A DNA stretch of 64,000 nt from an uncultured bacterium (GTDB lineage: Bacteria; Krumholzibacteriota; Krumholzibacteriia; JACNKJ01): NCBI GenBank assembly GCA_963695095.1, contig CAVOFT010000001.1:288001-352000 (forward strand), in the 5' to 3' direction. Under the pieces are notes generated by a model, which worked only from the letters and a program-made list of their open reading frames with translations, had not been told where the DNA came from and did not search any database. A program made the translations under genes and the position numbers. Position 1 is the stretch's first letter, and the number at the start of each line of letters is the position of its first letter. Shown piece by piece: positions 1 through 64,000 of the stretch.

Positions 1-1
1 C

Positions 2-1867
2 CGCGAGGACGCGATCTGGGCGAAGCGCGCTCTGAACCCGATCCAGCTCGACGGCATTCTGAACGAGGCGGACTGGGCGCTGGCCGAAACCCACGTCATC
101 CGCTGGGCGGAGAGCGCGGGGCTGCCCGGCAGCGGCTGGAAGCTGGAGAACGGCAATCCCAACGATCCCACCGAGGCCACGCTGCGCCTGCTCGTCCACG
201 GCAACCAGCTCTACCTGGCGATGGAAGTGCCGGACGCCTCGATCGGCGGCTCCCGCGACTTCAATCGTCATGACGGCTTCCTGATGTCGCTCAAGGACCA
301 TTCGGTGGCGGGCTATCCCAAGCCGATGACCGAGTACTTCTACGCCTGGTGGTACCCGACGGGCACCGATCCCCAGCCGCCGGGCAGGGAGCCCGCCTTC
401 ATCGGCCGCTGGGCGACCTGGCCGCCCGGCACGCCGCGCACGGCCGAGCAGATTGCCGCCTGGGACGCCGTGACCATCGTGGATGGCCTGTCCAACAACG
501 ACAGCGTGGCGGACACGGGCTACACGGTGGAGATGCGCTTCGACCTGACGGTGATGGGCTACGACGTCACCCGCCCCGAGGGCGACATCGTCGAGTGGAA
601 CATCTCCGTCTACGACTGCGACTGGCTGTGGCCCCTCAACGCCGCGCAGCTGAACTACTATCACGTCTGGTGGCAGTGCCCCTGGGGCTACGACGACTGG
701 TACAACGAAGTGCGCATCTATGCGCGGCCCGACGTGACGACGGCCGTGCCGACGCCTCCCCTCGAGCCCGAGTTGATGCTGCCCGTGATCGAGGCGCAGC
801 CCGTCATCGACGGCGAGCTGAGCGAGGCCGTCTGGAGCGATCCCAACGTCTACAGCTTCGACATCCGCTACGGCGACGATGCCCTGCGCGAGACCTATCC
901 CGGCGTCGGCGCCGCCCGCGCCGGCCAGTACCAGCCCATCGTCAACGGGGGCGAGGCCTTCGTCTTCGATCCCGGCGAGGCCACGGTCAAGATCTTCGTC
1001 AGCGGCGACACGATGTACTTCGGCTTCGACGTCAACGACGGCTATGTCCAGTACGTCGCGAACTTCGACCGCTGGGACGGCTTCCTGCTGAACTTCAATG
1101 ACCGCGCCGCCACCGGTCCCGACCACCAGTTGCTGGGCCGGCGCCTGTCCTTCCAGGTGGGCGCCGACGGCGCGGCGGTGCCGCGGGACTACCTGGTGGG
1201 CCTGGTGGACGCGGGGGACGCCCAGGTCGCCATCGACCTGAAGGCCGGCACGAGCGTGGACACGCTCGGCGTGGCGACCGACACCGGCTACACGGCCGAG
1301 CTGGCCCTCGATCTGAAGGCGCTGGGCTACCCCAGCGGCCTGGGCGACCGGGTGGTCTTCTTCGGCGTCAACCTGCTCGATGGCGATTCGTTCACGCCCT
1401 ACACCTTCAGCTATGGCACGCGCACCTGGTGGTTCCGCCAGTACGAGGGCAACTGCTGCGCCGCCTGGGCGGAGATCGAGCGGGACACCGGCGTGGACGA
1501 GGGCGTCACCGATTGGGCGAGCGACAACGGCGGCTACCTGCTGCTCCCCAGCTACCCGAATCCGTCCGCGCAACCCTCCGTGCGCTTCCAGATGCCCGCC
1601 TACGGCGAGGTGACCCTGGAGGTCTTCGACCTGCTGGGTCGCCGGCTGCTGCGCCGGCCGATGGGGCTGCGCGGGCTCGGCGTCCACTCCGAGTTCCTGG
1701 ACCTGACCGAGCAGAGCGCGGGCGTCTACCTGTATCGCATCACCATCGAGGACCCGAGCACCGGCCAGAAGCGCGCCGAATTGACGGGCAAGACGGTGCT
1801 TGATCAAGTGAAGGCCGCCGGGCGCGGGGGCTCACCCGCGCCCGGGGTCGCAACGCAAGGGGGATGA
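2..1867 (+). CDS. 5'-partial secreted protein with two CBM9/DOMON-like sugar-binding domains and a T9SS/FlgD-like C-terminal domain
   Basis: Frame is open from base 2 (REDAIWAKRALNPIQLDGILNEADW...). A second repeat reads PVIDGELSEAVW; the C-terminus reads YPNPS...LEVFDLLGR...AGVYLYRI. Removing one T near 1800 gives ...GKTVLIK* ending at 1811, the usual CTD ending. Confidence 0.75.
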   Translation, partial: REDAIWAKRALNPIQLDGILNEADWALAETHVIRWAESAGLPGSGWKLENGNPNDPTEATLRLLVHGNQLYLAMEVPDASIGGSRDFNRHDGFLMSLKDHSVAGYPKPMTEYFYAWWYPTGTDPQPPGREPAFIGRWATWPPGTPRTAEQIAAWDAVTIVDGLSNNDSVADTGYTVEMRFDLTVMGYDVTRPEGDIVEWNISVYDCDWLWPLNAAQLNYYHVWWQCPWGYDDWYNEVRIYARPDVTTAVPTPPLEPELMLPVIEAQPVIDGELSEAVWSDPNVYSFDIRYGDDALRETYPGVGAARAGQYQPIVNGGEAFVFDPGEATVKIFVSGDTMYFGFDVNDGYVQYVANFDRWDGFLLNFNDRAATGPDHQLLGRRLSFQVGADGAAVPRDYLVGLVDAGDAQVAIDLKAGTSVDTLGVATDTGYTAELALDLKALGYPSGLGDRVVFFGVNLLDGDSFTPYTFSYGTRTWWFRQYEGNCCAAWAEIERDTGVDEGVTDWASDNGGYLLLPSYPNPSAQPSVRFQMPAYGEVTLEVFDLLGRRLLRRPMGLRGLGVHSEFLDLTEQSAGVYLYRITIEDPSTGQKRAELTGKTVLDQVKAAGRGGSPAPGVATQGG

Positions 1868-1874
1868 GGCCATC

Positions 1875-4551
1875 GTGATCGGCAAGGAGGCTGTCCTCAG
1901 GCGCCTGACTGCGCGCCTGCTCGTTGCCGCTCTGCTCGGGAGCCTGGCGGCGTCTGCGCTGGCCGGCACGACGGGCAAGCTGGCGGGACAGGTCCGCGAC
2001 GACCAGGGCGCCCCCATCGTCGCCGCGACGGTGCTCGTCGCCGGCACCGCCCTGGGCGCCTACTCCGACGCCGGGGGGCAGTTCACGATCCTCAACGTGC
2101 CGCCCGGGCTGTACGAAGTCACGGTCAAGCGCCTCGGCTTCCAGGATCTGCGCATGAAGGCGATCTCCGTCTCCGCCGACGAGACCACGCGGCTCGACTT
2201 CGTGCTCCGGGCGGAGGACCTGGTCATGGACGAGGTGGTGGTCACGGCCGAGCGGCCCCCCGTCGAGCTGGACCTGACCAGCTCCAAGGCGACGCTCTCC
2301 AGGGAGGACATCGCCGCGCTGCCCGTGCAGGATCTGGACGACGTCGTCAGCCTGCAGGCGGGCGTGGTCGAGGGGCACTTCCGGGGCGGCCGCAAGGGCG
2401 AGGTGCAGTACCAGGTGGATGGCGTGAGCGTGAACAACGTCTTCGACAATTCCACCAGCATCAATGTCGACCGCTCGCTGCTGCAGGAGGTGCAGGTGAT
2501 CAGCGGCACCTTCGACGCGGAGTACGGCCAGGCGATGAGCGGCGTCGTCAATGCCGTGCTCAAGGAGGGCGGCCAGACGCTCGCCTGGAATGTCGAAGGC
2601 TACACCGGCGGCTTCGTCTTCCCGGGCCGCGCGGACCTGCGCAAGACCTCGGCCACGCTGCGCCCCGTCTCGACGCGCTACATCCAGGCCTCGGCCAGCG
2701 GCCCGCTGCCTTTTCCGGACACGGTGTACCTGGTCAGCGGCCGCTACGCCTACTTCGACGACTACGTCTACGCCGAGCGGCGCTTCGCCCCCACGGACAC
2801 CCTCGACTACCTGGCGGGAACGCACAGCCAGAGCGGCGACGGCAAGGAAGTGCCGCTGGGCTACAACCGGGACTGGGGCGGCCTCTTCAAGGTCAGCAAC
2901 CGCAGCCTGGACAGCGACAAGATCAGCTACCAGGCCATCGCGGACTTCAACCGGGGCCGGCGGGGCGACTTCGCCTTCCGCTACAACCCGGACGGCCTGT
3001 CCACGCAGCGGACCTTCGCCATCTCGCACGGCGGCGACTGGACGCACACCCTGGGCGCGACCAGCTACTTCGACGTCAACGTGCGCCAGAACTACTTCGA
3101 CTACCGCGACTACCGCTACGAGGACGTCAAGGACCGGGGCTATGACGCGGCGGGTCCGGCGACCGGCTACGTGAACTACGAGGACGGCGCCATCATCGAG
3201 GGCGTCAGCTTCACCCGCTACCTGCAGAAGACCAACACCTTCATGAGCAAGGGCGTCTTCGTCAGCCAGCTGACGCCGGCGAGCCAGATCAAGATCGGCG
3301 GCGAGCTGCAGATGGCGCGGGTGACCTTCGGCACGCCCGGCCACCTCTCCTTCGTCATCGATCCCGAGACGAACACGGAGGTGCTGATCCGGCACGTCGA
3401 CGACCCGCCCAGCTTCCCGGGACCGCGCACCTACCATCCGATCATCGCCGCGAGCTTCGTCCAGAATCAACTGGAATGGGCCGACCTGATCGTGCGCGCC
3501 GGGCTGCGCCTGGACTACTTCAATGCGCGCTCCTCCCTGCCCGGCGACCTCGCCAATCCCGCCAACGCCATCGCCGGCGCGCCGGCGCCGCCGCCCATGC
3601 GCACGTCGGCGAAGGTCGCGCTCTCGCCGCGCCTGGGTATCGCCTATCCGATCGAGGACAAGGCCGCCATCCACTTCGCCTACGGCCACTTCCGCCAGTT
3701 CCCGGCCATCGGCGACATGTTCAGCAACGCCGACTACTCGGTGCTGGAGAACCTGCAGGCGGGGGGCATCAGCTACGGCGTCCTGGGCAACCCGGACGTG
3801 GAGCCCGAGAAGACGATCCAGTACGAGGTGGGCTACCGTCAGGCGCTCAGCGACGATCTGGGCTTCGAGCTCACGACCTACTACAAGGACATCCGCGACC
3901 TGCTCGGCGTCGAGTTCGTCTCCACCTACAACGGCGCCGAGTACGCGCGCCTGACGAACGTCGACTTCGGCAACGTGTTCGGCACCACGGTGGCCATGGA
4001 CCATCGCCATCTGGGACCGGCGAGCGTGGGCCTCGACTACACCTGGCAGCGGGCGCTGGGCAACGCCAGCGATCCCCGGGAGACCGCGGTGCGGGCGGAG
4101 AACGGCGAGGATCCGCGGCCGCGGGTGATTCCCTTCAACTGGGATCAGCGCCATTCTTTGAACCTGACCGTTGCCGTGGGCACGCCCGGCGTGAACAGCG
4201 CGAGCATGGTGATGCGCGTCGCCAGCGGCCAGCCCTACACGCCCTATCCTGGAATCCGGCTTCGGCTACGGGCTGGACGCCAATTCCGGCCGCAAGCCGG
4301 CCGGCTTCAGCCTGGATCTGCGCAGCGAGCGCGGGGTGCAGGTCGGCCGCCTGCGTCCGCTGGTGTTCCTGCGCGTCTTCAATGTCCTGGACACCCGCTT
4401 CTTCAACGGCGACGTGTTCGCCACCACGGGCAGCCCCTACTACTCGCGCAATCCCGAGGGAGACAAGTACGCCCTCATGAATCCCTTCCGCTACTTTCCA
4501 CCGCGCCGCATCGAGCTGGGTGTGCGCTTCGAGTCCGGGGGTGGGCAATGA
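1875..4551 (+). CDS. TonB-dependent receptor with N-terminal carboxypeptidase-regulatory-like domain (one frameshift near 4245)
   Basis: Signal peptide then GTTGKLAGQV; plug FRGGRKGEVQYQVDG and ISGTFDAEYGQAMSGVVN; barrel motifs SPRLGIAYPI and GNPDVEPEKTIQYEVG. After an extra base near 4245 it continues ILESGFG...VFNVLD...PRRIELGVRF to TGA at 4551. Confidence 0.9.
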
Positions 4552-7500
4552 GGAACACGCACGCCCTGCGCCTGGCGGCCCTGCTTGCCCTCGCATTGCT
4601 CGTGCCCGCCCGCCCTGCGGGCGCGGACGTGGACACGCCGGTGCCGCCCTCCGAGCGCGGGCGCAGCGATGCCGAGCGGCGCGGCTTCCACGACGCCAAC
4701 AACCTGCGCACGGAGTTCTGGAACTTCGGCATGGTGGGCAACTACCCGCCCGATCCCGGCAACGTCGACCTGAGCACCTTCCACTCGGTCGAAGTGCCCA
4801 AGGGCAGCGGCATGAACTACAGCGACGGCATCACGCCCTTCGTGCTCGCCAAGATCCGCACCACCGGCGGCAACGACGCCTACATCATGGAGACGGGCTT
4901 CCGGGAGCGCCAGGGCATCAGTCCCTACTACAACCGCGTGATGCGCTTCGAGCCGCGCCCGGGCTACTTCGAGGCGGACCCCGCCATCAATGTCGGCCGC
5001 GCCTGCGCCGTCAGCAACGACTCGCGCACCTGGCCCGGCTTCTGGCCCGATCGCCTCGACGAGAGCGATGATCCGGGCTGGCCGGGCAGCTGGAACGGCT
5101 ACTTCGGCAAGCAGGTCGTCGCCGACCAGGAGAGCTACACGGTCCTGGACGACGACTACTACGACGCCTGGCAATTCTATCCGGACGCCCGCGACTCCAC
5201 CCGCCGCGGCCTGGGCCTGCGCATCGAGGTGCGCGGCTTCCAGTGGGCGAATCCGCAGGCGCGCAACGTCATCTTCTGGCACTACGACATCACCAACGAG
5301 AGCACGACGGACTACGACGACAACATCCTCTTCGGCGTCTACATGGACTCCGGCGTCGGCGGCTCCGCGCTCTCCTGCGACGGCATCTTCGAGTCCGACG
5401 ACGACAACGCCTTCTTCGACCGCGCCTTCAACGAGGACATCCTGAATCTCGTCTACACCTGGGATCGCTTCGGCCACGGCCGCGATCTCGCCAGCTCCTG
5501 CGGCCGCACCGGCTATCTCGGCTACGCCTACCTGGAGACGCCCGGCAACTCCACCGACGGCATCGACAATGACGAGGACGGCGTCACGGACGAGCTGCGC
5601 GAAGGGGGCCCGGGCAGCCTGCTCATCGGTCAAGCGGCGATCGACGGCTACCTGGCGGCGAACTACGACCTGGTCCGCTTCGAGGCCACCTACGGTCCCC
5701 TGGCGGACCTGCCCGCCTATCGCGAGGAGTACTGGTGGACCGGTGACGAGGACATGGACTGGACGCGGGAGAATCACGACACCGGCGCCGACGGCGTCTT
5801 CGATACCGGCGACGTCGGCGAGGAGGACGGCGTGCCGACCGCCGGGGAGCCGAACTTCGACCGCACGGACCTGAACGAGTCCGACCAGATCGGCCTGACC
5901 GGATTCAAGATCAACCGCATTCGCGCGGGCCAGGGCAATCCGAGCCAGGACGTGGACGGCATCGTCTTCTACACCGACGAGGCGAACTGGCCGCAGCGCC
6001 TCTACGAGCAGTTCACGGACCCGGATCCGGAGGCGCGCTTCGATCCGCCGCTGGCTTCCAACTACAACATCGGCTTCCTGTTCGCCTCCGGACCCTTCCG
6101 CCTGGCGGCGGGTCAGCGCGAGCGCTTCAGCCTCGCCCTGGCCTACGGCGCCGATCTGGACGAGCTGCGGCGCACCGTGAAGACCGTGCAGCAGATCTAC
6201 GACGCCAACTACCGCTTCGCCGTGCCCCCGGCGCTGCCGACCGTGACCGCCGAGGCGGGCGACGGCTACGTGCGCCTGTCCTGGGACGACGTCGCCGAGT
6301 TCAGCGCCGATCCGGTGACCGGGGTCTTCGACTTCGAGGGCTACCGTGTCTATCGCTCCACCGATCCCGAATTCCGCGATCCGCAGGTGATCTCCACGGG
6401 CACGGGCAGCGGGCCGCTGGGCAACGGCAAGCCGATCGCGCAGTTCGATCTCGTCGACGGCCGCAGCGGCTTCTCCGCGCAGGTGGTGGAGGGCGTCGCC
6501 TACTACCTGGGCACGGAGAGCGGGATCACCCACACCTGGACCGACCACAGCGTGACCAACGGCCAGCAGTACTACTATGCGGTCACGGCCTACGACTTCG
6601 GATCGGATCCCGGCGACCGCTTCGACTTCTACCCTTCCGAGAACGCGATCACGCCCAGCCGCACGCCGCGGGGTGGCCTGATCCTGCCGACCAATGTCGT
6701 CGCCGTGCGGCCCAATCTCCGCGCGGCCGGCTACGTGCCCGCGCAGGCGGAGGCCGCGGCGCAGGTCAGCGGCCGCGGCCTCGGCGAGGTGCTCGTCGAG
6801 ATCGTCAACTCGGGGCTCGTGCCCGATGAACACCTGTTCAAGATCGACTTCAGCGCGCCGTCCGCCGACAGCCTGCGGGCTACGCACTACGCGCTGCGCG
6901 ACAGCACGACGGGCCTGCTCCTCTTCGAGACGGGCAGGGATCTGGCGGGCGCCGGCGTGGGGCCCGTCGGTCAGGGCCTGCTGCCCGTGATCCGGACGCA
7001 GACGGAAGTCGCTGTCGACTCCAGCTCCGGCTTCGCCGCGGGCAGCGCCACGGATGCCCGACTGGCCGTGAGCTACTCGCCCGGCCTGCCCATCAATCGC
7101 CTGCGGCCGGGCTTCCCGGACGACATCAGCATCATCTTCGCGGACGCCGTGCAGGACACCGGCCTCGGCGGCGCGCCCTTCCTGCCGACGCCGGCCAAGT
7201 TCCGTGTCATCGCCCACAGCGCCGGCGGCGACCGGCAGCTGGATTTCCGCTTCCGGGACGCCAACGGCGACGGCACGCTCAGCCATCGCGACGACGCCAT
7301 CGACATCGTCACCTACCTGCCCACGTCGCCGGGCACGATCAACAGCACCTGGTACCTCACGCTGCCGCTGGGTACGGCCTTGCCGCAGAACCCGCCGCGC
7401 GAAGGGGACCGCTACGAGCTGAAGCTGACGCGGCCCTTCGCCGAGGACGACAGCTTCGTCTTCCTCTGTTCGGGCGAGCGGATCGACGGTGCGCGCGTGG

Positions 7501-7817
7501 GGGCGGAGTTCACGCCCTACGTCGTGCCCAACCCCTACGTGGGCTCGGCGAGCTTCGAACCGGAGCGATTCGCGGTCTCGGGGCGCGGCGAGCGCCGGCT
7601 GGAGTTCCGCGGGCTGCCGAGCCGGTGCCAGATTCTCATCTACAACGTCAAGGGCGAGCGCATCCAGACGCTTCGCCACGACGGCTCTCTCGAAGGCTAC
7701 GTCGCCTGGGACCTGCGGACGAAGGAGGGCCTCGATGTCGCACCGGGGCTCTACATCTTCCAGGTCGACGGCGGCGCCGCGGGTAGCAAGACGGGCAAAT
7801 TCGCCATCATCAAGTAG
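4548..7817 (+). CDS. Large secreted protein (~1089 aa) with Asp-rich Ca-binding-like motifs, an FN3-like region and a T9SS/FlgD-like CTD
   Basis: ATG overlaps the receptor stop (ATGA) and begins a clean signal peptide MRNTHALRLAALLALALL. Motifs: DGIDNDEDGVTDE; VRLSWD...FEGYRVYRS...YYYAVTAYD; C-terminal VVPNPY...IYNVKGE...WDLRT...APGLYIF...GKFAIIK*. Confidence 0.85.
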   Translation: MRNTHALRLAALLALALLVPARPAGADVDTPVPPSERGRSDAERRGFHDANNLRTEFWNFGMVGNYPPDPGNVDLSTFHSVEVPKGSGMNYSDGITPFVLAKIRTTGGNDAYIMETGFRERQGISPYYNRVMRFEPRPGYFEADPAINVGRACAVSNDSRTWPGFWPDRLDESDDPGWPGSWNGYFGKQVVADQESYTVLDDDYYDAWQFYPDARDSTRRGLGLRIEVRGFQWANPQARNVIFWHYDITNESTTDYDDNILFGVYMDSGVGGSALSCDGIFESDDDNAFFDRAFNEDILNLVYTWDRFGHGRDLASSCGRTGYLGYAYLETPGNSTDGIDNDEDGVTDELREGGPGSLLIGQAAIDGYLAANYDLVRFEATYGPLADLPAYREEYWWTGDEDMDWTRENHDTGADGVFDTGDVGEEDGVPTAGEPNFDRTDLNESDQIGLTGFKINRIRAGQGNPSQDVDGIVFYTDEANWPQRLYEQFTDPDPEARFDPPLASNYNIGFLFASGPFRLAAGQRERFSLALAYGADLDELRRTVKTVQQIYDANYRFAVPPALPTVTAEAGDGYVRLSWDDVAEFSADPVTGVFDFEGYRVYRSTDPEFRDPQVISTGTGSGPLGNGKPIAQFDLVDGRSGFSAQVVEGVAYYLGTESGITHTWTDHSVTNGQQYYYAVTAYDFGSDPGDRFDFYPSENAITPSRTPRGGLILPTNVVAVRPNLRAAGYVPAQAEAAAQVSGRGLGEVLVEIVNSGLVPDEHLFKIDFSAPSADSLRATHYALRDSTTGLLLFETGRDLAGAGVGPVGQGLLPVIRTQTEVAVDSSSGFAAGSATDARLAVSYSPGLPINRLRPGFPDDISIIFADAVQDTGLGGAPFLPTPAKFRVIAHSAGGDRQLDFRFRDANGDGTLSHRDDAIDIVTYLPTSPGTINSTWYLTLPLGTALPQNPPREGDRYELKLTRPFAEDDSFVFLCSGERIDGARVGAEFTPYVVPNPYVGSASFEPERFAVSGRGERRLEFRGLPSRCQILIYNVKGERIQTLRHDGSLEGYVAWDLRTKEGLDVAPGLYIFQVDGGAAGSKTGKFAIIK

Positions 7818-7832
7818 CGCGAAAGGACGACG

Positions 7833-8849
7833 ATGGCACTGCCGAGACGACTGCTGATCTGCCTCCTCTGCTTGCTGGGCTCAGCGGGGCCCGCGGCTGC
7901 CCAGACCAAGGCGGGCACCACGATCGCCCAGTTCATGGGCATCGAGCCGAGCGCCCGCCACGCGGGCTTCGGCAATGCCGGCATCGCGCTGGCGGAGGGG
8001 ATCGAGTCGGTCTACTTCAATCCCGGCGTCATCGGACTGCTGTGGGACACGGAGATCCAGTTCACCCACAGCTACTGGTACGCGGACATCGGCTACGACT
8101 ACGCGGCGATCTGCGTGCCCGCCCGCCGCTGGGGCACGCTCTTCGCCAGCGTCACCGCGCTCAACTCGGGGGACATCGCCGTCCGCACGGTCGAGTCCCC
8201 GCTGGGCACGGGCGAGAATTTCACGGTGGGCAACACGGCGATCGGCCTCGGCTTCGGCCGGCAGGTGACGAGCCGCTTCGCGGCGGGCCTGCGCTTCAAC
8301 TACATCAGCGAGCGGATCTGGCACACCTACCAGAACACGATGACGCTGGATGTCGGCACCGTCTACGCGATCCGCGAGAATGGCCTCCAGATGGCCTTCA
8401 GCCTCAGCAACGTCGGCACCGGCTCGCGCTATACCGGGCGCGACCTCGCCATCCAGTACGACAACACCGACGACATCTACGGCGACAACAGCGCCCTGCC
8501 CGGCGAGCAGCTCACGGACAGCTATCCGGTGCCGATCCTGTTCCGGGTCGGCCTGAGCTATCCCTACCAGGTCAGCGCCGATTCGCGCGTGCTCCTGCTG
8601 GCGGACGCCCTGCATCCCAACGACAACGCCGAAAGCGTGAACCTGGGCGCCGAGCTGGGCTGGCGCGGCAGCTTCGCCCTGCGGATCGGCTATCAGACCC
8701 TCTTCCAGACGGATTCGGAGCACGGCCTGACGATGGGCATGGGCATCCGGACCGAGTTCAGCGAGAGACGACTGCGCTTCGACTACGGCTGGGCCAATCA
8801 CGATCACCTCGAGGCGACGCATCGCCTGACGATTGCGGTCGGCCTCTAG
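7833..8849 (+). CDS. PorV/PorQ-family (UPF0164-like) outer-membrane beta-barrel protein
   Basis: Signal peptide; AQFMGIEPSARHAGFGNA and YFNPG motifs; amphipathic strands; terminal HRLTIAVGL. Confidence 0.8.
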   Translation: MALPRRLLICLLCLLGSAGPAAAQTKAGTTIAQFMGIEPSARHAGFGNAGIALAEGIESVYFNPGVIGLLWDTEIQFTHSYWYADIGYDYAAICVPARRWGTLFASVTALNSGDIAVRTVESPLGTGENFTVGNTAIGLGFGRQVTSRFAAGLRFNYISERIWHTYQNTMTLDVGTVYAIRENGLQMAFSLSNVGTGSRYTGRDLAIQYDNTDDIYGDNSALPGEQLTDSYPVPILFRVGLSYPYQVSADSRVLLLADALHPNDNAESVNLGAELGWRGSFALRIGYQTLFQTDSEHGLTMGMGIRTEFSERRLRFDYGWANHDHLEATHRLTIAVGL

Positions 8850-8866
8850 CGCTCAAGGAGAATGGC

Positions 8867-10479
8867 ATGCTGGCGAGACATTGGCATCGGGCCCACCCCT
8901 GGCGGCAGCTGCTCGCGACCGCGCTGCTGGGAGTGGCGCTGCTGGGCGCACTGGCGACGACGGCGCCGGCCATCCCCACCGCGGAGCTGCTGGAGTCCAT
9001 CCAGGAGGGCGCCTTCGCCTACTTCTGGAACGAGGCGAATCCCGCCAACGGCCTGATCAAGGACCGCAGCACGGGCAGCTCGCCCTGCAGCATCGCCGCC
9101 GTCGGCTTCGGGCTGTCGGCCATCTGCATCGGTGTCGACCACGGCTGGATCACGCGCGCGCAGGGCCGCGAGCGCGTGCTGACGACCCTGACGACCTTCT
9201 GGAACGGCCCCCAGGGCAGCGAGGTCTCCGGCAACATGGGCTACCGGGGCCTCTTCTACCACTTCCTGGACATGAACAGCGGCACCCGCGTCTGGAACTG
9301 CGAGCTGTCGACCATCGACACCGCGCTGCTCCTGGCGGGCGTTCTCGACGCGGCGCAGTACTTCCAGGGCGGCGATGCGGAGGAGACGGAGATCCGCGCC
9401 CTGGCGGACTGCGCTCTACCGGCGGGTGGACTGGGAGTTCATGCGCAACTCGGGCGTCGGCATCCGCATGGGCTGGAAGCCGGAGGGCGGCTTCTCCGGC
9501 TTCGGCACCTGGGTCGGCTACAACGAGGCGATGATCCTCTACATCCTCGCCCTCGGCTCGCCGACGCATCCGGTGCCCGCGAGCACCTGGTTCACCTGGA
9601 CCAGCGGCTACCAGTGGTCGACCCAGTACGGCCAGACCTACCTCATCTTCCCGCCGCTCTTCGGCCACCAGTACTCGCACTGCTGGATCGATTTCCGCAA
9701 TCGCCAGGATGTCTACATGGCCAGCAAGGGCATCGACTACTTCGAGAACTCGCGACGGGCCACCCTCGCCGCCCAGGCCTACTGCATCGGCGAACCCGCT
9801 CGGCCATGCCGGCTACAGCGAGCTCGGCTGGGGGCTCACGGCCTCGGACGACCCCTGGGGCTACAGCGCCCACGGCGCGCCGCCCGCCCAGAACGACAAC
9901 GGCACGATCACGCCCACGGCGGCGGCCAGCTCCATTCCCTTCGCGCCGGAGATCGTCATTCCGACGCTGCACCACTTCTACGACAGCTATCAGAGCCAGC
10001 TCTGGGGCCCCTACGGCTTCAAGGACGCCTTCAATCTCGATCAGAACTGGTGGGCGACCGACTACATCGGCATCGACCAGGGCCCGATCATCATCATGAT
10101 CGAGAACTACCTGAACGAGTCCATCTGGCGGCGCTTCATGCAGAACGCCCACGTGCAGGCCGGCCTGGCCGCGGCGACCTTCTCGCCGATCACCGCCGGC
10201 GCCCCTCTGGCCCCGGATGGCCTGACCCTCGCGCAGAACACGCCCAATCCCTTCCTGGACAGGAGCGTCATCCGCTTCACGCTCGCCCAGGCCGGCGAGG
10301 TGTCGCTGCGTCTCTACGATATCACGGGTCGGCGCGCGGCCACGCTCGCAGAGGGCTGGCGCGGGGCCGGCGCCCACAGCGTACCGCTGGAGGCGAGCGC
10401 GCTGCCCAGCGGCGTCTACTTCTATGTCTTGGAGAGCAACGGCGTCACCGCGATGCGCCGTTGTGTTGTCCTGAGGTAG
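8867..10479 (+). CDS. GH144 (glucoamylase-like family) endo-beta-1,2-glucanase with CTD (frameshifts near 9410 and 9790)
   Basis: RBS AAGGAG. Motifs across three frames: YFWNEANPANGLIKDR, SIAAVGFGL, GLFYHFLD, ELSTIDTALL, YNEAMILYILALGSPTH, PLFGHQYSH, GIDQGPIIIMIENY; then QNTPNPF...LPSGVYFY. Confidence 0.85.
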
Positions 10480-10591
10480 TCATGGATGACGATGCATGAA
10501 GGAGGCTAACCCCGTAACAAGGAGATCGCGTGAAGTGCAACTCGTGTCAACGCAACAGAACCTTAGTCTTGTATCCAGGAGGATCACTACC

Positions 10592-11374
10592 ATGAGACCG
10601 CTAATCAAGTCCCTGCTCGCCGCCACGCTCTTGCTGGCGCTGGTGGGTTCGATGGCCCTGGCGACGCCGGCAATCGACAGCGCCGTCTTCAATCTGCGCG
10701 TCTTCAACGACTGCCCGACGTCGATGCTGACGACGGTGAACAACTACGCGAGCCTGATCAGCATCAACGATGCGCAGCTCGATTGCGCCGGCTGGGCGAA
10801 CCTGCACAACTGGCATCTCGCCACCGGCGGCGTCGCCGGCGTGTTCATGAACGGCGATGCCTTCATCCTCAGCTTCGATCTGCGCATCACGGGCACCGCC
10901 GATGGCGAAGCGGGCGTGCTCGTCGCGCCCTGGTGGAGCCAGAATGTCGACGGCCGCTTCAACGTGCGCAGCACGGATGGCGAAATCGCCTGCTTCGGCG
11001 GCCGGCTGCCCTTCTACAGCTTCACGGGCAGCCACGGGCTGGCCTACACGAAGGGCGATCTGATCACCCTGACGGTGGCCTACTCGCCCAACGATCTGAG
11101 CGAGGCGAGCCCCGCCACGATCGAGTACATCGTGGACTACAACGGCGGCAACTACAGCTCCGGCCCGCTGCCCTTCGACGAGGGCAATCCCACGGAGCCC
11201 TACGGCAACTGGGGCATGCTCGACGACGCGCGCGTCGGCGGCTACGTGCAGGCCTTCCTGCAGAACGGCAACCCCGAGGCCGAACTGACCGCCGAATGGA
11301 CCAACATCGAGTTCCTGGACACTTCGGTGGCCACGGAGGACACGAACTGGAGCCGGGTGAAGTCCCTGTACTAG
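10592..11374 (+). CDS. Secreted hypothetical protein (beta-rich) ending in a VATEDTNWSRVKSLY tail
   Basis: RBS AGGAGG before ATG 10592; signal peptide; host-like codon usage. Confidence 0.8.
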   Translation: MRPLIKSLLAATLLLALVGSMALATPAIDSAVFNLRVFNDCPTSMLTTVNNYASLISINDAQLDCAGWANLHNWHLATGGVAGVFMNGDAFILSFDLRITGTADGEAGVLVAPWWSQNVDGRFNVRSTDGEIACFGGRLPFYSFTGSHGLAYTKGDLITLTVAYSPNDLSEASPATIEYIVDYNGGNYSSGPLPFDEGNPTEPYGNWGMLDDARVGGYVQAFLQNGNPEAELTAEWTNIEFLDTSVATEDTNWSRVKSLY

Positions 11375-11401
11375 GCGATTATCGAGCGCAAAGCGAACCT
11401 G

Positions 11402-11438
11402 GATAGCCCCGGAGCCGATGCTTCGGGGCTATCGCTTT
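11402..11438. terminator. Intrinsic, probably bidirectional, terminator hairpin
   Basis: GATAGCCCCGGAGC-cgat-GCTTCGGGGCTATC between convergent genes. Confidence 0.75.
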
Positions 11439-11444
11439 GTCGGC

Positions 11445-12269
11445 TCACGCGCGACGGAGCGCGCGGCCGGCCAGGGTGCTGAGCAGGTAGACGCCGCCGG
11501 CCAGCAGGATGATCGTCGCCCCGGCCGGCAGATCCGGTCCGTAGCTGAGGGCGAGTCCGCCCGTGCAGATCAGCGCGCCGAGCAGGACGGCGATCAGCAT
11601 CATGCGGCTGAGCGAGTTCACGTACTGGGCGGCCACGGCCGCCGGCAGCGTGAGCAGGGCGATGACGAGGATGAGCCCGACCACCTGGATCAGCAGCACC
11701 ACGGTGATGGCGATCAGGCAGAGCAGGAGCAGGTAGAAGCCCGTGACGTGCACGCCGCGCAGGCGGGCGAACTCCTCGTCGAAGGCGACGGCGACGAGCT
11801 GCTTGTAGAAGGCGGCCACGGTGAGGAGGAGCAGCAGGTCGAGGGCGATCATCAGGCGCAGGTGGCCGTCGGTCACCATGAGGATGTTGCCGAACAGGGC
11901 GCTCATGAGGTCCACGTTGTAGCCGGGCGTGCGCGCGATGAAGAGGATGCCCACCGCCATGCCCACGGACCAGAGGGCGCCGATCAGGGTGTCCTCGCGC
12001 TCGCGGGCCTTCAGGCGCACCGCGCCGATGAGCAAGGCGGCGGCGAGGGCGGCGATCAGGGCGCCGGCGAGGGGCGGGGCCCCGAAGTAGGCCGCGGCGC
12101 CCATGCCGCCGAGCACCGCGTGCGCGATGCCGCCGGCCAGGAAGGTGATGCGCTTGACGACGACGAAGGGGCCCATCACGCCGCAGCCCACGCTGGCCAG
12201 GAGCCCCGCCGCGAGGGCGTGCTGCAGGAAGCCCTGGGCGGCGAGGGCGGCGAAGAACTCCGGCATCAT
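11445..12269 (-). CDS. znuB: Zn/Mn ABC transporter permease
   Basis: Highly hydrophobic; GIAHAVLGG, LFGNIL, FDEEFARLRG, VGLILVIALLTLPAA. Confidence 0.9.
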   Translation of the reverse strand: MMPEFFAALAAQGFLQHALAAGLLASVGCGVMGPFVVVKRITFLAGGIAHAVLGGMGAAAYFGAPPLAGALIAALAAALLIGAVRLKAREREDTLIGALWSVGMAVGILFIARTPGYNVDLMSALFGNILMVTDGHLRLMIALDLLLLLTVAAFYKQLVAVAFDEEFARLRGVHVTGFYLLLLCLIAITVVLLIQVVGLILVIALLTLPAAVAAQYVNSLSRMMLIAVLLGALICTGGLALSYGPDLPAGATIILLAGGVYLLSTLAGRALRRA

Positions 12270-13081
12270 GGCCGCCCTCCGGCGCCAGCGCCGGGCGGCC
12301 GCGTATCGCCGGGATCCAGGTGCGTGTGGTGATGGATGATCTGCGCCGGGCCGCCGTACATCTCGGCGATGATCTCCCCGCTCAGCGCGCTGGTCTCATG
12401 GCAGACGAGCCGCCGGTTGAGGCAGGCCACGCGGCCCACGTAGCCCGAGATGAAGCCGACGTCGTGGGAGACCACGACGATGGTCAGCTCGCGGTTCAGG
12501 TCGCGCAGCAGATCGAAGAGACTGGACTCCACCCGGGCGTCCACGTTGGCCGTGGGCTCGTCGAGCAGGAGCACGCGCGGCGCGCAGGCCAGGGCCCGGG
12601 CGATGAGCACGCGCTGGAGCTGGCCGCCGGAGAGCGTGGCCAGCGGGCGCTCGGCGAGATCGGCCATCGACACGGCGGCGAGGGCGCGGAGAGCGACGGC
12701 GTGGTCCTCGCGGCGCCAGCCGAAGAGCCGGCGCGTCTGGCCGAGGCGGCCTTGCATCACCGCACGCTGTACCGAGATGGGAAAGTCGCTGGCGAAGCTG
12801 CGGAACTGGGGCACGTAGCCGAGCAGGGCGCGGGCCTCGCGCGGCCGGCGCCCGAAGACGCGCACGCTGCCGCGCTCGGGTTCGAGCAGGCCGAGCACGA
12901 GCTTGAGCAGGGTGCTCTTGCCGCCGCCGTTGGGCCCCACCAGGCCCAGGAACTCACCCGCGGCCACCTCGAGGTTCACGTCCTCCAGCACGGCGGGTCG
13001 CCGCGCGTCGCCGCCGTAGCGGAACTGCACCTGGCGCAGCGCGATGGCAGGCGTCGCGGCGGCGGCCATGGCCCCGCTCAC
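12266..13081 (-). CDS. znuC: Zn/Mn ABC transporter ATP-binding protein
   Basis: Walker [15 protein letters not shown] signature; LLLDEPT; VSHD. Confidence 0.92.
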
Positions 13082-13971
13082 GGCCGGCTCCGGAGCGCCT
13101 CGGCGATGAGCCGCGCCGAGCGGCGCAGGTTCTCCACGTAGTCCGGCGCCAGGGGGTCGAGCGCGATCACGCGCCCGCCCACCGCCTCGGCCACCGCCTG
13201 GGCGCTGGCCGTGGCCGCCTGCTGCTGCACGAAGACCACGCGAATTCCCTCCGCCTTGGCCCGTGCGATGATGCCGGCCAGGGAGCGAGCGCCGGGCTCC
13301 TTGCCCTCGTGCTCGATGGCCACCTGCTCGAGCCCGTAGGCGGCGGCGAAGTAGCCCCAGGAGGGGTGAAAGACCAGGAAGCGCCGGCCCTCGAGGCCCG
13401 CGAGGAGGCCTCTGATCTCCGCATCGAGCGCGGCCAGCTCGGCGGCGAAGCGCGCGGCGCCGGCCTGGTAGTCGGCGGCGTGGGGGGGATCCGCCGCCGC
13501 CAGCGCCGCCGCCAGGGGCGGCAGCAGGCGGGCGACGAGCAGGGGATCCGTCCAGACGTGCGGATCGAGCTCGCCAGTGGGCTCCGGAGCGCGGGGCTCC
13601 GCGTGCGCATGGCCGATCAGGGGCAGCGGGGCGATGCCGGCCGCGGCCAGCAAGTCCAGCACCGGCAGACCCGGATGCGCGGCCTCGAGACGCGGCAACC
13701 AGGCTCGCTCGAAGGGCACGCCGATGGGCAGGATGAGGTCCGCCTCGGCCAGGGCCGCCATTTGCCGCGGGGTGGGCTCGTAGGTGTGGATGTTGCGGCC
13801 CGGGCCGACGAGCACCGCCACCGTCACGAGCTCGCCGCCCACCGCCTCGACGATGGCCCGCTGAGGCAGCAGGCTCACGACCACGCGCAGGGGAGCTGCC
13901 GCCACCCGCTCCGCGGGGAGCCCGAGCGCCAGGACGACCAGCGCGCAGCCGGCGGCGCGGCGCGGGCTCAT
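13078..13971 (-). CDS. znuA: Zn/Mn ABC transporter substrate-binding protein
   Basis: HTYEPTP, DPHVWTDP, FHPSWGYFA. ATG at 13971 overlaps the upstream stop. Confidence 0.9.
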   Translation of the reverse strand: MSPRRAAGCALVVLALGLPAERVAAAPLRVVVSLLPQRAIVEAVGGELVTVAVLVGPGRNIHTYEPTPRQMAALAEADLILPIGVPFERAWLPRLEAAHPGLPVLDLLAAAGIAPLPLIGHAHAEPRAPEPTGELDPHVWTDPLLVARLLPPLAAALAAADPPHAADYQAGAARFAAELAALDAEIRGLLAGLEGRRFLVFHPSWGYFAAAYGLEQVAIEHEGKEPGARSLAGIIARAKAEGIRVVFVQQQAATASAQAVAEAVGGRVIALDPLAPDYVENLRRSARLIAEALRSRP

Positions 13972-14348
13972 CGTGCCCCTCCCTGACAGCCTGCGCACAG
14001 GCCCATCAAGTAGAACTCGTGCTCCTCGACGAGAAACCCCGCCGGCGCCAGGCGCTCGAAATCCCCCGGACAGGCGGCCAGCTCGTAGACCGCCGCGCAG
14101 CGCCGGCAGCGGAAGTGGTGGTGATGCGCCTTGCCGGCCAGCTCGTAGCGGCTGGGCTCGCCGGGCAGGGCGACTTCCCGCAGGGCCCCGTCGGCCAGCA
14201 GACCGGCCAGGTGCCGGTAGACCGTGGCGATGCCCAGGGCCGGCAGCGCTTGCCCGGCCTCGCTGAGGATCTCGCGCGGGGACAGGGGCCGATCGGCCTG
14301 CTCGAGCGCGGCCAGGACGGCATCTCGCTGGCGGGTACGGCGCTGCAG
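13968..14348 (-). CDS. zur: Fur-family transcriptional repressor (Zur-like)
   Basis: TRQRDAVL, LGIATVYRHL, HHHHFRCRRC and C-terminal CAGC; heads the znuACB operon. Start uncertain; GGAGG precedes a CTG codon at 14348. Confidence 0.85.
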   Translation of the reverse strand: MQRRTRQRDAVLAALEQADRPLSPREILSEAGQALPALGIATVYRHLAGLLADGALREVALPGEPSRYELAGKAHHHHFRCRRCAAVYELAACPGDFERLAPAGFLVEEHEFYLMGLCAGCQGGAR

Positions 14349-14377
14349 GGTCCACCTCCAGGGTCTGGAGCGTCCTA

Positions 14378-14405
14378 TTGATAGCGAGATCTCATTAGAA
14401 ATCAA
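14378..14405. promoter_or_regulatory. Candidate Fur/Zur operator
   Basis: AT-rich imperfect palindrome TTGATAGCGAGATCTCATTAGAAATCAA, centred on GAGATCTC, just upstream of zur. Confidence 0.5.
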
Positions 14406-14623
14406 GGGCGTGGCCAAAGAAAATGCCCGGGCCAGGGGGCTCGGGCATCGTCAGGGCCGCCCGGAGAAGTAGTGGTGGCGTTCCGGGGGCGTGTCGACGC
14501 CGCGAGTCTGGCCAAGGGAGACAAGATATGCAAGAAATAAACAGCGTTAACTGAATTTCAGGCCCGCCCTGCGGCTTCGGTCCCCCAGGCTCCATCGCCA
14601 GGCAGATCGTCTCAGGCCGTCCA

Positions 14624-14639
14624 TGGCAGGGTTCATGCA
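14624..14639 (+). promoter_or_regulatory. Possible sigma-54 promoter for the HDOD gene
   Basis: TGGCAGGGTTCATGCA (GG-N10-GC), with an AT-rich tract ~80 bp upstream. Confidence 0.3.
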
Positions 14640-14803
14640 ATCGATGCGCCTTGCGCAGCCTCCCCGGGTTCGCAGGCGCCCCAGGCTGCCCGGCAGCGGT
14701 TCCAGGCCCCAGGCGGAAGGCCGCCGCATGCCGCATTACAGCGTGAAATGGTTCAAGCGGGCGCAAATTGCGCCCGACTACTGGACTAGCAATAGGAGAG
14801 CGC

Positions 14804-16000
14804 ATGGAGCTGGCTGTCCTTCTCGCCCTGGGCCTGCTGCTGCTCATCCTGCTCGCCGTCGCTCTGGCGTCAGCGTTCCAGGAGGCGGCGAGGGCCCGGT
14901 CCGCGCCGGCGCGCAGGCCGGTGGCCGAGCGAGCGCCCGCCGGGCGCAAGCCGACCGCCGCCGTCGAGAGCGCTCCCCGCGAGGAGCGGCCCAGCCCGCC
15001 CGAGGCCCCGCCCAGCCTCATCGATAGCTGGCGCTTCCAGCCCGCCCCGGCCGACTTCCGCTGCTTCGACGACGAGGCCCCGGACGCCGACGACATGAGC
15101 GACATCATGGCCCAGGCGGACAGCATCGCCGGCCGGCTCAAGGCGCGCCAGCAGATCATGTCGGGGGTGGCCGGCTCGGAGTTCAATCCCAAGCAGGTGA
15201 CCGAGCTCGTACTGAGCGACCCGGCCCTGGCCGGCCTGGTGCTGCGCATCGTGAACTCGGCCTACTACGGGCTGGGGCAGAAGATCGGTTCCGTCTTCAG
15301 GGCCGTCGTCTACCTGGGCCATGTCGAGGTGCGCAACATCATCTGGCGCGCCTGCGTGAACGAAGGGCTCGGCAGCGGGGACCGCGCGGTGCAGGCGCTG
15401 CTGGACGGCCTCTGGCAGCACTCCTTCGCCTCCAGCAAGGTGGCCTTCGCCATCGCGAAGAACCGCGGCATGGCCGAACCCGACAAGGTCTCCACGATGG
15501 CCCTGCTGCACGACATCGGCAAGCTGATCTGTCTCAACGTGTGGCCGGACCGCGCCAAGCGGCTCTACTACCCGGTGCAGTTCAGCGACCGCAGCGTGCT
15601 GGAGGAGGAGATGCGCCTGGGCGCGCGGCACGCGCGACTGGGCGCCGCGGTGGCCGAGGCCTGGGGCCTGCCGAACGAAAGCCTGCAGGTGATCCGCAAC
15701 CACCATGCGCCGAGCTACGTCTCGATCAGCCAGGTGGATCCTGGCCACCGCCGCCCCTTGGCCGTGGTTCACATGGCCGATCTCTTCGTGCATGCGGTCA
15801 CGCCTGCGCCCGTGGACCAGGAGTTCGCGCCGATCTACCAGCCGCAGGAGAGCTGGCTGCAGCTCCTGGGCGTCGATACCGTCGAGCAGCTCTGCACGAA
15901 CGAGGTCGAGGCGGCCCTGCCGCGCCTGCGCCTGGTCCACCTGCCGCAGATGGCCCCCGAGGGTCTCGGTGAGCGGCAGGAGCAATCCACGGTGGACTGA
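14804..16000 (+). CDS. Membrane-anchored HDOD-domain signalling protein
   Basis: N-terminal TM helix; SDPALAGLVLRIVNSAYYG, LWQHS, LLHDIGK, WGLP...IRNHH. Confidence 0.88.
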   Translation: MELAVLLALGLLLLILLAVALASAFQEAARARSAPARRPVAERAPAGRKPTAAVESAPREERPSPPEAPPSLIDSWRFQPAPADFRCFDDEAPDADDMSDIMAQADSIAGRLKARQQIMSGVAGSEFNPKQVTELVLSDPALAGLVLRIVNSAYYGLGQKIGSVFRAVVYLGHVEVRNIIWRACVNEGLGSGDRAVQALLDGLWQHSFASSKVAFAIAKNRGMAEPDKVSTMALLHDIGKLICLNVWPDRAKRLYYPVQFSDRSVLEEEMRLGARHARLGAAVAEAWGLPNESLQVIRNHHAPSYVSISQVDPGHRRPLAVVHMADLFVHAVTPAPVDQEFAPIYQPQESWLQLLGVDTVEQLCTNEVEAALPRLRLVHLPQMAPEGLGERQEQSTVD

Positions 16001-16065
16001 GCAGCCCCCTTCGCCTACCTTGACCTGCGCCCCCTCGCTGCCACCCCCCCCGCGGGAGTGACTGC

Positions 16066-16689
16066 ATGCCCGACTCTGCGCCGCCGCCCGGCTGGCAAGC
16101 GGCCCTCGGCCGCCTGCACGCAGGCAACCAGCGCTACCAGGCCTTTCGTCAAGCCCACCCGCGGCTCGACCCCGAATGGCGGGCCGAGCTGCAGGGCGGG
16201 CAGCGCCCCTTCGCCGCTATCCTCGGCTGTGCGGATTCACGGGTGCCGCCCGAGCACGTCTTCGACCAGGGCCTGGGCGACCTCTTCGTCGTGCGCGTGG
16301 CCGGCCACGTGCTCGACGGTGCGGTGCTGGGCAGCATCGAGTTCGCGGTGCTGCAGCTCGGCGTGCGCCTCGTCCTGGTGCTGGGTCACGAGAACTGTGG
16401 AGCCATCGAGGCCACCCTGGCCGGGGCAAAGCTCTCCGGCCATCTGGCCCAGATCACGCGGGGTATCGAGCCGGCCCTGGCGGCGCTCGTCGCCCGCGGC
16501 GAGCTGCCCGCGGAGCGGGGCGCGCGCATGAACGCGGTCGCCCGCGCCAACGCCCGGCAGGTGGCCGCCACGCTGCGCGCATCCTGGCCGCAATTGAGCC
16601 GCCCCAAGGACGAGGGACTCCTCAAAGTGCTGCCCGCCTTCTATCATCTGAGCACGGGCGCCGTGGAGTTCATGGACCCGGAGCCCTGA
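16066..16689 (+). CDS. Beta-class carbonic anhydrase
   Basis: CADSRVP, DLFVVRVAG, GHENCGA. Confidence 0.92.
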   Translation: MPDSAPPPGWQAALGRLHAGNQRYQAFRQAHPRLDPEWRAELQGGQRPFAAILGCADSRVPPEHVFDQGLGDLFVVRVAGHVLDGAVLGSIEFAVLQLGVRLVLVLGHENCGAIEATLAGAKLSGHLAQITRGIEPALAALVARGELPAERGARMNAVARANARQVAATLRASWPQLSRPKDEGLLKVLPAFYHLSTGAVEFMDPEP

Positions 16690-16909
16690 GCCCGCGTCGG
16701 GTCATCGACCCGTCACAGCGATGCCGGGATCCCGGGCAAAGCTGCCCGCTTTCTGCATTCTCGGCGAAATACAGGCCGGTAATGCCTGGGCAGCGAAACC
16801 TCCCCGCGCTATCCTCGCTAGGTTCCGGGCTGGGCCGACAGGGGTCGGCCCAGCCCGCGCGTCGGGGCGCAGCCAAAGCCCCGATTACCCGATCGACGAG
16901 GAGATGACG

Positions 16910-18841
16910 ATGACCAGGCAGCTCGTGTCCGCCTGCCTGCTCGCACTGTCGGTGGCGATGGTGACGGGCTGCGGCGGCAAGAAGGAGGAGCAGGCCCCCT
17001 TGATCGCCATGCAGGACTTCTTCCGCAACCCGGAGCAGACCTCCTACCAGCTCTCCCCCGACGGCCGGCACCTGGCCTGGCTGCAGCCCTGGCAGGGGCG
17101 CCTCAACGTCCACGTGCGGGCGATCGGCAGCGACGAGGTGACCCGGGTGACCGCCGCCACGGCGCGGGACATCTTCGGCTACGGCTGGGCGAACAACAGC
17201 CGCATCGTCTACATCCAGGATACCGGCGGCGATGAGAACCACCACGCCTACGCCGCCAACCTGGACGGCAGCAACTTCCTCGACCTGACGCCCTTCGCGG
17301 CCGTGCAGACGCGCTTCGTCGACATCCTCGAGGACGATGACGAGCACATGCTGATCGGGCTCAACCGGCGCGACGCGCGAATCCACGACGTCTATCGCGT
17401 GAACGTGAACACGGGCGAGCTGGTGATGGTGGCCGAGAACCCGGGCAACATCATGGGGTGGAACACGGACAACGCCGGCCGCATCCGTGTCGCCAGCACC
17501 ACCGACGGCGTAAACAGCAGCCTTCTCTATCGCGAGAACGAGAACGAGCCCTTCCGCACGGTGATCACCACGAACTTCAAGGAGACGCTGGCGCCGCTCT
17601 ACTTCACCTTCGACGACCAGCTGCTCTACGTGGCCTCCAACATCGGGCGCGACAAGACGGCCATCTTCACCTACGACCCGCGCACGGCCGAGCAGAAGGA
17701 GCTGATCTACGAGCATCCCGAGGTGGACGTGGAGAACCTGATGCGCTCGCGGCACCGCAAGGTGATCACCGGCGTCGCCTTCTTCACGGACAAGCGCGGC
17801 TACAAGTTCTTCGACCAGGACCGCGAGCAGCTTCAGGCGCGGCTGGAGCGCGAGCTGACGGGCGTGGAGGTCTCGGTGGCGAGCATGAGCAAGGACGAAC
17901 GCCGCGTTCTCGTGCGCACCTTCAGCGACAAGACCCGCGGCGCCTACTACTACCTCGATCGCGACACGGACAAGCTCGAGAAGCTGGTGGACGTGAGTCC
18001 CTGGCTGGACCCGACCGCGATGGCGGACATGAAGCCCATCCAGTACACCAGCCGCGACGGCCTCACCATTCACGGCTATCTGACCCTGCCCCGCGGCATC
18101 GCCGCCAAGAATCTGCCCGTCGTGGTGAACCCGCACGGCGGCCCCTGGGCGCGCGACTACTGGGGCTTCAACCCCGAGATCCAGTTCCTGGCCAACCGCG
18201 GCTATGCGGTGCTGCAGATGAACTTCCGCGGCTCCACCGGCTACGGCAAGGAGTTCTGGACGAAGAGCTTCAAGCAGTGGGGCGGCACGATGCAGGACGA
18301 CGTCACCGACGGCGTCAAGTGGCTGATCAGCCAGGGCATCGCCGATCCGGACCGCATCGGCATCTACGGCGGCTCCTACGGCGGCTATGCGACCCTGGCC
18401 GGCGTCACCTTCACGCCGGATCTCTACGCCTGCGCCGTCGACTACGTGGGCGTCTCGAACATCTTCACCTGGATGGAGGCCTTCCCGCCCTACTGGGAAC
18501 CCTTCATCGCCATGGTCAAGGAGATGGTGGGCGACCCGGCGACGGAGCCGGACTTCATCCGCTCCATCTCGCCCTTCTTCCACGTGGACAAGATCGAGGT
18601 GCCCATGCTCGTGGCCCAGGGCGCCAACGATCCCCGCGTGAAGAAGGAGGAGAGCGACCAGATCGTCGCGGCGCTCCGGGCGCGCGGCATCGAGGTGGAG
18701 TACATCGTCAAGGACAACGAGGGCCACGGCTTCGCGAACGAGGAGAACCGCTTCGAGTTCTACGGCGCGATGGAGAAGTTCCTCGGCCAGCACCTGGGCG
18801 GTTCGGTGGCCAAGGTGCCGCCGCCCGGCGACGAGAGCTGA
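16910..18841 (+). CDS. S9-family (prolyl oligopeptidase/acylaminoacyl) peptidase, lipoprotein
   Basis: Lipobox VTGC; HGGP, GGSYGG, GANDPRV, EGHGF; RBS GAGGAG. Confidence 0.93.
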   Translation: MTRQLVSACLLALSVAMVTGCGGKKEEQAPLIAMQDFFRNPEQTSYQLSPDGRHLAWLQPWQGRLNVHVRAIGSDEVTRVTAATARDIFGYGWANNSRIVYIQDTGGDENHHAYAANLDGSNFLDLTPFAAVQTRFVDILEDDDEHMLIGLNRRDARIHDVYRVNVNTGELVMVAENPGNIMGWNTDNAGRIRVASTTDGVNSSLLYRENENEPFRTVITTNFKETLAPLYFTFDDQLLYVASNIGRDKTAIFTYDPRTAEQKELIYEHPEVDVENLMRSRHRKVITGVAFFTDKRGYKFFDQDREQLQARLERELTGVEVSVASMSKDERRVLVRTFSDKTRGAYYYLDRDTDKLEKLVDVSPWLDPTAMADMKPIQYTSRDGLTIHGYLTLPRGIAAKNLPVVVNPHGGPWARDYWGFNPEIQFLANRGYAVLQMNFRGSTGYGKEFWTKSFKQWGGTMQDDVTDGVKWLISQGIADPDRIGIYGGSYGGYATLAGVTFTPDLYACAVDYVGVSNIFTWMEAFPPYWEPFIAMVKEMVGDPATEPDFIRSISPFFHVDKIEVPMLVAQGANDPRVKKEESDQIVAALRARGIEVEYIVKDNEGHGFANEENRFEFYGAMEKFLGQHLGGSVAKVPPPGDES

Positions 18842-18895
18842 GCGCGCCTGCGGCCCGCCCGCGGCCTGCCCATGGCGAGGATGACGGCTATCGCC

Positions 18896-18925
18896 AGGCC
18901 CCCGCCCTTCGGCGGGGGCTTTTTT
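18896..18925 (+). terminator. Intrinsic terminator
   Basis: GGCCCCCGCC-cttc-GGCGGGGGCT followed by a T run. Confidence 0.85.
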
Positions 18926-19085
18926 CAGGGGCCTGAGCTGTTGCCTCGGTCCGCGGAGCTGCGAAGGCACACAATCCTGCATGGTGCTAATAGGGAGCAG
19001 TACGCTCTCTACTGCCACAGTCTTGACACCCTATCATGTGCGGCAACTCCGGCATCCTGCCTCCATGCTTGGACTGCCGGCGATC

Positions 19086-19568
19086 TCAACCGGCGCCAGG
19101 GTGCGCCGGGGACTTCTTCTGGAGGAAGTAGACGATCGTTTGGATAGGGATCATCAGGATCGCAAAGGGTAGCCGAAGGAGAAGGCCGAAGACGAAGCCG
19201 AAGATAGTGCTTAGGAACCCGCCCTTGCCCTTCTTCTCGTCGTCTTCCGCCATTCCGAAACCCATCTCCAGTCCCCTGTGAAAGCAGGCCTTGAACTGGA
19301 TTCCCGCATAGACAAGCGGAGACACATGCCAGGATCGTCCGCATCCCGGGCGATGCACGACCCGCCCGAGGAAATGGGGCTTGAAGCGCCCGGCCTCGGA
19401 GCACTGCGGGCAGCTGGAGCCGACAAAATCACGGGTGGCAAAGATGAGGGCTCCCGAGTCCCCCTCCGCCTCAAGCGCAAGTCTAAATTCACGATGGCGT
19501 TCCATAGAAATGAAGTCACTCTGTTCCAAATACTCATAAACCTGGGACTCTTTAGCTGTCATGGCCAT
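19086..19568 (-). CDS. Hypothetical membrane protein with a CxxC...HxxxC motif, in a lower-GC patch
   Basis: RBS AAGGAGG before ATG 19568; CPQC and HRPGC; C-terminal hydrophobic helices. Confidence 0.65.
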   Translation of the reverse strand: MAMTAKESQVYEYLEQSDFISMERHREFRLALEAEGDSGALIFATRDFVGSSCPQCSEAGRFKPHFLGRVVHRPGCGRSWHVSPLVYAGIQFKACFHRGLEMGFGMAEDDEKKGKGGFLSTIFGFVFGLLLRLPFAILMIPIQTIVYFLQKKSPAHPGAG

Positions 19569-19826
19569 GTACACCCTCCTTCACCTATACTGTCCAGCCA
19601 CCTGGGACCACCACTGATCCAGCCTGGGGCGCCTCGGACAGTACGAGCGCGCGCGCTAAACATCAAGCTGTTGCTAGCAAGTCGCGAGTAGTGTTGCTTC
19701 ACGAGCGTGAGAGATAGTGCACGCATTGACGAATGAGAGGCTGATCGACGATTGCACGCGCGTGCAGCTTGTTGCCAGCAGTGCCGCGCCGCCACACAAA
19801 GGCCCGTACCTACCACCCGGCTGGCA

Positions 19827-22800
19827 TCACGGGGGCGGCTTCCTGAGCGGCAGCACGAGCGCCGCATCCGTCGGCGCGCCGATCTTGCCGGCGTAACCCC
19901 GCTTCGCTTCGATGTCCGCATCGGTGACGAAGCGCACGTCCAGCAGGCTCTCCTTCTCGACGCCGGTGCGCAGGGCATTCATCTCGGCCAGGGCCTGGTT
20001 CCAGGCGGCCAGCCAGAAGTCCAGCTCGTCGCGCGCCGGTCGGCCGGCGTCCACATGCACGAGCAGGTCGATGTCGCTGTCCGCCCGCGCGACGCCGTTC
20101 TTCACGCTGCCGTAGAGGTAAAGGCCCTTCACGCCGAAACGCTCGGCGTCCAGGCTGGCGGCAAGGCGCTCGGCCATGCGCCGGCGCCACTGCCAGTGGT
20201 CCTCGGCGTGCGGCAGCACGGGCGTCTCCGGCTCGGACTCGGCCTTGGGGCCGCTGCCGGGTTCGCAGAGGAAGCCGAGCGCCTCGTCGAGATCCGCGTT
20301 CAGGTGCACGCGCAGGATGCGTCCGTCCGCGGCGGCGGCGACGTCGATCACGCGCAGCACGCCAGCCAGGCGGGCGTGCTCGGGCGCCAGCGCCTCGAGC
20401 AGGTTGGGCGCTCCGAGCAGGAAGTCCTCGTCGAAGTGAACGGCGGTCTCGTCGGGGTAGAGCGGCAGGTAGCGGATGCGCGACTCGACGAGGTCCTGGA
20501 AAAAGTGCGTGCCGAAGGAAAGATCGGGCAGGTACTCGCCCTGGCGGCGGGCGATTTCTACCAGCATCGCGCAGTTGGAGATGTCCGCATAGGTCACGGG
20601 CACGCCGAGCTTGATGTCGCCGCGGCTGCCCCAGCGCCCCGGGCCCATCAGCACGAACTGCCGCCTGGGCAGCACCTTGTTGAGCCGGCCGACGGCGCGG
20701 CCCACGGCGAGCATGCTCTCGCGGTCGGGCAGCTCGGCGTAGGCCGCCGGATCCACGTAGACGATGTGCGAGAGATCCGGCATCCAGCCGTTGGACACGT
20801 AGCGCCGCGCGCTGAAGATGCGGTCAGCGGCCGGCAGCTCACGCGGGATGGGCGCCGGGCCGTCTTCAGCGACATGGCTCTGCGGCCGGCACTGCAGCAG
20901 GTAGAAGCGCTCGCCGTCATGGGCGAACTCCATGTCGATCGGCGTTCCCAGCTTCTCGGCCAGGATCTCGAGCATGTTCTTGATGTGGGTGAGAAAGGGC
21001 GTGCCCTCGAGCAGTCCCGCGAAGGTGGGCACGACGTCCTGGGTGCTGGCATCGAAGAGCAGGGGCACCAGGCGCTGCAGCCGCTCTCCTTTATATAGCG
21101 AGTAGATCAGCTCAAGCCCGGGCATCTCGTCGCCCAGCTCGCGCAGGAGCGCGTCGATGGAGTGCGTTTCGAAGCGGTTCGACTCCAGGTTGATCAGGTC
21201 GATCTTGCGCGGCGCGTAGCGGAGCTGCTCGTCGACGGCCGGGTTCGCGCGGAGCTGGGGGCGCCCCGGCACGGCGAGCACGGGATAGTCGTCGCCGATG
21301 CGGTCCACGGCCCGCGTGCCCAGGCCGGGCACCAGCCGCACGATGCCGTCCTCGCGCATGATGCGGGGCGACCAGCGGAACTCGTTGTTGCTGAAGGCCA
21401 CCCCGGCGAAGGCCGGCAGCCAGTACTTGCCCACCCGCCGACCCACCACGGCCTGGATGAGGATGCCCATCTCCTCGCTGAACTCGAGCAGGCCGCGGTC
21501 GCGGCGATAGGCGATGGGATCGGGCCCGAAGGTGGAGGCATAGACCTCGGCGATGGCGTCCAGGGTCGCGGCCACGCGCTCCTGCTTCGTGCCCTGATTG
21601 GGCAGGAAGAGGCTCTTGTACTTGCCGCTGAAGGCGGTGCCCAGGCGGTCCTCGAGCAGGCTCGAGCTGCGCACGATCAGCGGCGTCTCGCCCATCTCGT
21701 CGAGGGCGGCGCTGAGGCCGCGCACGAAGTCCGGCGGAAAGAGGCTGTCCTTGAACAGCTGCACGAGGTGGGGATACTCCTGCCGGATCTGCTCGACGTC
21801 CTTGAACTTCTGCTCGATGACGTCCTCGAGGTCGTTGTAGGCGATGAAGTCCATGACGGCGTCTGAGGCCACGTACCAGGTCTTGGGCACGTGGATCTCG
21901 CCGACGGGTCGCTCTGCGGCTGGAGCACTCGGTGAGCAGGCGATGGGCCAGGAGCAGCCCCGCGCTCTTGCCGCCCAGCTTACCCTGGCTGTCGGCGGGC
22001 AAGATCATGTGGTCGATCAGGGCGGCCATGTCGGTGATCTTGATGTAGTCCTTGGCCACCTTGAGAAAGTCGAGCTGCTCGGTGAGGAAGCGCCGCGCCA
22101 GCGTGACCCGCAGGCCGCGCAGCACGGACTGCGGCAGGCCGGCCCCGTCGGCCACCACGTGCTGGTAGCGGCGGACGGCCTCGGCGATCTCGTTGAGCGA
22201 GGAGCGGGGGCTGGCCAGGATGTTGATGAAGAAGCCGGCCCGGTCCTCCACCAGCCACTTCTCGACGAGCTTCAGGATCTGCTCGCCGCCCAGGTGAGCG
22301 GCGGCCAGCTCGAAGGGACGATCGCTGAGCAGCAGGTTGCGGTCCGCGTGGCGCCGCTCGCCGGCCACGTTGCTCTCGCCGGCGACGGCATCGGGGTCCG
22401 CCCAGGCGCGCGCCTCCAGCAGCATGCTGCGGGCCGCTTCGACGCCCACGCCGTAGAGGTGGTTGAGCATCTTGCGGGCGATGCGCAGGTAGAGCTCGGG
22501 ATCCGAGGTGCGCAGCATCTGCAGCGTGGCTTTCCATGTGCTGCGTCGGCCCTCGCGACGGCTCTGTTCCCAGCGTTCGCGCAGGCTGTCGATGCGCTTG
22601 TGCAGGATGTAGTGCGCCAGGCGATCGGCGATGGTGGTCGAGCAGCCTGCGCTCGCGCGCGGTGAAGGTCTCACCCTCGGGGCCCGTGCGCTCCTCGAGG
22701 TAGTAGACCTCCAGGGTGCCGAAGTTGCGGTCGAGAATGCGAATCGGCGCTGCCAACCGCCAGGATGTGGGCTCGAAGTCCTGGGCGCGATAGATCTCGT

Positions 22801-22999
22801 CCTCGAACTGGATGCGCGCCTGGCAGACATCGGAGAAGCGCCAGCCCTGTGGCAGCTCGGCGAGAACGAGGGCGAAGATCTCGGCCAGGCTGCTGTCCAT
22901 GTCCAGCAGCCGGTCCTCGATGTTGAAGAGGCAGTCGAGTTCCTTGGCCCGATCGCTGAGAGGCAGGAGCATGCCCGCCTGGCCCTGGGTGTCTGACAT
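19827..22999 (-). CDS. PEP/pyruvate-binding (PPDK_N ATP-grasp) protein with an N-terminal GAF-like region and C-terminal nucleotidyltransferase domain (frameshifts near 22640 and 21910)
   Basis: DRAKELDCLF; GKLGGKSAGL; IVRSSSLLED..AFSGKYKSLF; DMEFA..YLLQCRP; C-terminal YLYGSVKNGVARADSDIDLLV. Confidence 0.82.
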
Positions 23000-23107
23000 C
23001 GCGCACCGCCGGCTGGGGTTCCCTGCAGCTTGCGCCTTGAGGGCGGTGGGCGTCAAGCCAGCCGCCGCGCTCCGCTTCGCGCCCCCGTTGCGCTCGGCGA
23101 AGGGGGG

Positions 23108-24091
23108 CTAGTACCAGTGCTCGCGGTCCACGGCGCGAGGCGGACTGCCGCGGGCGATGTTCCGGAGCAGGGCGGCCACGGCGTCCAGGCGCGCCTCCTC
23201 CCGCCCCTGGACATGACTGGCCCGGTGGGGGCTGAGGACCAGGTTCTCCCGACCGCTCGGATCGATCGCGCCCGGCTGGGTGGCGCCGGCCGCCGAGGGG
23301 CTCTCCGGGTAGCGCCACCAGGTGTCGATGCCCGCCGCGCCCAGCGGGCCCTGGTCGAGCGCTGCGTAGAAGGCCGCCTCGTCGATGGCCGGCCCGCGGC
23401 CCACGTTGACCAGCAGGGCGCCCGGTTTCATCAGCGCGAACTCGGCCGCGCCGAGCACGCCCGTGCAGGCCTCCGTATCCGGCAGGCTGCAGATGATGGC
23501 GTCGGCGGCGGGCAGCAACGCCGGCAGGTCGGCCAGCGTGCCCAGGCGGTCCAGCTCGCGTGCCGCGCCCGGACTGCGCCTCACGGCGCTCACCCGCATG
23601 CCGAAGGCGCGGCCGTAGGCGGCCAGGCGGCGGCCGATGGCCCCGTAGCCGAGCAGCAGCAGCTCACCGCCCTCGAGTCGCGCCGACCAGGGGCCCTCGT
23701 AGCGCGGGCACCAGTCGCCGCGAGCCAGGCGCTCGCTCATCGGCAGGAGTCGCTTGGCCGCGGCGAGCAGCAGGGCCCAGGCGTGCTCGGCCGTCGGGCC
23801 GGCATTGAAGTGCGAGCAGTAGAGCGCCACCTCGGAGCGCGCGGCGAGTTGAAGACGGTCCTGCCGCGGCACACCGGCCCAGGGAATGAGCTGGAAGCGC
23901 AGGCCGGTGGCGGCCGCCAGCAGCGCGGGAGGAATCTGGCCGGCGACGATGCCGTCGAGCTGCGGGGCCAGCGCCAGCGCCTGGTCGAGCTGCTCGCGCG
24001 CAAGCAGGTGCAAGCGCAGCTCCGGCGGCAGGGCCGCGCGCAGGCGCTCCGCTCGCGCGGGCGGCAATTCACCGAGGTAGAGGACGTCCAT
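23108..24091 (-). CDS. D-isomer-specific 2-hydroxyacid dehydrogenase
   Basis: GYGAIG, VNVGRG, IDTWW, LSPHRA. Confidence 0.9.
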   Translation of the reverse strand: MDVLYLGELPPARAERLRAALPPELRLHLLAREQLDQALALAPQLDGIVAGQIPPALLAAATGLRFQLIPWAGVPRQDRLQLAARSEVALYCSHFNAGPTAEHAWALLLAAAKRLLPMSERLARGDWCPRYEGPWSARLEGGELLLLGYGAIGRRLAAYGRAFGMRVSAVRRSPGAARELDRLGTLADLPALLPAADAIICSLPDTEACTGVLGAAEFALMKPGALLVNVGRGPAIDEAAFYAALDQGPLGAAGIDTWWRYPESPSAAGATQPGAIDPSGRENLVLSPHRASHVQGREEARLDAVAALLRNIARGSPPRAVDREHWY

Positions 24092-24237
24092 GGCGGGTCA
24101 GTCTAGCTCAGCGGCGCTGCGGAAAGAAGCGGAGGGACTGCTCCACGCGACGCAAGAAATAGCGCTTCAGCGCCGGCCGGGCCGGGCCGAAGCCCTGGGT
24201 AAGCCTCTGACCTCTGGGAATCCCCTTCCCGGAACGG

Positions 24238-24272
24238 ACCGGCCGCTCTTCCCGGAGCGGCCGGTTTTTTTT
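24238..24272 (+). terminator. Strong intrinsic terminator with no upstream + strand CDS
   Basis: ACCGGCCGCTC-ttcccg-GAGCGGCCGGT followed by a T run. Confidence 0.75.
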
Positions 24273-24422
24273 GCGGCCGGCCGCCGTTTTCCGCCGCCCG
24301 CCGGGGCCTGCCACCGCTCGCGCTTCCGCCCACCCCTTTCCTTTCCCGGCCCACATGCGCTATACTTGTGTCTTCCGAGCCCTCGCCACACAGCATGTGA
24401 CACGACACCGGAGGGAGAGGCC

Positions 24423-24770
24423 ATGCGGAAGCTCATCATCCCCATGCTTGCCCTGATCGCCCTGGGCGCCCCCTACACGCCACCTGCCGCCGCCGAGACC
24501 TGCGTCTGCCCGCCGCGGGCGCACGTGAGCGGCGTCAAGAACCGGCGCGACCTGCGCCACACGCTCTACGCCAAGCGCCTCGTCGGCGACAAGCTCGCCG
24601 TCTTCGAGGAGCACGGCTTCACGCCCTACCGCCTGCGCGAGGACAGGGGCGGCGGTGAAGTCATCGAGCGCTGGCGCTATCCCGAACTCGGTCTCGAGTA
24701 TCGCTTCGATGCGGCCAGCCGCCTCGTCGCCGTGCGCGAGACGGAGCCGGGCGACCGCGTCTTCAACTGA
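24423..24770 (+). CDS. Small secreted hypothetical protein
   Basis: GGAGAGG RBS; signal peptide MRKLIIPMLALIALG; TATACT at 24361. Confidence 0.7.
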   Translation: MRKLIIPMLALIALGAPYTPPAAAETCVCPPRAHVSGVKNRRDLRHTLYAKRLVGDKLAVFEEHGFTPYRLREDRGGGEVIERWRYPELGLEYRFDAASRLVAVRETEPGDRVFN

Positions 24771-24832
24771 GCCGGGCCCGGCACGCCGCGACTTACCTGG
24801 CGTCTTCGGGCGGCTGCCGGTAGCCTGGTGGC

Positions 24833-25135
24833 ATGCACTACCTGCTGTTCTACGAGGCCGCCGCCGACTACGTCGAGCGGCGGGGCGCGCTGCGCGAGGC
24901 GCATCTCGCCCTGGCGCGCCCGGCCGTGGCGCGCGGCGAGCTGCTGCTGGGGGGCGCCTTCGCTGATCCCGTGGACGGGGCCGTCCTGCTCTTCCAGGGC
25001 GAGAGCCCGGCCGTGGCCGAAGCCTTCGCCAGGGCCGATCCCTACCTGCAGCAGGGACTCGTCACGCGCTGGTACGTCCGCGAGTGGACCACGGTGGTGG
25101 GCCCCGGCGCGGCGGTGCGCCTGCCGGGCAGCTAG
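24833..25135 (+). CDS. YciI-family protein
   Basis: RGALREAHL, LLGGA, DPY motifs; 100 aa. Confidence 0.88.
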   Translation: MHYLLFYEAAADYVERRGALREAHLALARPAVARGELLLGGAFADPVDGAVLLFQGESPAVAEAFARADPYLQQGLVTRWYVREWTTVVGPGAAVRLPGS

Positions 25136-25179
25136 CCTCACCGGTGGCCGCGTGCGCGCCGGCCGCACTGGTCCCGGCC

Positions 25180-25218
25180 GAGTGTACACGTGTACAAACC
25201 GCGCCGTTCGATAGGCGA
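25180..25218. repeat. Palindromic element copy 1 (GAGTGTACACGTGTACAAA...TTCGAT...AGGCGA)
   Basis: 25180-25198 is identical to 51339-51357; similarity continues downstream. Confidence 0.85.
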
Positions 25219-25242
25219 TCCCTGGTGTCGGCGGGACAGTGG

Positions 25243-26448
25243 CTAGTAGAGCGCCTTGATGGCGCCCCAGCTCGTCTCCTTGGTGCCCGTGCTCCCGCAG
25301 GCCACAGGGAATGCACCCATGAGGAGGCCGCAGTCGTTGTTCTCGGGTGCGCAGGGGGAGTCCGCATGCAGGCCGTAGAGGTTGCCGCCGCGACCGCAGA
25401 AGAGCGGATCCGTCGAGATGTTGCCGTACTGCCCGGTCAGATTCGGCAGATTGACGTAGTCCGCGTAAGTGTTGCCGAAGACGTTGTTGCAGTCGATGGG
25501 CCCGTGCAAGGTTTCCCACCAACTGATCCCAGAGCCGTGGTTGAAGGCCACGATGCACTGGGTGATCCGCGGCTGCATGGGATGGTCCCAGGTCGAGCCA
25601 CAGTGGATCGCCCCTACCCAGGTGCCCGCGGGGCCGTTGCCGACAAAGGTGCAGTTGCGCAGTACGATTCCGGCATCGAAGGCGAGCCCTGAGCCGGCAT
25701 TGTTCAAGAAGAGGGAGTTCTCGATCGTCGGCCCGATGCCGTCGACCTCGCCGTTGTAGACGACCATGCCGCTGCCGAGGTTGTCGTGAACGTAGAGGTC
25801 CGCGAGATGGCCGATGAAGTCGTTGTAGTAGATGCCGCTGCCGGAACTGGCTAGGTTACCGTATGCCTCGAGCCTCTGAACCATCGGTGCATGCGCGTAG
25901 CCGGCACTCTGGAAGAAGGCTCCGCCACCGTCGATGTAGGTATGCGTCGAGCGGTTATTCCGAACTACGCAATCAGAGACAGTCGCTCCACCCCAGACAA
26001 AGAGACCGATGCCGTATCCTCCATGCTCCATTGTGCAGTCCTCGATGGTGAGATCAATCAGAGTCGCATCACCCCTAACCATCAGACCTCCGCCGTATCG
26101 CCCGCCAGCAGGATTCCCGCCGCGCAAGGTGATGCACTGCAGGACATTCTCCGCACTGAGGTTCTCGCCCCCCAGGACTCGCCCCTGAAGCTGGGCATCA
26201 ATGACGGTTGCTTCCGGACTGGATGTACGACCGAGAATCGAGACGCCCGGCGGCCAGACGAGATCGTGCTCATAGTAGGTCCCCGGTGCGATGCTGACCG
26301 TATCGCCCGAGCTCGCCGCCGCAAGCGCTGCGGCGATCGTGGCATGCCCTTCTGGCACCTGGAGGAGCGCCGCGGCCGCTGGCCTCGCTTGAAGCGAGGC
26401 CAGCACCGCAACAACAGCGATTGAGCCGATGCAGAATCGTGAGCTCAT
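25243..26448 (-). CDS. Secreted right-handed parallel beta-helix protein ending in TKETSWGAIKALY
   Basis: VPEGHATIAAALAAASSGDTVSIAPGTY; repeated NCTFVGN-type strands; GNISTDPLFC...LHADSPC. Confidence 0.85.
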   Translation of the reverse strand: MSSRFCIGSIAVVAVLASLQARPAAAALLQVPEGHATIAAALAAASSGDTVSIAPGTYYEHDLVWPPGVSILGRTSSPEATVIDAQLQGRVLGGENLSAENVLQCITLRGGNPAGGRYGGGLMVRGDATLIDLTIEDCTMEHGGYGIGLFVWGGATVSDCVVRNNRSTHTYIDGGGAFFQSAGYAHAPMVQRLEAYGNLASSGSGIYYNDFIGHLADLYVHDNLGSGMVVYNGEVDGIGPTIENSLFLNNAGSGLAFDAGIVLRNCTFVGNGPAGTWVGAIHCGSTWDHPMQPRITQCIVAFNHGSGISWWETLHGPIDCNNVFGNTYADYVNLPNLTGQYGNISTDPLFCGRGGNLYGLHADSPCAPENNDCGLLMGAFPVACGSTGTKETSWGAIKALY

Positions 26449-26936
26449 TGTCCTTCTGCCGCAAGTGATGAGAGTCGAAGCTGCCCAGCCGTGATCAGCG
26501 GCGAGCATTCGCAGTCGATGTCTCCGCACTCGAAGGCGAGTACGAGGATTGCGCTCTGCGGGCCCGTCCAGTCCATCAGCAGCTTTCCAATCTCGGCATG
26601 GAAGGCGCTCTGTCCCTCGGCAGGGAAGAAGAGCCCGGTCATGCCGTTTGCCGGATCCAATGCCGGCTCCCAGTCACCGGGCAGCTCGGCCCAGAGGCTG
26701 GCCGCCGCCAGAGTCAGCTTCCCGAGCGCTGTTGGGCAGTTCGCCGTGAACTGAATGTCGGCGCCCTTGAGCACTCCGGCGGCTCCTTCCGGTACCTCAA
26801 TTGTCGCATAGGCGATCCGGTGGCCGCTAGTCGCCACCTCGGTGAATGTCAGCGGCTGCTCCGTGACCAGCAGCTCCGCCTGGGCAGCCCCCGCCAGCAG
26901 CAGAAGCAGCGCCCCGATGGTCAATCCTTTGCTCAT
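26445..26936 (-). CDS. Secreted hypothetical protein
   Basis: RBS GGAGG; signal peptide; ATGA overlap with the next gene. Confidence 0.75.
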   Translation of the reverse strand: MSKGLTIGALLLLLAGAAQAELLVTEQPLTFTEVATSGHRIAYATIEVPEGAAGVLKGADIQFTANCPTALGKLTLAAASLWAELPGDWEPALDPANGMTGLFFPAEGQSAFHAEIGKLLMDWTGPQSAILVLAFECGDIDCECSPLITAGQLRLSSLAAEGQ

Positions 26937-26964
26937 GGCTCCTCCCTACTCCTGGTAGTGGGTT

Positions 26965-29900
26965 CTACTTGACGAGGGTGGCCTTCACCACTTCCTCGCG
27001 GTCCCGGAAGTTGAACTGGCAGAGGTACATGCCCGAGGGCAGGGCTTCGCCGGCGTCGTTCTTGCCGTTGAACTCGATCCGGTGCTCGCCGCTCGGGAGC
27101 GCCTTGTCCAGGAGCCGGCGAACGGCCCGGCCGCGGATGTCGTAGACTGTAGCCCGGACGAGCCCGCCCCCGCGGGGGACCGTGACCGTGAACTCGGTGA
27201 TCGGATTGAAGGGATTGGGGTAGTTGCGGCCTACCGTGAAGGGCGGGCTGGGCTCCTCCACCAGGACCATGAAGTCCGGCGGCGGCGGTAGGTTGGGATC
27301 CACGAGGAGGGGGAAGAGCGCATCCACGCGGCCCTTGTTGCTCTTGGCTGGCGGCCCCGAGGGGCTGCCCCACCAGTTCTGTCGGGCTGAGATCGTGCCT
27401 GTCGGGTGGATGTTGACGATGTTGAACTTCTCATTGTCCACGAAGACGTTGTAGCCGCCCTTGTTCAGAGGATTGTTCGGCGGCTCCTGGTAGTAGCCGA
27501 AGAACATGAGGTTGTCGCCGGGGTTGTTCAGGGCGGCCTGGTAGCAGTCGGTGAAGCTCGAGTACTCGGCGCTGAAGCGGCCAGAACCCTGGAGGCTGAC
27601 ACCCACCGTGTAGCCGCGCACCGTCAGTCCCGTCGCCTGAACCACGCCGCCCTGGACGTCCACGCCCAGTTCACCGCGATCGATCCCCTGCGGATCGTAG
27701 GCGTGCTCGACGAGGACGTTGCTCAGGAAGAGCGTGTCCGCAGTGCCAGCGACCGCGCGGATGGCGACCTCTGCATCGCGGAAGATGCTGTGTTCAACGA
27801 ACACGCGGCTCCCGCCCTCGAATTGAACCGGTGGCAAGGGCGGCGCCGTCCCCGGGACGTGCTCGAACTTGCACCACTCCAGGTGGACATTGTCCCCAGG
27901 GACCACCGTCCAGCCCGACTCGAAGGTGCAGCCCCGCAGCCAGGCCTGCTCGACTTCGAGAAGCACCGACTCCCCGTTGCCTGGATCCGCGAAGCTGCAA
28001 CTGCTAACGATCGTCGAATCGGCATTGGCGCTTCCCGAACCGATGACGCTGAGCGTCGGGAGGCCGATGAAGTCGCAGTGCTCCAGGCGACCGCCTTCCC
28101 CCAGGTTCAAGGTGCAGTTCGAGTCGAAGGTGCAGAACCGGAACCAAGCATGATCGACAGCGAGGCGCACCGGTCCCCCGTTGACGGGATCCGTGAATGA
28201 GCAGTTCAGGACGAGAGTTGAATCTTCGCTCGCTGCGCCGCTGATGCTGAGGGTTGAGAAACCGGTGAAGTTGCAGTGCTGCAGCCTCACCGGCTGCGAA
28301 TCATCGGGCCCAATCTGGCGGAACACAAGCTCGGCCGCCCCTTCGGCATCCGGGCCGAAGGAGACGAAATCGACGGGCGCCGCTGCCGTGCCCGCTACGC
28401 GGATTCGCCGGCCCGCTATCTCGATGTGCTGCGGGTCGGTGCCAGTGGCCTCGTTGTCGAAGTTGGCGATGTAGACCGTCGTGCCGGGTGCGATGGTCAG
28501 CACGGCGTTCGCGGGCACGGTGTAGTCACCGGATACCCAAACCTCGCCGCTCCACGTGACAGCGGGCAGCTCGCTATCGCGAGGGCCGCCCCATTCCGTT
28601 AGAGAGCGGTAGGGGTTGATCAGGCCGGAGCCGAGCTTCCCTTGGTGGATCGGCTCCTGGATTGCGTCGACATCAACAGCCCCGCGGACCATCTCATCGA
28701 TCAAGTCTTGCCGGCTGTGCTCGGGGTAATGGGCCTTCAGCAGGGCGAAAGCGCCAGAGAGCTGAGCCGCTCCGCCCGAGGTATCGCCATCGAGCTGCTT
28801 ATAGGTGTGGATGTCTCCCGTATCGTGCTCGGCGTCATGCGGGGGGATCGTCCCTGGCACGTCCACCCAGTAGGGGTCTGGCGGTCCCCAGACTACAGCG
28901 GCCATGTACTCGTCCGACTCCCAGTCGTCGTCCCATGCGGGATCGCTCTGGTTCACCTTCTTCTCGCCGGAGGGGGCGCAGAAATCCACGTAGGAGGCGA
29001 AGCAACTCTGGTGGGCCTTTATCATGTCAGGTCCCACCACAGCGGTCGCTAGTACCGCGTCCCAGGCCGCGGGCCAGCGAGTGACCTCGTTGTTTAGGTT
29101 GCCCGCCGAGCAACAGATGATGATTCCCGCTTCTGCAGCATCATCGAGTGCATCGCGAAGGTCGGTGGATTCCTCATGCACGGACGAGCTGTAGGAAAGG
29201 CTGATGTTGATGATGTCGACGTCGAGTAGGATCGCGTAGTCGATAGCCTCGAGCATCTCGTCGATTGCAATCGCATGCGCATCAACGTCCCCATACTCGA
29301 TGGGTGCCCCGGCGTTGATGGGAACGATCGTCACTCGTGGGCAGACACCGATACAGCCGAACCCATTGTGGACAGCGCCAATGATGCTTGCCATCTGGGT
29401 GCCATGAGCGCCCTGCTTTCCGTACATTCCGTTATGATAGAGATCGATGTCGGAACCGCATTGCGCGTTGCCCGGATCCCAGAGGGGCAGGGTCGGCGGG
29501 CCTCCCCAGCGGAGGATGTCGTGAATGCGAAGGCCCATGAGATCATCGACCTTCCCGTTTTCATCGTCATCGACACCGTTCACGTCAGGGGCGTCGACGG
29601 TCCAGGGGGAGTAGATGTCCCCAGGAATCTCGCGCACCATGACGGAGGGCTCTCCGCCAACGTTCTCGCCAAGATTCTGCCAGATGTTCTCTGCAAGGTC
29701 AGGGTGGCGCCAGTCCACGCCCGAGTCGATGATCGCTACCTTCACCGCGGGATCGCCATCTTCGACCAGCCAAGCGAGGTTTGTTTGCGTCATCCGTAAG
29801 TTCCACTGGTCTCGAAGGTTCGTGAAATCCTCGAAAGTGCCGATCAGGTTGCCGTTGTAGGCGACGACCGAGCAATTCGGCCAGTCGAGCTGTGGGTAGC

Positions 29901-30321
29901 GCAGGTCATTCGCCTCGCTGAACGGCGGGTAGGGCCAGTAGTCCTCCTGGAAGTAGAAATCGTCCGGCTCGGACGAAATCGTATCCGAGAGGAGGAGCGC
30001 ATTGGGCTCGGCGTGGACGACGCCCGAGAGGGCTCTCAGGCTGCCCATGATCGCGGAGCGATCGCCCGGGTTCGTGGGAACGAAGACGAAGGTGTTGCCG
30101 GCTCCCGGACGAAACTCGCGAACCCATCGCAGCTTCCCTTCGGCGGCGACGATGGCGGCTAGAGCCGGGTCTTGAACGATGCAGGAGTCGGCGGGCCCCA
30201 GGGCGATGGCCCCGGGCAGCACCTTGAAGATGATCTCCCCGGTGTCGGGAGGCGCCTGCGCGAAGGCCGAGTCGGCGAACAGGACGATAGCCATCACAGC
30301 AAAAAGCATGGTTCTCGACAT
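26965..30321 (-). CDS. S8 subtilisin-like serine protease with beta-helix repeats and a FlgD-Ig/T9SS-like CTD
   Basis: VAIIDSG, HGTQMAS, SAGN, GDTSGGA; C-terminal NYPNPFNP...YDIRGR...LPSGMYLC. Confidence 0.9.
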   Translation of the reverse strand: MSRTMLFAVMAIVLFADSAFAQAPPDTGEIIFKVLPGAIALGPADSCIVQDPALAAIVAAEGKLRWVREFRPGAGNTFVFVPTNPGDRSAIMGSLRALSGVVHAEPNALLLSDTISSEPDDFYFQEDYWPYPPFSEANDLRYPQLDWPNCSVVAYNGNLIGTFEDFTNLRDQWNLRMTQTNLAWLVEDGDPAVKVAIIDSGVDWRHPDLAENIWQNLGENVGGEPSVMVREIPGDIYSPWTVDAPDVNGVDDDENGKVDDLMGLRIHDILRWGGPPTLPLWDPGNAQCGSDIDLYHNGMYGKQGAHGTQMASIIGAVHNGFGCIGVCPRVTIVPINAGAPIEYGDVDAHAIAIDEMLEAIDYAILLDVDIINISLSYSSSVHEESTDLRDALDDAAEAGIIICCSAGNLNNEVTRWPAAWDAVLATAVVGPDMIKAHQSCFASYVDFCAPSGEKKVNQSDPAWDDDWESDEYMAAVVWGPPDPYWVDVPGTIPPHDAEHDTGDIHTYKQLDGDTSGGAAQLSGAFALLKAHYPEHSRQDLIDEMVRGAVDVDAIQEPIHQGKLGSGLINPYRSLTEWGGPRDSELPAVTWSGEVWVSGDYTVPANAVLTIAPGTTVYIANFDNEATGTDPQHIEIAGRRIRVAGTAAAPVDFVSFGPDAEGAAELVFRQIGPDDSQPVRLQHCNFTGFSTLSISGAASEDSTLVLNCSFTDPVNGGPVRLAVDHAWFRFCTFDSNCTLNLGEGGRLEHCDFIGLPTLSVIGSGSANADSTIVSSCSFADPGNGESVLLEVEQAWLRGCTFESGWTVVPGDNVHLEWCKFEHVPGTAPPLPPVQFEGGSRVFVEHSIFRDAEVAIRAVAGTADTLFLSNVLVEHAYDPQGIDRGELGVDVQGGVVQATGLTVRGYTVGVSLQGSGRFSAEYSSFTDCYQAALNNPGDNLMFFGYYQEPPNNPLNKGGYNVFVDNEKFNIVNIHPTGTISARQNWWGSPSGPPAKSNKGRVDALFPLLVDPNLPPPPDFMVLVEEPSPPFTVGRNYPNPFNPITEFTVTVPRGGGLVRATVYDIRGRAVRRLLDKALPSGEHRIEFNGKNDAGEALPSGMYLCQFNFRDREEVVKATLVK

Positions 30322-30344
30322 TGCAGACCTCCTGGTCTGCCGCC

Positions 30345-30378
30345 ACTATATCCAAGTTTCTGAGGGGGGGGGGGGCAA
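30345..30378 (-). promoter_or_regulatory. Candidate promoter of the S8 operon with a C12 tract between -35 and -10
   Basis: Minus strand reads TTG-C12-TCAGAAACTTGGA-TATAGT upstream of the AGGAGG RBS. Confidence 0.45.
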
Positions 30379-30626
30379 TGGAATTCTGCAGAATTTACAA
30401 TCGCAACCATTGTCAGCGGCAGATTACGGTTTCGGCGAATGATTTGAATGGAGGCCTAGTGCTGTGCGGCTAGTCCTGCATTGGCGCCCTCCTCCGGGGA
30501 TTCACGCACTCGCGACGGGAAATTGCTGAGCCCCTGCATCTGGGGAAGCCCCCGTATGGCTGCCGGGGCAATATCGGGATGGAAGCGGATTGGGGTTGGC
30601 TTGGGGCCATCGCGCGCGGCGCCAAA

Positions 30627-30834
30627 TCCCCAGGTGCGGCCGGGCTGCCGGGCCAGATGCTTCTTCGAAGTCCACTGCCGCGAGCCGCGGCGGCGGGGTG
30701 GGCGCGACAGTGCGGCGAACCTGATCACCCTCTGCGCGGCCTGCCGCCGGCTGCTGCACGAAAGCGGCCTGGGGCTTGCCGCCGCGCTGCCGGTAGCGGC
30801 ATTGCCGGTAGCGGCCTTGCCGAGCACCGGCTGA
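30627..30834 (+). pseudogene. Degenerate HNH endonuclease C-terminal remnant
   Basis: PGCRARCFFEVHCREPRRRGGRDSAANLITLCAACRRLLHE matches the HH..P...GG.....NL..LC..CH pattern with His replaced by Cys/Arg; no plausible start. Confidence 0.6.
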
Positions 30835-30969
30835 TCGACGCGGGGGCCTGGTGCCGGCGGCGGCCCTCCGCAGCGGCAATTGCCCGCCCGCAAATCGGTG
30901 GCGGCGCCCCCGCGCGCCTGACTAGAATCAGGCAGGCGCGGCGGCCCTCCCGCCGCGCGGGAGTGCGCG

Positions 30970-31515
30970 ATGACCCTCAGCCAACGCCGCATGTACGCCG
31001 CCCTGCTCGCCAGCGACGCCGCCTACGACGGCCGCTTCTGGGTGGGCGTGCGCACGACGGGCATCTACTGCCGGCCCTCCTGCCATGCGCGGAAGCCCCG
31101 CTTCGAGAACCTGCGCTTCTCAGGCAGCCGCGAGGAGCTGGCCGCCGCGGGCTTCCGGCCCTGCAAGAAGTGCCATCCCGAGGCCTGGCCCGAGACGGCG
31201 CCCGCCTGGCTGCCGCCCCTGCTCGAGCACATGCGCGCGCGGGCGCCCGAGCCCGTGCACGAAGGCCGCCTCGCCGCGCTGGCCGGCCGGGACATCTCGA
31301 GCGTGCGGCGGGCCTTCCGCCGCCACGTCGGGGCGAGCCCGATGGCCTACCAGCGGCGCTTGCGCCTTCTCGTCGCGCGCGAGCGCCTGGCCGCCGGCGA
31401 GGACGCGCTCGCCGTGGGCCTGGCCTGCGGCTTCGATTCCGACAGCGGCTTTCGCGCCGCCTTCCGGCGCGAGTTCGGCCTCACGCCCGGCGCCGTGCGC
31501 CGAGGAGGTGCCTGA
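30970..31515 (+). CDS. adaA: Ada metal-binding domain plus AraC HTH (AdaA-like methylphosphotriester methyltransferase)
   Basis: DAAYDGRF, TTGIYCRPSC, GFRPCKKC, C-terminal AraC HTH. Confidence 0.88.
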   Translation: MTLSQRRMYAALLASDAAYDGRFWVGVRTTGIYCRPSCHARKPRFENLRFSGSREELAAAGFRPCKKCHPEAWPETAPAWLPPLLEHMRARAPEPVHEGRLAALAGRDISSVRRAFRRHVGASPMAYQRRLRLLVARERLAAGEDALAVGLACGFDSDSGFRAAFRREFGLTPGAVRRGGA

Positions 31516-32042
31516 TGGAGCTCTATCCCATCGTCGTGAAGACCCTGGACTCGCCCCTGGGTCCGCTGCTGCTCGGCGCCACCGAGCGGGGCGTGTGCCT
31601 CTGCGAGTTCGCCGACCGTGGCGGCCGCGCACGCATCGAGAAGCGCTTACTCGAGCGGCACAAGCGCAGCGTGGTGGACGGTGACTCGCCGCACATCGCC
31701 GCGCTCGCGCGCCAGCTTGCCGAGTACTTCGCCGGCCGGCGGCGCAGCTTCGACCTGCCGCTGGACCTGGCCGGCAGCCCCTGGCAGCGCCGCGTCTGGG
31801 ACGGGCTGCTCAGCATCCCCTTCGGCGAGACGCGCGGCTACGGCGAGCTGGCTGGGCTGCTGGGCAAGCCGGGCGGCGCCCGCGCGGTGGGCCGGGCGAA
31901 TGGCGAGAACTACGTGGCGATCGTCGTGCCCTGCCACCGCGTCGTCGAGGCGGGCGGCGGCCTGCGCGGCTACGGCGGTGGCCTCGAGCGCAAGCGCTGG
32001 CTGCTCGAGCACGAGAGCGGCGAGCAGCGGCTTGGATTCTAG
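31515..32042 (+). CDS. ogt: Methylated-DNA-protein-cysteine methyltransferase
   Basis: ARAVGRANG, VPCHRVV, GYGGGLERK; TGATG coupling to adaA. Confidence 0.92.
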   Translation: MELYPIVVKTLDSPLGPLLLGATERGVCLCEFADRGGRARIEKRLLERHKRSVVDGDSPHIAALARQLAEYFAGRRRSFDLPLDLAGSPWQRRVWDGLLSIPFGETRGYGELAGLLGKPGGARAVGRANGENYVAIVVPCHRVVEAGGGLRGYGGGLERKRWLLEHESGEQRLGF

Positions 32043-32186
32043 CCTATGCCGTGGGGTTGGCCCGTCCGGCGGCCCGCACCATTCGGCATGCGCCCTGCTT
32101 GACCAGCGGTGAGCGCTTGCCGCCCGGGCACACCGGCGCTAGAATTCGACTGTCTTCGTACCGAACCGTCAACGAGGTGGACAGCC

Positions 32187-32873
32187 ATGAGCCAGAAGGC
32201 AAGCCGACCCGCCGAGCTGGGCCGCTACAGCATCCCTGAAGCGGCCCGCTATCTGCGGATTCCCCAGGCTACGCTGCGCTCCTGGCTGATCGGTCGCGAC
32301 TACACCACGGCTGCGGGCGCCAAGACGTTCAAGCCGCTCATTCGCATTGCGGATGGGCGCGGTCGCCAGCTCTCTTTTGAAAACCTCATCGAAGCCCACG
32401 TTCTGACAGCACTTCGCAAAACGCACGAGGTCCGCGTGAAGGACATCCGCGAGGCGATCCGCTATGTCGAGAGGGAGCTTGAGATCAAGCGCCTGCTACT
32501 CAGCCAGGAACTGAAGACGGGAGGCGGGGCGCTGTTCCTAGACCACTACGGCGAGCTGATCAACATCGGGCAATCCGGGCAGCTCGCGATGCGGTCGGTT
32601 CTCGAGTCCTTCCTGAAGCGCGTTGTCTGGGAGGATGCGCTTGTGGCTGCATTCTACCCATTCGTCGGTGATTGGGGGCAGGCAGCGCCTCGCCCTATTG
32701 TGATCAACCCCAATCTGGCTTTCGGAAAGCCCGTGGTCGCCAGCCGTTTCATCGCCACGGCCGTGATTACGGACCGCTGCGATGCGGGCGAGTCCATCGC
32801 CGATCTTGCCGAGGACTACGGCCTGGAAGCCGCTGAGATCGAGGCGGCGATTCTCTACGAGAGAGCTGCTTGA
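32187..32873 (+). CDS. DUF433-domain antitoxin with N-terminal HTH (VapB45-like)
   Basis: YSIPEAARYLRIP..TLRSW; LSFENLIEA; INPNLAFGKP; GESIADLAEDYGL. Confidence 0.85.
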   Translation: MSQKASRPAELGRYSIPEAARYLRIPQATLRSWLIGRDYTTAAGAKTFKPLIRIADGRGRQLSFENLIEAHVLTALRKTHEVRVKDIREAIRYVERELEIKRLLLSQELKTGGGALFLDHYGELINIGQSGQLAMRSVLESFLKRVVWEDALVAAFYPFVGDWGQAAPRPIVINPNLAFGKPVVASRFIATAVITDRCDAGESIADLAEDYGLEAAEIEAAILYERAA

Positions 32874-33319
32874 GCGAGATCTTCTTCATCGATCGCGATC
32901 TCGGGAAGACATTTCCCGCAATGCTGACTGCAGCAGGGATCGATACCCGGCCCTACCACACCGTCTATGCACGAGACGATGTGCCCGATGCAGATTGGCT
33001 CGCCCGCTGCGGGCTCGAGGGGTGGTATGCCCTCACGCACGACAAGAGCATTGGGCGCCGCCGACGTTCACGCGGGGCCTTCCCAGAGGTCTTCGCCTCC
33101 GGAGTGGGGTTGATCATCCTTCGGGGTCAACGCACGACGCGGGATCTCGCCGAGAGCTTCATCTGTTCCCAGGAGCGAATCGACTCATTCCTGGTCAGTA
33201 CGGCCCGACCCTTCGTTGCGAAGTTCTTCTGCTCCGATGAGCGCTACACGAATGGCGACCGCAAGCCAGGGCGGCTGGAGCTCATCATGTCATCGCCTTC
33301 CACGAAGCGAAAACCCTGA
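32870..33319 (+). CDS. PIN-like toxin (VapC45-like)
   Basis: FFIDRDLG, PDADWL, LTHDKSI; TTGA overlap with the antitoxin. Confidence 0.8.
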   Translation: MSEIFFIDRDLGKTFPAMLTAAGIDTRPYHTVYARDDVPDADWLARCGLEGWYALTHDKSIGRRRRSRGAFPEVFASGVGLIILRGQRTTRDLAESFICSQERIDSFLVSTARPFVAKFFCSDERYTNGDRKPGRLELIMSSPSTKRKP

Positions 33320-35977
33320 TCAGCGCCGAATCGTAACCGTCGCCACCCCCAGCTTTCGCCCGGCCGCGCTGGCCCGAGCCAGGTAGACACCGCTGGGCAG
33401 GCGATCGCCGCGCGTGTCCACGCCCGCCCAGAAGAGCCGCCCCGCGCCGGGCGCCGCGGCCTGCCGGCCGGACCAGACCCGCCGCCCCGCCACGCTGTAG
33501 ATCGCCAGCTCGACTTCGGCGCCGCGCGCCAGGTCCCAGGCGATCCAGCTTCCCTCCGCGCTCGGGTTCGGGTAGGGCGCGAGCAGGCGTCCCGCCGCGG
33601 CCAGTTCTGCGGGCGGCGCGGCTGTCGCCACGTCCACGTCGCAGGTGAAGACGCTGCGGCCATAGGTGCCCGCGTAGAGCAGGCGGTTCACCGGATCGAA
33701 GGCTAGGTGGCTGACCACCACGTTCGGCAGGTCCGCGCCGAGCATGCTCCAGCTCGCGCCCGCGCTCGTGGTCTGGTACACGCCCAGATCCGTGGCCACC
33801 CAGAGCCGGCCCGGCGTGGCCGGATCGGCGATGAGGACATTCGCCGGCGCTTCGGGCAGGTTGCCCGCGATGGGCTCCCAGGTGGCGCCCAGATCCGTCG
33901 TGCGGAAGACGTGCGGCAAGGGCTCGGTCCAGCGGAAGCCCGAGATCGTCACGTAGGCCGTCTCGCGGTCGAAGGGGTCGCCGGCGAGGCTGGTCACCCA
34001 GCGGTCGGGCAGGGTGGCGGCCACGTTCGCCCAGCTCGTGCCGCCGTTCACGCTCACGTTGACGTAGCCGTCGTCGCTGCCGGCCCAGAGCACCTGGCCG
34101 TCCAGGGGCGAGACCGCCAGGGTCGTCAGCGTGCCCCGCACCTGGCCGGCCACGCCGGAGTGCGGGCCGCCGGTGAGGTCGCCGCTCAGGGCCGTCCAGC
34201 TCGTGTTGCTCGCGCTGCGGTAGACCTTGTTGGTGCCGAAGTAGCGCCGGTCCACGTTCGTGGGGTCCTGGATCAGCGGCGCGTTCCAGGCGATGCGGTC
34301 GCTGCCGCCGATGCCGCCGGTCGCGCTCGAGAAGGAGCCGCCGCCGTTGGACGAGTAGCCGAGGCCGCCGTACTGGTACTGGCGCCCAGATCCGCAGGCT
34401 GCTTTGCGGGATGCACCAGCGGCCCGAAGCCGTCGCCGCCGTAGATGTTGACGAAGTCGTTCGCCGCGCCGCTCGTGCTGCGATTCGTGCCGTTGTCCTG
34501 CGCGCCGAGCAGCAGCGCGTTCGCGTTGCTCGCGTCCAGGGCGAGCCGGTAGACCTGCGTGACGGGCTGCTCGGGCAGGAGCGTCCAGACCGTGCCGCCG
34601 TTCGTGCACCGGTAGACGCCGCCGTCGTTGCCGTCGTAGATGACGGGGCTCGCGCCCGGCCCGAAGGCGAGGCCGTGGTGGTCCACGTGCATGCTGCCGG
34701 CGGCGCTACTCCAGGAGCCGCCGCCGTTCGTGCTGCGGTAGAAGTCGAGCCCGAGCACGCAGATGGTGAGCGGGTTCGCCGGGTGCACGCGCACGTTGCC
34801 GAACCACCAGCCGTAGCTCGCGAAGATGCTCGACGAGCGCGCCGTCGCTCGTGCGGGTCCAGGTGTCGCCGCCGTCGGTGCTGCGGTAGAGGCCGTCGAA
34901 GTAGCCCGTGCGGTCCGCGTAGACCGCGCACATCACGTCGGGCTGGGCCGCGCAGAGGTCCAGGCCGATGCGCCCGCCCGTGCTCGAGGTCGCGGGCAGG
35001 CCGCCGCTGCCCGAGAGCAGCGACCAGGTGTCGCCGCCGTTCGTGGAGCGATACACCGCGCAGCGCGGCCCGCCGTAGTCGTAGGCCTCGGGCTGGCGCA
35101 GGCGCTGCCACATGGCGGCGAGCAGCACGTTCGGCTGGTCGGGCCGCTGGATGAGGTCCACGCAGCCCGTGTCGTCGGCGACGAAGAGCACGTGTTCCCA
35201 GCTGCTGCCACCATCCACGCTGCGGTAGACGCCGCGCGCGCTGTCCGTCTCCCAGAGCTGCCCCATGGCGGCCACGAAGAGCCGCTGCGAGTTCGTCGGG
35301 TCCACGCGGATGCGCCCGATGGCGCCCACGCTCTCCAGGCCCAGCGATTCCCAGCTGGCGCCGCGGTCCGGCGAGCGGAAGAGGCCCGCGCCGCCGTAGG
35401 CCACGCTGCCGCCGCCCGGGTTCACCTCGCCGCTGCCCGCGTAGACGATGTCCGGGTTCGCCGGGTCCAGGGCCACGGCGCCCATGGCGAGGGCGGGCCC
35501 CTCGTCGAAGAGGGGCAGCCAGTGCTGGCCCGCGTCGTCGCTGCGCAGGATGCCGCCCTCGGCGGCCGCGGCGTAGACGCGGTTCGCGTCGCGGGGGTCC
35601 ACGGCCAGATCCGTGATGCGCCCGCCGATGTTCGTGGGGCCGCGGGGGATCCAGGTCGCGTCGCGGCCGCCGGCCCGGGCTGCCGCCCGCGCCTCCTCGC
35701 GCAGGAGGCCGGCCTCCACGCGCGCTCGTTGCATGATCTCGGCCGGGATGTGCCCGGTCGGGAAGGCGCGCTCGGCGAAGAACCAGGGGTTGGGCGCCTT
35801 GGGCGCGAGGCCGTCGCCCGGATGCCGGGAGTGCTGCTTGGCGGGCGGCCCGGCGGGGGACGCGCCTTCGCGGAGCAGCAGGCTCAAGCTCAGCACGAGC
35901 GCCAGGAGGGCGAAGAGGAGCAGGGCGGGAGCGCGGCCGGCGGGTGCGGCACTCTGCCAGCGGGTCTTCTCGAGCAT
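33320..35977 (-). CDS. BNR/Asp-box (VPS10-like) beta-propeller protein with FlgD-Ig/T9SS-like CTD (frameshifts near 34830, 34410, 34383)
   Basis: RGPTNIGGRITDL; many RS.DGG.TW Asp boxes; HVDHH; GAQDNGT; YPNPS...LPSGVYLAR. Confidence 0.85.
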
Positions 35978-36136
35978 GGGGACCTCCGCGGGGCGGGAAA
36001 CGGGCGACGGGGAGGCCTCCAGTATAGTGGATCCGCGCCCTGGACTCTAGGCGGGCCTGGCCGGCCCGTGCTAGCCTGGGGCCGACGCCTGCCGGGAATC
36101 CCCCCTCGCCGCCGGGCGGCCAGCCTCGAGGTCACC

Positions 36137-37501
36137 ATGCGACCACTGCTTGGCGCGCTTGCCGGGATCTGCCTGCTCGCCGCGCTCGCCCTGCCTGCTG
36201 CCGCCGCCGGCTCCGCAGCGGCGGACTCGCCGCCGCCGGGCAGCGTGATCGAGGTCATCCGCACGCTCTTCCACGCCATCGTCGACGACGATGCCCGCGT
36301 GGAGCCCGGCCTCCACGGCGCCCTCGACCTGCGCCTGAGGCAGGAAGTGCTGGACGAGCTCTACTACTTCACGCCCGCGCAGCCGGACCGCAACTGGATC
36401 CGCCTGCGCTCGCGCGCGGGGGCGGCCTACGGCTGGGGGCTGTCGAACCAGGTCGAAGCGCGCCTCTGCAGCGAGTTCCGCAAGATCATCACGCCCGACA
36501 CGCCGATCAACTACGACGAGGTCATCGTCGACCGCCTGCTCTACCGCTATCGCCCCAGCGACTGGGCGACGCTGACCCTGGGCCGCCAGGACATCGCCTG
36601 GGACGACGGCTTCCTCGTCATGGACGGCACGCCGCTGGACGGCAGCCGCAGCGCCTACATGAACGCGCTGCGCCTGGAGCTGAGCGACGACGATCCCGAC
36701 TTTTCCCTGCTCGAGGGTTTCTTCGCCTACAACCCCGCCACCGACGACCTCGTGCTCTGGGACGACGATGTGAAGCGCCGCCTCACCGACGGCGACGAGA
36801 GCGCCGCCGCCCTGCGCGCGCGCTTCGCAGGGCAGCACCAGATCGCCGTGATCTGGAAGCGCGAGCGCGACCCGGACCATGAGCGCCCCGCCCTCGATGC
36901 CTGGACGCTCGACTACCGCGGCGAGCGCAGGCGCGGCGCCACGAGCCTGATGGGCGAAGTCGCGCTCCAGCACCAGGACTGGACGGGCCGCGGCGTCGAC
37001 ACCAGTGGCCTCGCCTGGGCGATGCAGCTCCGTCTGCGCCGCCAGCTGAGCGCGCCGCGGCGTCTGGATCTGGGCCTCTTCGCCTACTCCGGCCGCGACG
37101 GCGACCAGCTCGCCTTCCGCACGCCCTGGGGCCGCTGGCCCAAGTGGAGCGAGCTGATGCTCTACCGCCTCATCGGCGAGGACGGCGTGGGCGCCTGGGC
37201 CAATCTCGCCGGCGCCTGGCTGGAGGCCGAGCAGAGCCGCGACGGCAAGCTGCTGGGGGTGGGCGTCCAGGCGCTCTCGAGCCTGGCTCCCACCTCGGAC
37301 TTTCGCGACATCCTGATCCGGGTGCGGGTCGAGCTGCCCCTGATGGATGCGCTGAAGACGCAGTTCCTCATGGAATCGCAGCTGGCCTCCGGATACGACT
37401 CCGTTTCCTATGTCCCCGCCTATGGATCGAGCGTGCCTCGCGAAGTGGACGCCGGCGGCGGCTTGTTCCTGCGCTGGCAGATCACCTACGAACTGAAGTG
37501 A
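36137..37501 (+). CDS. Putative outer-membrane beta-barrel/porin (alginate-export-like)
   Basis: Signal peptide; RLRSR, TLGRQDI..DDGFLVMDGTP; C-terminal FLRWQITYELK. Confidence 0.65.
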   Translation: MRPLLGALAGICLLAALALPAAAAGSAAADSPPPGSVIEVIRTLFHAIVDDDARVEPGLHGALDLRLRQEVLDELYYFTPAQPDRNWIRLRSRAGAAYGWGLSNQVEARLCSEFRKIITPDTPINYDEVIVDRLLYRYRPSDWATLTLGRQDIAWDDGFLVMDGTPLDGSRSAYMNALRLELSDDDPDFSLLEGFFAYNPATDDLVLWDDDVKRRLTDGDESAAALRARFAGQHQIAVIWKRERDPDHERPALDAWTLDYRGERRRGATSLMGEVALQHQDWTGRGVDTSGLAWAMQLRLRRQLSAPRRLDLGLFAYSGRDGDQLAFRTPWGRWPKWSELMLYRLIGEDGVGAWANLAGAWLEAEQSRDGKLLGVGVQALSSLAPTSDFRDILIRVRVELPLMDALKTQFLMESQLASGYDSVSYVPAYGSSVPREVDAGGGLFLRWQITYELK

Positions 37502-37509
37502 GGAGCGCC

Positions 37510-37626
37510 ATGCCGCCCTTCCATCTGCCCTGGTCCACATTCGGCGCGCTGCTCCTGCTGGCCGGCGCCATCCTGCTCGCCATCGTCTGGGCCCTGGTCG
37601 ACCGCGCGCGGGAGGGCCGCCGGTGA
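37510..37626 (+). CDS. Small single-TM protein, probable symporter accessory peptide
   Basis: AGGAG RBS; MPPFHLPWSTFGALLLLAGAILLAIVWALVDRAREGRR*; GTGA overlap with the symporter. Confidence 0.65.
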   Translation: MPPFHLPWSTFGALLLLAGAILLAIVWALVDRAREGRR

Positions 37627-39086
37627 TCGTCTACATCATCGTGCTCGTGGCCTATCTCATCCTGCTGGCATCCATCGGCCTCTACTTCCGCGGGCGCAGC
37701 CAGAGCGCCGCGGACTTCGCCATCGGCGGCCGCTCGGTGGGGCCCTGGGTCACGGCGCTCTCCTTCGTGGCGGCCTACTACTCCAGCGTGGTCATCATCG
37801 GCGGCGGCGCCTTCGGCTGGCGCTTCGGGCTCTCGACGCTCTGGATCGGCGCCGGCAACGTGCTCGTCGGCAGCACGCTGGCCTTCATCGTGCTCGGTCG
37901 CCGCGTGCGCCGCATGAGCGAGAACCTCGAGGTGCACACCCTGCCCGGCTTCTTCGCCGGCCGCTACGGCTCCCCCGCCGCGCGCATCTTCAGCGCCGCG
38001 GTCACGGGCCTCTTCCTCATCATCTACAACGTGAGCGTGCTCAAGGGCATGGCCAACGCCTTCGAGGTGCTCATGGACATGCCCTACATGGCGGGCGTGC
38101 TCATCAGCGGCATTGTCATCCTCTTCTACACGGCCGTGGGCGGCTACCTGGCCGTGGTCTGGACCAGCTTCGTGCAGGGCATCGTGATGATCGTCGCGCT
38201 CGTCCTGCTCGCGACCTTCGCCCTCATCCGCGTGGGGGGCATGACGGCCCTCGTCGACCGCCTGGCGCTGCTCGGCCCCGGCTACGTGGAGAGCCCCGGC
38301 GAGTGGGGCTGGGCGGGCCTGGTCAGCTTCGCGCTCATCGTGAGTCTCGGCGCCTGGGGCCTGCCGCAGCTGCTCATCCGCTTCTACTCGATCAAGAGCG
38401 AGCGCAACCTGCGCCTGGCCACGGTGGTCGTCACCCTGGGCGCGGCGATGGCCGTGCTGCCCTACCTCTGCGGGGCCATCGCCCGCGTGCTCGTGCCGGA
38501 GCTCGCCGGCCCCGACCGGGCGATTCCCGCCCTCACGCAGCTCGTCCTCAACGACTGGGGGGGCGCGCTCTTTCTCGCCGGCGTCGTCGCCGCCGGCATG
38601 AGCACCTTCGCGGGCGTGCTGCTCATCATCGCCAGCAGCCTGGTGCGCGACGTCTGGATCGAGGGCCTCGGCCGCCCGCTCGCCGCCGCTGCTGAACTCA
38701 AGGCCAGCCGTCTCACCAGCCTGGCGGTCGGCCTCGTCAGCGTGCTCATCGCGCTGAAGCCGCCCGGCCTGGTGCTCGTGCTCACGGCCTTCGCCTGGGC
38801 GGTGATCGCCTCCACCAACCTCTGGCCCCTGCTCTTCGGCATCTGCTGGCGGCGCACCAGCCCGCGGGCCACCCTGGCCAGCATGGTGCTGGGCGCAGCC
38901 ACGGCCCTCGCCTGGGAGCTGCTGCGCCGCTTCCTGCCCGCGCCCTGGAGCGGACTGCACGGCTTCCTGACGGGTAGCGCCGTGGCGCTGCTGGTGATCG
39001 TCGTCGGCACGCTGCTGGGCCGGCCGGCGCCCGCGGCGCGCCTCGCGCGCGCCTGGGGCACGCCGCCCGCCGGGGAGTCGTCGTGA
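37623..39086 (+). CDS. Sodium:solute symporter (PutP/PanF-like)
   Basis: DFAIGGRSVG, YTAVGGYLAVVWT, GLPQLLIRFY, AAGMST; many TM helices. Confidence 0.92.
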   Translation: MIVYIIVLVAYLILLASIGLYFRGRSQSAADFAIGGRSVGPWVTALSFVAAYYSSVVIIGGGAFGWRFGLSTLWIGAGNVLVGSTLAFIVLGRRVRRMSENLEVHTLPGFFAGRYGSPAARIFSAAVTGLFLIIYNVSVLKGMANAFEVLMDMPYMAGVLISGIVILFYTAVGGYLAVVWTSFVQGIVMIVALVLLATFALIRVGGMTALVDRLALLGPGYVESPGEWGWAGLVSFALIVSLGAWGLPQLLIRFYSIKSERNLRLATVVVTLGAAMAVLPYLCGAIARVLVPELAGPDRAIPALTQLVLNDWGGALFLAGVVAAGMSTFAGVLLIIASSLVRDVWIEGLGRPLAAAAELKASRLTSLAVGLVSVLIALKPPGLVLVLTAFAWAVIASTNLWPLLFGICWRRTSPRATLASMVLGAATALAWELLRRFLPAPWSGLHGFLTGSAVALLVIVVGTLLGRPAPAARLARAWGTPPAGESS

Positions 39087-42000
39087 GCAAATCCGCCGGA
39101 GAACTGCAGAGCATCCTGGACGCCTTGAGCGAGCCGATCCTCGTCTGGGATGCGCAGGGCCGCCTGCTCCACGCGAATGTCGCCTGCTGGGAGCAGCTCG
39201 GCTGGGACCTCGCAGCGCTGGCCGCCTCGGTGCCGGCTGCCCTGGCGCCGGCGGGCAGCGAGCTGGCCGCGCTGCTTGGCGAGGCCCCCGCCCGCCTCGC
39301 CGCCGCGGGCGGCGCCCTCGCCCTCGAGGCCTGTGCGGTGCTCGCCGCGGACGGCAGCGAGCGGCGCTGCAGCGCGCGCCTGGCCGCCCTCGCCGCCCCT
39401 GCGGGCGCCCCCCCGAGCTTCCTCTTGCAGCTGCGGCTCCTCGGTCGCCTGCCCGCCACGATGGAGCACTTCCGCGCCGTCTTCGAGAGCGCGGCCGACG
39501 GCATCTTCATCAAGGACCGCGAGCTGCGCTACCTGGCCGTCAACCCCGCCCTCTGTGCGATCCACGGCCGTCGGGAAGAGGAGCTGATCGGCCGCCGAGC
39601 CGAGGACCTCTTCCCGGCGGCCGTCGCCGCCGCCCTGGAAGCCACGGACCGCCGCGTGCTCGCCGGTGAGCGCATCGACTCGCTGCAGGAGATCCCCATG
39701 GAGGACGGCCTGCACACGGTGCAGATCGTCAAGTCGCCGGTGCGCGGCAGCGACGGCACGATCGTCGGCCTCTGCGCGATCGCCCGCAACATCACGGAGG
39801 CCCACAAGCTGGAGAATGCCCTCCGCGCCAGTGAGGAGGAGCTGCGGCTGCTCGCGGAGAACATGCCGGGGGCCCTCTTCTCTTTCATCCGGCGGCCGGA
39901 TGGCAAGCTGGAATCGGCCTATCACAGCGTGGGCCTCGAGCGCCTGCTCGGCGCCGAGCTCGTGGACCGGCTTCGTCAGGGCGCTATCAACTACAGCGAG
40001 CTGCTCCACCCCGAAGATCGCGCCGCATTCCCGGCGCCCGTCCGGTCCATGGATGGCCAGTCCTTTCGTCTCGAGGCCGAGCATCGCCTGCAGAATGGCC
40101 GGGGCGGCTATCGTTGGGTGCGCTTGCAGTCCCACGGCTCGCTGCGCCCTGATGGCAACGTGCGCTGGCACGGAGTGGTTCTGGACGTGGACGAACGCAA
40201 GCGCATGGACAGCACCCTTGCCGAACTCAGCAGCCGGCTGCAAGCGCTCACCGACCAAATGCCCGGCGTCGTCTTTTCCTATCGGCGCCGGCCCAGCGGC
40301 CACCGTGAGGCCGTCTACATCAGCCCCGGCCTGGAGGCGCAGATCGGGCCCGAGCTGGCCTGGAAGATCCAGCAGGACATCGACGCCCTGCACGCGCTCA
40401 TTCATGCCGATGACCTGCACGCAGTGGTCAATGGCGATAGGGAGACCGAGCCCGACCAGTTCGGCAGCGACGTCGAGTACCGCACGCTCACGGATAGCGG
40501 CGAGTACCGCTGGATGTACAGCCGCGCCAAGGGCCTCGCTCAAGCCGACGGCAGCGTGCTCTGGCATGGCTTCATCGTCGACATCGACGAGCGCAAGCGG
40601 ATCGAAGAAGCGCTGCGCCAGGCCTCGCTGCGCTTGCAGGCTCTGGCCGACAACCTGCCCGGCCTCGTCTATTCCTATCGTCGCCATCCGGATGGACGGC
40701 GGGAGCACATCTACATCGGACCGCGGGGACTCGAGGAGATCATCGGGCCCAAGAACGCCGCGCGCATGCGCGAGGACCTGGACTACCACGACACGCTGCT
40801 CCACCCCGACGAGAAGGATAGCTTCGCGCCCATGCGTCCGGATCCGGACCTGCAGCCGCTGCATTTTCTCCGCGAGTATCGCCTGCGCCACGACGATGGC
40901 GACTACCGCTGGGTCGACTCCCGCTCCACGGGCTTTCCCCAGCCCGACGGCAGCGTCATCTGGCATGGCCTCATGATCAACGTCAGTCGGCGCAAGCGCG
41001 CCGAAGAGGAGCTACGCCTGCATTCAGACACGCTGGAGCGCACCAATCGCGAACTCAACGAAGCGATCCTGCAAGTGGAGAGCGCGATTCAAGCCCGCGG
41101 TCGCTTCCTGGCCACGATGAGCCACGAGATCCGCACGCCGCTGACGGCCATTCTCGGCTTCGCGGAGCTGCTGCTGGAATCGCCGGAGCAGGGGCGTCTT
41201 CAGGATAGCCTCGAGCTGATCCGCGACAACGGCCACTACCTGCTCAGAATCGTCAACGACGTCCTCGACTACTCGAAGATCGAGGCCGGGAAGCTCACCC
41301 TGGAGCGCGAGGCCCTGGATCCGGCGGCGTTGCTCGGCGAGCTCTGCGCCCTGATGCGTGTGCGGGCCGAAGCCAAGGGCCTCAAGCTCAAGCTGGACGT
41401 CGATCCGCACTTGCCCAATGCCCTGCAATGCGACCTGACGCGGCTGCGGCAGATCCTGCTCAACCTGCTCGGCAATGCGATCAAGTTCACGCCCACGGGC
41501 AGCGTCACCCTGCGCTGTCGCTATCTCGAGTCAGAGCCGCCGCAGCTGCTCTTCGAGGTCGAGGACACCGGGATCGGCATCCCGGCCGGAGATCCCGAGC
41601 GGCTCTTCGAGGCCTTCGCGCAGGGCGACCCTTCCGATGCCCGCGCCTACGGCGGCACCGGCCTGGGGCTTGCCATCAGCCGGAGCCTGGCGCGGCTCCT
41701 GGGTGGTGATATCGAGGCCATCGCCTTGCCGGCGGGCGGAAGCTGCTTCAGTCTGCGGTTGCCGGTGGAGCTGGAGTCGGCAGCGCCGCCGGCCGTAGCA
41801 CACCGCAGCGCGTCCGGTGTCCTGTACGGCCGTATTCTCGTCGTCGAGGACAACGCAACGAATCGCATCCTCGTGCGCCTGCTGCTGGAGTCCGCCGGGG
41901 CGACGGTGGTGGAGGCCACGGACGGCGAAACGGCTTTGCGCATGGTGGCGGAGGCCGAAGCCGAGAACCAGGCCTTCGATGCCATCCTGATGGACATCCA

Positions 42001-42214
42001 GATGCCCGGCCTCGACGGCTACGAGGCCACCCGGCGCCTGCGCGCGCAGGGCTGCCGGACGCCGATCGTCGCGCTCACGGCGCACGCCCTCTCCGGCCAT
42101 CGCGAGCGCTGCCTGGCTGCCGGCTGCGATGCCTACTGCGCGAAGCCCATCGATCGAGAGGAGCTGTTCGGCGTGCTGGCCGACTGCATGGGCCAGGACC
42201 GGACGAGTCCCTAG
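39083..42214 (+). CDS. Multi-PAS hybrid sensor histidine kinase with receiver domain
   Basis: Several PAS domains, three of them tandem LxxLxxNxPG repeats; [35 protein letters not shown]; receiver VEDN and MDIQMP. Confidence 0.95.
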   Translation: MSKSAGELQSILDALSEPILVWDAQGRLLHANVACWEQLGWDLAALAASVPAALAPAGSELAALLGEAPARLAAAGGALALEACAVLAADGSERRCSARLAALAAPAGAPPSFLLQLRLLGRLPATMEHFRAVFESAADGIFIKDRELRYLAVNPALCAIHGRREEELIGRRAEDLFPAAVAAALEATDRRVLAGERIDSLQEIPMEDGLHTVQIVKSPVRGSDGTIVGLCAIARNITEAHKLENALRASEEELRLLAENMPGALFSFIRRPDGKLESAYHSVGLERLLGAELVDRLRQGAINYSELLHPEDRAAFPAPVRSMDGQSFRLEAEHRLQNGRGGYRWVRLQSHGSLRPDGNVRWHGVVLDVDERKRMDSTLAELSSRLQALTDQMPGVVFSYRRRPSGHREAVYISPGLEAQIGPELAWKIQQDIDALHALIHADDLHAVVNGDRETEPDQFGSDVEYRTLTDSGEYRWMYSRAKGLAQADGSVLWHGFIVDIDERKRIEEALRQASLRLQALADNLPGLVYSYRRHPDGRREHIYIGPRGLEEIIGPKNAARMREDLDYHDTLLHPDEKDSFAPMRPDPDLQPLHFLREYRLRHDDGDYRWVDSRSTGFPQPDGSVIWHGLMINVSRRKRAEEELRLHSDTLERTNRELNEAILQVESAIQARGRFLATMSHEIRTPLTAILGFAELLLESPEQGRLQDSLELIRDNGHYLLRIVNDVLDYSKIEAGKLTLEREALDPAALLGELCALMRVRAEAKGLKLKLDVDPHLPNALQCDLTRLRQILLNLLGNAIKFTPTGSVTLRCRYLESEPPQLLFEVEDTGIGIPAGDPERLFEAFAQGDPSDARAYGGTGLGLAISRSLARLLGGDIEAIALPAGGSCFSLRLPVELESAAPPAVAHRSASGVLYGRILVVEDNATNRILVRLLLESAGATVVEATDGETALRMVAEAEAENQAFDAILMDIQMPGLDGYEATRRLRAQGCRTPIVALTAHALSGHRERCLAAGCDAYCAKPIDREELFGVLADCMGQDRTSP

Positions 42215-42258
42215 GTTAGGTCAGGATCGAGCCGGTCGCGGCGTACGATCAATGTCGC

Positions 42259-43144
42259 TCAGCGCAGATTCACGAATCGCCCCGCGCCATTGGGTGCCGT
42301 CCCCTTCCAGATCCGCCCGTTGCCGCTGTCGGCGATGAGGCCCTTGGCGTGGTAGAACCAGGAAGCAACCTGATGGGCGTTGCGGCGCCCGGAGTAGGCA
42401 TTCATTTCGTGGGGCTGGGCGGGATTGCCGTACCAGAAGCCGTAGTACTGCTCATTGCTGAGCAGAGTCCACGGTCCCGACAGCCTGGACGCCACGATTG
42501 GCGAGCAACTGGAACATCCTGTTCTCGTTGCCTTTGAGGTCGCCTGTTTCGTCAGGCATGGCCAGGACTCCGGCGCGGAACGCGCCTGGCAGGCCATGCA
42601 GCGCATCGGCCTTGCTCGCGGCACCGCTCAGCGCGACGCCGCCCTGCGCAAGGGTTCCGGTCGCGCCCGCCCCGGTCAGCCCCGTCCCCCAGTTGCCGAA
42701 GTAGCTCAGCGCGCGGCCGATCAGCGCGGTGTGCTTGCCGTGTCCACCGATCTTGATGAAGAACGCGTACCTGACGCCATCCAGCTGCAACTCCGGGGGC
42801 CGTTCCGCGATTTCGGGGCGTCGGCTGCGCGATGGCGATAGCGGGCGATCCCGCGGCGAGGCCGGCCCAGGCCCCACGCTGACGCTGTATGCCATGGTTT
42901 CAGGCGTCACCGCCAGGTCAAGGGGCGTCGCAACCTGGTCCCCCGGGAAGTACATCGGGGGGGTGTACTCCACCGTTGGAATCATGGAGGAAGGTGCCGG
43001 CAGCCGGCGCGGGGCAGCGGTCGCCGGCTCTGGGATCGAGGCCCGGACCGTGACTGCTTGGGTGTCGACAAGGACGACGGCACTTGGCGAGCAGCAACCC
43101 AGGGTGGCGACGATGGACTTCGCCAGGTCGGAGCCTCGTTTCAT
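42259..43144 (-). pseudogene. Degraded secreted protein, possibly NHL-repeat
   Basis: GGAGG RBS and ATG at 43144; frame breaks; fragments PLDLAVTPE and IADSGNGRIW; atypical codon usage. Confidence 0.35.
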
Positions 43145-43428
43145 CTACCAACCTCCATTTGCCGTCCGGAACTCGAACCGGACCAGGTTTCGGGCGGGCG
43201 CAACCCGCAGCGCGACCCGAGGCGGACGCCAGGGCCCGCGCCGCCCGGCGCCCGATCCGGGAATCGGTCCTGCTCTGAGGCCGCATGTTTGGAGTCTATC
43301 GGCGCCACTGGAGCCTACAAGCGAAATCGTATAGCTCCGATGGCCACAATCGGCCCGCGATCGGGGTCAATAACGGATATTACAATCGGCAAACCCGGGC
43401 CCGGCGGGCGCGGGCGCGCAGGGCGCCC

Positions 43429-43875
43429 TCAGGGTCGCCGGCCGCCGATGCGATAGCCGTAGTCACAGTCCGGCGCCCCGCAGCCCGCGGTGTAGGTGTA
43501 GGTGACGTCGTAGGTGCCGACGAAGGAATCGGGGTCGCTGTACTGGATTGCGTAGCTGGCCACGTAGGTGCCGTAGCAGTCGTCCTGGATATTGATGGGC
43601 ACCGTGGTGGGTGCGGTGGCGCCTTCGCCGCGCAGGGTCTGCGTGTCCCAGGTCCCCGCGATGCCGGCAAAGGTGATCGCGTCTCCCGTCACCACCACGT
43701 TCACGACCGCCCCGAGCGGAGCGGGCACTGCACAGCTGTTGTGATCGAGGGTGTCGGCCAGCATGAAGCTGCCGGAGTAGTTCGGCGTCGAGGTCCCCGA
43801 TGGACCGTCGTCCTTGCCGAAGCAGCCCGCGCTGAGCATCAGAGCGACAAGCAGAAGACCCATTGCACCGCGCAT
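43429..43875 (-). CDS. Hypothetical lipoprotein
   Basis: GGAGG RBS; lipobox SAGC; Cys-containing beta-rich mature part. Confidence 0.75.
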   Translation of the reverse strand: MRGAMGLLLVALMLSAGCFGKDDGPSGTSTPNYSGSFMLADTLDHNSCAVPAPLGAVVNVVVTGDAITFAGIAGTWDTQTLRGEGATAPTTVPINIQDDCYGTYVASYAIQYSDPDSFVGTYDVTYTYTAGCGAPDCDYGYRIGGRRP

Positions 43876-43906
43876 CCCCGCACCTCCCAGTGAACAGTCC
43901 GCCCTG

Positions 43907-44080
43907 AGTCTAGCCCCGCTCGCCGCGGCAGGCAAGCGCCTAGCCCGCCAAGGGCCTTGGCAGGCATCTCTGCCGCGAGTTTGCTGCCGGCGGCGTGCCC
44001 ATCATCGCCTCGCTCGGCTACAGCGCCGCCTGGGCGTCCTCGCCGACTGCATCGGCGGCCAGGGCGGGCCCGCGCCCTGA
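43907..44080 (+). repeat. Mosaic duplication scar: promoter copy + internal PreA-like fragment + copy of kinase 3' end
   Basis: 43907-43992 resembles 44879-44964; 43992-44027 is identical to 45261-45296; 44033-44056 matches 42170-42193 at 21/24. Confidence 0.88.
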
Positions 44081-44081
44081 G

Positions 44082-44871
44082 TCAGGGCCGTCGGTTCGGT
44101 CGGCGCATCGGCGGCCAGTTCAGGGGATCCAGCTCGAAGTACTCGGCGAGCACCGCGTGGACGGCGGGGTATTCCTGCTTGAGGTCGCGCGGCAACTCGA
44201 AGAAGAGCTCCACGGCGGTGGCGAAGAACTCGGTCGGGCTCTCGGCCGCGTTGTCGTCGAAGAGCAGCTCCCGCCGCCGGCGCAGCCGGCCCTGGTGCCT
44301 CTCGAAGGCCGTCTGGAAGGCTTCGCGCCAGCGCGCGGCCAGCGCCGGGCTCGGGAGATAGGGCGTCCCATCCGCCTCGCCGGTCTGGTCGTCGAGCTGG
44401 TGGGCGAACTCGTGCAGGACCAGGTTGTAGCCGTCGCGCCGGCGTGACTCGCGCGCGGCGTCCTGCCAGCTCAGCACCACGACGCCCCTCTGCCAGGACT
44501 CCCCGGCGCGTTCGTCGGGACCCTCGTGCACGAGGCCATACTCGTCCTCCTCCGGCTCGCTGACGACGAAGGCCTCGGGGTAGATGAGGATGGTCTCCAG
44601 GCCCGGGTAGTAGTCGGCACCCTGGCGAAGCTGCAGCAGGGCCGCCTGGCCGGAGATCGCCAGGCGCATCGCCTCCGCGATCGCCAGCTTGCCGGCGGAT
44701 TCGAAGTGCTTCTCCGCGAGCAACACCTGCACGACGCCCTCGTGGCGCGCCTGCAGTGGCAGCGGGTAGCGCTGCGCAGAGGGGAGCCGCCGTGGCCAGG
44801 AGCTGGCGCTGGGCCACGGTGAGCGGGGTCTCGAGCAGACGGCGCCGGCGGCGGCCGCGCAGGAAGAACAT
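44082..44871 (-). CDS. M90-family zinc peptidase (MtfA-like), frameshift near 44760
   Basis: ILIYPEAF, GESWQRGVVVLSW, NLVLHEFAHQLD, EFFATAVELFFE. Confidence 0.87.
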
Positions 44872-44928
44872 GGACGCCAGTCTAGCCGCGCCCGCCGCGG
44901 CAGGCAAGCGCCTAGCCCGCCAAGGGCC

Positions 44929-44957
44929 TTGGCAGGCTAGCTCGCCGCGAGTATGCT
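44929..44957 (+). promoter_or_regulatory. Sigma-70-type promoter of the PreA-like operon
   Basis: TTGGCA-17 bp-TATGCT; palindrome GCCAAG-GGC-CTTGGC overlaps the -35. Confidence 0.6.
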
Positions 44958-44975
44958 GCCGGCGAGGAGGAGCCG

Positions 44976-46187
44976 ATGGCGAACCTGGCAGTGGATCTCT
45001 TCGGCCTGCACTTTCCCAACCCGGTCTGGCCGGCGGCCGGCCCCACCGTGCGCGACGGGGCGATGATCCTGCGCCAGGTGGCCGGGGGCGCCGGCGGCGT
45101 GGTCTGCAAGACGATCAGCAGCGAGGCCGCGCCCGTCCCCAAGTACCACATGATGAACCTGGCCCGGAACCGCCGCGGCGGCATGCTCAACGCGGAGCTC
45201 TGGAGCGAGCTGCCGCCCGAGCAATGGCTGGAGCAGGAATACGCCATCGCCCTCACGGCGGGCGTGCCCATCATCGCCTCGCTCGGCTACAGCGCCCGCG
45301 AGGTGGCTCGATTGGGCAGGGCGGCCGAGGCCGCCGGCGTGCATGCGCTGGAAGTCACCGTGCACTACGCCCACTCGGGCGAGGAGCCCTGGCAGGTGAT
45401 GAAGGCCCTGCGCGAGGCGGTATCCCTGCCCATCATCGCCAAGCTCAGCCCCCACGATCCGGCCATGGTGATCGCCACCGCCCAGAAGCTCGAGCCCTTC
45501 GTGGACGGCATCGCCGCCATCAACAGCCTGGGGCCGGCCCTGCGCATCGACATCGAGGCCTGCCAGCGCGTGATGGGCACCGAGTACGGCTACGGCTGGC
45601 TGAGCGGGCCGCCGATCAAGCCGGTCGCCCTGCGCATCGTCTTCGATCTCGCCCGCACGGTGAAGGTGCCGGTGATCGGCGTGGGCGGCATCCGCACGGG
45701 CGCGGACGTGGTGGAGTTCCTGATGGCCGGCGCCAGCGCCGTGCAGATCTGCACGGCGAACATCTACGAGGGGCCGGAGGTCTTTGCGCGCGTCAACCGC
45801 GAGCTGAACGCCTGGCTGGACGCCCACGGCCATGCGAGCGCCGAGGAGATCGTCGGGCTCTACCCGAAGAAGCTCGGCGCCGAGGCCGGGCGCACCCTGG
45901 CTGGCCTTGGCACCACGGGCCGCGTGCACTTCGCCGGGCCGCCGCCCAGCGTCGTGCCGGCGCTGTGCACGCTCTGCAACCTCTGCGTCCTGAGCTGCGA
46001 GTACGACGCCCTGCGCATCGACAAGGCGGAGGACCCCGACGCGGTGATCATCGACGACGAGCGCTGCTTCGTCTGCGGCCTCTGCGTGACGGTCTGCCCC
46101 ACCGCCGCGCTCGAGCTGGACCTCGACACCGAGCTGGGTCCGGCCGGCGCCATCCAGCCGGAGCCCCGCCCCGGAGGCCGCGCGTGA
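44976..46187 (+). CDS. Dihydroorotate/dihydropyrimidine dehydrogenase-like FMN protein with C-terminal 2x[4Fe-4S] (PreA-like)
   Basis: NPVWPAAGP, CKTI, AKLSP, INS, GWLSGPPIKP, IGVGGI, MAGASAVQICT; CTLCNLCVLSC and CFVCGLCVTVCP. Confidence 0.85.
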   Translation: MANLAVDLFGLHFPNPVWPAAGPTVRDGAMILRQVAGGAGGVVCKTISSEAAPVPKYHMMNLARNRRGGMLNAELWSELPPEQWLEQEYAIALTAGVPIIASLGYSAREVARLGRAAEAAGVHALEVTVHYAHSGEEPWQVMKALREAVSLPIIAKLSPHDPAMVIATAQKLEPFVDGIAAINSLGPALRIDIEACQRVMGTEYGYGWLSGPPIKPVALRIVFDLARTVKVPVIGVGGIRTGADVVEFLMAGASAVQICTANIYEGPEVFARVNRELNAWLDAHGHASAEEIVGLYPKKLGAEAGRTLAGLGTTGRVHFAGPPPSVVPALCTLCNLCVLSCEYDALRIDKAEDPDAVIIDDERCFVCGLCVTVCPTAALELDLDTELGPAGAIQPEPRPGGRA

Positions 46188-47569
46188 GCCTGCTCATCCG
46201 CAACGCGCGCCTCGTGGCCACCATGGATGAGGGCGGCCGTCGCCTGGCCGGGGCGAGCGTGCTCATCGAGGGCGCGCGCATCGCCGCCATTCTCACGGAG
46301 GCCGAGGCCGCGAGCGCAAGCGCGGATCGCGTCATCGAGGCGGGCGATCTGCTCGTCACGCCGGGGCTCGTCAACACGCACCACCATCTCTACCAGACCC
46401 TGACCCGCGCCCTGCCCGGCGCCCAGGATGCGCCGCTCTTCGACTGGCTCGTTCACCACTACCCGATCTGGCAGCACCTGGACGAGGAGATGCTGGCCAT
46501 TGCGACGCGCACGGGCCTGGCCGAGCTGCTGCTGTCCGGCTGCACGCTGACCAGCGATCACCACTATCTCTTTCCGGCGAGTGCGGCGCCCGACCTCATC
46601 GACCGCCAGATCGCCGTGGCGGCGGCACTCGGCATCCGCTTCCAGCCCACGCGCGGCTCGATGAGCCTGGGCGCGAGCGCCGGCGGCCTGCCGCCGGACG
46701 CGGTCTGTCAGGACGAGAGCGCGATTCTCGCCGACTGCCGGCGCCTGGCCGCGCTCAGCGACCCGGCGCGAGGCGCGATGCTGCGCGTGGACCTGGCGCC
46801 CTGCTCGCCCTTCTCGGTGACGAGCGACACCCTGCGCGCCACGGCGGCCCTGGCCCGAGAAGCGGGCCTGCGCCTGCACACGCACGTCGCCGAGAGCCTG
46901 GACGAGGAGCGCTACTGCCTGGAGCACTTCGGCCGCCGGCCGGTCGCCTACCTCGCCACGCAGGACTGGACGGGCCCCGACGTCTGGTTCGCCCACGCCG
47001 TGCACCTGAACGACGAGGAGATCACCCTGCTCGGTCGCACGGGGACGGGCGTCTCGCATTGCCCCTCGAGCAACATGCGCCTGGGCAGCGGCATCGCGCG
47101 GGTGAAGAAGCTGCTCGCCGCCGGCGCGCCGGTGGGCCTGGCCGTGGACGGCTCGGCCTCCAACGACGGCAACCACCTGCTCGCCGAGGCGAGGCAGATG
47201 CTGCTGCTCAGCCGCCTGCGCGCGCGCGACGAGTGGCTGGGCGCCGATGAAGTCTGGCGCGTGGCCACGCGGGGCGGCGCGACGGTGCTCGGCCGCCCGG
47301 AGCTGGGCAGCGTGGCGCCCGGGCAGTTCGCCGATCTCGCGCTCTGGGACCTGGGCGGCCTCGCGATGGCCGGCGCGCAGGTGGATCCCCTGGGCGGCTT
47401 GCTCCTGGCCGCCGCGGCCTCGCGGCCGCGCTTCGTCATCGTGCATGGCCGCGTGGTGGTGGACGAGGGTCGCATCCCGGGCCTGGACGAGCGCGCCCAG
47501 GCCGCGCGGCACAACGCCGCTGCGGCCGACTTGCTCGAACGCGCCGAGCGCGCGCAGCGGATGGCCTGA
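46184..47569 (+). CDS. 8-oxoguanine deaminase-like amidohydrolase
   Basis: NTHHHLYQ, SDHHY, LAPCSPF, HTHVAE, HCPSSNMRL, VDGSASND; GTGA overlap. Confidence 0.85.
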   Translation: MSLLIRNARLVATMDEGGRRLAGASVLIEGARIAAILTEAEAASASADRVIEAGDLLVTPGLVNTHHHLYQTLTRALPGAQDAPLFDWLVHHYPIWQHLDEEMLAIATRTGLAELLLSGCTLTSDHHYLFPASAAPDLIDRQIAVAAALGIRFQPTRGSMSLGASAGGLPPDAVCQDESAILADCRRLAALSDPARGAMLRVDLAPCSPFSVTSDTLRATAALAREAGLRLHTHVAESLDEERYCLEHFGRRPVAYLATQDWTGPDVWFAHAVHLNDEEITLLGRTGTGVSHCPSSNMRLGSGIARVKKLLAAGAPVGLAVDGSASNDGNHLLAEARQMLLLSRLRARDEWLGADEVWRVATRGGATVLGRPELGSVAPGQFADLALWDLGGLAMAGAQVDPLGGLLLAAAASRPRFVIVHGRVVVDEGRIPGLDERAQAARHNAAAADLLERAERAQRMA

Positions 47570-47614
47570 GCCGCCGTGGCCGCGACCGAGCCGCGAGATC
47601 GCTGAGGAGCCGCC

Positions 47615-48370
47615 ATGCCCATCCTGCCCTACTTGCTCATCTACGCGCTGCTGCTCAATCTCGGCCTCGCCCTGCGCGGCCTGCGCGGCGGCCCTGACGC
47701 CCCCGGGGGCGAGGAAGCCGCGCCGCCGCCGGCCGTCAAGCGCGTGCTCGTCGTGGGCGCGACGGGCGGCACGGGCCGCCGGCTCGTCGAGCAGGCCCTC
47801 GAGCGGGGCCTGGCCGTCACCGCCTTCGTGCGCCAGCCGGCGCGGCTCGGCATCGAGCACCCGGCGCTGACCGTGGTCCAGGGCGAGGTGCTGGACGCCG
47901 CGAGCCTGGCGCGCGCCGCCACGGGCCAGGACGCCGTGCTCTGCGCGCTCGGCCACAAGCGCTACTACACGGCGCCCCGCCTGCTCTCGCGGGGCACGCG
48001 CCACCTGCTCGCCGCCATGGCGGGCGCGGGAGTGCGCCGCCTCGTCTGCATGAGCTCCCTCGGCCTCGGCAGCAGCGCCGGCCGCCTGGGCCCCGTCTAC
48101 ACCCTCTTCGTGATCCCCTTCGTGCTGCCCCTGTACTTCTGGGACAAGACGCGCCAGGAGCGCCTGATCGCGGCCAGCGGCCTGGACTGGGTGATCGTCC
48201 GCCCGGGCGCCTTGACCAATGGCCCGCGGCGGGGCTCCCTCCGGCAGGGGCCGGCCGTGGGCAGCCTGCTGCAGACCGCGAGCGTGTCGCGCGCGGACGT
48301 CGCCGCCTTCATGCTGGACCAGCTCGCGGAGAATCGCCACCTGGGTCAGGCGGTGGGCGTCACCGGCTGA
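47615..48370 (+). CDS. NAD(P)H-binding Rossmann-fold protein (flavin reductase-like atypical SDR)
   Basis: VGATGGTG, WVIVRPG, VSRADVA. Confidence 0.87.
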   Translation: MPILPYLLIYALLLNLGLALRGLRGGPDAPGGEEAAPPPAVKRVLVVGATGGTGRRLVEQALERGLAVTAFVRQPARLGIEHPALTVVQGEVLDAASLARAATGQDAVLCALGHKRYYTAPRLLSRGTRHLLAAMAGAGVRRLVCMSSLGLGSSAGRLGPVYTLFVIPFVLPLYFWDKTRQERLIAASGLDWVIVRPGALTNGPRRGSLRQGPAVGSLLQTASVSRADVAAFMLDQLAENRHLGQAVGVTG

Positions 48371-48432
48371 TTCGGCGCTTGCGCGCGGGGCGAGGGCGGC
48401 GCATCCTGGCGCGCGATCGGGAGGTGGGCGAC

Positions 48433-48927
48433 ATGGCGAAGCTGCGGGCGCTGCGGCCGGAGGGGGGCATCAGCCTGGGTGCGGGCGGGCTCATCGTGCT
48501 CGCCTTCTTTCTGCCCATGTTTCGCGGCTGCGGCCGCTTCGATGTGACGGGTCTTCAGGCGGCCACCAAGGAGTCGACGCTCTACGCCCCCCTGCTCGTC
48601 GGACTGCTGGCTCTGCTGGCCGGCCTCGTCCTGCTGCGCCTGCGGCGGCTCTGGATCCCCATCGCGGTGGGGGCCATGGCCCTGCTCGCCCTGCTCCAGC
48701 TCCTGGTGCAGTCCGTCCGCTACGCGCTGAACCCGGACTTCCGCGGCGTGAAGCCGCTCATCGGCTTCTGGCTGCTCTTCATCGGACTCTGCGTTCTGAT
48801 CGCCTATCCCGTCCACCTGCTGCTGCGTCCCAGGTTGCCCTACCTGCGCAGCAGGCTGCCCCGCCTGCGGCGCCGCCGCCGCTCAGGGTGCGACGAGCCG
48901 CTCCCAGAAGAGCCGCGCGTAGACTGA
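48433..48927 (+). CDS. Hypothetical membrane protein
   Basis: GGAGG RBS; four hydrophobic helices; 3' end overlaps the convergent gene. Confidence 0.65.
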   Translation: MAKLRALRPEGGISLGAGGLIVLAFFLPMFRGCGRFDVTGLQAATKESTLYAPLLVGLLALLAGLVLLRLRRLWIPIAVGAMALLALLQLLVQSVRYALNPDFRGVKPLIGFWLLFIGLCVLIAYPVHLLLRPRLPYLRSRLPRLRRRRRSGCDEPLPEEPRVD

Positions 48928-50088
48928 GGCCATCAGGCCCTCGGCCTCCCAGGGCACGCCGGCGCTGAGACCGTCGCAGTTGGTGAGCAGGATCAGGCTG
49001 AGTCGCCGCGCGGGCACCTTGATGTAGAGCGCCGACACGCTGGGCGGGAACCAGCCGAAGTGCCAGGCCACCTCGAGGCCATCCACCGTCTCCACGAACC
49101 AACCCAAGGCATAGGGCAGGGGTTTGCCCTCCGCGCCGCGCGCGGGCGTGAACAGCTGCGCGCGGGCCGCCTCGCCGAGGAGGCGGCCATCGTCGAGGGC
49201 CACGTCGAAGCGCGCGAGATCCTCCACCGTGGACACGAGGCCCGCGGCGGTGGTGGCCCCGTAGAGCGGCGTCCAGGCCTCGCCGAGCTGCGTCCGGCGC
49301 GCCGCGGCCGCCGTCGCCGGCAGGCGGTAGACCGGGTCGAGCCGCCAGCGGCTCACGTCGCCCTCGGGCTCGAGGCCGAAGCCGGGGTAGCTCGAGAGCT
49401 GCAGCTCGCCGTCCACGCGCGCGTAGGGCGCCGCGATCGCCGCCGCCACGAATTGCCCCCAGGGCGCGAGCTGGCCGGGCAACGTGCGCGTCATCTTGAG
49501 CGGGGCGAGCAGGCTGTCCCTCAGCACGATGGGGAAGGACTGGCCGGTGACCTCCTCGATCACCCAGGTCAGGTCCGCGAAGATGTTGCCGTTGTACTTG
49601 AAGGCGCTGCCCGGCGGCTCGGCCTCGCTCGTGTGGCTGAGCACCTGGCGCAGGGTGATGGGCCGCTCGGCGTAGCGCTCCGGGTAGTGCGCCCAGTCGC
49701 CGCCGCCCGGCTCGAACCAGGGGTGGATGGCGAAGTCGCGCATCGGCGCGTCGAGCTCGAGTCGGCCGGCTTCGACCAGGCGCAGTAGCAGCACGGCGGC
49801 GAGGGGCTTGCTGAGCGAGGCCAGGCGATAGGGCGTGCGCGGCGTGGCCGGAATCTGCCGCTCGCGATCGGCCCAGCCGAAGCCGCCGGCCCAGGCCTGC
49901 TTGCCGTCCTGCACGACGGCCGCGGCGATCGAAGGCAGGCCGTCGGCCTGCATCTGCTGCTCGAGCGCGAGCGCGAAGGCGATCACCGTCGAGTCCGGAC
50001 GAATGGGGCCCGCTGCTGTCGCGCCGGCGGCGGCGAGCAGGGCGAGGGCGAGTAGAGCGCGCCGGAGCGCGGGGTGCATGGCCGACAT
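48883..50088 (-). CDS. Serine hydrolase, beta-lactamase class C-like family
   Basis: ASLSK (SxxK), LSHTS, FKYNG, WHFG; signal peptide. Confidence 0.88.
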   Translation of the reverse strand: MSAMHPALRRALLALALLAAAGATAAGPIRPDSTVIAFALALEQQMQADGLPSIAAAVVQDGKQAWAGGFGWADRERQIPATPRTPYRLASLSKPLAAVLLLRLVEAGRLELDAPMRDFAIHPWFEPGGGDWAHYPERYAERPITLRQVLSHTSEAEPPGSAFKYNGNIFADLTWVIEEVTGQSFPIVLRDSLLAPLKMTRTLPGQLAPWGQFVAAAIAAPYARVDGELQLSSYPGFGLEPEGDVSRWRLDPVYRLPATAAAARRTQLGEAWTPLYGATTAAGLVSTVEDLARFDVALDDGRLLGEAARAQLFTPARGAEGKPLPYALGWFVETVDGLEVAWHFGWFPPSVSALYIKVPARRLSLILLTNCDGLSAGVPWEAEGLMASVYARLFWERLVAP

Positions 50089-50145
50089 CCTGACCTCCAG
50101 GCCAAGGCAGAGGGCTCGGGTCCAACCCGCGAGCCCGCCGCCGGG

Positions 50146-51277
50146 TTAGCTCTCGAGCTCCGGCTCGCTGCTCGCCGAGCAGTTCTCCGTAGACCTCCAG
50201 CATGCCGCGCGCCGTGCGCTCCCAGGTGAACGCCGCGGCATGCGCGCGCGCGGCCTCGCGCTCGGCGGGGGTGGCCGCGAGCGCCGCGAGCAGCGCCGCC
50301 GCGATGTCCGCCGGCGACTCCGGATCGCAGAGGCGGGCGTGCCCGCCGGCGATCTCGGGCAGGGCGCCGCGATTGCTGGCCGCCACCGGCGTGCCGCAGG
50401 CCATGGCCTCGAGCAGGGGCAGGCCGAAGCCCTCGGCGAAGCTGGGCAGGCAGAGGGCCGCCGCGTGCGTGTAGAGCGTGCGCAGGACGGCGTCCGGCAC
50501 CACGCCCAGGCGGAGCAGGCGGGGACCGAGGGCCCGCCAGGCCGGGTCGGCGAGCAGCTCCGCAGCGCCATGCCCCTCGCCGCCCACCACGGCCAGCCGG
50601 CAGTCGGCGAGTGCGGATTCGGAGAGGAGCGCGCGCAGCAGGCCGAGCAGGTTCTTGCGCCGATCGATGGCCCCCACGAAGAGCAGGTAGGGACGCCCGT
50701 CCGCCAGCCCGTGGCGCGTCAGCACGGTCTCCCGCGCCGCCGGCGCGGGCCCCGTGAAGGCCGGGCTCACCCCTTCGTGCACGACGACGACGCGCTCGGG
50801 CGGGCAATCCACGCGCTCGAGGAAGTCGCGCCGCGTGGCCTCGCTCACGGCGACGATGCGGGCGCAGCTCGCGGGCAGCGCCCGGTAGGCGGCGATCTTG
50901 CGCGCGCGGAAGGCGGCGGGCGACCACTGGTCCGAGAGCAGGGCGAAGATGTCGTGCAGCGTGGCCACGCGGGCCACGCCGCGCCAGGCGGGCACGCGCA
51001 GGTCCGTGCCGTGCACCAGCGCGGGGCGCGGCCCGAGCAGGGGCAGGGGCTCCTGGTACCAGAAGCGCGGCACCCCGACGAGACAGCGCCCGCGCTCCCG
51101 CCAGCGGGAGAGCCGATAGGCGAACTGAAACTGGTATGGCGCCTCCTCGCGTGCGGCGAGCGCCAGCAGGGCCTCCCCCAGCTCCCGCGTGTAGCGGGCC
51201 ACCCCGCTGGGCCGCGGCGTGCAGAGGGCACTCGCTTCGATGGCGACGGGAAGCAGGGCAGGGCGGGTGCGGGGCAT
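50146..51277 (-). CDS. GT4 glycosyltransferase (3' end uncertain, probable frameshift)
   Basis: SGVARY, TLHD, AVSEAT, RKNL, EGFGLPLLEAMACG, FTWERTA; the nearest stop is out of frame at 50146. Confidence 0.88.
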
Positions 51278-51338
51278 GGCGCAGTCTAGTCGTCCCGCGC
51301 GCGAAATCGCAACGCTTCCCGTCTTGACGCTCGCGCGG

Positions 51339-51384
51339 GAGTGTACACGTGTACAAATCTCGCGCGGTATTCGATGCGAGGCGA
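51339..51384. repeat. Palindromic element copy 2
   Basis: GAGTGTACACGTGTACAAA within a longer imperfect hairpin CGCGCGGGAG...AATCTCGCGCG. Confidence 0.85.
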
Positions 51385-51522
51385 CGTAACTCACGCGTTC
51401 GACGCGAGGCTAGCCGCCGTCCAGGTCGCGGTCAGCGGTAGTACCGGCAAGGGCAAGCATCGCGCCGAAGGCCGCGGGAACTGCAGGTCCCGCCCCCATT
51501 GCATGAATCTCACCGCGGCGCG

Positions 51523-51551
51523 TTGACGCAAAGGCATTGCAGGTCCATAAT
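51523..51551 (+). promoter_or_regulatory. Near-consensus sigma-70 promoter of the second S8 gene
   Basis: TTGACG-17 bp-CATAAT. Confidence 0.7.
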
Positions 51552-51707
51552 GGTGGCAGCCTGCCATCCAGGAGCCCGGCGCGCGGCGCGGGGAGTCAGC
51601 AAACTGCTGGCAAATGCAGCACTTAGCCCGAGAACGCGAACGGCGCTCTGATCTTTACCGGGGGAAGGAAAGGAGATAGTAGAAGAACCCCTGCATGGAG
51701 GTGTGTG

Positions 51708-53846
51708 GTGAAACGGGCAATCGCGTTCATGTTTCTTGCTCTCGCCCTGGGTACTACGGTTGCTTCTTCGGCATCAGCAGGCGAGGTCCCCATTGTGTTC
51801 GTCAGGTTCCACGAAGGTACGATTGCCGATCCCGGCCCCGGTAGCATGGACACCGTCTGGGTGCTGGAGGACTTCGACCTGCAATACCAGCAACTCCTCG
51901 GGCGAGCGGAAGCGGCGGGTGTGACCGGCCTTCGGCCGATTGGTATCGCTTGGCGACACTTGGATTTGGAATCGCACCCACGGATGATCGACTTCTCGAC
52001 AGTGTACGCCGCGCAGCTCGGACCGCTCGCCGATCCGCTACATGTTGCCGAGGTTCTCACCTCCTTTGAGGAGGTAGTGTACGCGGAGGTGCCTGGCCAA
52101 GGCACGCTCTTTGACGACAGGTACACCAGTGACCAATGGTGGATGGAGAACACCGGGCAGACGACAGAGAACTGCCCCCCACTGGGCGTCTACTACTGCA
52201 CCGATGGCCTAGACCCGAACATCCCTGACGCGTGGGCGATCGCCGACTCGAGTGACGCACTAGTTGGTATTCTCGATTCGGGAGTCTACACGGGCGGAGA
52301 TGGCACTCCCGATAATGGGGATCTCTCAGGCACCTACAATAGCCTCGTGTCCCGTGATTTCACGGGCTACGGGATGGACGACAACAACAGCATCCACCAC
52401 GGTACGAAAGTCGCCGGGATTGTCGCGGGGAGTGGGGAAAACTTCACGGACTATCAGGGGGTGGTTGGCTTCACATCTCCGAGCGGCTGGGATCCCTTGG
52501 TGATGTACAGGATTGGGACGATGTCCGATATCTCTGAGGAATACGCGATCGATGCGCTTGACTTCGTCTGCAACGCCGATTCCGTGGCCTACGGCAAGGT
52601 GAGAGTGCTGACGTGCTCTTGGGGCATCGAGGACCCGAGCACCACGTTTTCGGAAGCATTGTCGAACGCCTATGAGGCAGGCCTGGTGATTATGGCCGCG
52701 TCCGGCAATGAGCCTGGCATGGTGAATTGGCCCTACCCCGCAGCGAACATCGACTTCACTCAAGCCGTTGCTCATGTTCTCTGCGACTCAACCCGACTCA
52801 ACTACTATCAAGGGAACTTCATTGATGTTACCGCTCCCGGGGGGGGCCACATCGAAACGACGGAGTATGACAGCGGCACCGACAGGTGCTTCGGAGGTAC
52901 TTCGGCGGCCTCGCCGATTGCGGCTGGAGTGGCCTCGCTGATTCTCGCGCGCTGCCCGGATCTCACAAACGACGATGTCTATGCGATCATGCGATCCACA
53001 GCACAGGACATTGGGGCAAGTGGGTACGATGTTCTCTACGGATCGGGGCTTGTTCGGGCTGACGACGCCCTCACCTTACTTGACGCAGCGGATTGCGATG
53101 TTCACGTGTCGTCGGTCTCGAAAGGCAGCGTAACGTACGTGGACTCCACGACAATAGTGCTCTCCAACATCCCAGGCATGCAAGGCCTGGGGAGGACAAG
53201 TTGGGCAAAGGTCTACAAGGTGGATGGGACGGCCACGATCACGCCCGGCCAGGACAAGGAAGTAGCCGCGTTTTGGACGCGGAATCGGTCCTGTGAGACT
53301 GTTCGCGGCCCGGCGGACTTGTACCGCCTGGATTACGATGAGTACTGGCCGCTGTATCCCTACTTCGACGGAGCCCGGCTGGGCACATGGGCCACCATCG
53401 AGCATAGCTCTGGGACATCGTATACGGTCTACGGGTTTGTGTACCACGTCTACGACGACAGCAGCCAGGGGACGGACTTTGGCTGGTACCCGTTCAATCC
53501 GAATCTCCCAAGCCAGAGTCCTCCGTTTTCCGTGGCCTACCTGGAGGTGGACGCTGCGAAGCGCCCGCCGGCAAAGGATTCCGACCTAGGCGGAGCGCCT
53601 CATGTGCACATGACGAGCTCGATCCTTACGCTCAGCCTTGCCAAGCCTTCGACGGTCGAGATCTCGGTGTACGATGTGGCGGGCCGTTTGGCAGCGGATC
53701 TCGGGAGAGTGCGCCTCAGCGCTGGCCAGCACAGACTAAACATCGCAGCGCAGCTTAGCGACAGGTCCGTCAGCTCTGGTGTGTACTTTGCGCGAGTAGC
53801 TATAGCCGACGCCATCTACAGCGGCAAGATTGTGGTTCTGCGGTGA
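51708..53846 (+). CDS. S8 subtilisin-like serine protease with T9SS/FlgD-like CTD
   Basis: VGILDSG, HGTKVAG, ASGN, GTSAASP; C-terminal VYDVAGR...SSGVYFAR. Confidence 0.92.
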   Translation: MKRAIAFMFLALALGTTVASSASAGEVPIVFVRFHEGTIADPGPGSMDTVWVLEDFDLQYQQLLGRAEAAGVTGLRPIGIAWRHLDLESHPRMIDFSTVYAAQLGPLADPLHVAEVLTSFEEVVYAEVPGQGTLFDDRYTSDQWWMENTGQTTENCPPLGVYYCTDGLDPNIPDAWAIADSSDALVGILDSGVYTGGDGTPDNGDLSGTYNSLVSRDFTGYGMDDNNSIHHGTKVAGIVAGSGENFTDYQGVVGFTSPSGWDPLVMYRIGTMSDISEEYAIDALDFVCNADSVAYGKVRVLTCSWGIEDPSTTFSEALSNAYEAGLVIMAASGNEPGMVNWPYPAANIDFTQAVAHVLCDSTRLNYYQGNFIDVTAPGGGHIETTEYDSGTDRCFGGTSAASPIAAGVASLILARCPDLTNDDVYAIMRSTAQDIGASGYDVLYGSGLVRADDALTLLDAADCDVHVSSVSKGSVTYVDSTTIVLSNIPGMQGLGRTSWAKVYKVDGTATITPGQDKEVAAFWTRNRSCETVRGPADLYRLDYDEYWPLYPYFDGARLGTWATIEHSSGTSYTVYGFVYHVYDDSSQGTDFGWYPFNPNLPSQSPPFSVAYLEVDAAKRPPAKDSDLGGAPHVHMTSSILTLSLAKPSTVEISVYDVAGRLAADLGRVRLSAGQHRLNIAAQLSDRSVSSGVYFARVAIADAIYSGKIVVLR

Positions 53847-54035
53847 GATCGGGAGGCATAGCCCGACTGGCGACTGAGTTCGCGACCGTGGAGGCTGGAT
53901 TGCCGGTAGCAGCCCGGGAACCGCGCCCGGGCTGCTTCCCATCACGCGCCAGTTGGGATGACCTACAGCAGGCAAGCTCAACCAGCGACCCTTCAACGGA
54001 TGCCAAGGAAGGCGGTCATTGCAGAGGAGCGATAC

Positions 54036-55403
54036 ATGAGAAGGAGAAGTCTAGCCGCGTTCGTGACGGCCTGGCTCATCACCCCAATCTCGGTTTCAAT
54101 TGTCTGCCACGCTACTGAATGGGAGCACTTAGGATCTATACCCTACGGCGCGGCCGTGAAGTCTCTTGTGGTGGACCCCGCGCATCGACGGGTTCTGTTA
54201 GGGACTGCCCTAGGGTACAGAGTCCTCGAGATTGATAGCGGCACATGGATCGAGCGCCAGACCTCAGATACCATGGGCAACTACAAAGTCTTTTGCTTCT
54301 TGCCTTCCGATGACGACTCGTTAGCTCTGCTTACGGGGCGCGAAGATTCAGGCTGGTACGGGTACATCATGGATAACAGCGGCCTGACGACGCTCGGGCC
54401 AATCGTACTGGCGGGATGGGACCCGCCTGGGGGATGGAGCCCGATCGGGGCCATCTACGGACTCGGCCGTCTGCCAGGAGTATCGGCTACGCTCTTCGCC
54501 TGCTCGGCGCTGTTTTCGGCGGGTATGGTGCTTCGATCTGCCGATGGCGGGGTGACATGGGATTTAGTTCACGGGCTTATCAACGCAAGCGGAAAGGACT
54601 TGGATGTTACCCCAGATGGCGAGGTTCTCGTCGGCTATGGCGCGGTAGGCGCTCCGTATGCCAATCATGGGATCGTACGGAGCGTGGATGGCGGAGATAC
54701 CTGGGAGGAGATCGCAGGTGACATGCCTTGTGCTGCGTACATTGGGGACGTCGAGATCGATCACGCCGACCCTCAGCACATCTATGCCCGGCAGGGCGGC
54801 ATCTGGGAGCCCGAGGATCCGGCGCTCGGCGTCTACGAAACACTGGATGGGGGACAGCACTGGACCCAGATCCTCCAGGCGAACTGCATGGATCTGAGCA
54901 TGCATCCTTACGATGCTCGGATACTCGTCGAGATCGAGAACGGAACGGTTCGGCTCACGAGAGACTCTGGAGAATCCTGGGAAGACATTAAGGGAAACCT
55001 ACCCGCAGTCGGCGGCGCGAGTCGCTGCGCGATCTCTTCGACGGACGAGCGCATCTACATCGCAGGATCCACTGGGGTGTGGGCGATGAGTTTGTACCCG
55101 ACGGCTGTGGACATGATGCCCGCCATTGGTAGCGGTCCGATTGCATACCCGAATCCCTTCAACCCAAAGACCATCCTAGCATTCTCGCTGAGCCGTTCGG
55201 CTAGCGCGACCATGGAGATCCTCGATGTACAGGGTCGCCTCGTGCGCAGGCTGCTCGAGGGGGGCGTTAGGCCCGTCGGGGCGCAGTCCGTGTCCTGGGA
55301 CGGCAAGGATGATTCGGGGCAGATGGCTTCCAGCGGCTTGTACTTGGCCCGGCTGAGAGCGGGAAGTGAGAGCTCGACCAGCAAGCTGCTGTTCCTGAAG
55401 TGA
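54036..55403 (+). CDS. Secreted BNR/Asp-box beta-propeller protein with FlgD-Ig CTD
   Basis: RSADGGVTW, RSVDGGDTW, TLDGGQHW; AYPNPFNP...WDGKDDSG...SSGLYLARL. Confidence 0.87.
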   Translation: MRRRSLAAFVTAWLITPISVSIVCHATEWEHLGSIPYGAAVKSLVVDPAHRRVLLGTALGYRVLEIDSGTWIERQTSDTMGNYKVFCFLPSDDDSLALLTGREDSGWYGYIMDNSGLTTLGPIVLAGWDPPGGWSPIGAIYGLGRLPGVSATLFACSALFSAGMVLRSADGGVTWDLVHGLINASGKDLDVTPDGEVLVGYGAVGAPYANHGIVRSVDGGDTWEEIAGDMPCAAYIGDVEIDHADPQHIYARQGGIWEPEDPALGVYETLDGGQHWTQILQANCMDLSMHPYDARILVEIENGTVRLTRDSGESWEDIKGNLPAVGGASRCAISSTDERIYIAGSTGVWAMSLYPTAVDMMPAIGSGPIAYPNPFNPKTILAFSLSRSASATMEILDVQGRLVRRLLEGGVRPVGAQSVSWDGKDDSGQMASSGLYLARLRAGSESSTSKLLFLK

Positions 55404-55436
55404 ACCCAAGCTGACGGCAGCCTGAAGCCGCCTCCC

Positions 55437-55465
55437 AAGCCCGGACCGACTGACGGACCGGGCTT
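55437..55465 (+). terminator. Hairpin after the cassette operon
   Basis: AAGCCCGG...CCGGGCTT; weak U tract. Confidence 0.45.
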
Positions 55466-55549
55466 CTGCATTGTGAGGAGCGCAGCCGGCATGCGCCAGC
55501 GTGACGGATCTTCCCCATGCAAAGGACTTCAGGCAGGGCGCTTCCCGCC

Positions 55550-55590
55550 TTGACGCCCGCGCGCCGCGGCGCTTGAATGGTCTGTTCAAG
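55550..55590 (+). promoter_or_regulatory. Promoter of the xanthine-dehydrogenase-like operon with an overlapping inverted repeat
   Basis: TTGACG-17 bp-TTGAAT; CTTGAA-N7-TTCAAG lies over the -10. Confidence 0.5.
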
Positions 55591-55600
55591 GGGGGTGGGC

Positions 55601-56425
55601 ATGAGCTGGATCAAGGACTACCGCCTGGTGGCCGACCTCGACGAGGCCGTGGAGCTGCTCGCCCGCGCGGACGAGGGCTGGGCGGTGCTGGGCGGCGGCA
55701 GCCGGCTCGTAGCGCAGCGTCCGGCCACCGTCGAGCGCCTGGTGGACCTGCTGCCCCTCGGCCTGGACCGCATCGAATCGCTCGCCGAGGGCGGCCTGCG
55801 CCTGGGCGCCCGCGTCCGCCTGCAGACCCTGGTCGATCGCGCGGACTGCGACGGCCTGCTGCGCCACGCCTCTCTCTCCCTCGGCCACTCCGTGAACCTG
55901 CGCAACCAGATGACCCTGGCCGGCGAGACCGCCTGGCCGCTGGTCCTCAGCGAACTGCAGACGGCCTTGCTCGCTCTCGACGCGCGCATCCTGCGCCACG
56001 GCCTGCCGGCGGCGCCTGCGCTCGACTACTTCGCCGGCGCCGAGCGCGAGGGCGTGATCACGGCCATCGAGCTGCCGGGGGCCGCGGACTGGCGCTTCGG
56101 CTTTCACGCCGTGCGGGCGGCGACGGCGGCGCGGCCCCAGCTCGTGCTGGCCGCCGGCGCGCGCCTCGCGGGCGGGGCCATCGCCGAGTGCCGCCTGGCC
56201 TACGGCCGCCTGGGCGAGCGCCCGCAGCGGGCTCGCGGACTGGAGGCGCGCCTGATCGGGGCGCCGCCCCTGCCGCTCGGCCTGGGCCTGCTCTCCGGAA
56301 TGGATCGCGAGGGCCTCGCTCTCTACAGCGAGCCCGGCCTCGCCGATGAGGCCAAGTGGACCTGGGCCGCGGCCCTCGCCGACGAGTTCCTCGCCGCGCT
56401 GGGCGCGGCGGGACCCGGCGCATGA
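55601..56425 (+). CDS. ygfM: Molybdopterin dehydrogenase FAD-binding subunit (YgfM-like)
   Basis: VLGGGSRL, LRLGARVRLQ, SVNLRNQMTLAGE, ALLALDA. Confidence 0.7.
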   Translation: MSWIKDYRLVADLDEAVELLARADEGWAVLGGGSRLVAQRPATVERLVDLLPLGLDRIESLAEGGLRLGARVRLQTLVDRADCDGLLRHASLSLGHSVNLRNQMTLAGETAWPLVLSELQTALLALDARILRHGLPAAPALDYFAGAEREGVITAIELPGAADWRFGFHAVRAATAARPQLVLAAGARLAGGAIAECRLAYGRLGERPQRARGLEARLIGAPPLPLGLGLLSGMDREGLALYSEPGLADEAKWTWAAALADEFLAALGAAGPGA

Positions 56426-59333
56426 GCGCGGAGTCGAGCATGAGCCCGGCGGCCGAGCGCGAGCTGGCCTTCACGCTCAACGGCCGCGCCCTGAAGCTGC
56501 GCCGTCGCGCCGGGCGCCACCCTGCTCGAGCTACTGCGCGAGCAGGGCTGCGCCTCCGTGAAGTTCTCCGATGAGCGGGGCGAGGGCGGCGCCGACACCG
56601 TGCTCGTCGACGGCGCGCCCATGAGCGCCGCCACGCTGCTCGCCCTCCAGGTCGCCGGCCGCCATGTGGAAACCCTCGAGGGCCTGCGCGATGACCCCTG
56701 GCTGGCGGCCCTCGCCGAGCGCTTCCTCGCCGAAGGCGCCGTGCAGTGCGGCTACTGCACGCCGGCCTTCCTACTCCAGCTCGAGGCCCTGCGGCGCCGC
56801 AACCCGGCGCCGGACGAAGCGGCGATTCGCGAGGCGCTCACGCCGGTCTTCTGCCGCTGCACGGGCATGGTCAAGCCCCTGCGCGCGGCGATGGTCGCCT
56901 TCGGGCTCGCCGCGCCTCGCGAAGCCGAAGGCGGCGCGCGCGCCGCGGTGCTGAGCGATGAAGCGCCCCTGCGCGTGCTGGGCCGCGACGCCCGGCGCGT
57001 GGACGGCCGCGCGCTGGTGCGCGGCGAAGGCGTCTTCGCCGGCGACCTCATGCCCCCGGGGGCGCTCACGCTCAAGATCCTCGCCAGCCCGCACGCCCAC
57101 GCCCGCCTGCGCGGCAATCGACATCAGCGCTGCGCTGTGGCATTCCAGGTGTAGTCGACATCGCCACCTGGCGCGAGCTGCCGCGCATCGCCTACACCAC
57201 GGCCGGCCAGGGCTTTCCCGAGCCCAGCCCCTACGACTGCTACTTGCTCGACGACAAGGTCCGCCACGTGGGGGACAAGGTGGCGCTGGTGGTGGCCGAG
57301 AGCGCGGCCGCCGCCGAGGCCGCCTGCGCGGCGGTGAGCGTCGACTACGAAGTGCTTCCCCACATTCTCGACGAGCGCGACGCGCAGAAGGACGGGCGCG
57401 CCCGTCATCCACGACGAGCCGCGCCCGGACGATCCCCAGGCCGACCTCCTCTTCTGGCCCGCCGAGCCCGCCCGCAACGTGGCCGCGCGCACCGAGGTGG
57501 AACTCGGCGATCTCGAGGCGGGCTTCGCTGCCGCGACGCAGGTGGTGGAGCACGAGTACCGCACGCACCAGGTGCAGCAGTGCTCGCTGGAGCCCCACGT
57601 CTGCTCGAGCTGGCTGGGATCCGGACGGGCGCCTCACGATTCGCACCAGCACGCAGGTACCCTTCCATGTACGGCGTGTCATTGCTCGTCTTCTTGGTCT
57701 CCCCGTGAGCCAAGTCCGCGTGATCAAGACCCGCGTGGGCGGCGGCTTCGGCGGCAAGCAGGAAATCCTCGGCGAGGAGCTGGTGGCCCTGATGACGCAG
57801 CGCACGGGCCGCCCCGTGCGCCTGGAGCTCACGCGCGCCGAGGAGCTGCGCTTCGCGCGCAGCCGCCACCCGGCGCGCATCCGCTACAGGGCCGGCTTCG
57901 ACGCCGCCCGCAAGCTCACGGCCATGGAAATGGACATCCTCGAGAACACCGGCGCCAACGGCGCCCACGCGCTCACGGTGATGAGCGTCTGCGCGAACAA
58001 GGGCCTCAGCCTCTACCCGGCGCCCGCCGTGCGGCACCGGGGCACGGCCGTCTACACGAACCGGCCGCCGGCCGGCGCCTTCCGCGGCTACGGCTCGCCG
58101 CAGGCCTTCTTCGCCCTGGAGTCCTTCATGGACGAGGCCGCCCGCGCCCTCGGCGCCGACCCCTTGCAGCTGCGCCTGGACAACCTGCTGCGCCTGGGCG
58201 AGCCCATGGAGATCGCCGCCAAGCTCGGCGAGGGCCGCGAGGGCACGCTCTCGCGCCTGACCAGCGGCGCCGCGGCGGCCTGTCTCGCCGCGGGCGCCGA
58301 GGCCATCGGCTGGACGACGGCCCCGCGCGGCTGCCCGCCGCCCGGCGCGCCGGCGGGTTCGCCGCTGCGCCGCGGGCTGGGCTTCGCGCTCGTCATGCAG
58401 GGCTCGGGGATTCCCGGCATCGACATGGCCGGCGCCTTCCTCAAGATGAACGAGGACGGCGGCTTCAACCTGCTGGTGGGCGCGGCCGACATCGGCACCG
58501 GCAGCGACACCGTGCTCGCCCAGATCGCCGCCGAGGTGCTGGGCGTGACGCCGGCGGCGATCATCGTCAGCTCGGGCGACACGGACCACACGCCCTTCGA
58601 CCCCGGCGCCTACGCCAGCAGCACCACCTACATCAGCGGCGGCGCGGTGAAGAAGGCCGCCGAGACGCTGCGCGCGCGCATCCTCGACTACGCGGCGCTG
58701 CTGCTCGGCGCCGAGGCGTCCAGCCTGCGCCTGGCCGCTGCGAGCGAGGGCGGCGAGCCCGCCGTGCTCGCGCCCGACGGCCGCCGCCTCGGCTTCAGTG
58801 AGATCGGCACGAAGAGCCTCTACACCGATCACCAGCGCCAGCTGATGGCCACGGCCAGCCACCTCTCGCCCGATTCGCCGCCGCCCTTCGCCGCCCAGTT
58901 CGCCGAGATCGAGGTGAACCTGGCCACGGGGGCGATCCGCGCCCTGCGCTTCGTCACCGCGGTGGACGCCGGCCGGGTGCTCAACCCGGCCATGGCCGAG
59001 GGCCAGGTGGAGGGCGCGGTGGCGCAGGGCCTCGGCATGGCCCTCGTCGAGGCCATGCACTTCGACGCCGCGGGCCGCCCTCTCGCCACGAGCTTTCGCG
59101 AGCACGGCTTCCTCGCGCCGGCCGACCTGCCCGTGCAGCAGGTCATCTTCGTCGAGGACCACGAGCCCACGGGGCCCTTCGGCGCCAAGGCCATCGCCGA
59201 GATCTGCATCAACGGCCCCGCGCCCGCGGTGGCCAACGCCCTGGCGGACGCCGCGGGCATCCGCCTGCGCGAAACCCCGCTCAGCCCCGATCGGGTACTG
59301 GCCGCCCTGCGCCTGGGGCAACCCCGCCGCTGA
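56422..59333 (+). CDS. xdhD: Fused Fe-S/molybdopterin xanthine-dehydrogenase-family subunit (XdhD-like); several frameshifts (~56500, 57115-57170, 57400, 57617)
   Basis: GAVQCGYCTP, FCRCTG; first Fe-S motif degenerate (SVKFSDERGEGGADTV) as in XdhD; SPHAHA, VGGGFGGK, AFRGYG, YASSTT, GPFGAKAIAE. Confidence 0.8.
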
Positions 59334-59593
59334 AGCCGAAAACTGGCCCAGCCTCTGCTTATCCCCCTCCGGCAGGTCTGCCCGCCGGCCCGGGGCCGGT
59401 GGGGCCGATCCCGTAAACGACGACTATGTAAGTAAATACGCGATCCATCCGGGTAGCGGCAGCTGCCGCGAGGGCCCGGGCGACCGGCTCGGCAGGCCGC
59501 AGGTGGCAAGACTTGCAGCACCTGCGCACGACCGGCGGCGATCGTGAATTCAGGATGGGGCCGCCCCTGGGCGGCCAGCCGAAGGAGCCCTGC

Positions 59594-62500
59594 ATGGCGG
59601 GCAAGCACAAGCAAGAGCGCCACGGCGGCTGGAAGCAGGCGATGCCCCGCTTCTTCAGCATCTTCCTCGGCAGCGCGCTGCTGGTTCTGGCCATCGGCGT
59701 GCTGCTCTTCGCCGCCGAACGCGAGCGGCGCCTGACCGGCCTGGCCGGCCAGGAGGAATCCCGACTGCGCCTGCAGGCGGCCTACAGCGAGCAGCAGCTG
59801 CAGCAGGCGGCCACCGAGTTGCTGGCGCTGGGGCGCAACGAGACCCTGCAAAGGGCCGGCGAGCTGGGCGTGGGCGATGGCCCCGGTCAGCTCGATCGCC
59901 AGCAGGCCCTCGCCCTCGCGCGCGATCTCGAGCGCTTCGCCGGGGTCAAGGACGCCTGCGCGGAGCTCGCCCTCTACGGCCGCAAGGGCCGTGAGCTGAT
60001 GCACCTGGAGCTCGGCGGGGGCGAGCCGGTGGCGGTCTTCCCGGATTCCGGCGCCGTCGGCCGACGCCGCAGCCCCGTGGATCTGGACGAGCTGCCGGCG
60101 GGGCAGGTCCGCTTCTGGCAAGCCGAGGGCGGCGAGCCGCGCCTGCTCCTGGCCACCGGCGTGCGCGAGGGCGGGCGCCTCGTGGGCAGCCTCGTCCTCG
60201 GCCTGCGCCCCGAGTCCTTGCTCGGCAAGACCGCCGAGCAGGGCGGCAGCGACATGGCCGATCTGCGCATCCTCGACCGCCGCGGCCGCAGCCTGCTGGC
60301 GGTCGCCTCGGGCGAGCTGTCCAGCCGGGCCTTCGATCCCAGTCAGGCCGCCCCGGAGCTCTGGAGCCGGATCCACAGCAGCGCGGAGGGACAGCAGCAG
60401 GACGGCACGGGGCTCACCAGCTACCGCACCCTGGATCTGGCGCGCCCGCTCGTGGAGCTGACGGGCGAGAGCGCTCCCGGCGGCCTCAAGGTGGTGGCCC
60501 ACGTGACCGACGCCCAGGTCAGCGCGGCGATGCGCGCCTGGATCGCCGGCCTCGCCGCCTACTACCTCGTCGCGCTGTTCATCATCGCCATCGGCGCGGG
60601 CCTGCTCGCCTTCTGGCACCTGATGCCCTGGTCGCAGGGCGAGGAGGTCGAGAGCGGCCGCGAGCGCCACGAGCGCTACCTCGAGGACAGCCGCGATCTC
60701 GTCATCACCGCCGAGATCGACGAGGACGCCACCGGCACCGCCAAGCTGATCGCCATGAACCGGGCGGCCATGGAGCTTCTCGGTTTCGACGCCGCCGAGA
60801 TCGCCCAGATGAGCCTGAGCGAGATCATTCAGCCCGACTCGCTGGAGGCCCTGCGCCGGCATCTCGGCGCCGCGCGCAGCGGCCGCGCCCACTCCGTGGA
60901 CCTGGAGATGGTCAGCCGCAGCGGCAAGGTCCTCAGCGTCGAGCTGCACTTCCAGCGCGCCGTCTCGGCCGACGGCGAGAGCAGCGTGTTGCGCGGCACC
61001 GGCCGCGATGTCAGCCAGCGCAAGCGCCTCGAGAAATCCGTGATCGAGCTCGAGCAGCTCATGGACATGCAGACGGCGGCCATCGGCGCCCTGCAGGAGT
61101 CCGACAATGTCGAGGCTGCCCTGACGACGGTGCTGGGCCGCACCGAACTCGAGAGCTCGGGCTGGGTCGCCCTCTACGCCACCATGGACGCCCAGCGGCC
61201 GCTGGAGCGGGTGGCCCACCGCGTGCTCGACAGCAAGGACAAGCAGGCCGGGGTGCTCGTCGATAGCCTGCCGGCGACCCTACCCGAGAGCTTCCGCCCC
61301 ATCGCCACCGGCGAGCGGCCCTTCCGCATCGACCTCAAGGCCGCGGGCGAGCCGCCCTTCGGCGTGCCGCTGCCTGCCCTGCATGCGGCCTGCTGGCTCT
61401 TCCCGCTCGGCCGCGCCGCCGGGGTGACGGGCGCCCTGCTCGTCTTCACGCGGAGCGAGGCCGAGTGGTCCACCCGCCGTCAGGACGCCCTGCGCCAGAT
61501 CGCCGGCGCCTGCGGGCAGAGCCTGGCGCACCGCCGCCTCAGCGCGGGGCTGGCGGCCGAACATGCGGCCCTGGAGACCTCCCGGGGCGAGACGGCGAAG
61601 GCCGAGGACACGCTGCCCACCTTCCTCACCCGCGTCGCCGACCGCCTGCGCCTGCCGGCGCGGCGCCTGGTCGACGAGGCGAACCGCGCCCTCGAGTCCC
61701 CCGGCGCCGAGCGCGCCGGTCTCGAGGGAGCGGCCCGGAACGCCCGCGGCCTGCTGCGCAGCATCGAGGAGATCCTCAGCTACGCCGAGCTGGAGGCCGG
61801 CCGCCTCGAGGTTGCCCAGACCGAATTCGTCTGGCGCGATCTCGTCCGCGAGGCCCTGGACGCGATGGCAGAAGCCGCCATGCGCCGCGGGCTCACCCTG
61901 CGCGCCGAGATCGAGAAGCAGATTCCGCCGCGCCTCATCGGCGACGCGCCGCGCGTGCGCCAGGTGCTCGACCAGCTGCTCGGCAACGCGCTGCGCTTCA
62001 CCGAAAAGGGCGAGGTGGTGCTCAAGGTGCAGCTCGCCCGCGAGACGGCCCAGGGCGTCTCCATCCACTTCACGGTGCACGACACCGGCAGCGGCATTCC
62101 CGACGAGCAGCAGAACAGCCTCTTTGCGCCCTTTGGCCAGGAGGGTGTCGCCGCCTCGCGGAGGCACCGCAACGGCGGGCTCGGCCTCAGCCTCGCCTCG
62201 CGCCTGGTGCGCGCTCTGGGTGGGACGATGTGGATGCAGAGCGTGCCCGGCCAGGGGAGCAACTTCCACTTCACCTGCCCCTTCGGCTTGCCGTCCGGGC
62301 AGGAGAAGCCGCGTTACGGCGCCAAGGAGACCCCGGCCACGCCGTCGCCCGCTACCGTCGGCGGGGCGCCGGTGCACGTCGCGCCGCCGCCCAGCCTGCG
62401 CGTGCTCCTGGCCGAGGAGAGCGAGTCCAGCCGGACCCGCCTCAGCGCCCTGCTCAGCGCTCAGGGCCACCGCGTCCAGGCGGCCGACTCGGCGATCCAG

Positions 62501-63169
62501 GCCATCGAGCTGCTGGCCCAGCAGGACTTCGACGCGGTGTTCATGAGCGTCCAGATGCGCGACATGGACGGCCTCACCGCCACGCGCGCCATTCGGGACT
62601 ATGAAAAGGAGGGCGGGGTTCGCCTGCCGGTGGTGGCGATGTCGGCCGAGGCGATGGCGGGCGATCGCGCCCGCTGCGAGGCGGCGGGCATGGATCACTA
62701 CCTGAGCAAGCCCATCGATGAGAAGGAGCTCCTGGGGCTGGTCGCCCGCCTGGCCCAGGGGATGACGCAGTACGCGGCCGCCGCCTCCGGGCCCGGCGCC
62801 GACAGAAGGGATGTCAACATGCACGTCGACATGGATCTGAGTGTGTTCGATCGCGCGGCGGCGCTGGACCGGGTGGGCGGCGACCTCGAGCTGCTCATCG
62901 AGCTGGCGGGGATGTTCATGGAGGACTGTCCCCAGCTCCTGGCCGAGATCGAGGGTGCCCTGCGCAATGGCGACAGCGATGCCCTGCAGGCGAGCGCGCA
63001 CACGCTCAAGGGCGCGGTGGGCAACTTCTCGGCGCAGAACGCCTACGACGCGGCCTACGCCCTCGAGCAGATCGGCCGCAGCGGCGATCTCAGCGAGGCC
63101 GTGGCGGCCTACCGGGTGCTCAAGCAGGAGCTCGAGCGCCTGCAGCCCATGCTCGGGGCCCTGGTCTAG
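59594..63169 (+). CDS. Membrane hybrid sensor (periplasmic domain, PAS, GAF-like, degenerate HisKA, HATPase, degenerate REC, Hpt)
   Basis: Two TM helices; [21 protein letters not shown]-box reads [12 protein letters not shown]; receiver reads VFMSVQM; Hpt reads AHTLKGA. Confidence 0.88.
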
Positions 63170-63240
63170 GCAACGGTGCGCACTTGAAGGAAATTCCAGT
63201 CTTGGAGCAGACGGCCTTCGACCCTGAGGAGGCTGAGGCG

Positions 63241-64000
63241 ATGCGCGTCGCGGGCGAGAGCCTACGCGACTCAAGCAAGCAGTCGCCGACGCCCGGGGCT
63301 CCGGCGCCCCCGCGCCGCTCGAGCCCGGCCGGCATCTTCACGATCAGTGCGCTGCTCAGCCTGACCTTGCTCATTACCCTCGCCGTCTTCTTCTGGCGGG
63401 TCGAACGGGACTGGCAGTACCACCTGAGCGGCGATGCCCTGCTCCAGGAGCAACTGCAGGCAGCGCTCGAACGCGAGCAGGCGAGGAGCCAAAGCCCGGA
63501 AGTCGGCAGCATGGTCCGCATCGTACGCGAGCACACCGAACACCTGCTCGAGCACACGCGCGAAATTCAGCGCAGCGAAGCCAATCTCACGCGGCACATC
63601 CTGCTGCTCCTGGTGGCCATGATCGTGACCTGGTCCGTGGGGATGCTCTTCCTGCACGGGAGCTTGCGCGGCGAGCGCAAGGCTCTGGCTGTGGCCGGCC
63701 GCGCCCGGGCGGAAACAGAGGCCTCGAACCGGCGCCTGGCCGTGGCCAACCTCAGGCTCAGCGACGCGGTGACCACGGCGAGCACGAACGCGCTCTCGGC
63801 AGAGCTGGCCAACCGGGCCAAGAGCGAGTTCCTGGCCAACATGAGCCATGAGATCCGCACACCGATGAACGGCATCATCGGCATGAGCTCCCTGCTCGCG
63901 GACACGGACCTCGACGCCGAACAGCGTGAATACGTGGACGCCGTGCAGGTCTCGTCGGCAAACCTGCTCACCGTCATCAATGACATCCTCGACTTCTCGA
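63241..64000 (+). CDS. Membrane sensor histidine kinase, 3'-partial
   Basis: GAGGAGG RBS; two TM helices; [25 protein letters not shown]...INDILDFS runs off the window end. Confidence 0.9.

What the first reader, a model, noticed from the sequence alone, without database searches (positions are those of the whole stretch)
2..11374. SusD-less glycan-uptake locus: TonB receptor + large CTD protein + dedicated PorV-like barrel + GH144
Seen: a tightly packed run (ATGA overlap, gaps under 20 nt between the central genes) of CBM9-like protein, TonB receptor, 1089-aa unknown protein, PorV-like barrel and GH144, closed by one hairpin. No SusD lipoprotein follows the receptor, and three members carry T9SS-like CTDs. 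Known: Bacteroidota PULs pair SusC with SusD; PorV binds the CTDs of T9SS cargo; GH144 enzymes are endo-beta-1,2-glucanases. Inference: a locus-specific PorV paralogue holds the large CTD protein at the surface as a functional substitute for SusD. That would be an alternative PUL architecture for beta-1,2-glucan capture.
Basis: partly seen in the sequence, partly recalled or inferred. Interest (0 to 1): 0.85.

Follow-up and report, generated by a model that had tools for sequence, protein, structure and literature searches.

The report
Transporter with barrel-tethered surface partner
This sugar-polymer (beta-1,2-glucan) uptake gene cluster is built on three linked genes, for an outer-membrane importer, a large unnamed surface protein and a small anchoring barrel, that recur beside many different degrading enzymes in relatives of Bacteroidetes and probably form an untested alternative to the well-known SusC/SusD importer.

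Summary
The receptor and GH144 genes carry single-base frameshifts in this assembly (probably errors), and the locus starts upstream of the window (LacI, GH94, GH1, ABC transporter, second GH144): a beta-1,2-glucan utilisation locus. Its core is receptor + 1089-aa protein + PorV/PorQ-family barrel. The order is kept in 73 of 80 orthologous loci (all 7 misses at contig ends), and the trio recurs in paralogous loci with starch, pectin, alginate, xylan and peptide enzymes. The large protein is no SusD: it models as a mutarotase-like beta-supersandwich, FN3, stalk and a distinct CTD subtype, without lipobox or catalytic barrel. A complex prediction on a paralogous pair gave weak support for receptor contact (0.58, best control 0.34). 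Against a simple 'substitute': 39 of 151 Bacteroidota genomes have both systems, once in one locus. Best reading (0.55): a barrel-tethered, substrate-selecting cap on the transporter; barrel-CTD binding, glycan binding and secretion are inferred, not shown. I found no description in nine literature searches. The scan noted this trio before on other DNA (8 notes).

The parts
1..1811 (+). CBM9-like secreted protein with type A-like CTD; starts about 80 nt before the window, ATGA-coupled to an upstream LacI gene; likely single-base shift near 1800 hides the true stop
   Evidence: PF06452 24.5 bits (cut-off 23.4), TIGR04183 27.6 bits; start and end; present in 67 of 80 orthologous loci
1875..4551 (+). 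TonB-dependent transporter (N-terminal CarboxypepD_reg domain, plug, barrel); one extra base near 4246 shifts the last 100 codons
   Evidence: PF13620, PF07715, PF00593; SusC model TIGR04056 71 bits against 368; frameshift
4548..7817 (+). 1089-aa secreted protein, no Pfam family, signal peptide without lipobox
4656..6218 (+). N-terminal beta-supersandwich domain (residues 37-557), with an acidic Asp/Gly-rich insert (331-450) and a closing helix; candidate substrate- and receptor-facing domain
   Evidence: AlphaFold2 mean pLDDT 88; Z 20.1, rmsd 3.2, 264 aligned to 9ju0 and Z 13-19 to GH15, GH94, GH65 N-domains and mutarotases; segments conserved in orthologues but variable in paralogues
6219..6713 (+). 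FN3-like domain (residues 558-722), holds most invariant residues of the family
6720..7502 (+). variable beta-rich stalk, absent from the shortest paralogues (610-740 aa)
7515..7814 (+). C-terminal domain of a distinct subtype, tied to receptor-barrel loci
   Evidence: weak match to the PorU and PorZ C-termini (E 0.012, 0.042); 5 of 88 CTD-like ends in the genome score above 40 bits on its profile
7833..8849 (+). PorV/PorQ-family 14-strand outer-membrane barrel, locus-specific paralogue
   Evidence: NF033709 164 bits; model closest to F. johnsoniae PorV, TM 0.74; profile hit to 6h3i_F only
8867..10479 (+). GH144 endo-beta-1,2-glucanase with type A-like CTD; extra bases near 9409 and 9786
   Evidence: PF10091; intact orthologue L027 matches XcSGL 8xul at E 4e-119 with the three clan residues aligned
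10592..11374 (+). 260-aa secreted protein of unknown function ending in a short tag, not a T9SS CTD
   Evidence: no family; in 43 of 80 orthologous loci; tag on 26 genome proteins
11402..11435 (.). hairpin between the locus and the convergent metal ABC transporter genes
   Evidence: -35.5 kcal/mol for 11385-11450, z -4.35

Best explanation
The locus harvests beta-1,2-glucan (about 0.9). Surface GH144 cuts the polymer, the TonB-dependent transporter imports oligosaccharides, and an ABC transporter, GH94 phosphorylase and GH1 finish the job under LacI control (inferred from families and gene order). The transporter works with two dedicated partners inherited as a unit (shown at gene level). The 1089-aa protein is exported through the SprA translocon by its CTD and stays bound, uncut, to the co-encoded PorV/PorQ-type barrel, as PorZ does on PorQ and type B cargo on PorP/SprF (inferred, about 0.8). 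Its stalk and FN3 domain place the N-terminal beta-supersandwich on the outer face of the transporter (weak predicted support, about 0.65), where variable loops select the substrate, so it works like the SusD lid while sharing no fold or anchor with it (inferred). It is a parallel uptake architecture, not only a replacement for SusD.
For: Order receptor-large protein-barrel in 73 of 80 orthologous loci, all misses at contig ends; GH144 or GH94 in 74 of 80. Of 44 genes picked only by the large-protein profile in three genomes, 39 have receptor and barrel within 9 kb; 40 of 40 loci picked by a paralogous N-domain have the receptor and 39 the barrel; 19 of 19 further loci have the trio. Neighbours change with the locus: GH13/CBM20, GH28/PL10/pectinesterase, alginate lyase/GH88/GH97, GH43/GH2, GH10/GH67, GH130, peptidases and peptide transporters. 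Similarities of the three proteins track each other over 142 trios (Spearman 0.82-0.90; nearest neighbours agree in 33-35 of 40 paralogue-rich loci, 3.1 expected). A separate porU-porV pair and SprA exist in the genome. No catalytic (alpha/alpha)6 barrel in the model. Complex prediction on a paralogous pair (L148, barrel without plug + N-domain): score 0.58, best of 3 controls 0.34, runs agree in at least 81% of contacts, partner pLDDT at least 86; the mark was reached by 116 of 157 solved and 2 of 215 mismatched pairs, but at 0.60 or under by only 18 solved pairs and both mismatches, so this is weak. Cognate barrel anchoring is established for PorZ/PorQ and type B cargo (PMC10202324, PMC9143113, PMC12618676).
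Against: No binding, localisation or secretion data. The complex score is weak, comes from another locus and lacks the plug. Barrel-CTD binding was not predicted. Correlated similarities follow from gene linkage alone. The CTD passes neither type A nor type B model, and GldM and GldN were not found in this genome or two other trio genomes though found in two controls, so how export is powered is open. The beta-supersandwich fold is catalytic in mutarotases and GH174. 39 of 151 Bacteroidota genomes hold both this family and SusD, and one locus has the trio and a SusC-like/SusD pair (L169-L170). Two family members and two of the five high-scoring CTDs in this genome (one neighbourhood inspected) have no receptor or barrel known beside them; one locus has three copies for one receptor (L113).
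Confidence: 0.55

Rival explanations
1. The large protein is a barrel-anchored surface binding protein or adhesin (like SusE/SusF-type proteins or type B adhesins) that raises local substrate concentration but does not sit on the transporter.
For: Large CTD protein directly followed by its own barrel is the general pattern in this genome: 8 of 10 PorV-family places. Orphan copies and a three-copy locus exist. The complex support is weak.
Against: Near one-to-one coupling with the receptor, often by overlapping stop and start; one fold family is kept across unrelated substrates, whereas accessory binding proteins usually vary (own knowledge).
Confidence: 0.16
2. The large protein and barrel are structural or assembly partners of this transporter family (a canopy, gate or folding aid, like BamG with BamH on BamA) and do not bind substrate.
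For: A 14-strand barrel holding an extracellular canopy over a neighbouring barrel is known in the Bacteroidota BAM complex (PMC12611786, passages). The trio is substrate-independent, including peptide loci and a GWxTD/ExbBD-TonB locus. PPIase genes flank several trios.
Against: Segments of the N-domain are highly conserved among beta-1,2-glucan orthologues but variable among paralogues (for example residues 61-90: 0.86 against 0.24; 451-510: about 0.7 against 0.14), as expected of specificity loops, though they could also match the cognate receptor.
Confidence: 0.15
3. The large protein is a surface enzyme of a new family acting on the substrate before import.
For: Its best fold matches are domains of carbohydrate-active enzymes, including single-sandwich catalysts (aldose 1-epimerases Z 12-14, GH174 Z 14.9); many invariant Asp and Glu.
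Against: The matches at Z 15-20 are to the non-catalytic N-domains of GH15, GH94 and GH65, and the catalytic helical barrel is absent from the model; many invariant acids lie in an insert missing from short paralogues; homologues sit in peptide as well as glycan loci; the locus already has two GH144 genes.
Confidence: 0.1
4. This particular copy is a decaying locus: the frameshifts in receptor and GH144 are real.
For: The runs laid are relatives at about 93-95% identity, not the same strain.
Against: All breaks are single extra bases, similar shifts occur in the upstream genes, and the coding-frame signal continues after each break, typical of long-read consensus errors.
Confidence: 0.07

Closest known systems
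SusC/SusD core of Bacteroidota polysaccharide utilisation loci
   Same: TonB-dependent transporter with an N-terminal CarboxypepD_reg domain directly followed by a large surface partner; reused beside many enzyme sets; regulator upstream
   Different: Receptor far below the SusC model cut-off; partner is a beta-sandwich protein with a CTD and no lipobox, not a helical TPR lipoprotein; a third gene for a 14-strand barrel is part of the core; both systems can share a genome and a locus
T9SS cargo held by a cognate barrel: PorZ-PorQ, PorU-PorV, type B CTD proteins with PorP/SprF
   Same: CTD protein gene directly followed by a PorV-like barrel gene; paralogous pairs in one genome
   Different: Known pairs serve attachment, gliding or adhesion and are not tied to a nutrient transporter; the barrel is PorV/PorQ family, the CTD fits neither curated type; GldM and GldN not found in three trio genomes
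Ignavibacterium album beta-1,2-glucan gene cluster (PMC8861115)
   Same: GH144, GH94, ABC transporter and a TonB-dependent transporter for beta-1,2-glucan
   Different: The passages read name no partner for the transporter; its supplementary cluster figures were not read and sequence identity with this trio was not tested
Rhodothermus marinus xylan locus, Table 1 of PMC6987092
   Same: Lists a TonB-dependent receptor, a hypothetical protein with a Por CTD and two more hypothetical proteins ahead of a SusC/SusD pair; locus L169-L170 has much the same order with the trio in those places
   Different: Genes are called hypothetical and no module is proposed; equivalence is inferred from gene order only
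BamG-BamH canopy of the Bacteroidota BAM complex (PMC12611786)
   Same: A FadL/PorV-type 14-strand barrel supports an extracellular protein over a neighbouring barrel
   Different: Serves protein assembly; BamH is a lipoprotein; the barrel here is closer to PorV than to BamG

Membership tests
SusC/SusD PUL | SusC-family transporter (TIGR04056 over cut-off) | tested here: not met
   71 bits against 368.25, on the 790 in-frame residues
SusC/SusD PUL | Adjacent SusD: TPR-helical lipoprotein (PF07980, PF14322) | tested here: not met
   No Pfam hit; model almost all beta; lipobox-like motif in 4 of 216 full-length homologues; no PF07980 in the genome
SusC/SusD PUL | Co-located CAZymes and regulator for one substrate | tested here: met
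   GH144 x2, GH94, GH1, ABC transporter, LacI
SusC/SusD PUL | Partner caps the transporter and binds substrate | tested here: inconclusive
   Weak predicted contact on a paralogous pair, 0.58 against control 0.34; binding not testable
PorV/PorQ family barrel | NF033709 over cut-off and 14-strand PorV-like fold | tested here: met
   164 bits against 90; TM 0.74 to PorV 8gl6_F
PorV or PorQ proper | Equivalog models NF033710, NF033711 | tested here: not met
   51 against 250 and 85 against 220 bits; another paralogue lies next to porU
T9SS type A cargo | TIGR04183 over cut-off | tested here: not met
   No match for the large protein; met by the CBM9-like and GH144 proteins
T9SS type B cargo with PorP/SprF | CHU_C (PF13585) CTD and a PorP/SprF-family barrel downstream | tested here: not met
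   No PF13585 match for the large protein at E 0.1; barrel matches PorV/PorQ models and no PorP/SprF model was listed
T9SS cargo with cognate barrel | CTD stays bound to the adjacent barrel | not tested
Canonical T9SS | SprA translocon, PorU sortase, PorV | tested here: met
Canonical T9SS | PorLM/GldLM motor and PorKN/GldKN ring | tested here: inconclusive
   GldM and GldN not found in G000, G121, G122, found in 2 of 2 control genomes; distant homologues could be missed; GldK and GldL not searched
GH144 endo-beta-1,2-glucanase | Homology and clan residues E239, F286, Y367 of XcSGL | tested here: met
   Aligned in the intact orthologue L027 using the residues named in PMC12102758; the same motifs read in the window's pieces; activity not testable
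GH15/GH94/GH65 enzymes (for the large protein) | Catalytic (alpha/alpha)6 barrel after the N-terminal sandwich | tested here: not met
   Model has only short scattered helices; matches cover the sandwich domain

The most novel reading that the evidence does not exclude
A second general outer-membrane uptake machine of the FCB superphylum: TonB-dependent transporters capped by a secreted lid of an uncharacterised family, tethered by its uncut CTD to a private PorV-type barrel, used for glycans and peptides with up to some twenty copies per genome, and exported by a SprA translocon that lacks the known GldLM/GldKN motor.
Probability: 0.4. Interest if true: 0.86.

Novelty: new variant of a known kind. 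Interest (0 to 1): 0.7.

Why it matters
Polysaccharide utilisation loci are found by looking for SusC/SusD pairs (PMC13543919), so loci built on this trio are missed in Krumholzibacteriota, Eisenbacteria, Calditrichota, Ignavibacteria and related lineages. If the reading holds, the trio is a marker for predicting what these mostly uncultured carbon degraders eat, gives a role to the many unexplained PorV paralogues, and links type IX secretion directly to nutrient import. Named cultured relatives with similar clusters are in print (PMC8861115, PMC6987092), so it is testable by pull-down and cryo-EM.

Tried and rejected
Fusion of receptor and large protein: rejected; the 1980-aa ORF comes from a frameshift and 0 of the orthologous loci have both in one ORF. 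No fusion of large protein and barrel among the 270 proteins held; longer forms were not searched. Large protein as PorU or PorZ: only the C-terminal domain matches, weakly. Strict mutual exclusion with SusD: rejected, although none of the 25 genomes with 8 or more SusD matches had the family. Pfam, NCBIfam and the Atlas gave no name for the large protein. Foldseek on the whole model gave only generic FN3/Ig matches; the stalk and CTD were barely tested by the wide fold search, so no claim is made on their folds. PF12080 search had no working control and was replaced by TIGR03517 and TIGR03523. No RNA holder listed. No sigma-70-type promoter match in 1-14000. The passage search of PMC10994853 gave nothing relevant. 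The window's own receptor and N-domain exceed the size limit of the complex tool, so a shorter paralogous pair was used.
Full report
Observation. The six genes lie on the + strand at the stated places. The receptor ends at 4551 and overlaps the start of the 1089-aa gene at 4548; the next gaps are 15 and 17 nt. The ORF list shows a 1980-aa frame from 1875 to 7817, but the coding-frame signal switches near 4245 and the true receptor end is in another frame. In related loci the receptor is one ORF in 74 of 74 cases and is never in one ORF with the large protein. Contigs of relatives lack one base at 4246, 9409 and 9786 (one contig per run, depth 4-6, in two runs for the first two places and one run for the third, not the same strain). 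A fourth shift near 1800 is likely from the ends of three orthologues. I read these as assembly errors. Top homologues named by their sources are from Candidatus Krumholzibacteriota, Latescibacteria and Eisenbacteria.

The wider locus. Upstream in the same contig are a LacI gene coupled to the CBM9-like gene, divergent GH94, GH1 and GDSL genes, and a second GH144 with sugar ABC-type genes. The intact GH144 orthologue in L027 matches XcSGL (8xul) at E 4e-119 with the three clan-defining residues aligned (residues from passages of PMC12102758). GH144 or GH94 is present in 74 of 80 orthologous loci. A cluster of this kind is described for Ignavibacterium album, with a TonB-dependent transporter proposed for import (PMC8861115, passages; supplementary figures not read). 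Beta-1,2-glucan use is therefore well supported by families and context, not by assay.

The trio. The 80 best of 318 genome loci encoding a relative of the large protein have the receptor upstream in 75 and the barrel downstream in 78; all 7 misses are at contig ends. The family is large: 6,720 representatives at E 0.001 or better, 900 at 1e-30. To avoid choosing by neighbours I took places hit by the large-protein profile in three genomes and fetched 40 regions, leaving out the three loci already held and 8 lower-scoring places of G122. Of 44 genes, 39 had receptor and barrel within 9 kb; the rest were two at contig ends with the barrel present, the third of three tandem copies, and two true orphans. 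For a second subfamily I fetched 40 of 41 places: receptor in 40, barrel in 39. Nineteen top-scoring loci from SusD-positive genomes all had the trio. Flanking genes, of which I scanned 163 selected ORFs and not all, point to starch, pectin, alginate or glycosaminoglycan, xylan, GH130 substrates and peptides. Pairwise similarities of the three proteins correlate over 142 complete trios (0.82-0.90) and nearest neighbours agree in 33-35 of 40 paralogue-rich loci against 3.1 expected; linkage alone can give this, so it shows joint inheritance, not contact.

The large protein. It has no Pfam or NCBIfam family. The AlphaFold2 model (mean pLDDT 88, pTM 0.82) has an N-terminal beta-supersandwich that matches the N-domains of GH15, GH94 and GH65 enzymes (best Z 20.1, rmsd 3.2, 264 aligned) and mutarotases (Z 12-14), then an FN3-like domain, a variable stalk and the CTD. 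There is no TPR fold and no catalytic helical barrel. The shortest paralogues (610-740 aa) keep sandwich, helix, FN3 and CTD. Several stretches of the sandwich are fixed among beta-1,2-glucan orthologues and vary among paralogues, which fits substrate- or receptor-specific loops (inference). The CTD is a subtype of its own: on its profile 5 of 88 CTD-like ends in the genome score above 40 bits, three of them in receptor-barrel loci.

The barrel and the secretion system. The barrel passes the PorV/PorQ family model but neither the PorV nor the PorQ equivalog and models closest to PorV. The genome has 11 matches at 10 places, SprA and a porU gene directly followed by another paralogue, so the barrel here is an extra. 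Eight of the 10 places directly follow a large protein with a CTD-like end. Retention of an uncut CTD on a cognate barrel is established for PorZ-PorQ and PorU-PorV (PMC10202324, passages) and for type B cargo on PorP/SprF (PMC9143113, abstract; PMC12618676, abstract, Introduction, one Results section, Discussion). Applying this to the trio is inference. GldM and GldN were not found in this genome, G121 or G122, but were in two control genomes.

Contact with the receptor. The window's own pair is too large for the complex tool, so I used a paralogous pair from L148: transporter barrel without plug (595 aa) and N-domain (353 aa), 41-row alignments. Result: weak support, median 0.58, best of three controls 0.34, runs agreeing in at least 81% of contacts, partner pLDDT at least 86. 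The mark was reached by 116 of 157 solved and 2 of 215 mismatched pairs, but at 0.60 or under by only 18 solved pairs and both mismatches. No full-length relative of the partner was found among solved structures, so recall of a like complex is unlikely, but the score shows only the model's confidence.

Relation to SusD. In 121 genomes of the window's phylum PF07980 matched in 1; the large-protein profile matched in 120, full length in 33, partial in 3, and otherwise through the CTD. In 151 genomes of the phylum of G124 (Bacteroidota by the record title of L026), SusD matched in 80, the family in 66, both in 39; none of the 25 genomes with 8 or more SusD matches had the family (kin are not independent, and only one SusD model was used). 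In L169-L170 the trio and a SusC-like/SusD pair share a xylan-type locus. So the trio is a parallel system rather than a stopgap. PMC12611786 (passages) states that among FCB phyla only Chlorobiota lack SusCD; its table was not seen.

What is in print. Nine searches (listings only unless named) found no description of the module; most subscription papers are outside the library. Two papers may list it unnamed: Table 1 of PMC6987092 shows receptor, hypothetical CTD protein and two hypothetical proteins ahead of SusC/SusD, an order much like L169-L170; PMC3534657 (passages) calls three genes of a Melioribacter starch operon SusC, SusD and SusE, and I could not check whether they are this trio. 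Passages of PMC13543919 and PMC5317091 did not mention it. Supplements were not read for any paper. The scan noted the trio earlier in 8 other genomes and once elsewhere in this genome; these are AI notes, not independent evidence.

Verdict. A real, conserved and widespread three-gene uptake core that joins a PUL-type transporter to T9SS-type anchoring. It fails membership of SusC/SusD and of both curated CTD types, yet most likely works like SusC/SusD (0.55). New variant of a known kind, interest 0.7.

Noticed in passing
G000, G121, G122 (whole genomes): GldM and GldN were not found although G000 has SprA, PorU, ten PorV-family places and dozens of CTD proteins: the secretion system may run without the known motor.
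   Followed up: partly
window 10592-11374 and genome-wide: The last gene ends in a short Trp-containing tag shared by 26 predicted proteins of the genome by my pattern; it is not a T9SS CTD.
   Followed up: partly
L083:5354-16068 (G000:C1:2391353-2402067): Another trio is followed by a GWxTD-type gene and exbB, exbD, exbD, tonB; GWxTD genes also follow trios in L099 and L120.
   Followed up: partly
G000, ten PorV-family places: Eight of ten PorV-family genes directly follow a large CTD-type protein (807 to 2863 aa); one barrel appears fused to an OmpA-like tail (C1:743511-744929).
   Followed up: partly
L112, L114, L115, L169: Parvulin-type PPIase genes lie within a few genes of several trios, possibly dedicated folding aids.
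   Followed up: no
L113:4638-19999: One receptor and one barrel are followed by three tandem copies of the large protein.
   Followed up: no
L091:7412-11050, L098:8487-11003, G000:C1:3110475-3112934: Family members or CTD carriers without receptor or barrel nearby.
   Followed up: no
window 11445-14417, - strand: Metal (zinc-type) ABC transporter operon with a Fur-family regulator converges on the locus and shares the hairpin; named from sequence reading, not from a family search.
   Followed up: no
L001:4855-9519: The upstream GH144 and ABC genes are also broken into overlapping frames, suggesting frequent single-base errors in this assembly.
   Followed up: partly
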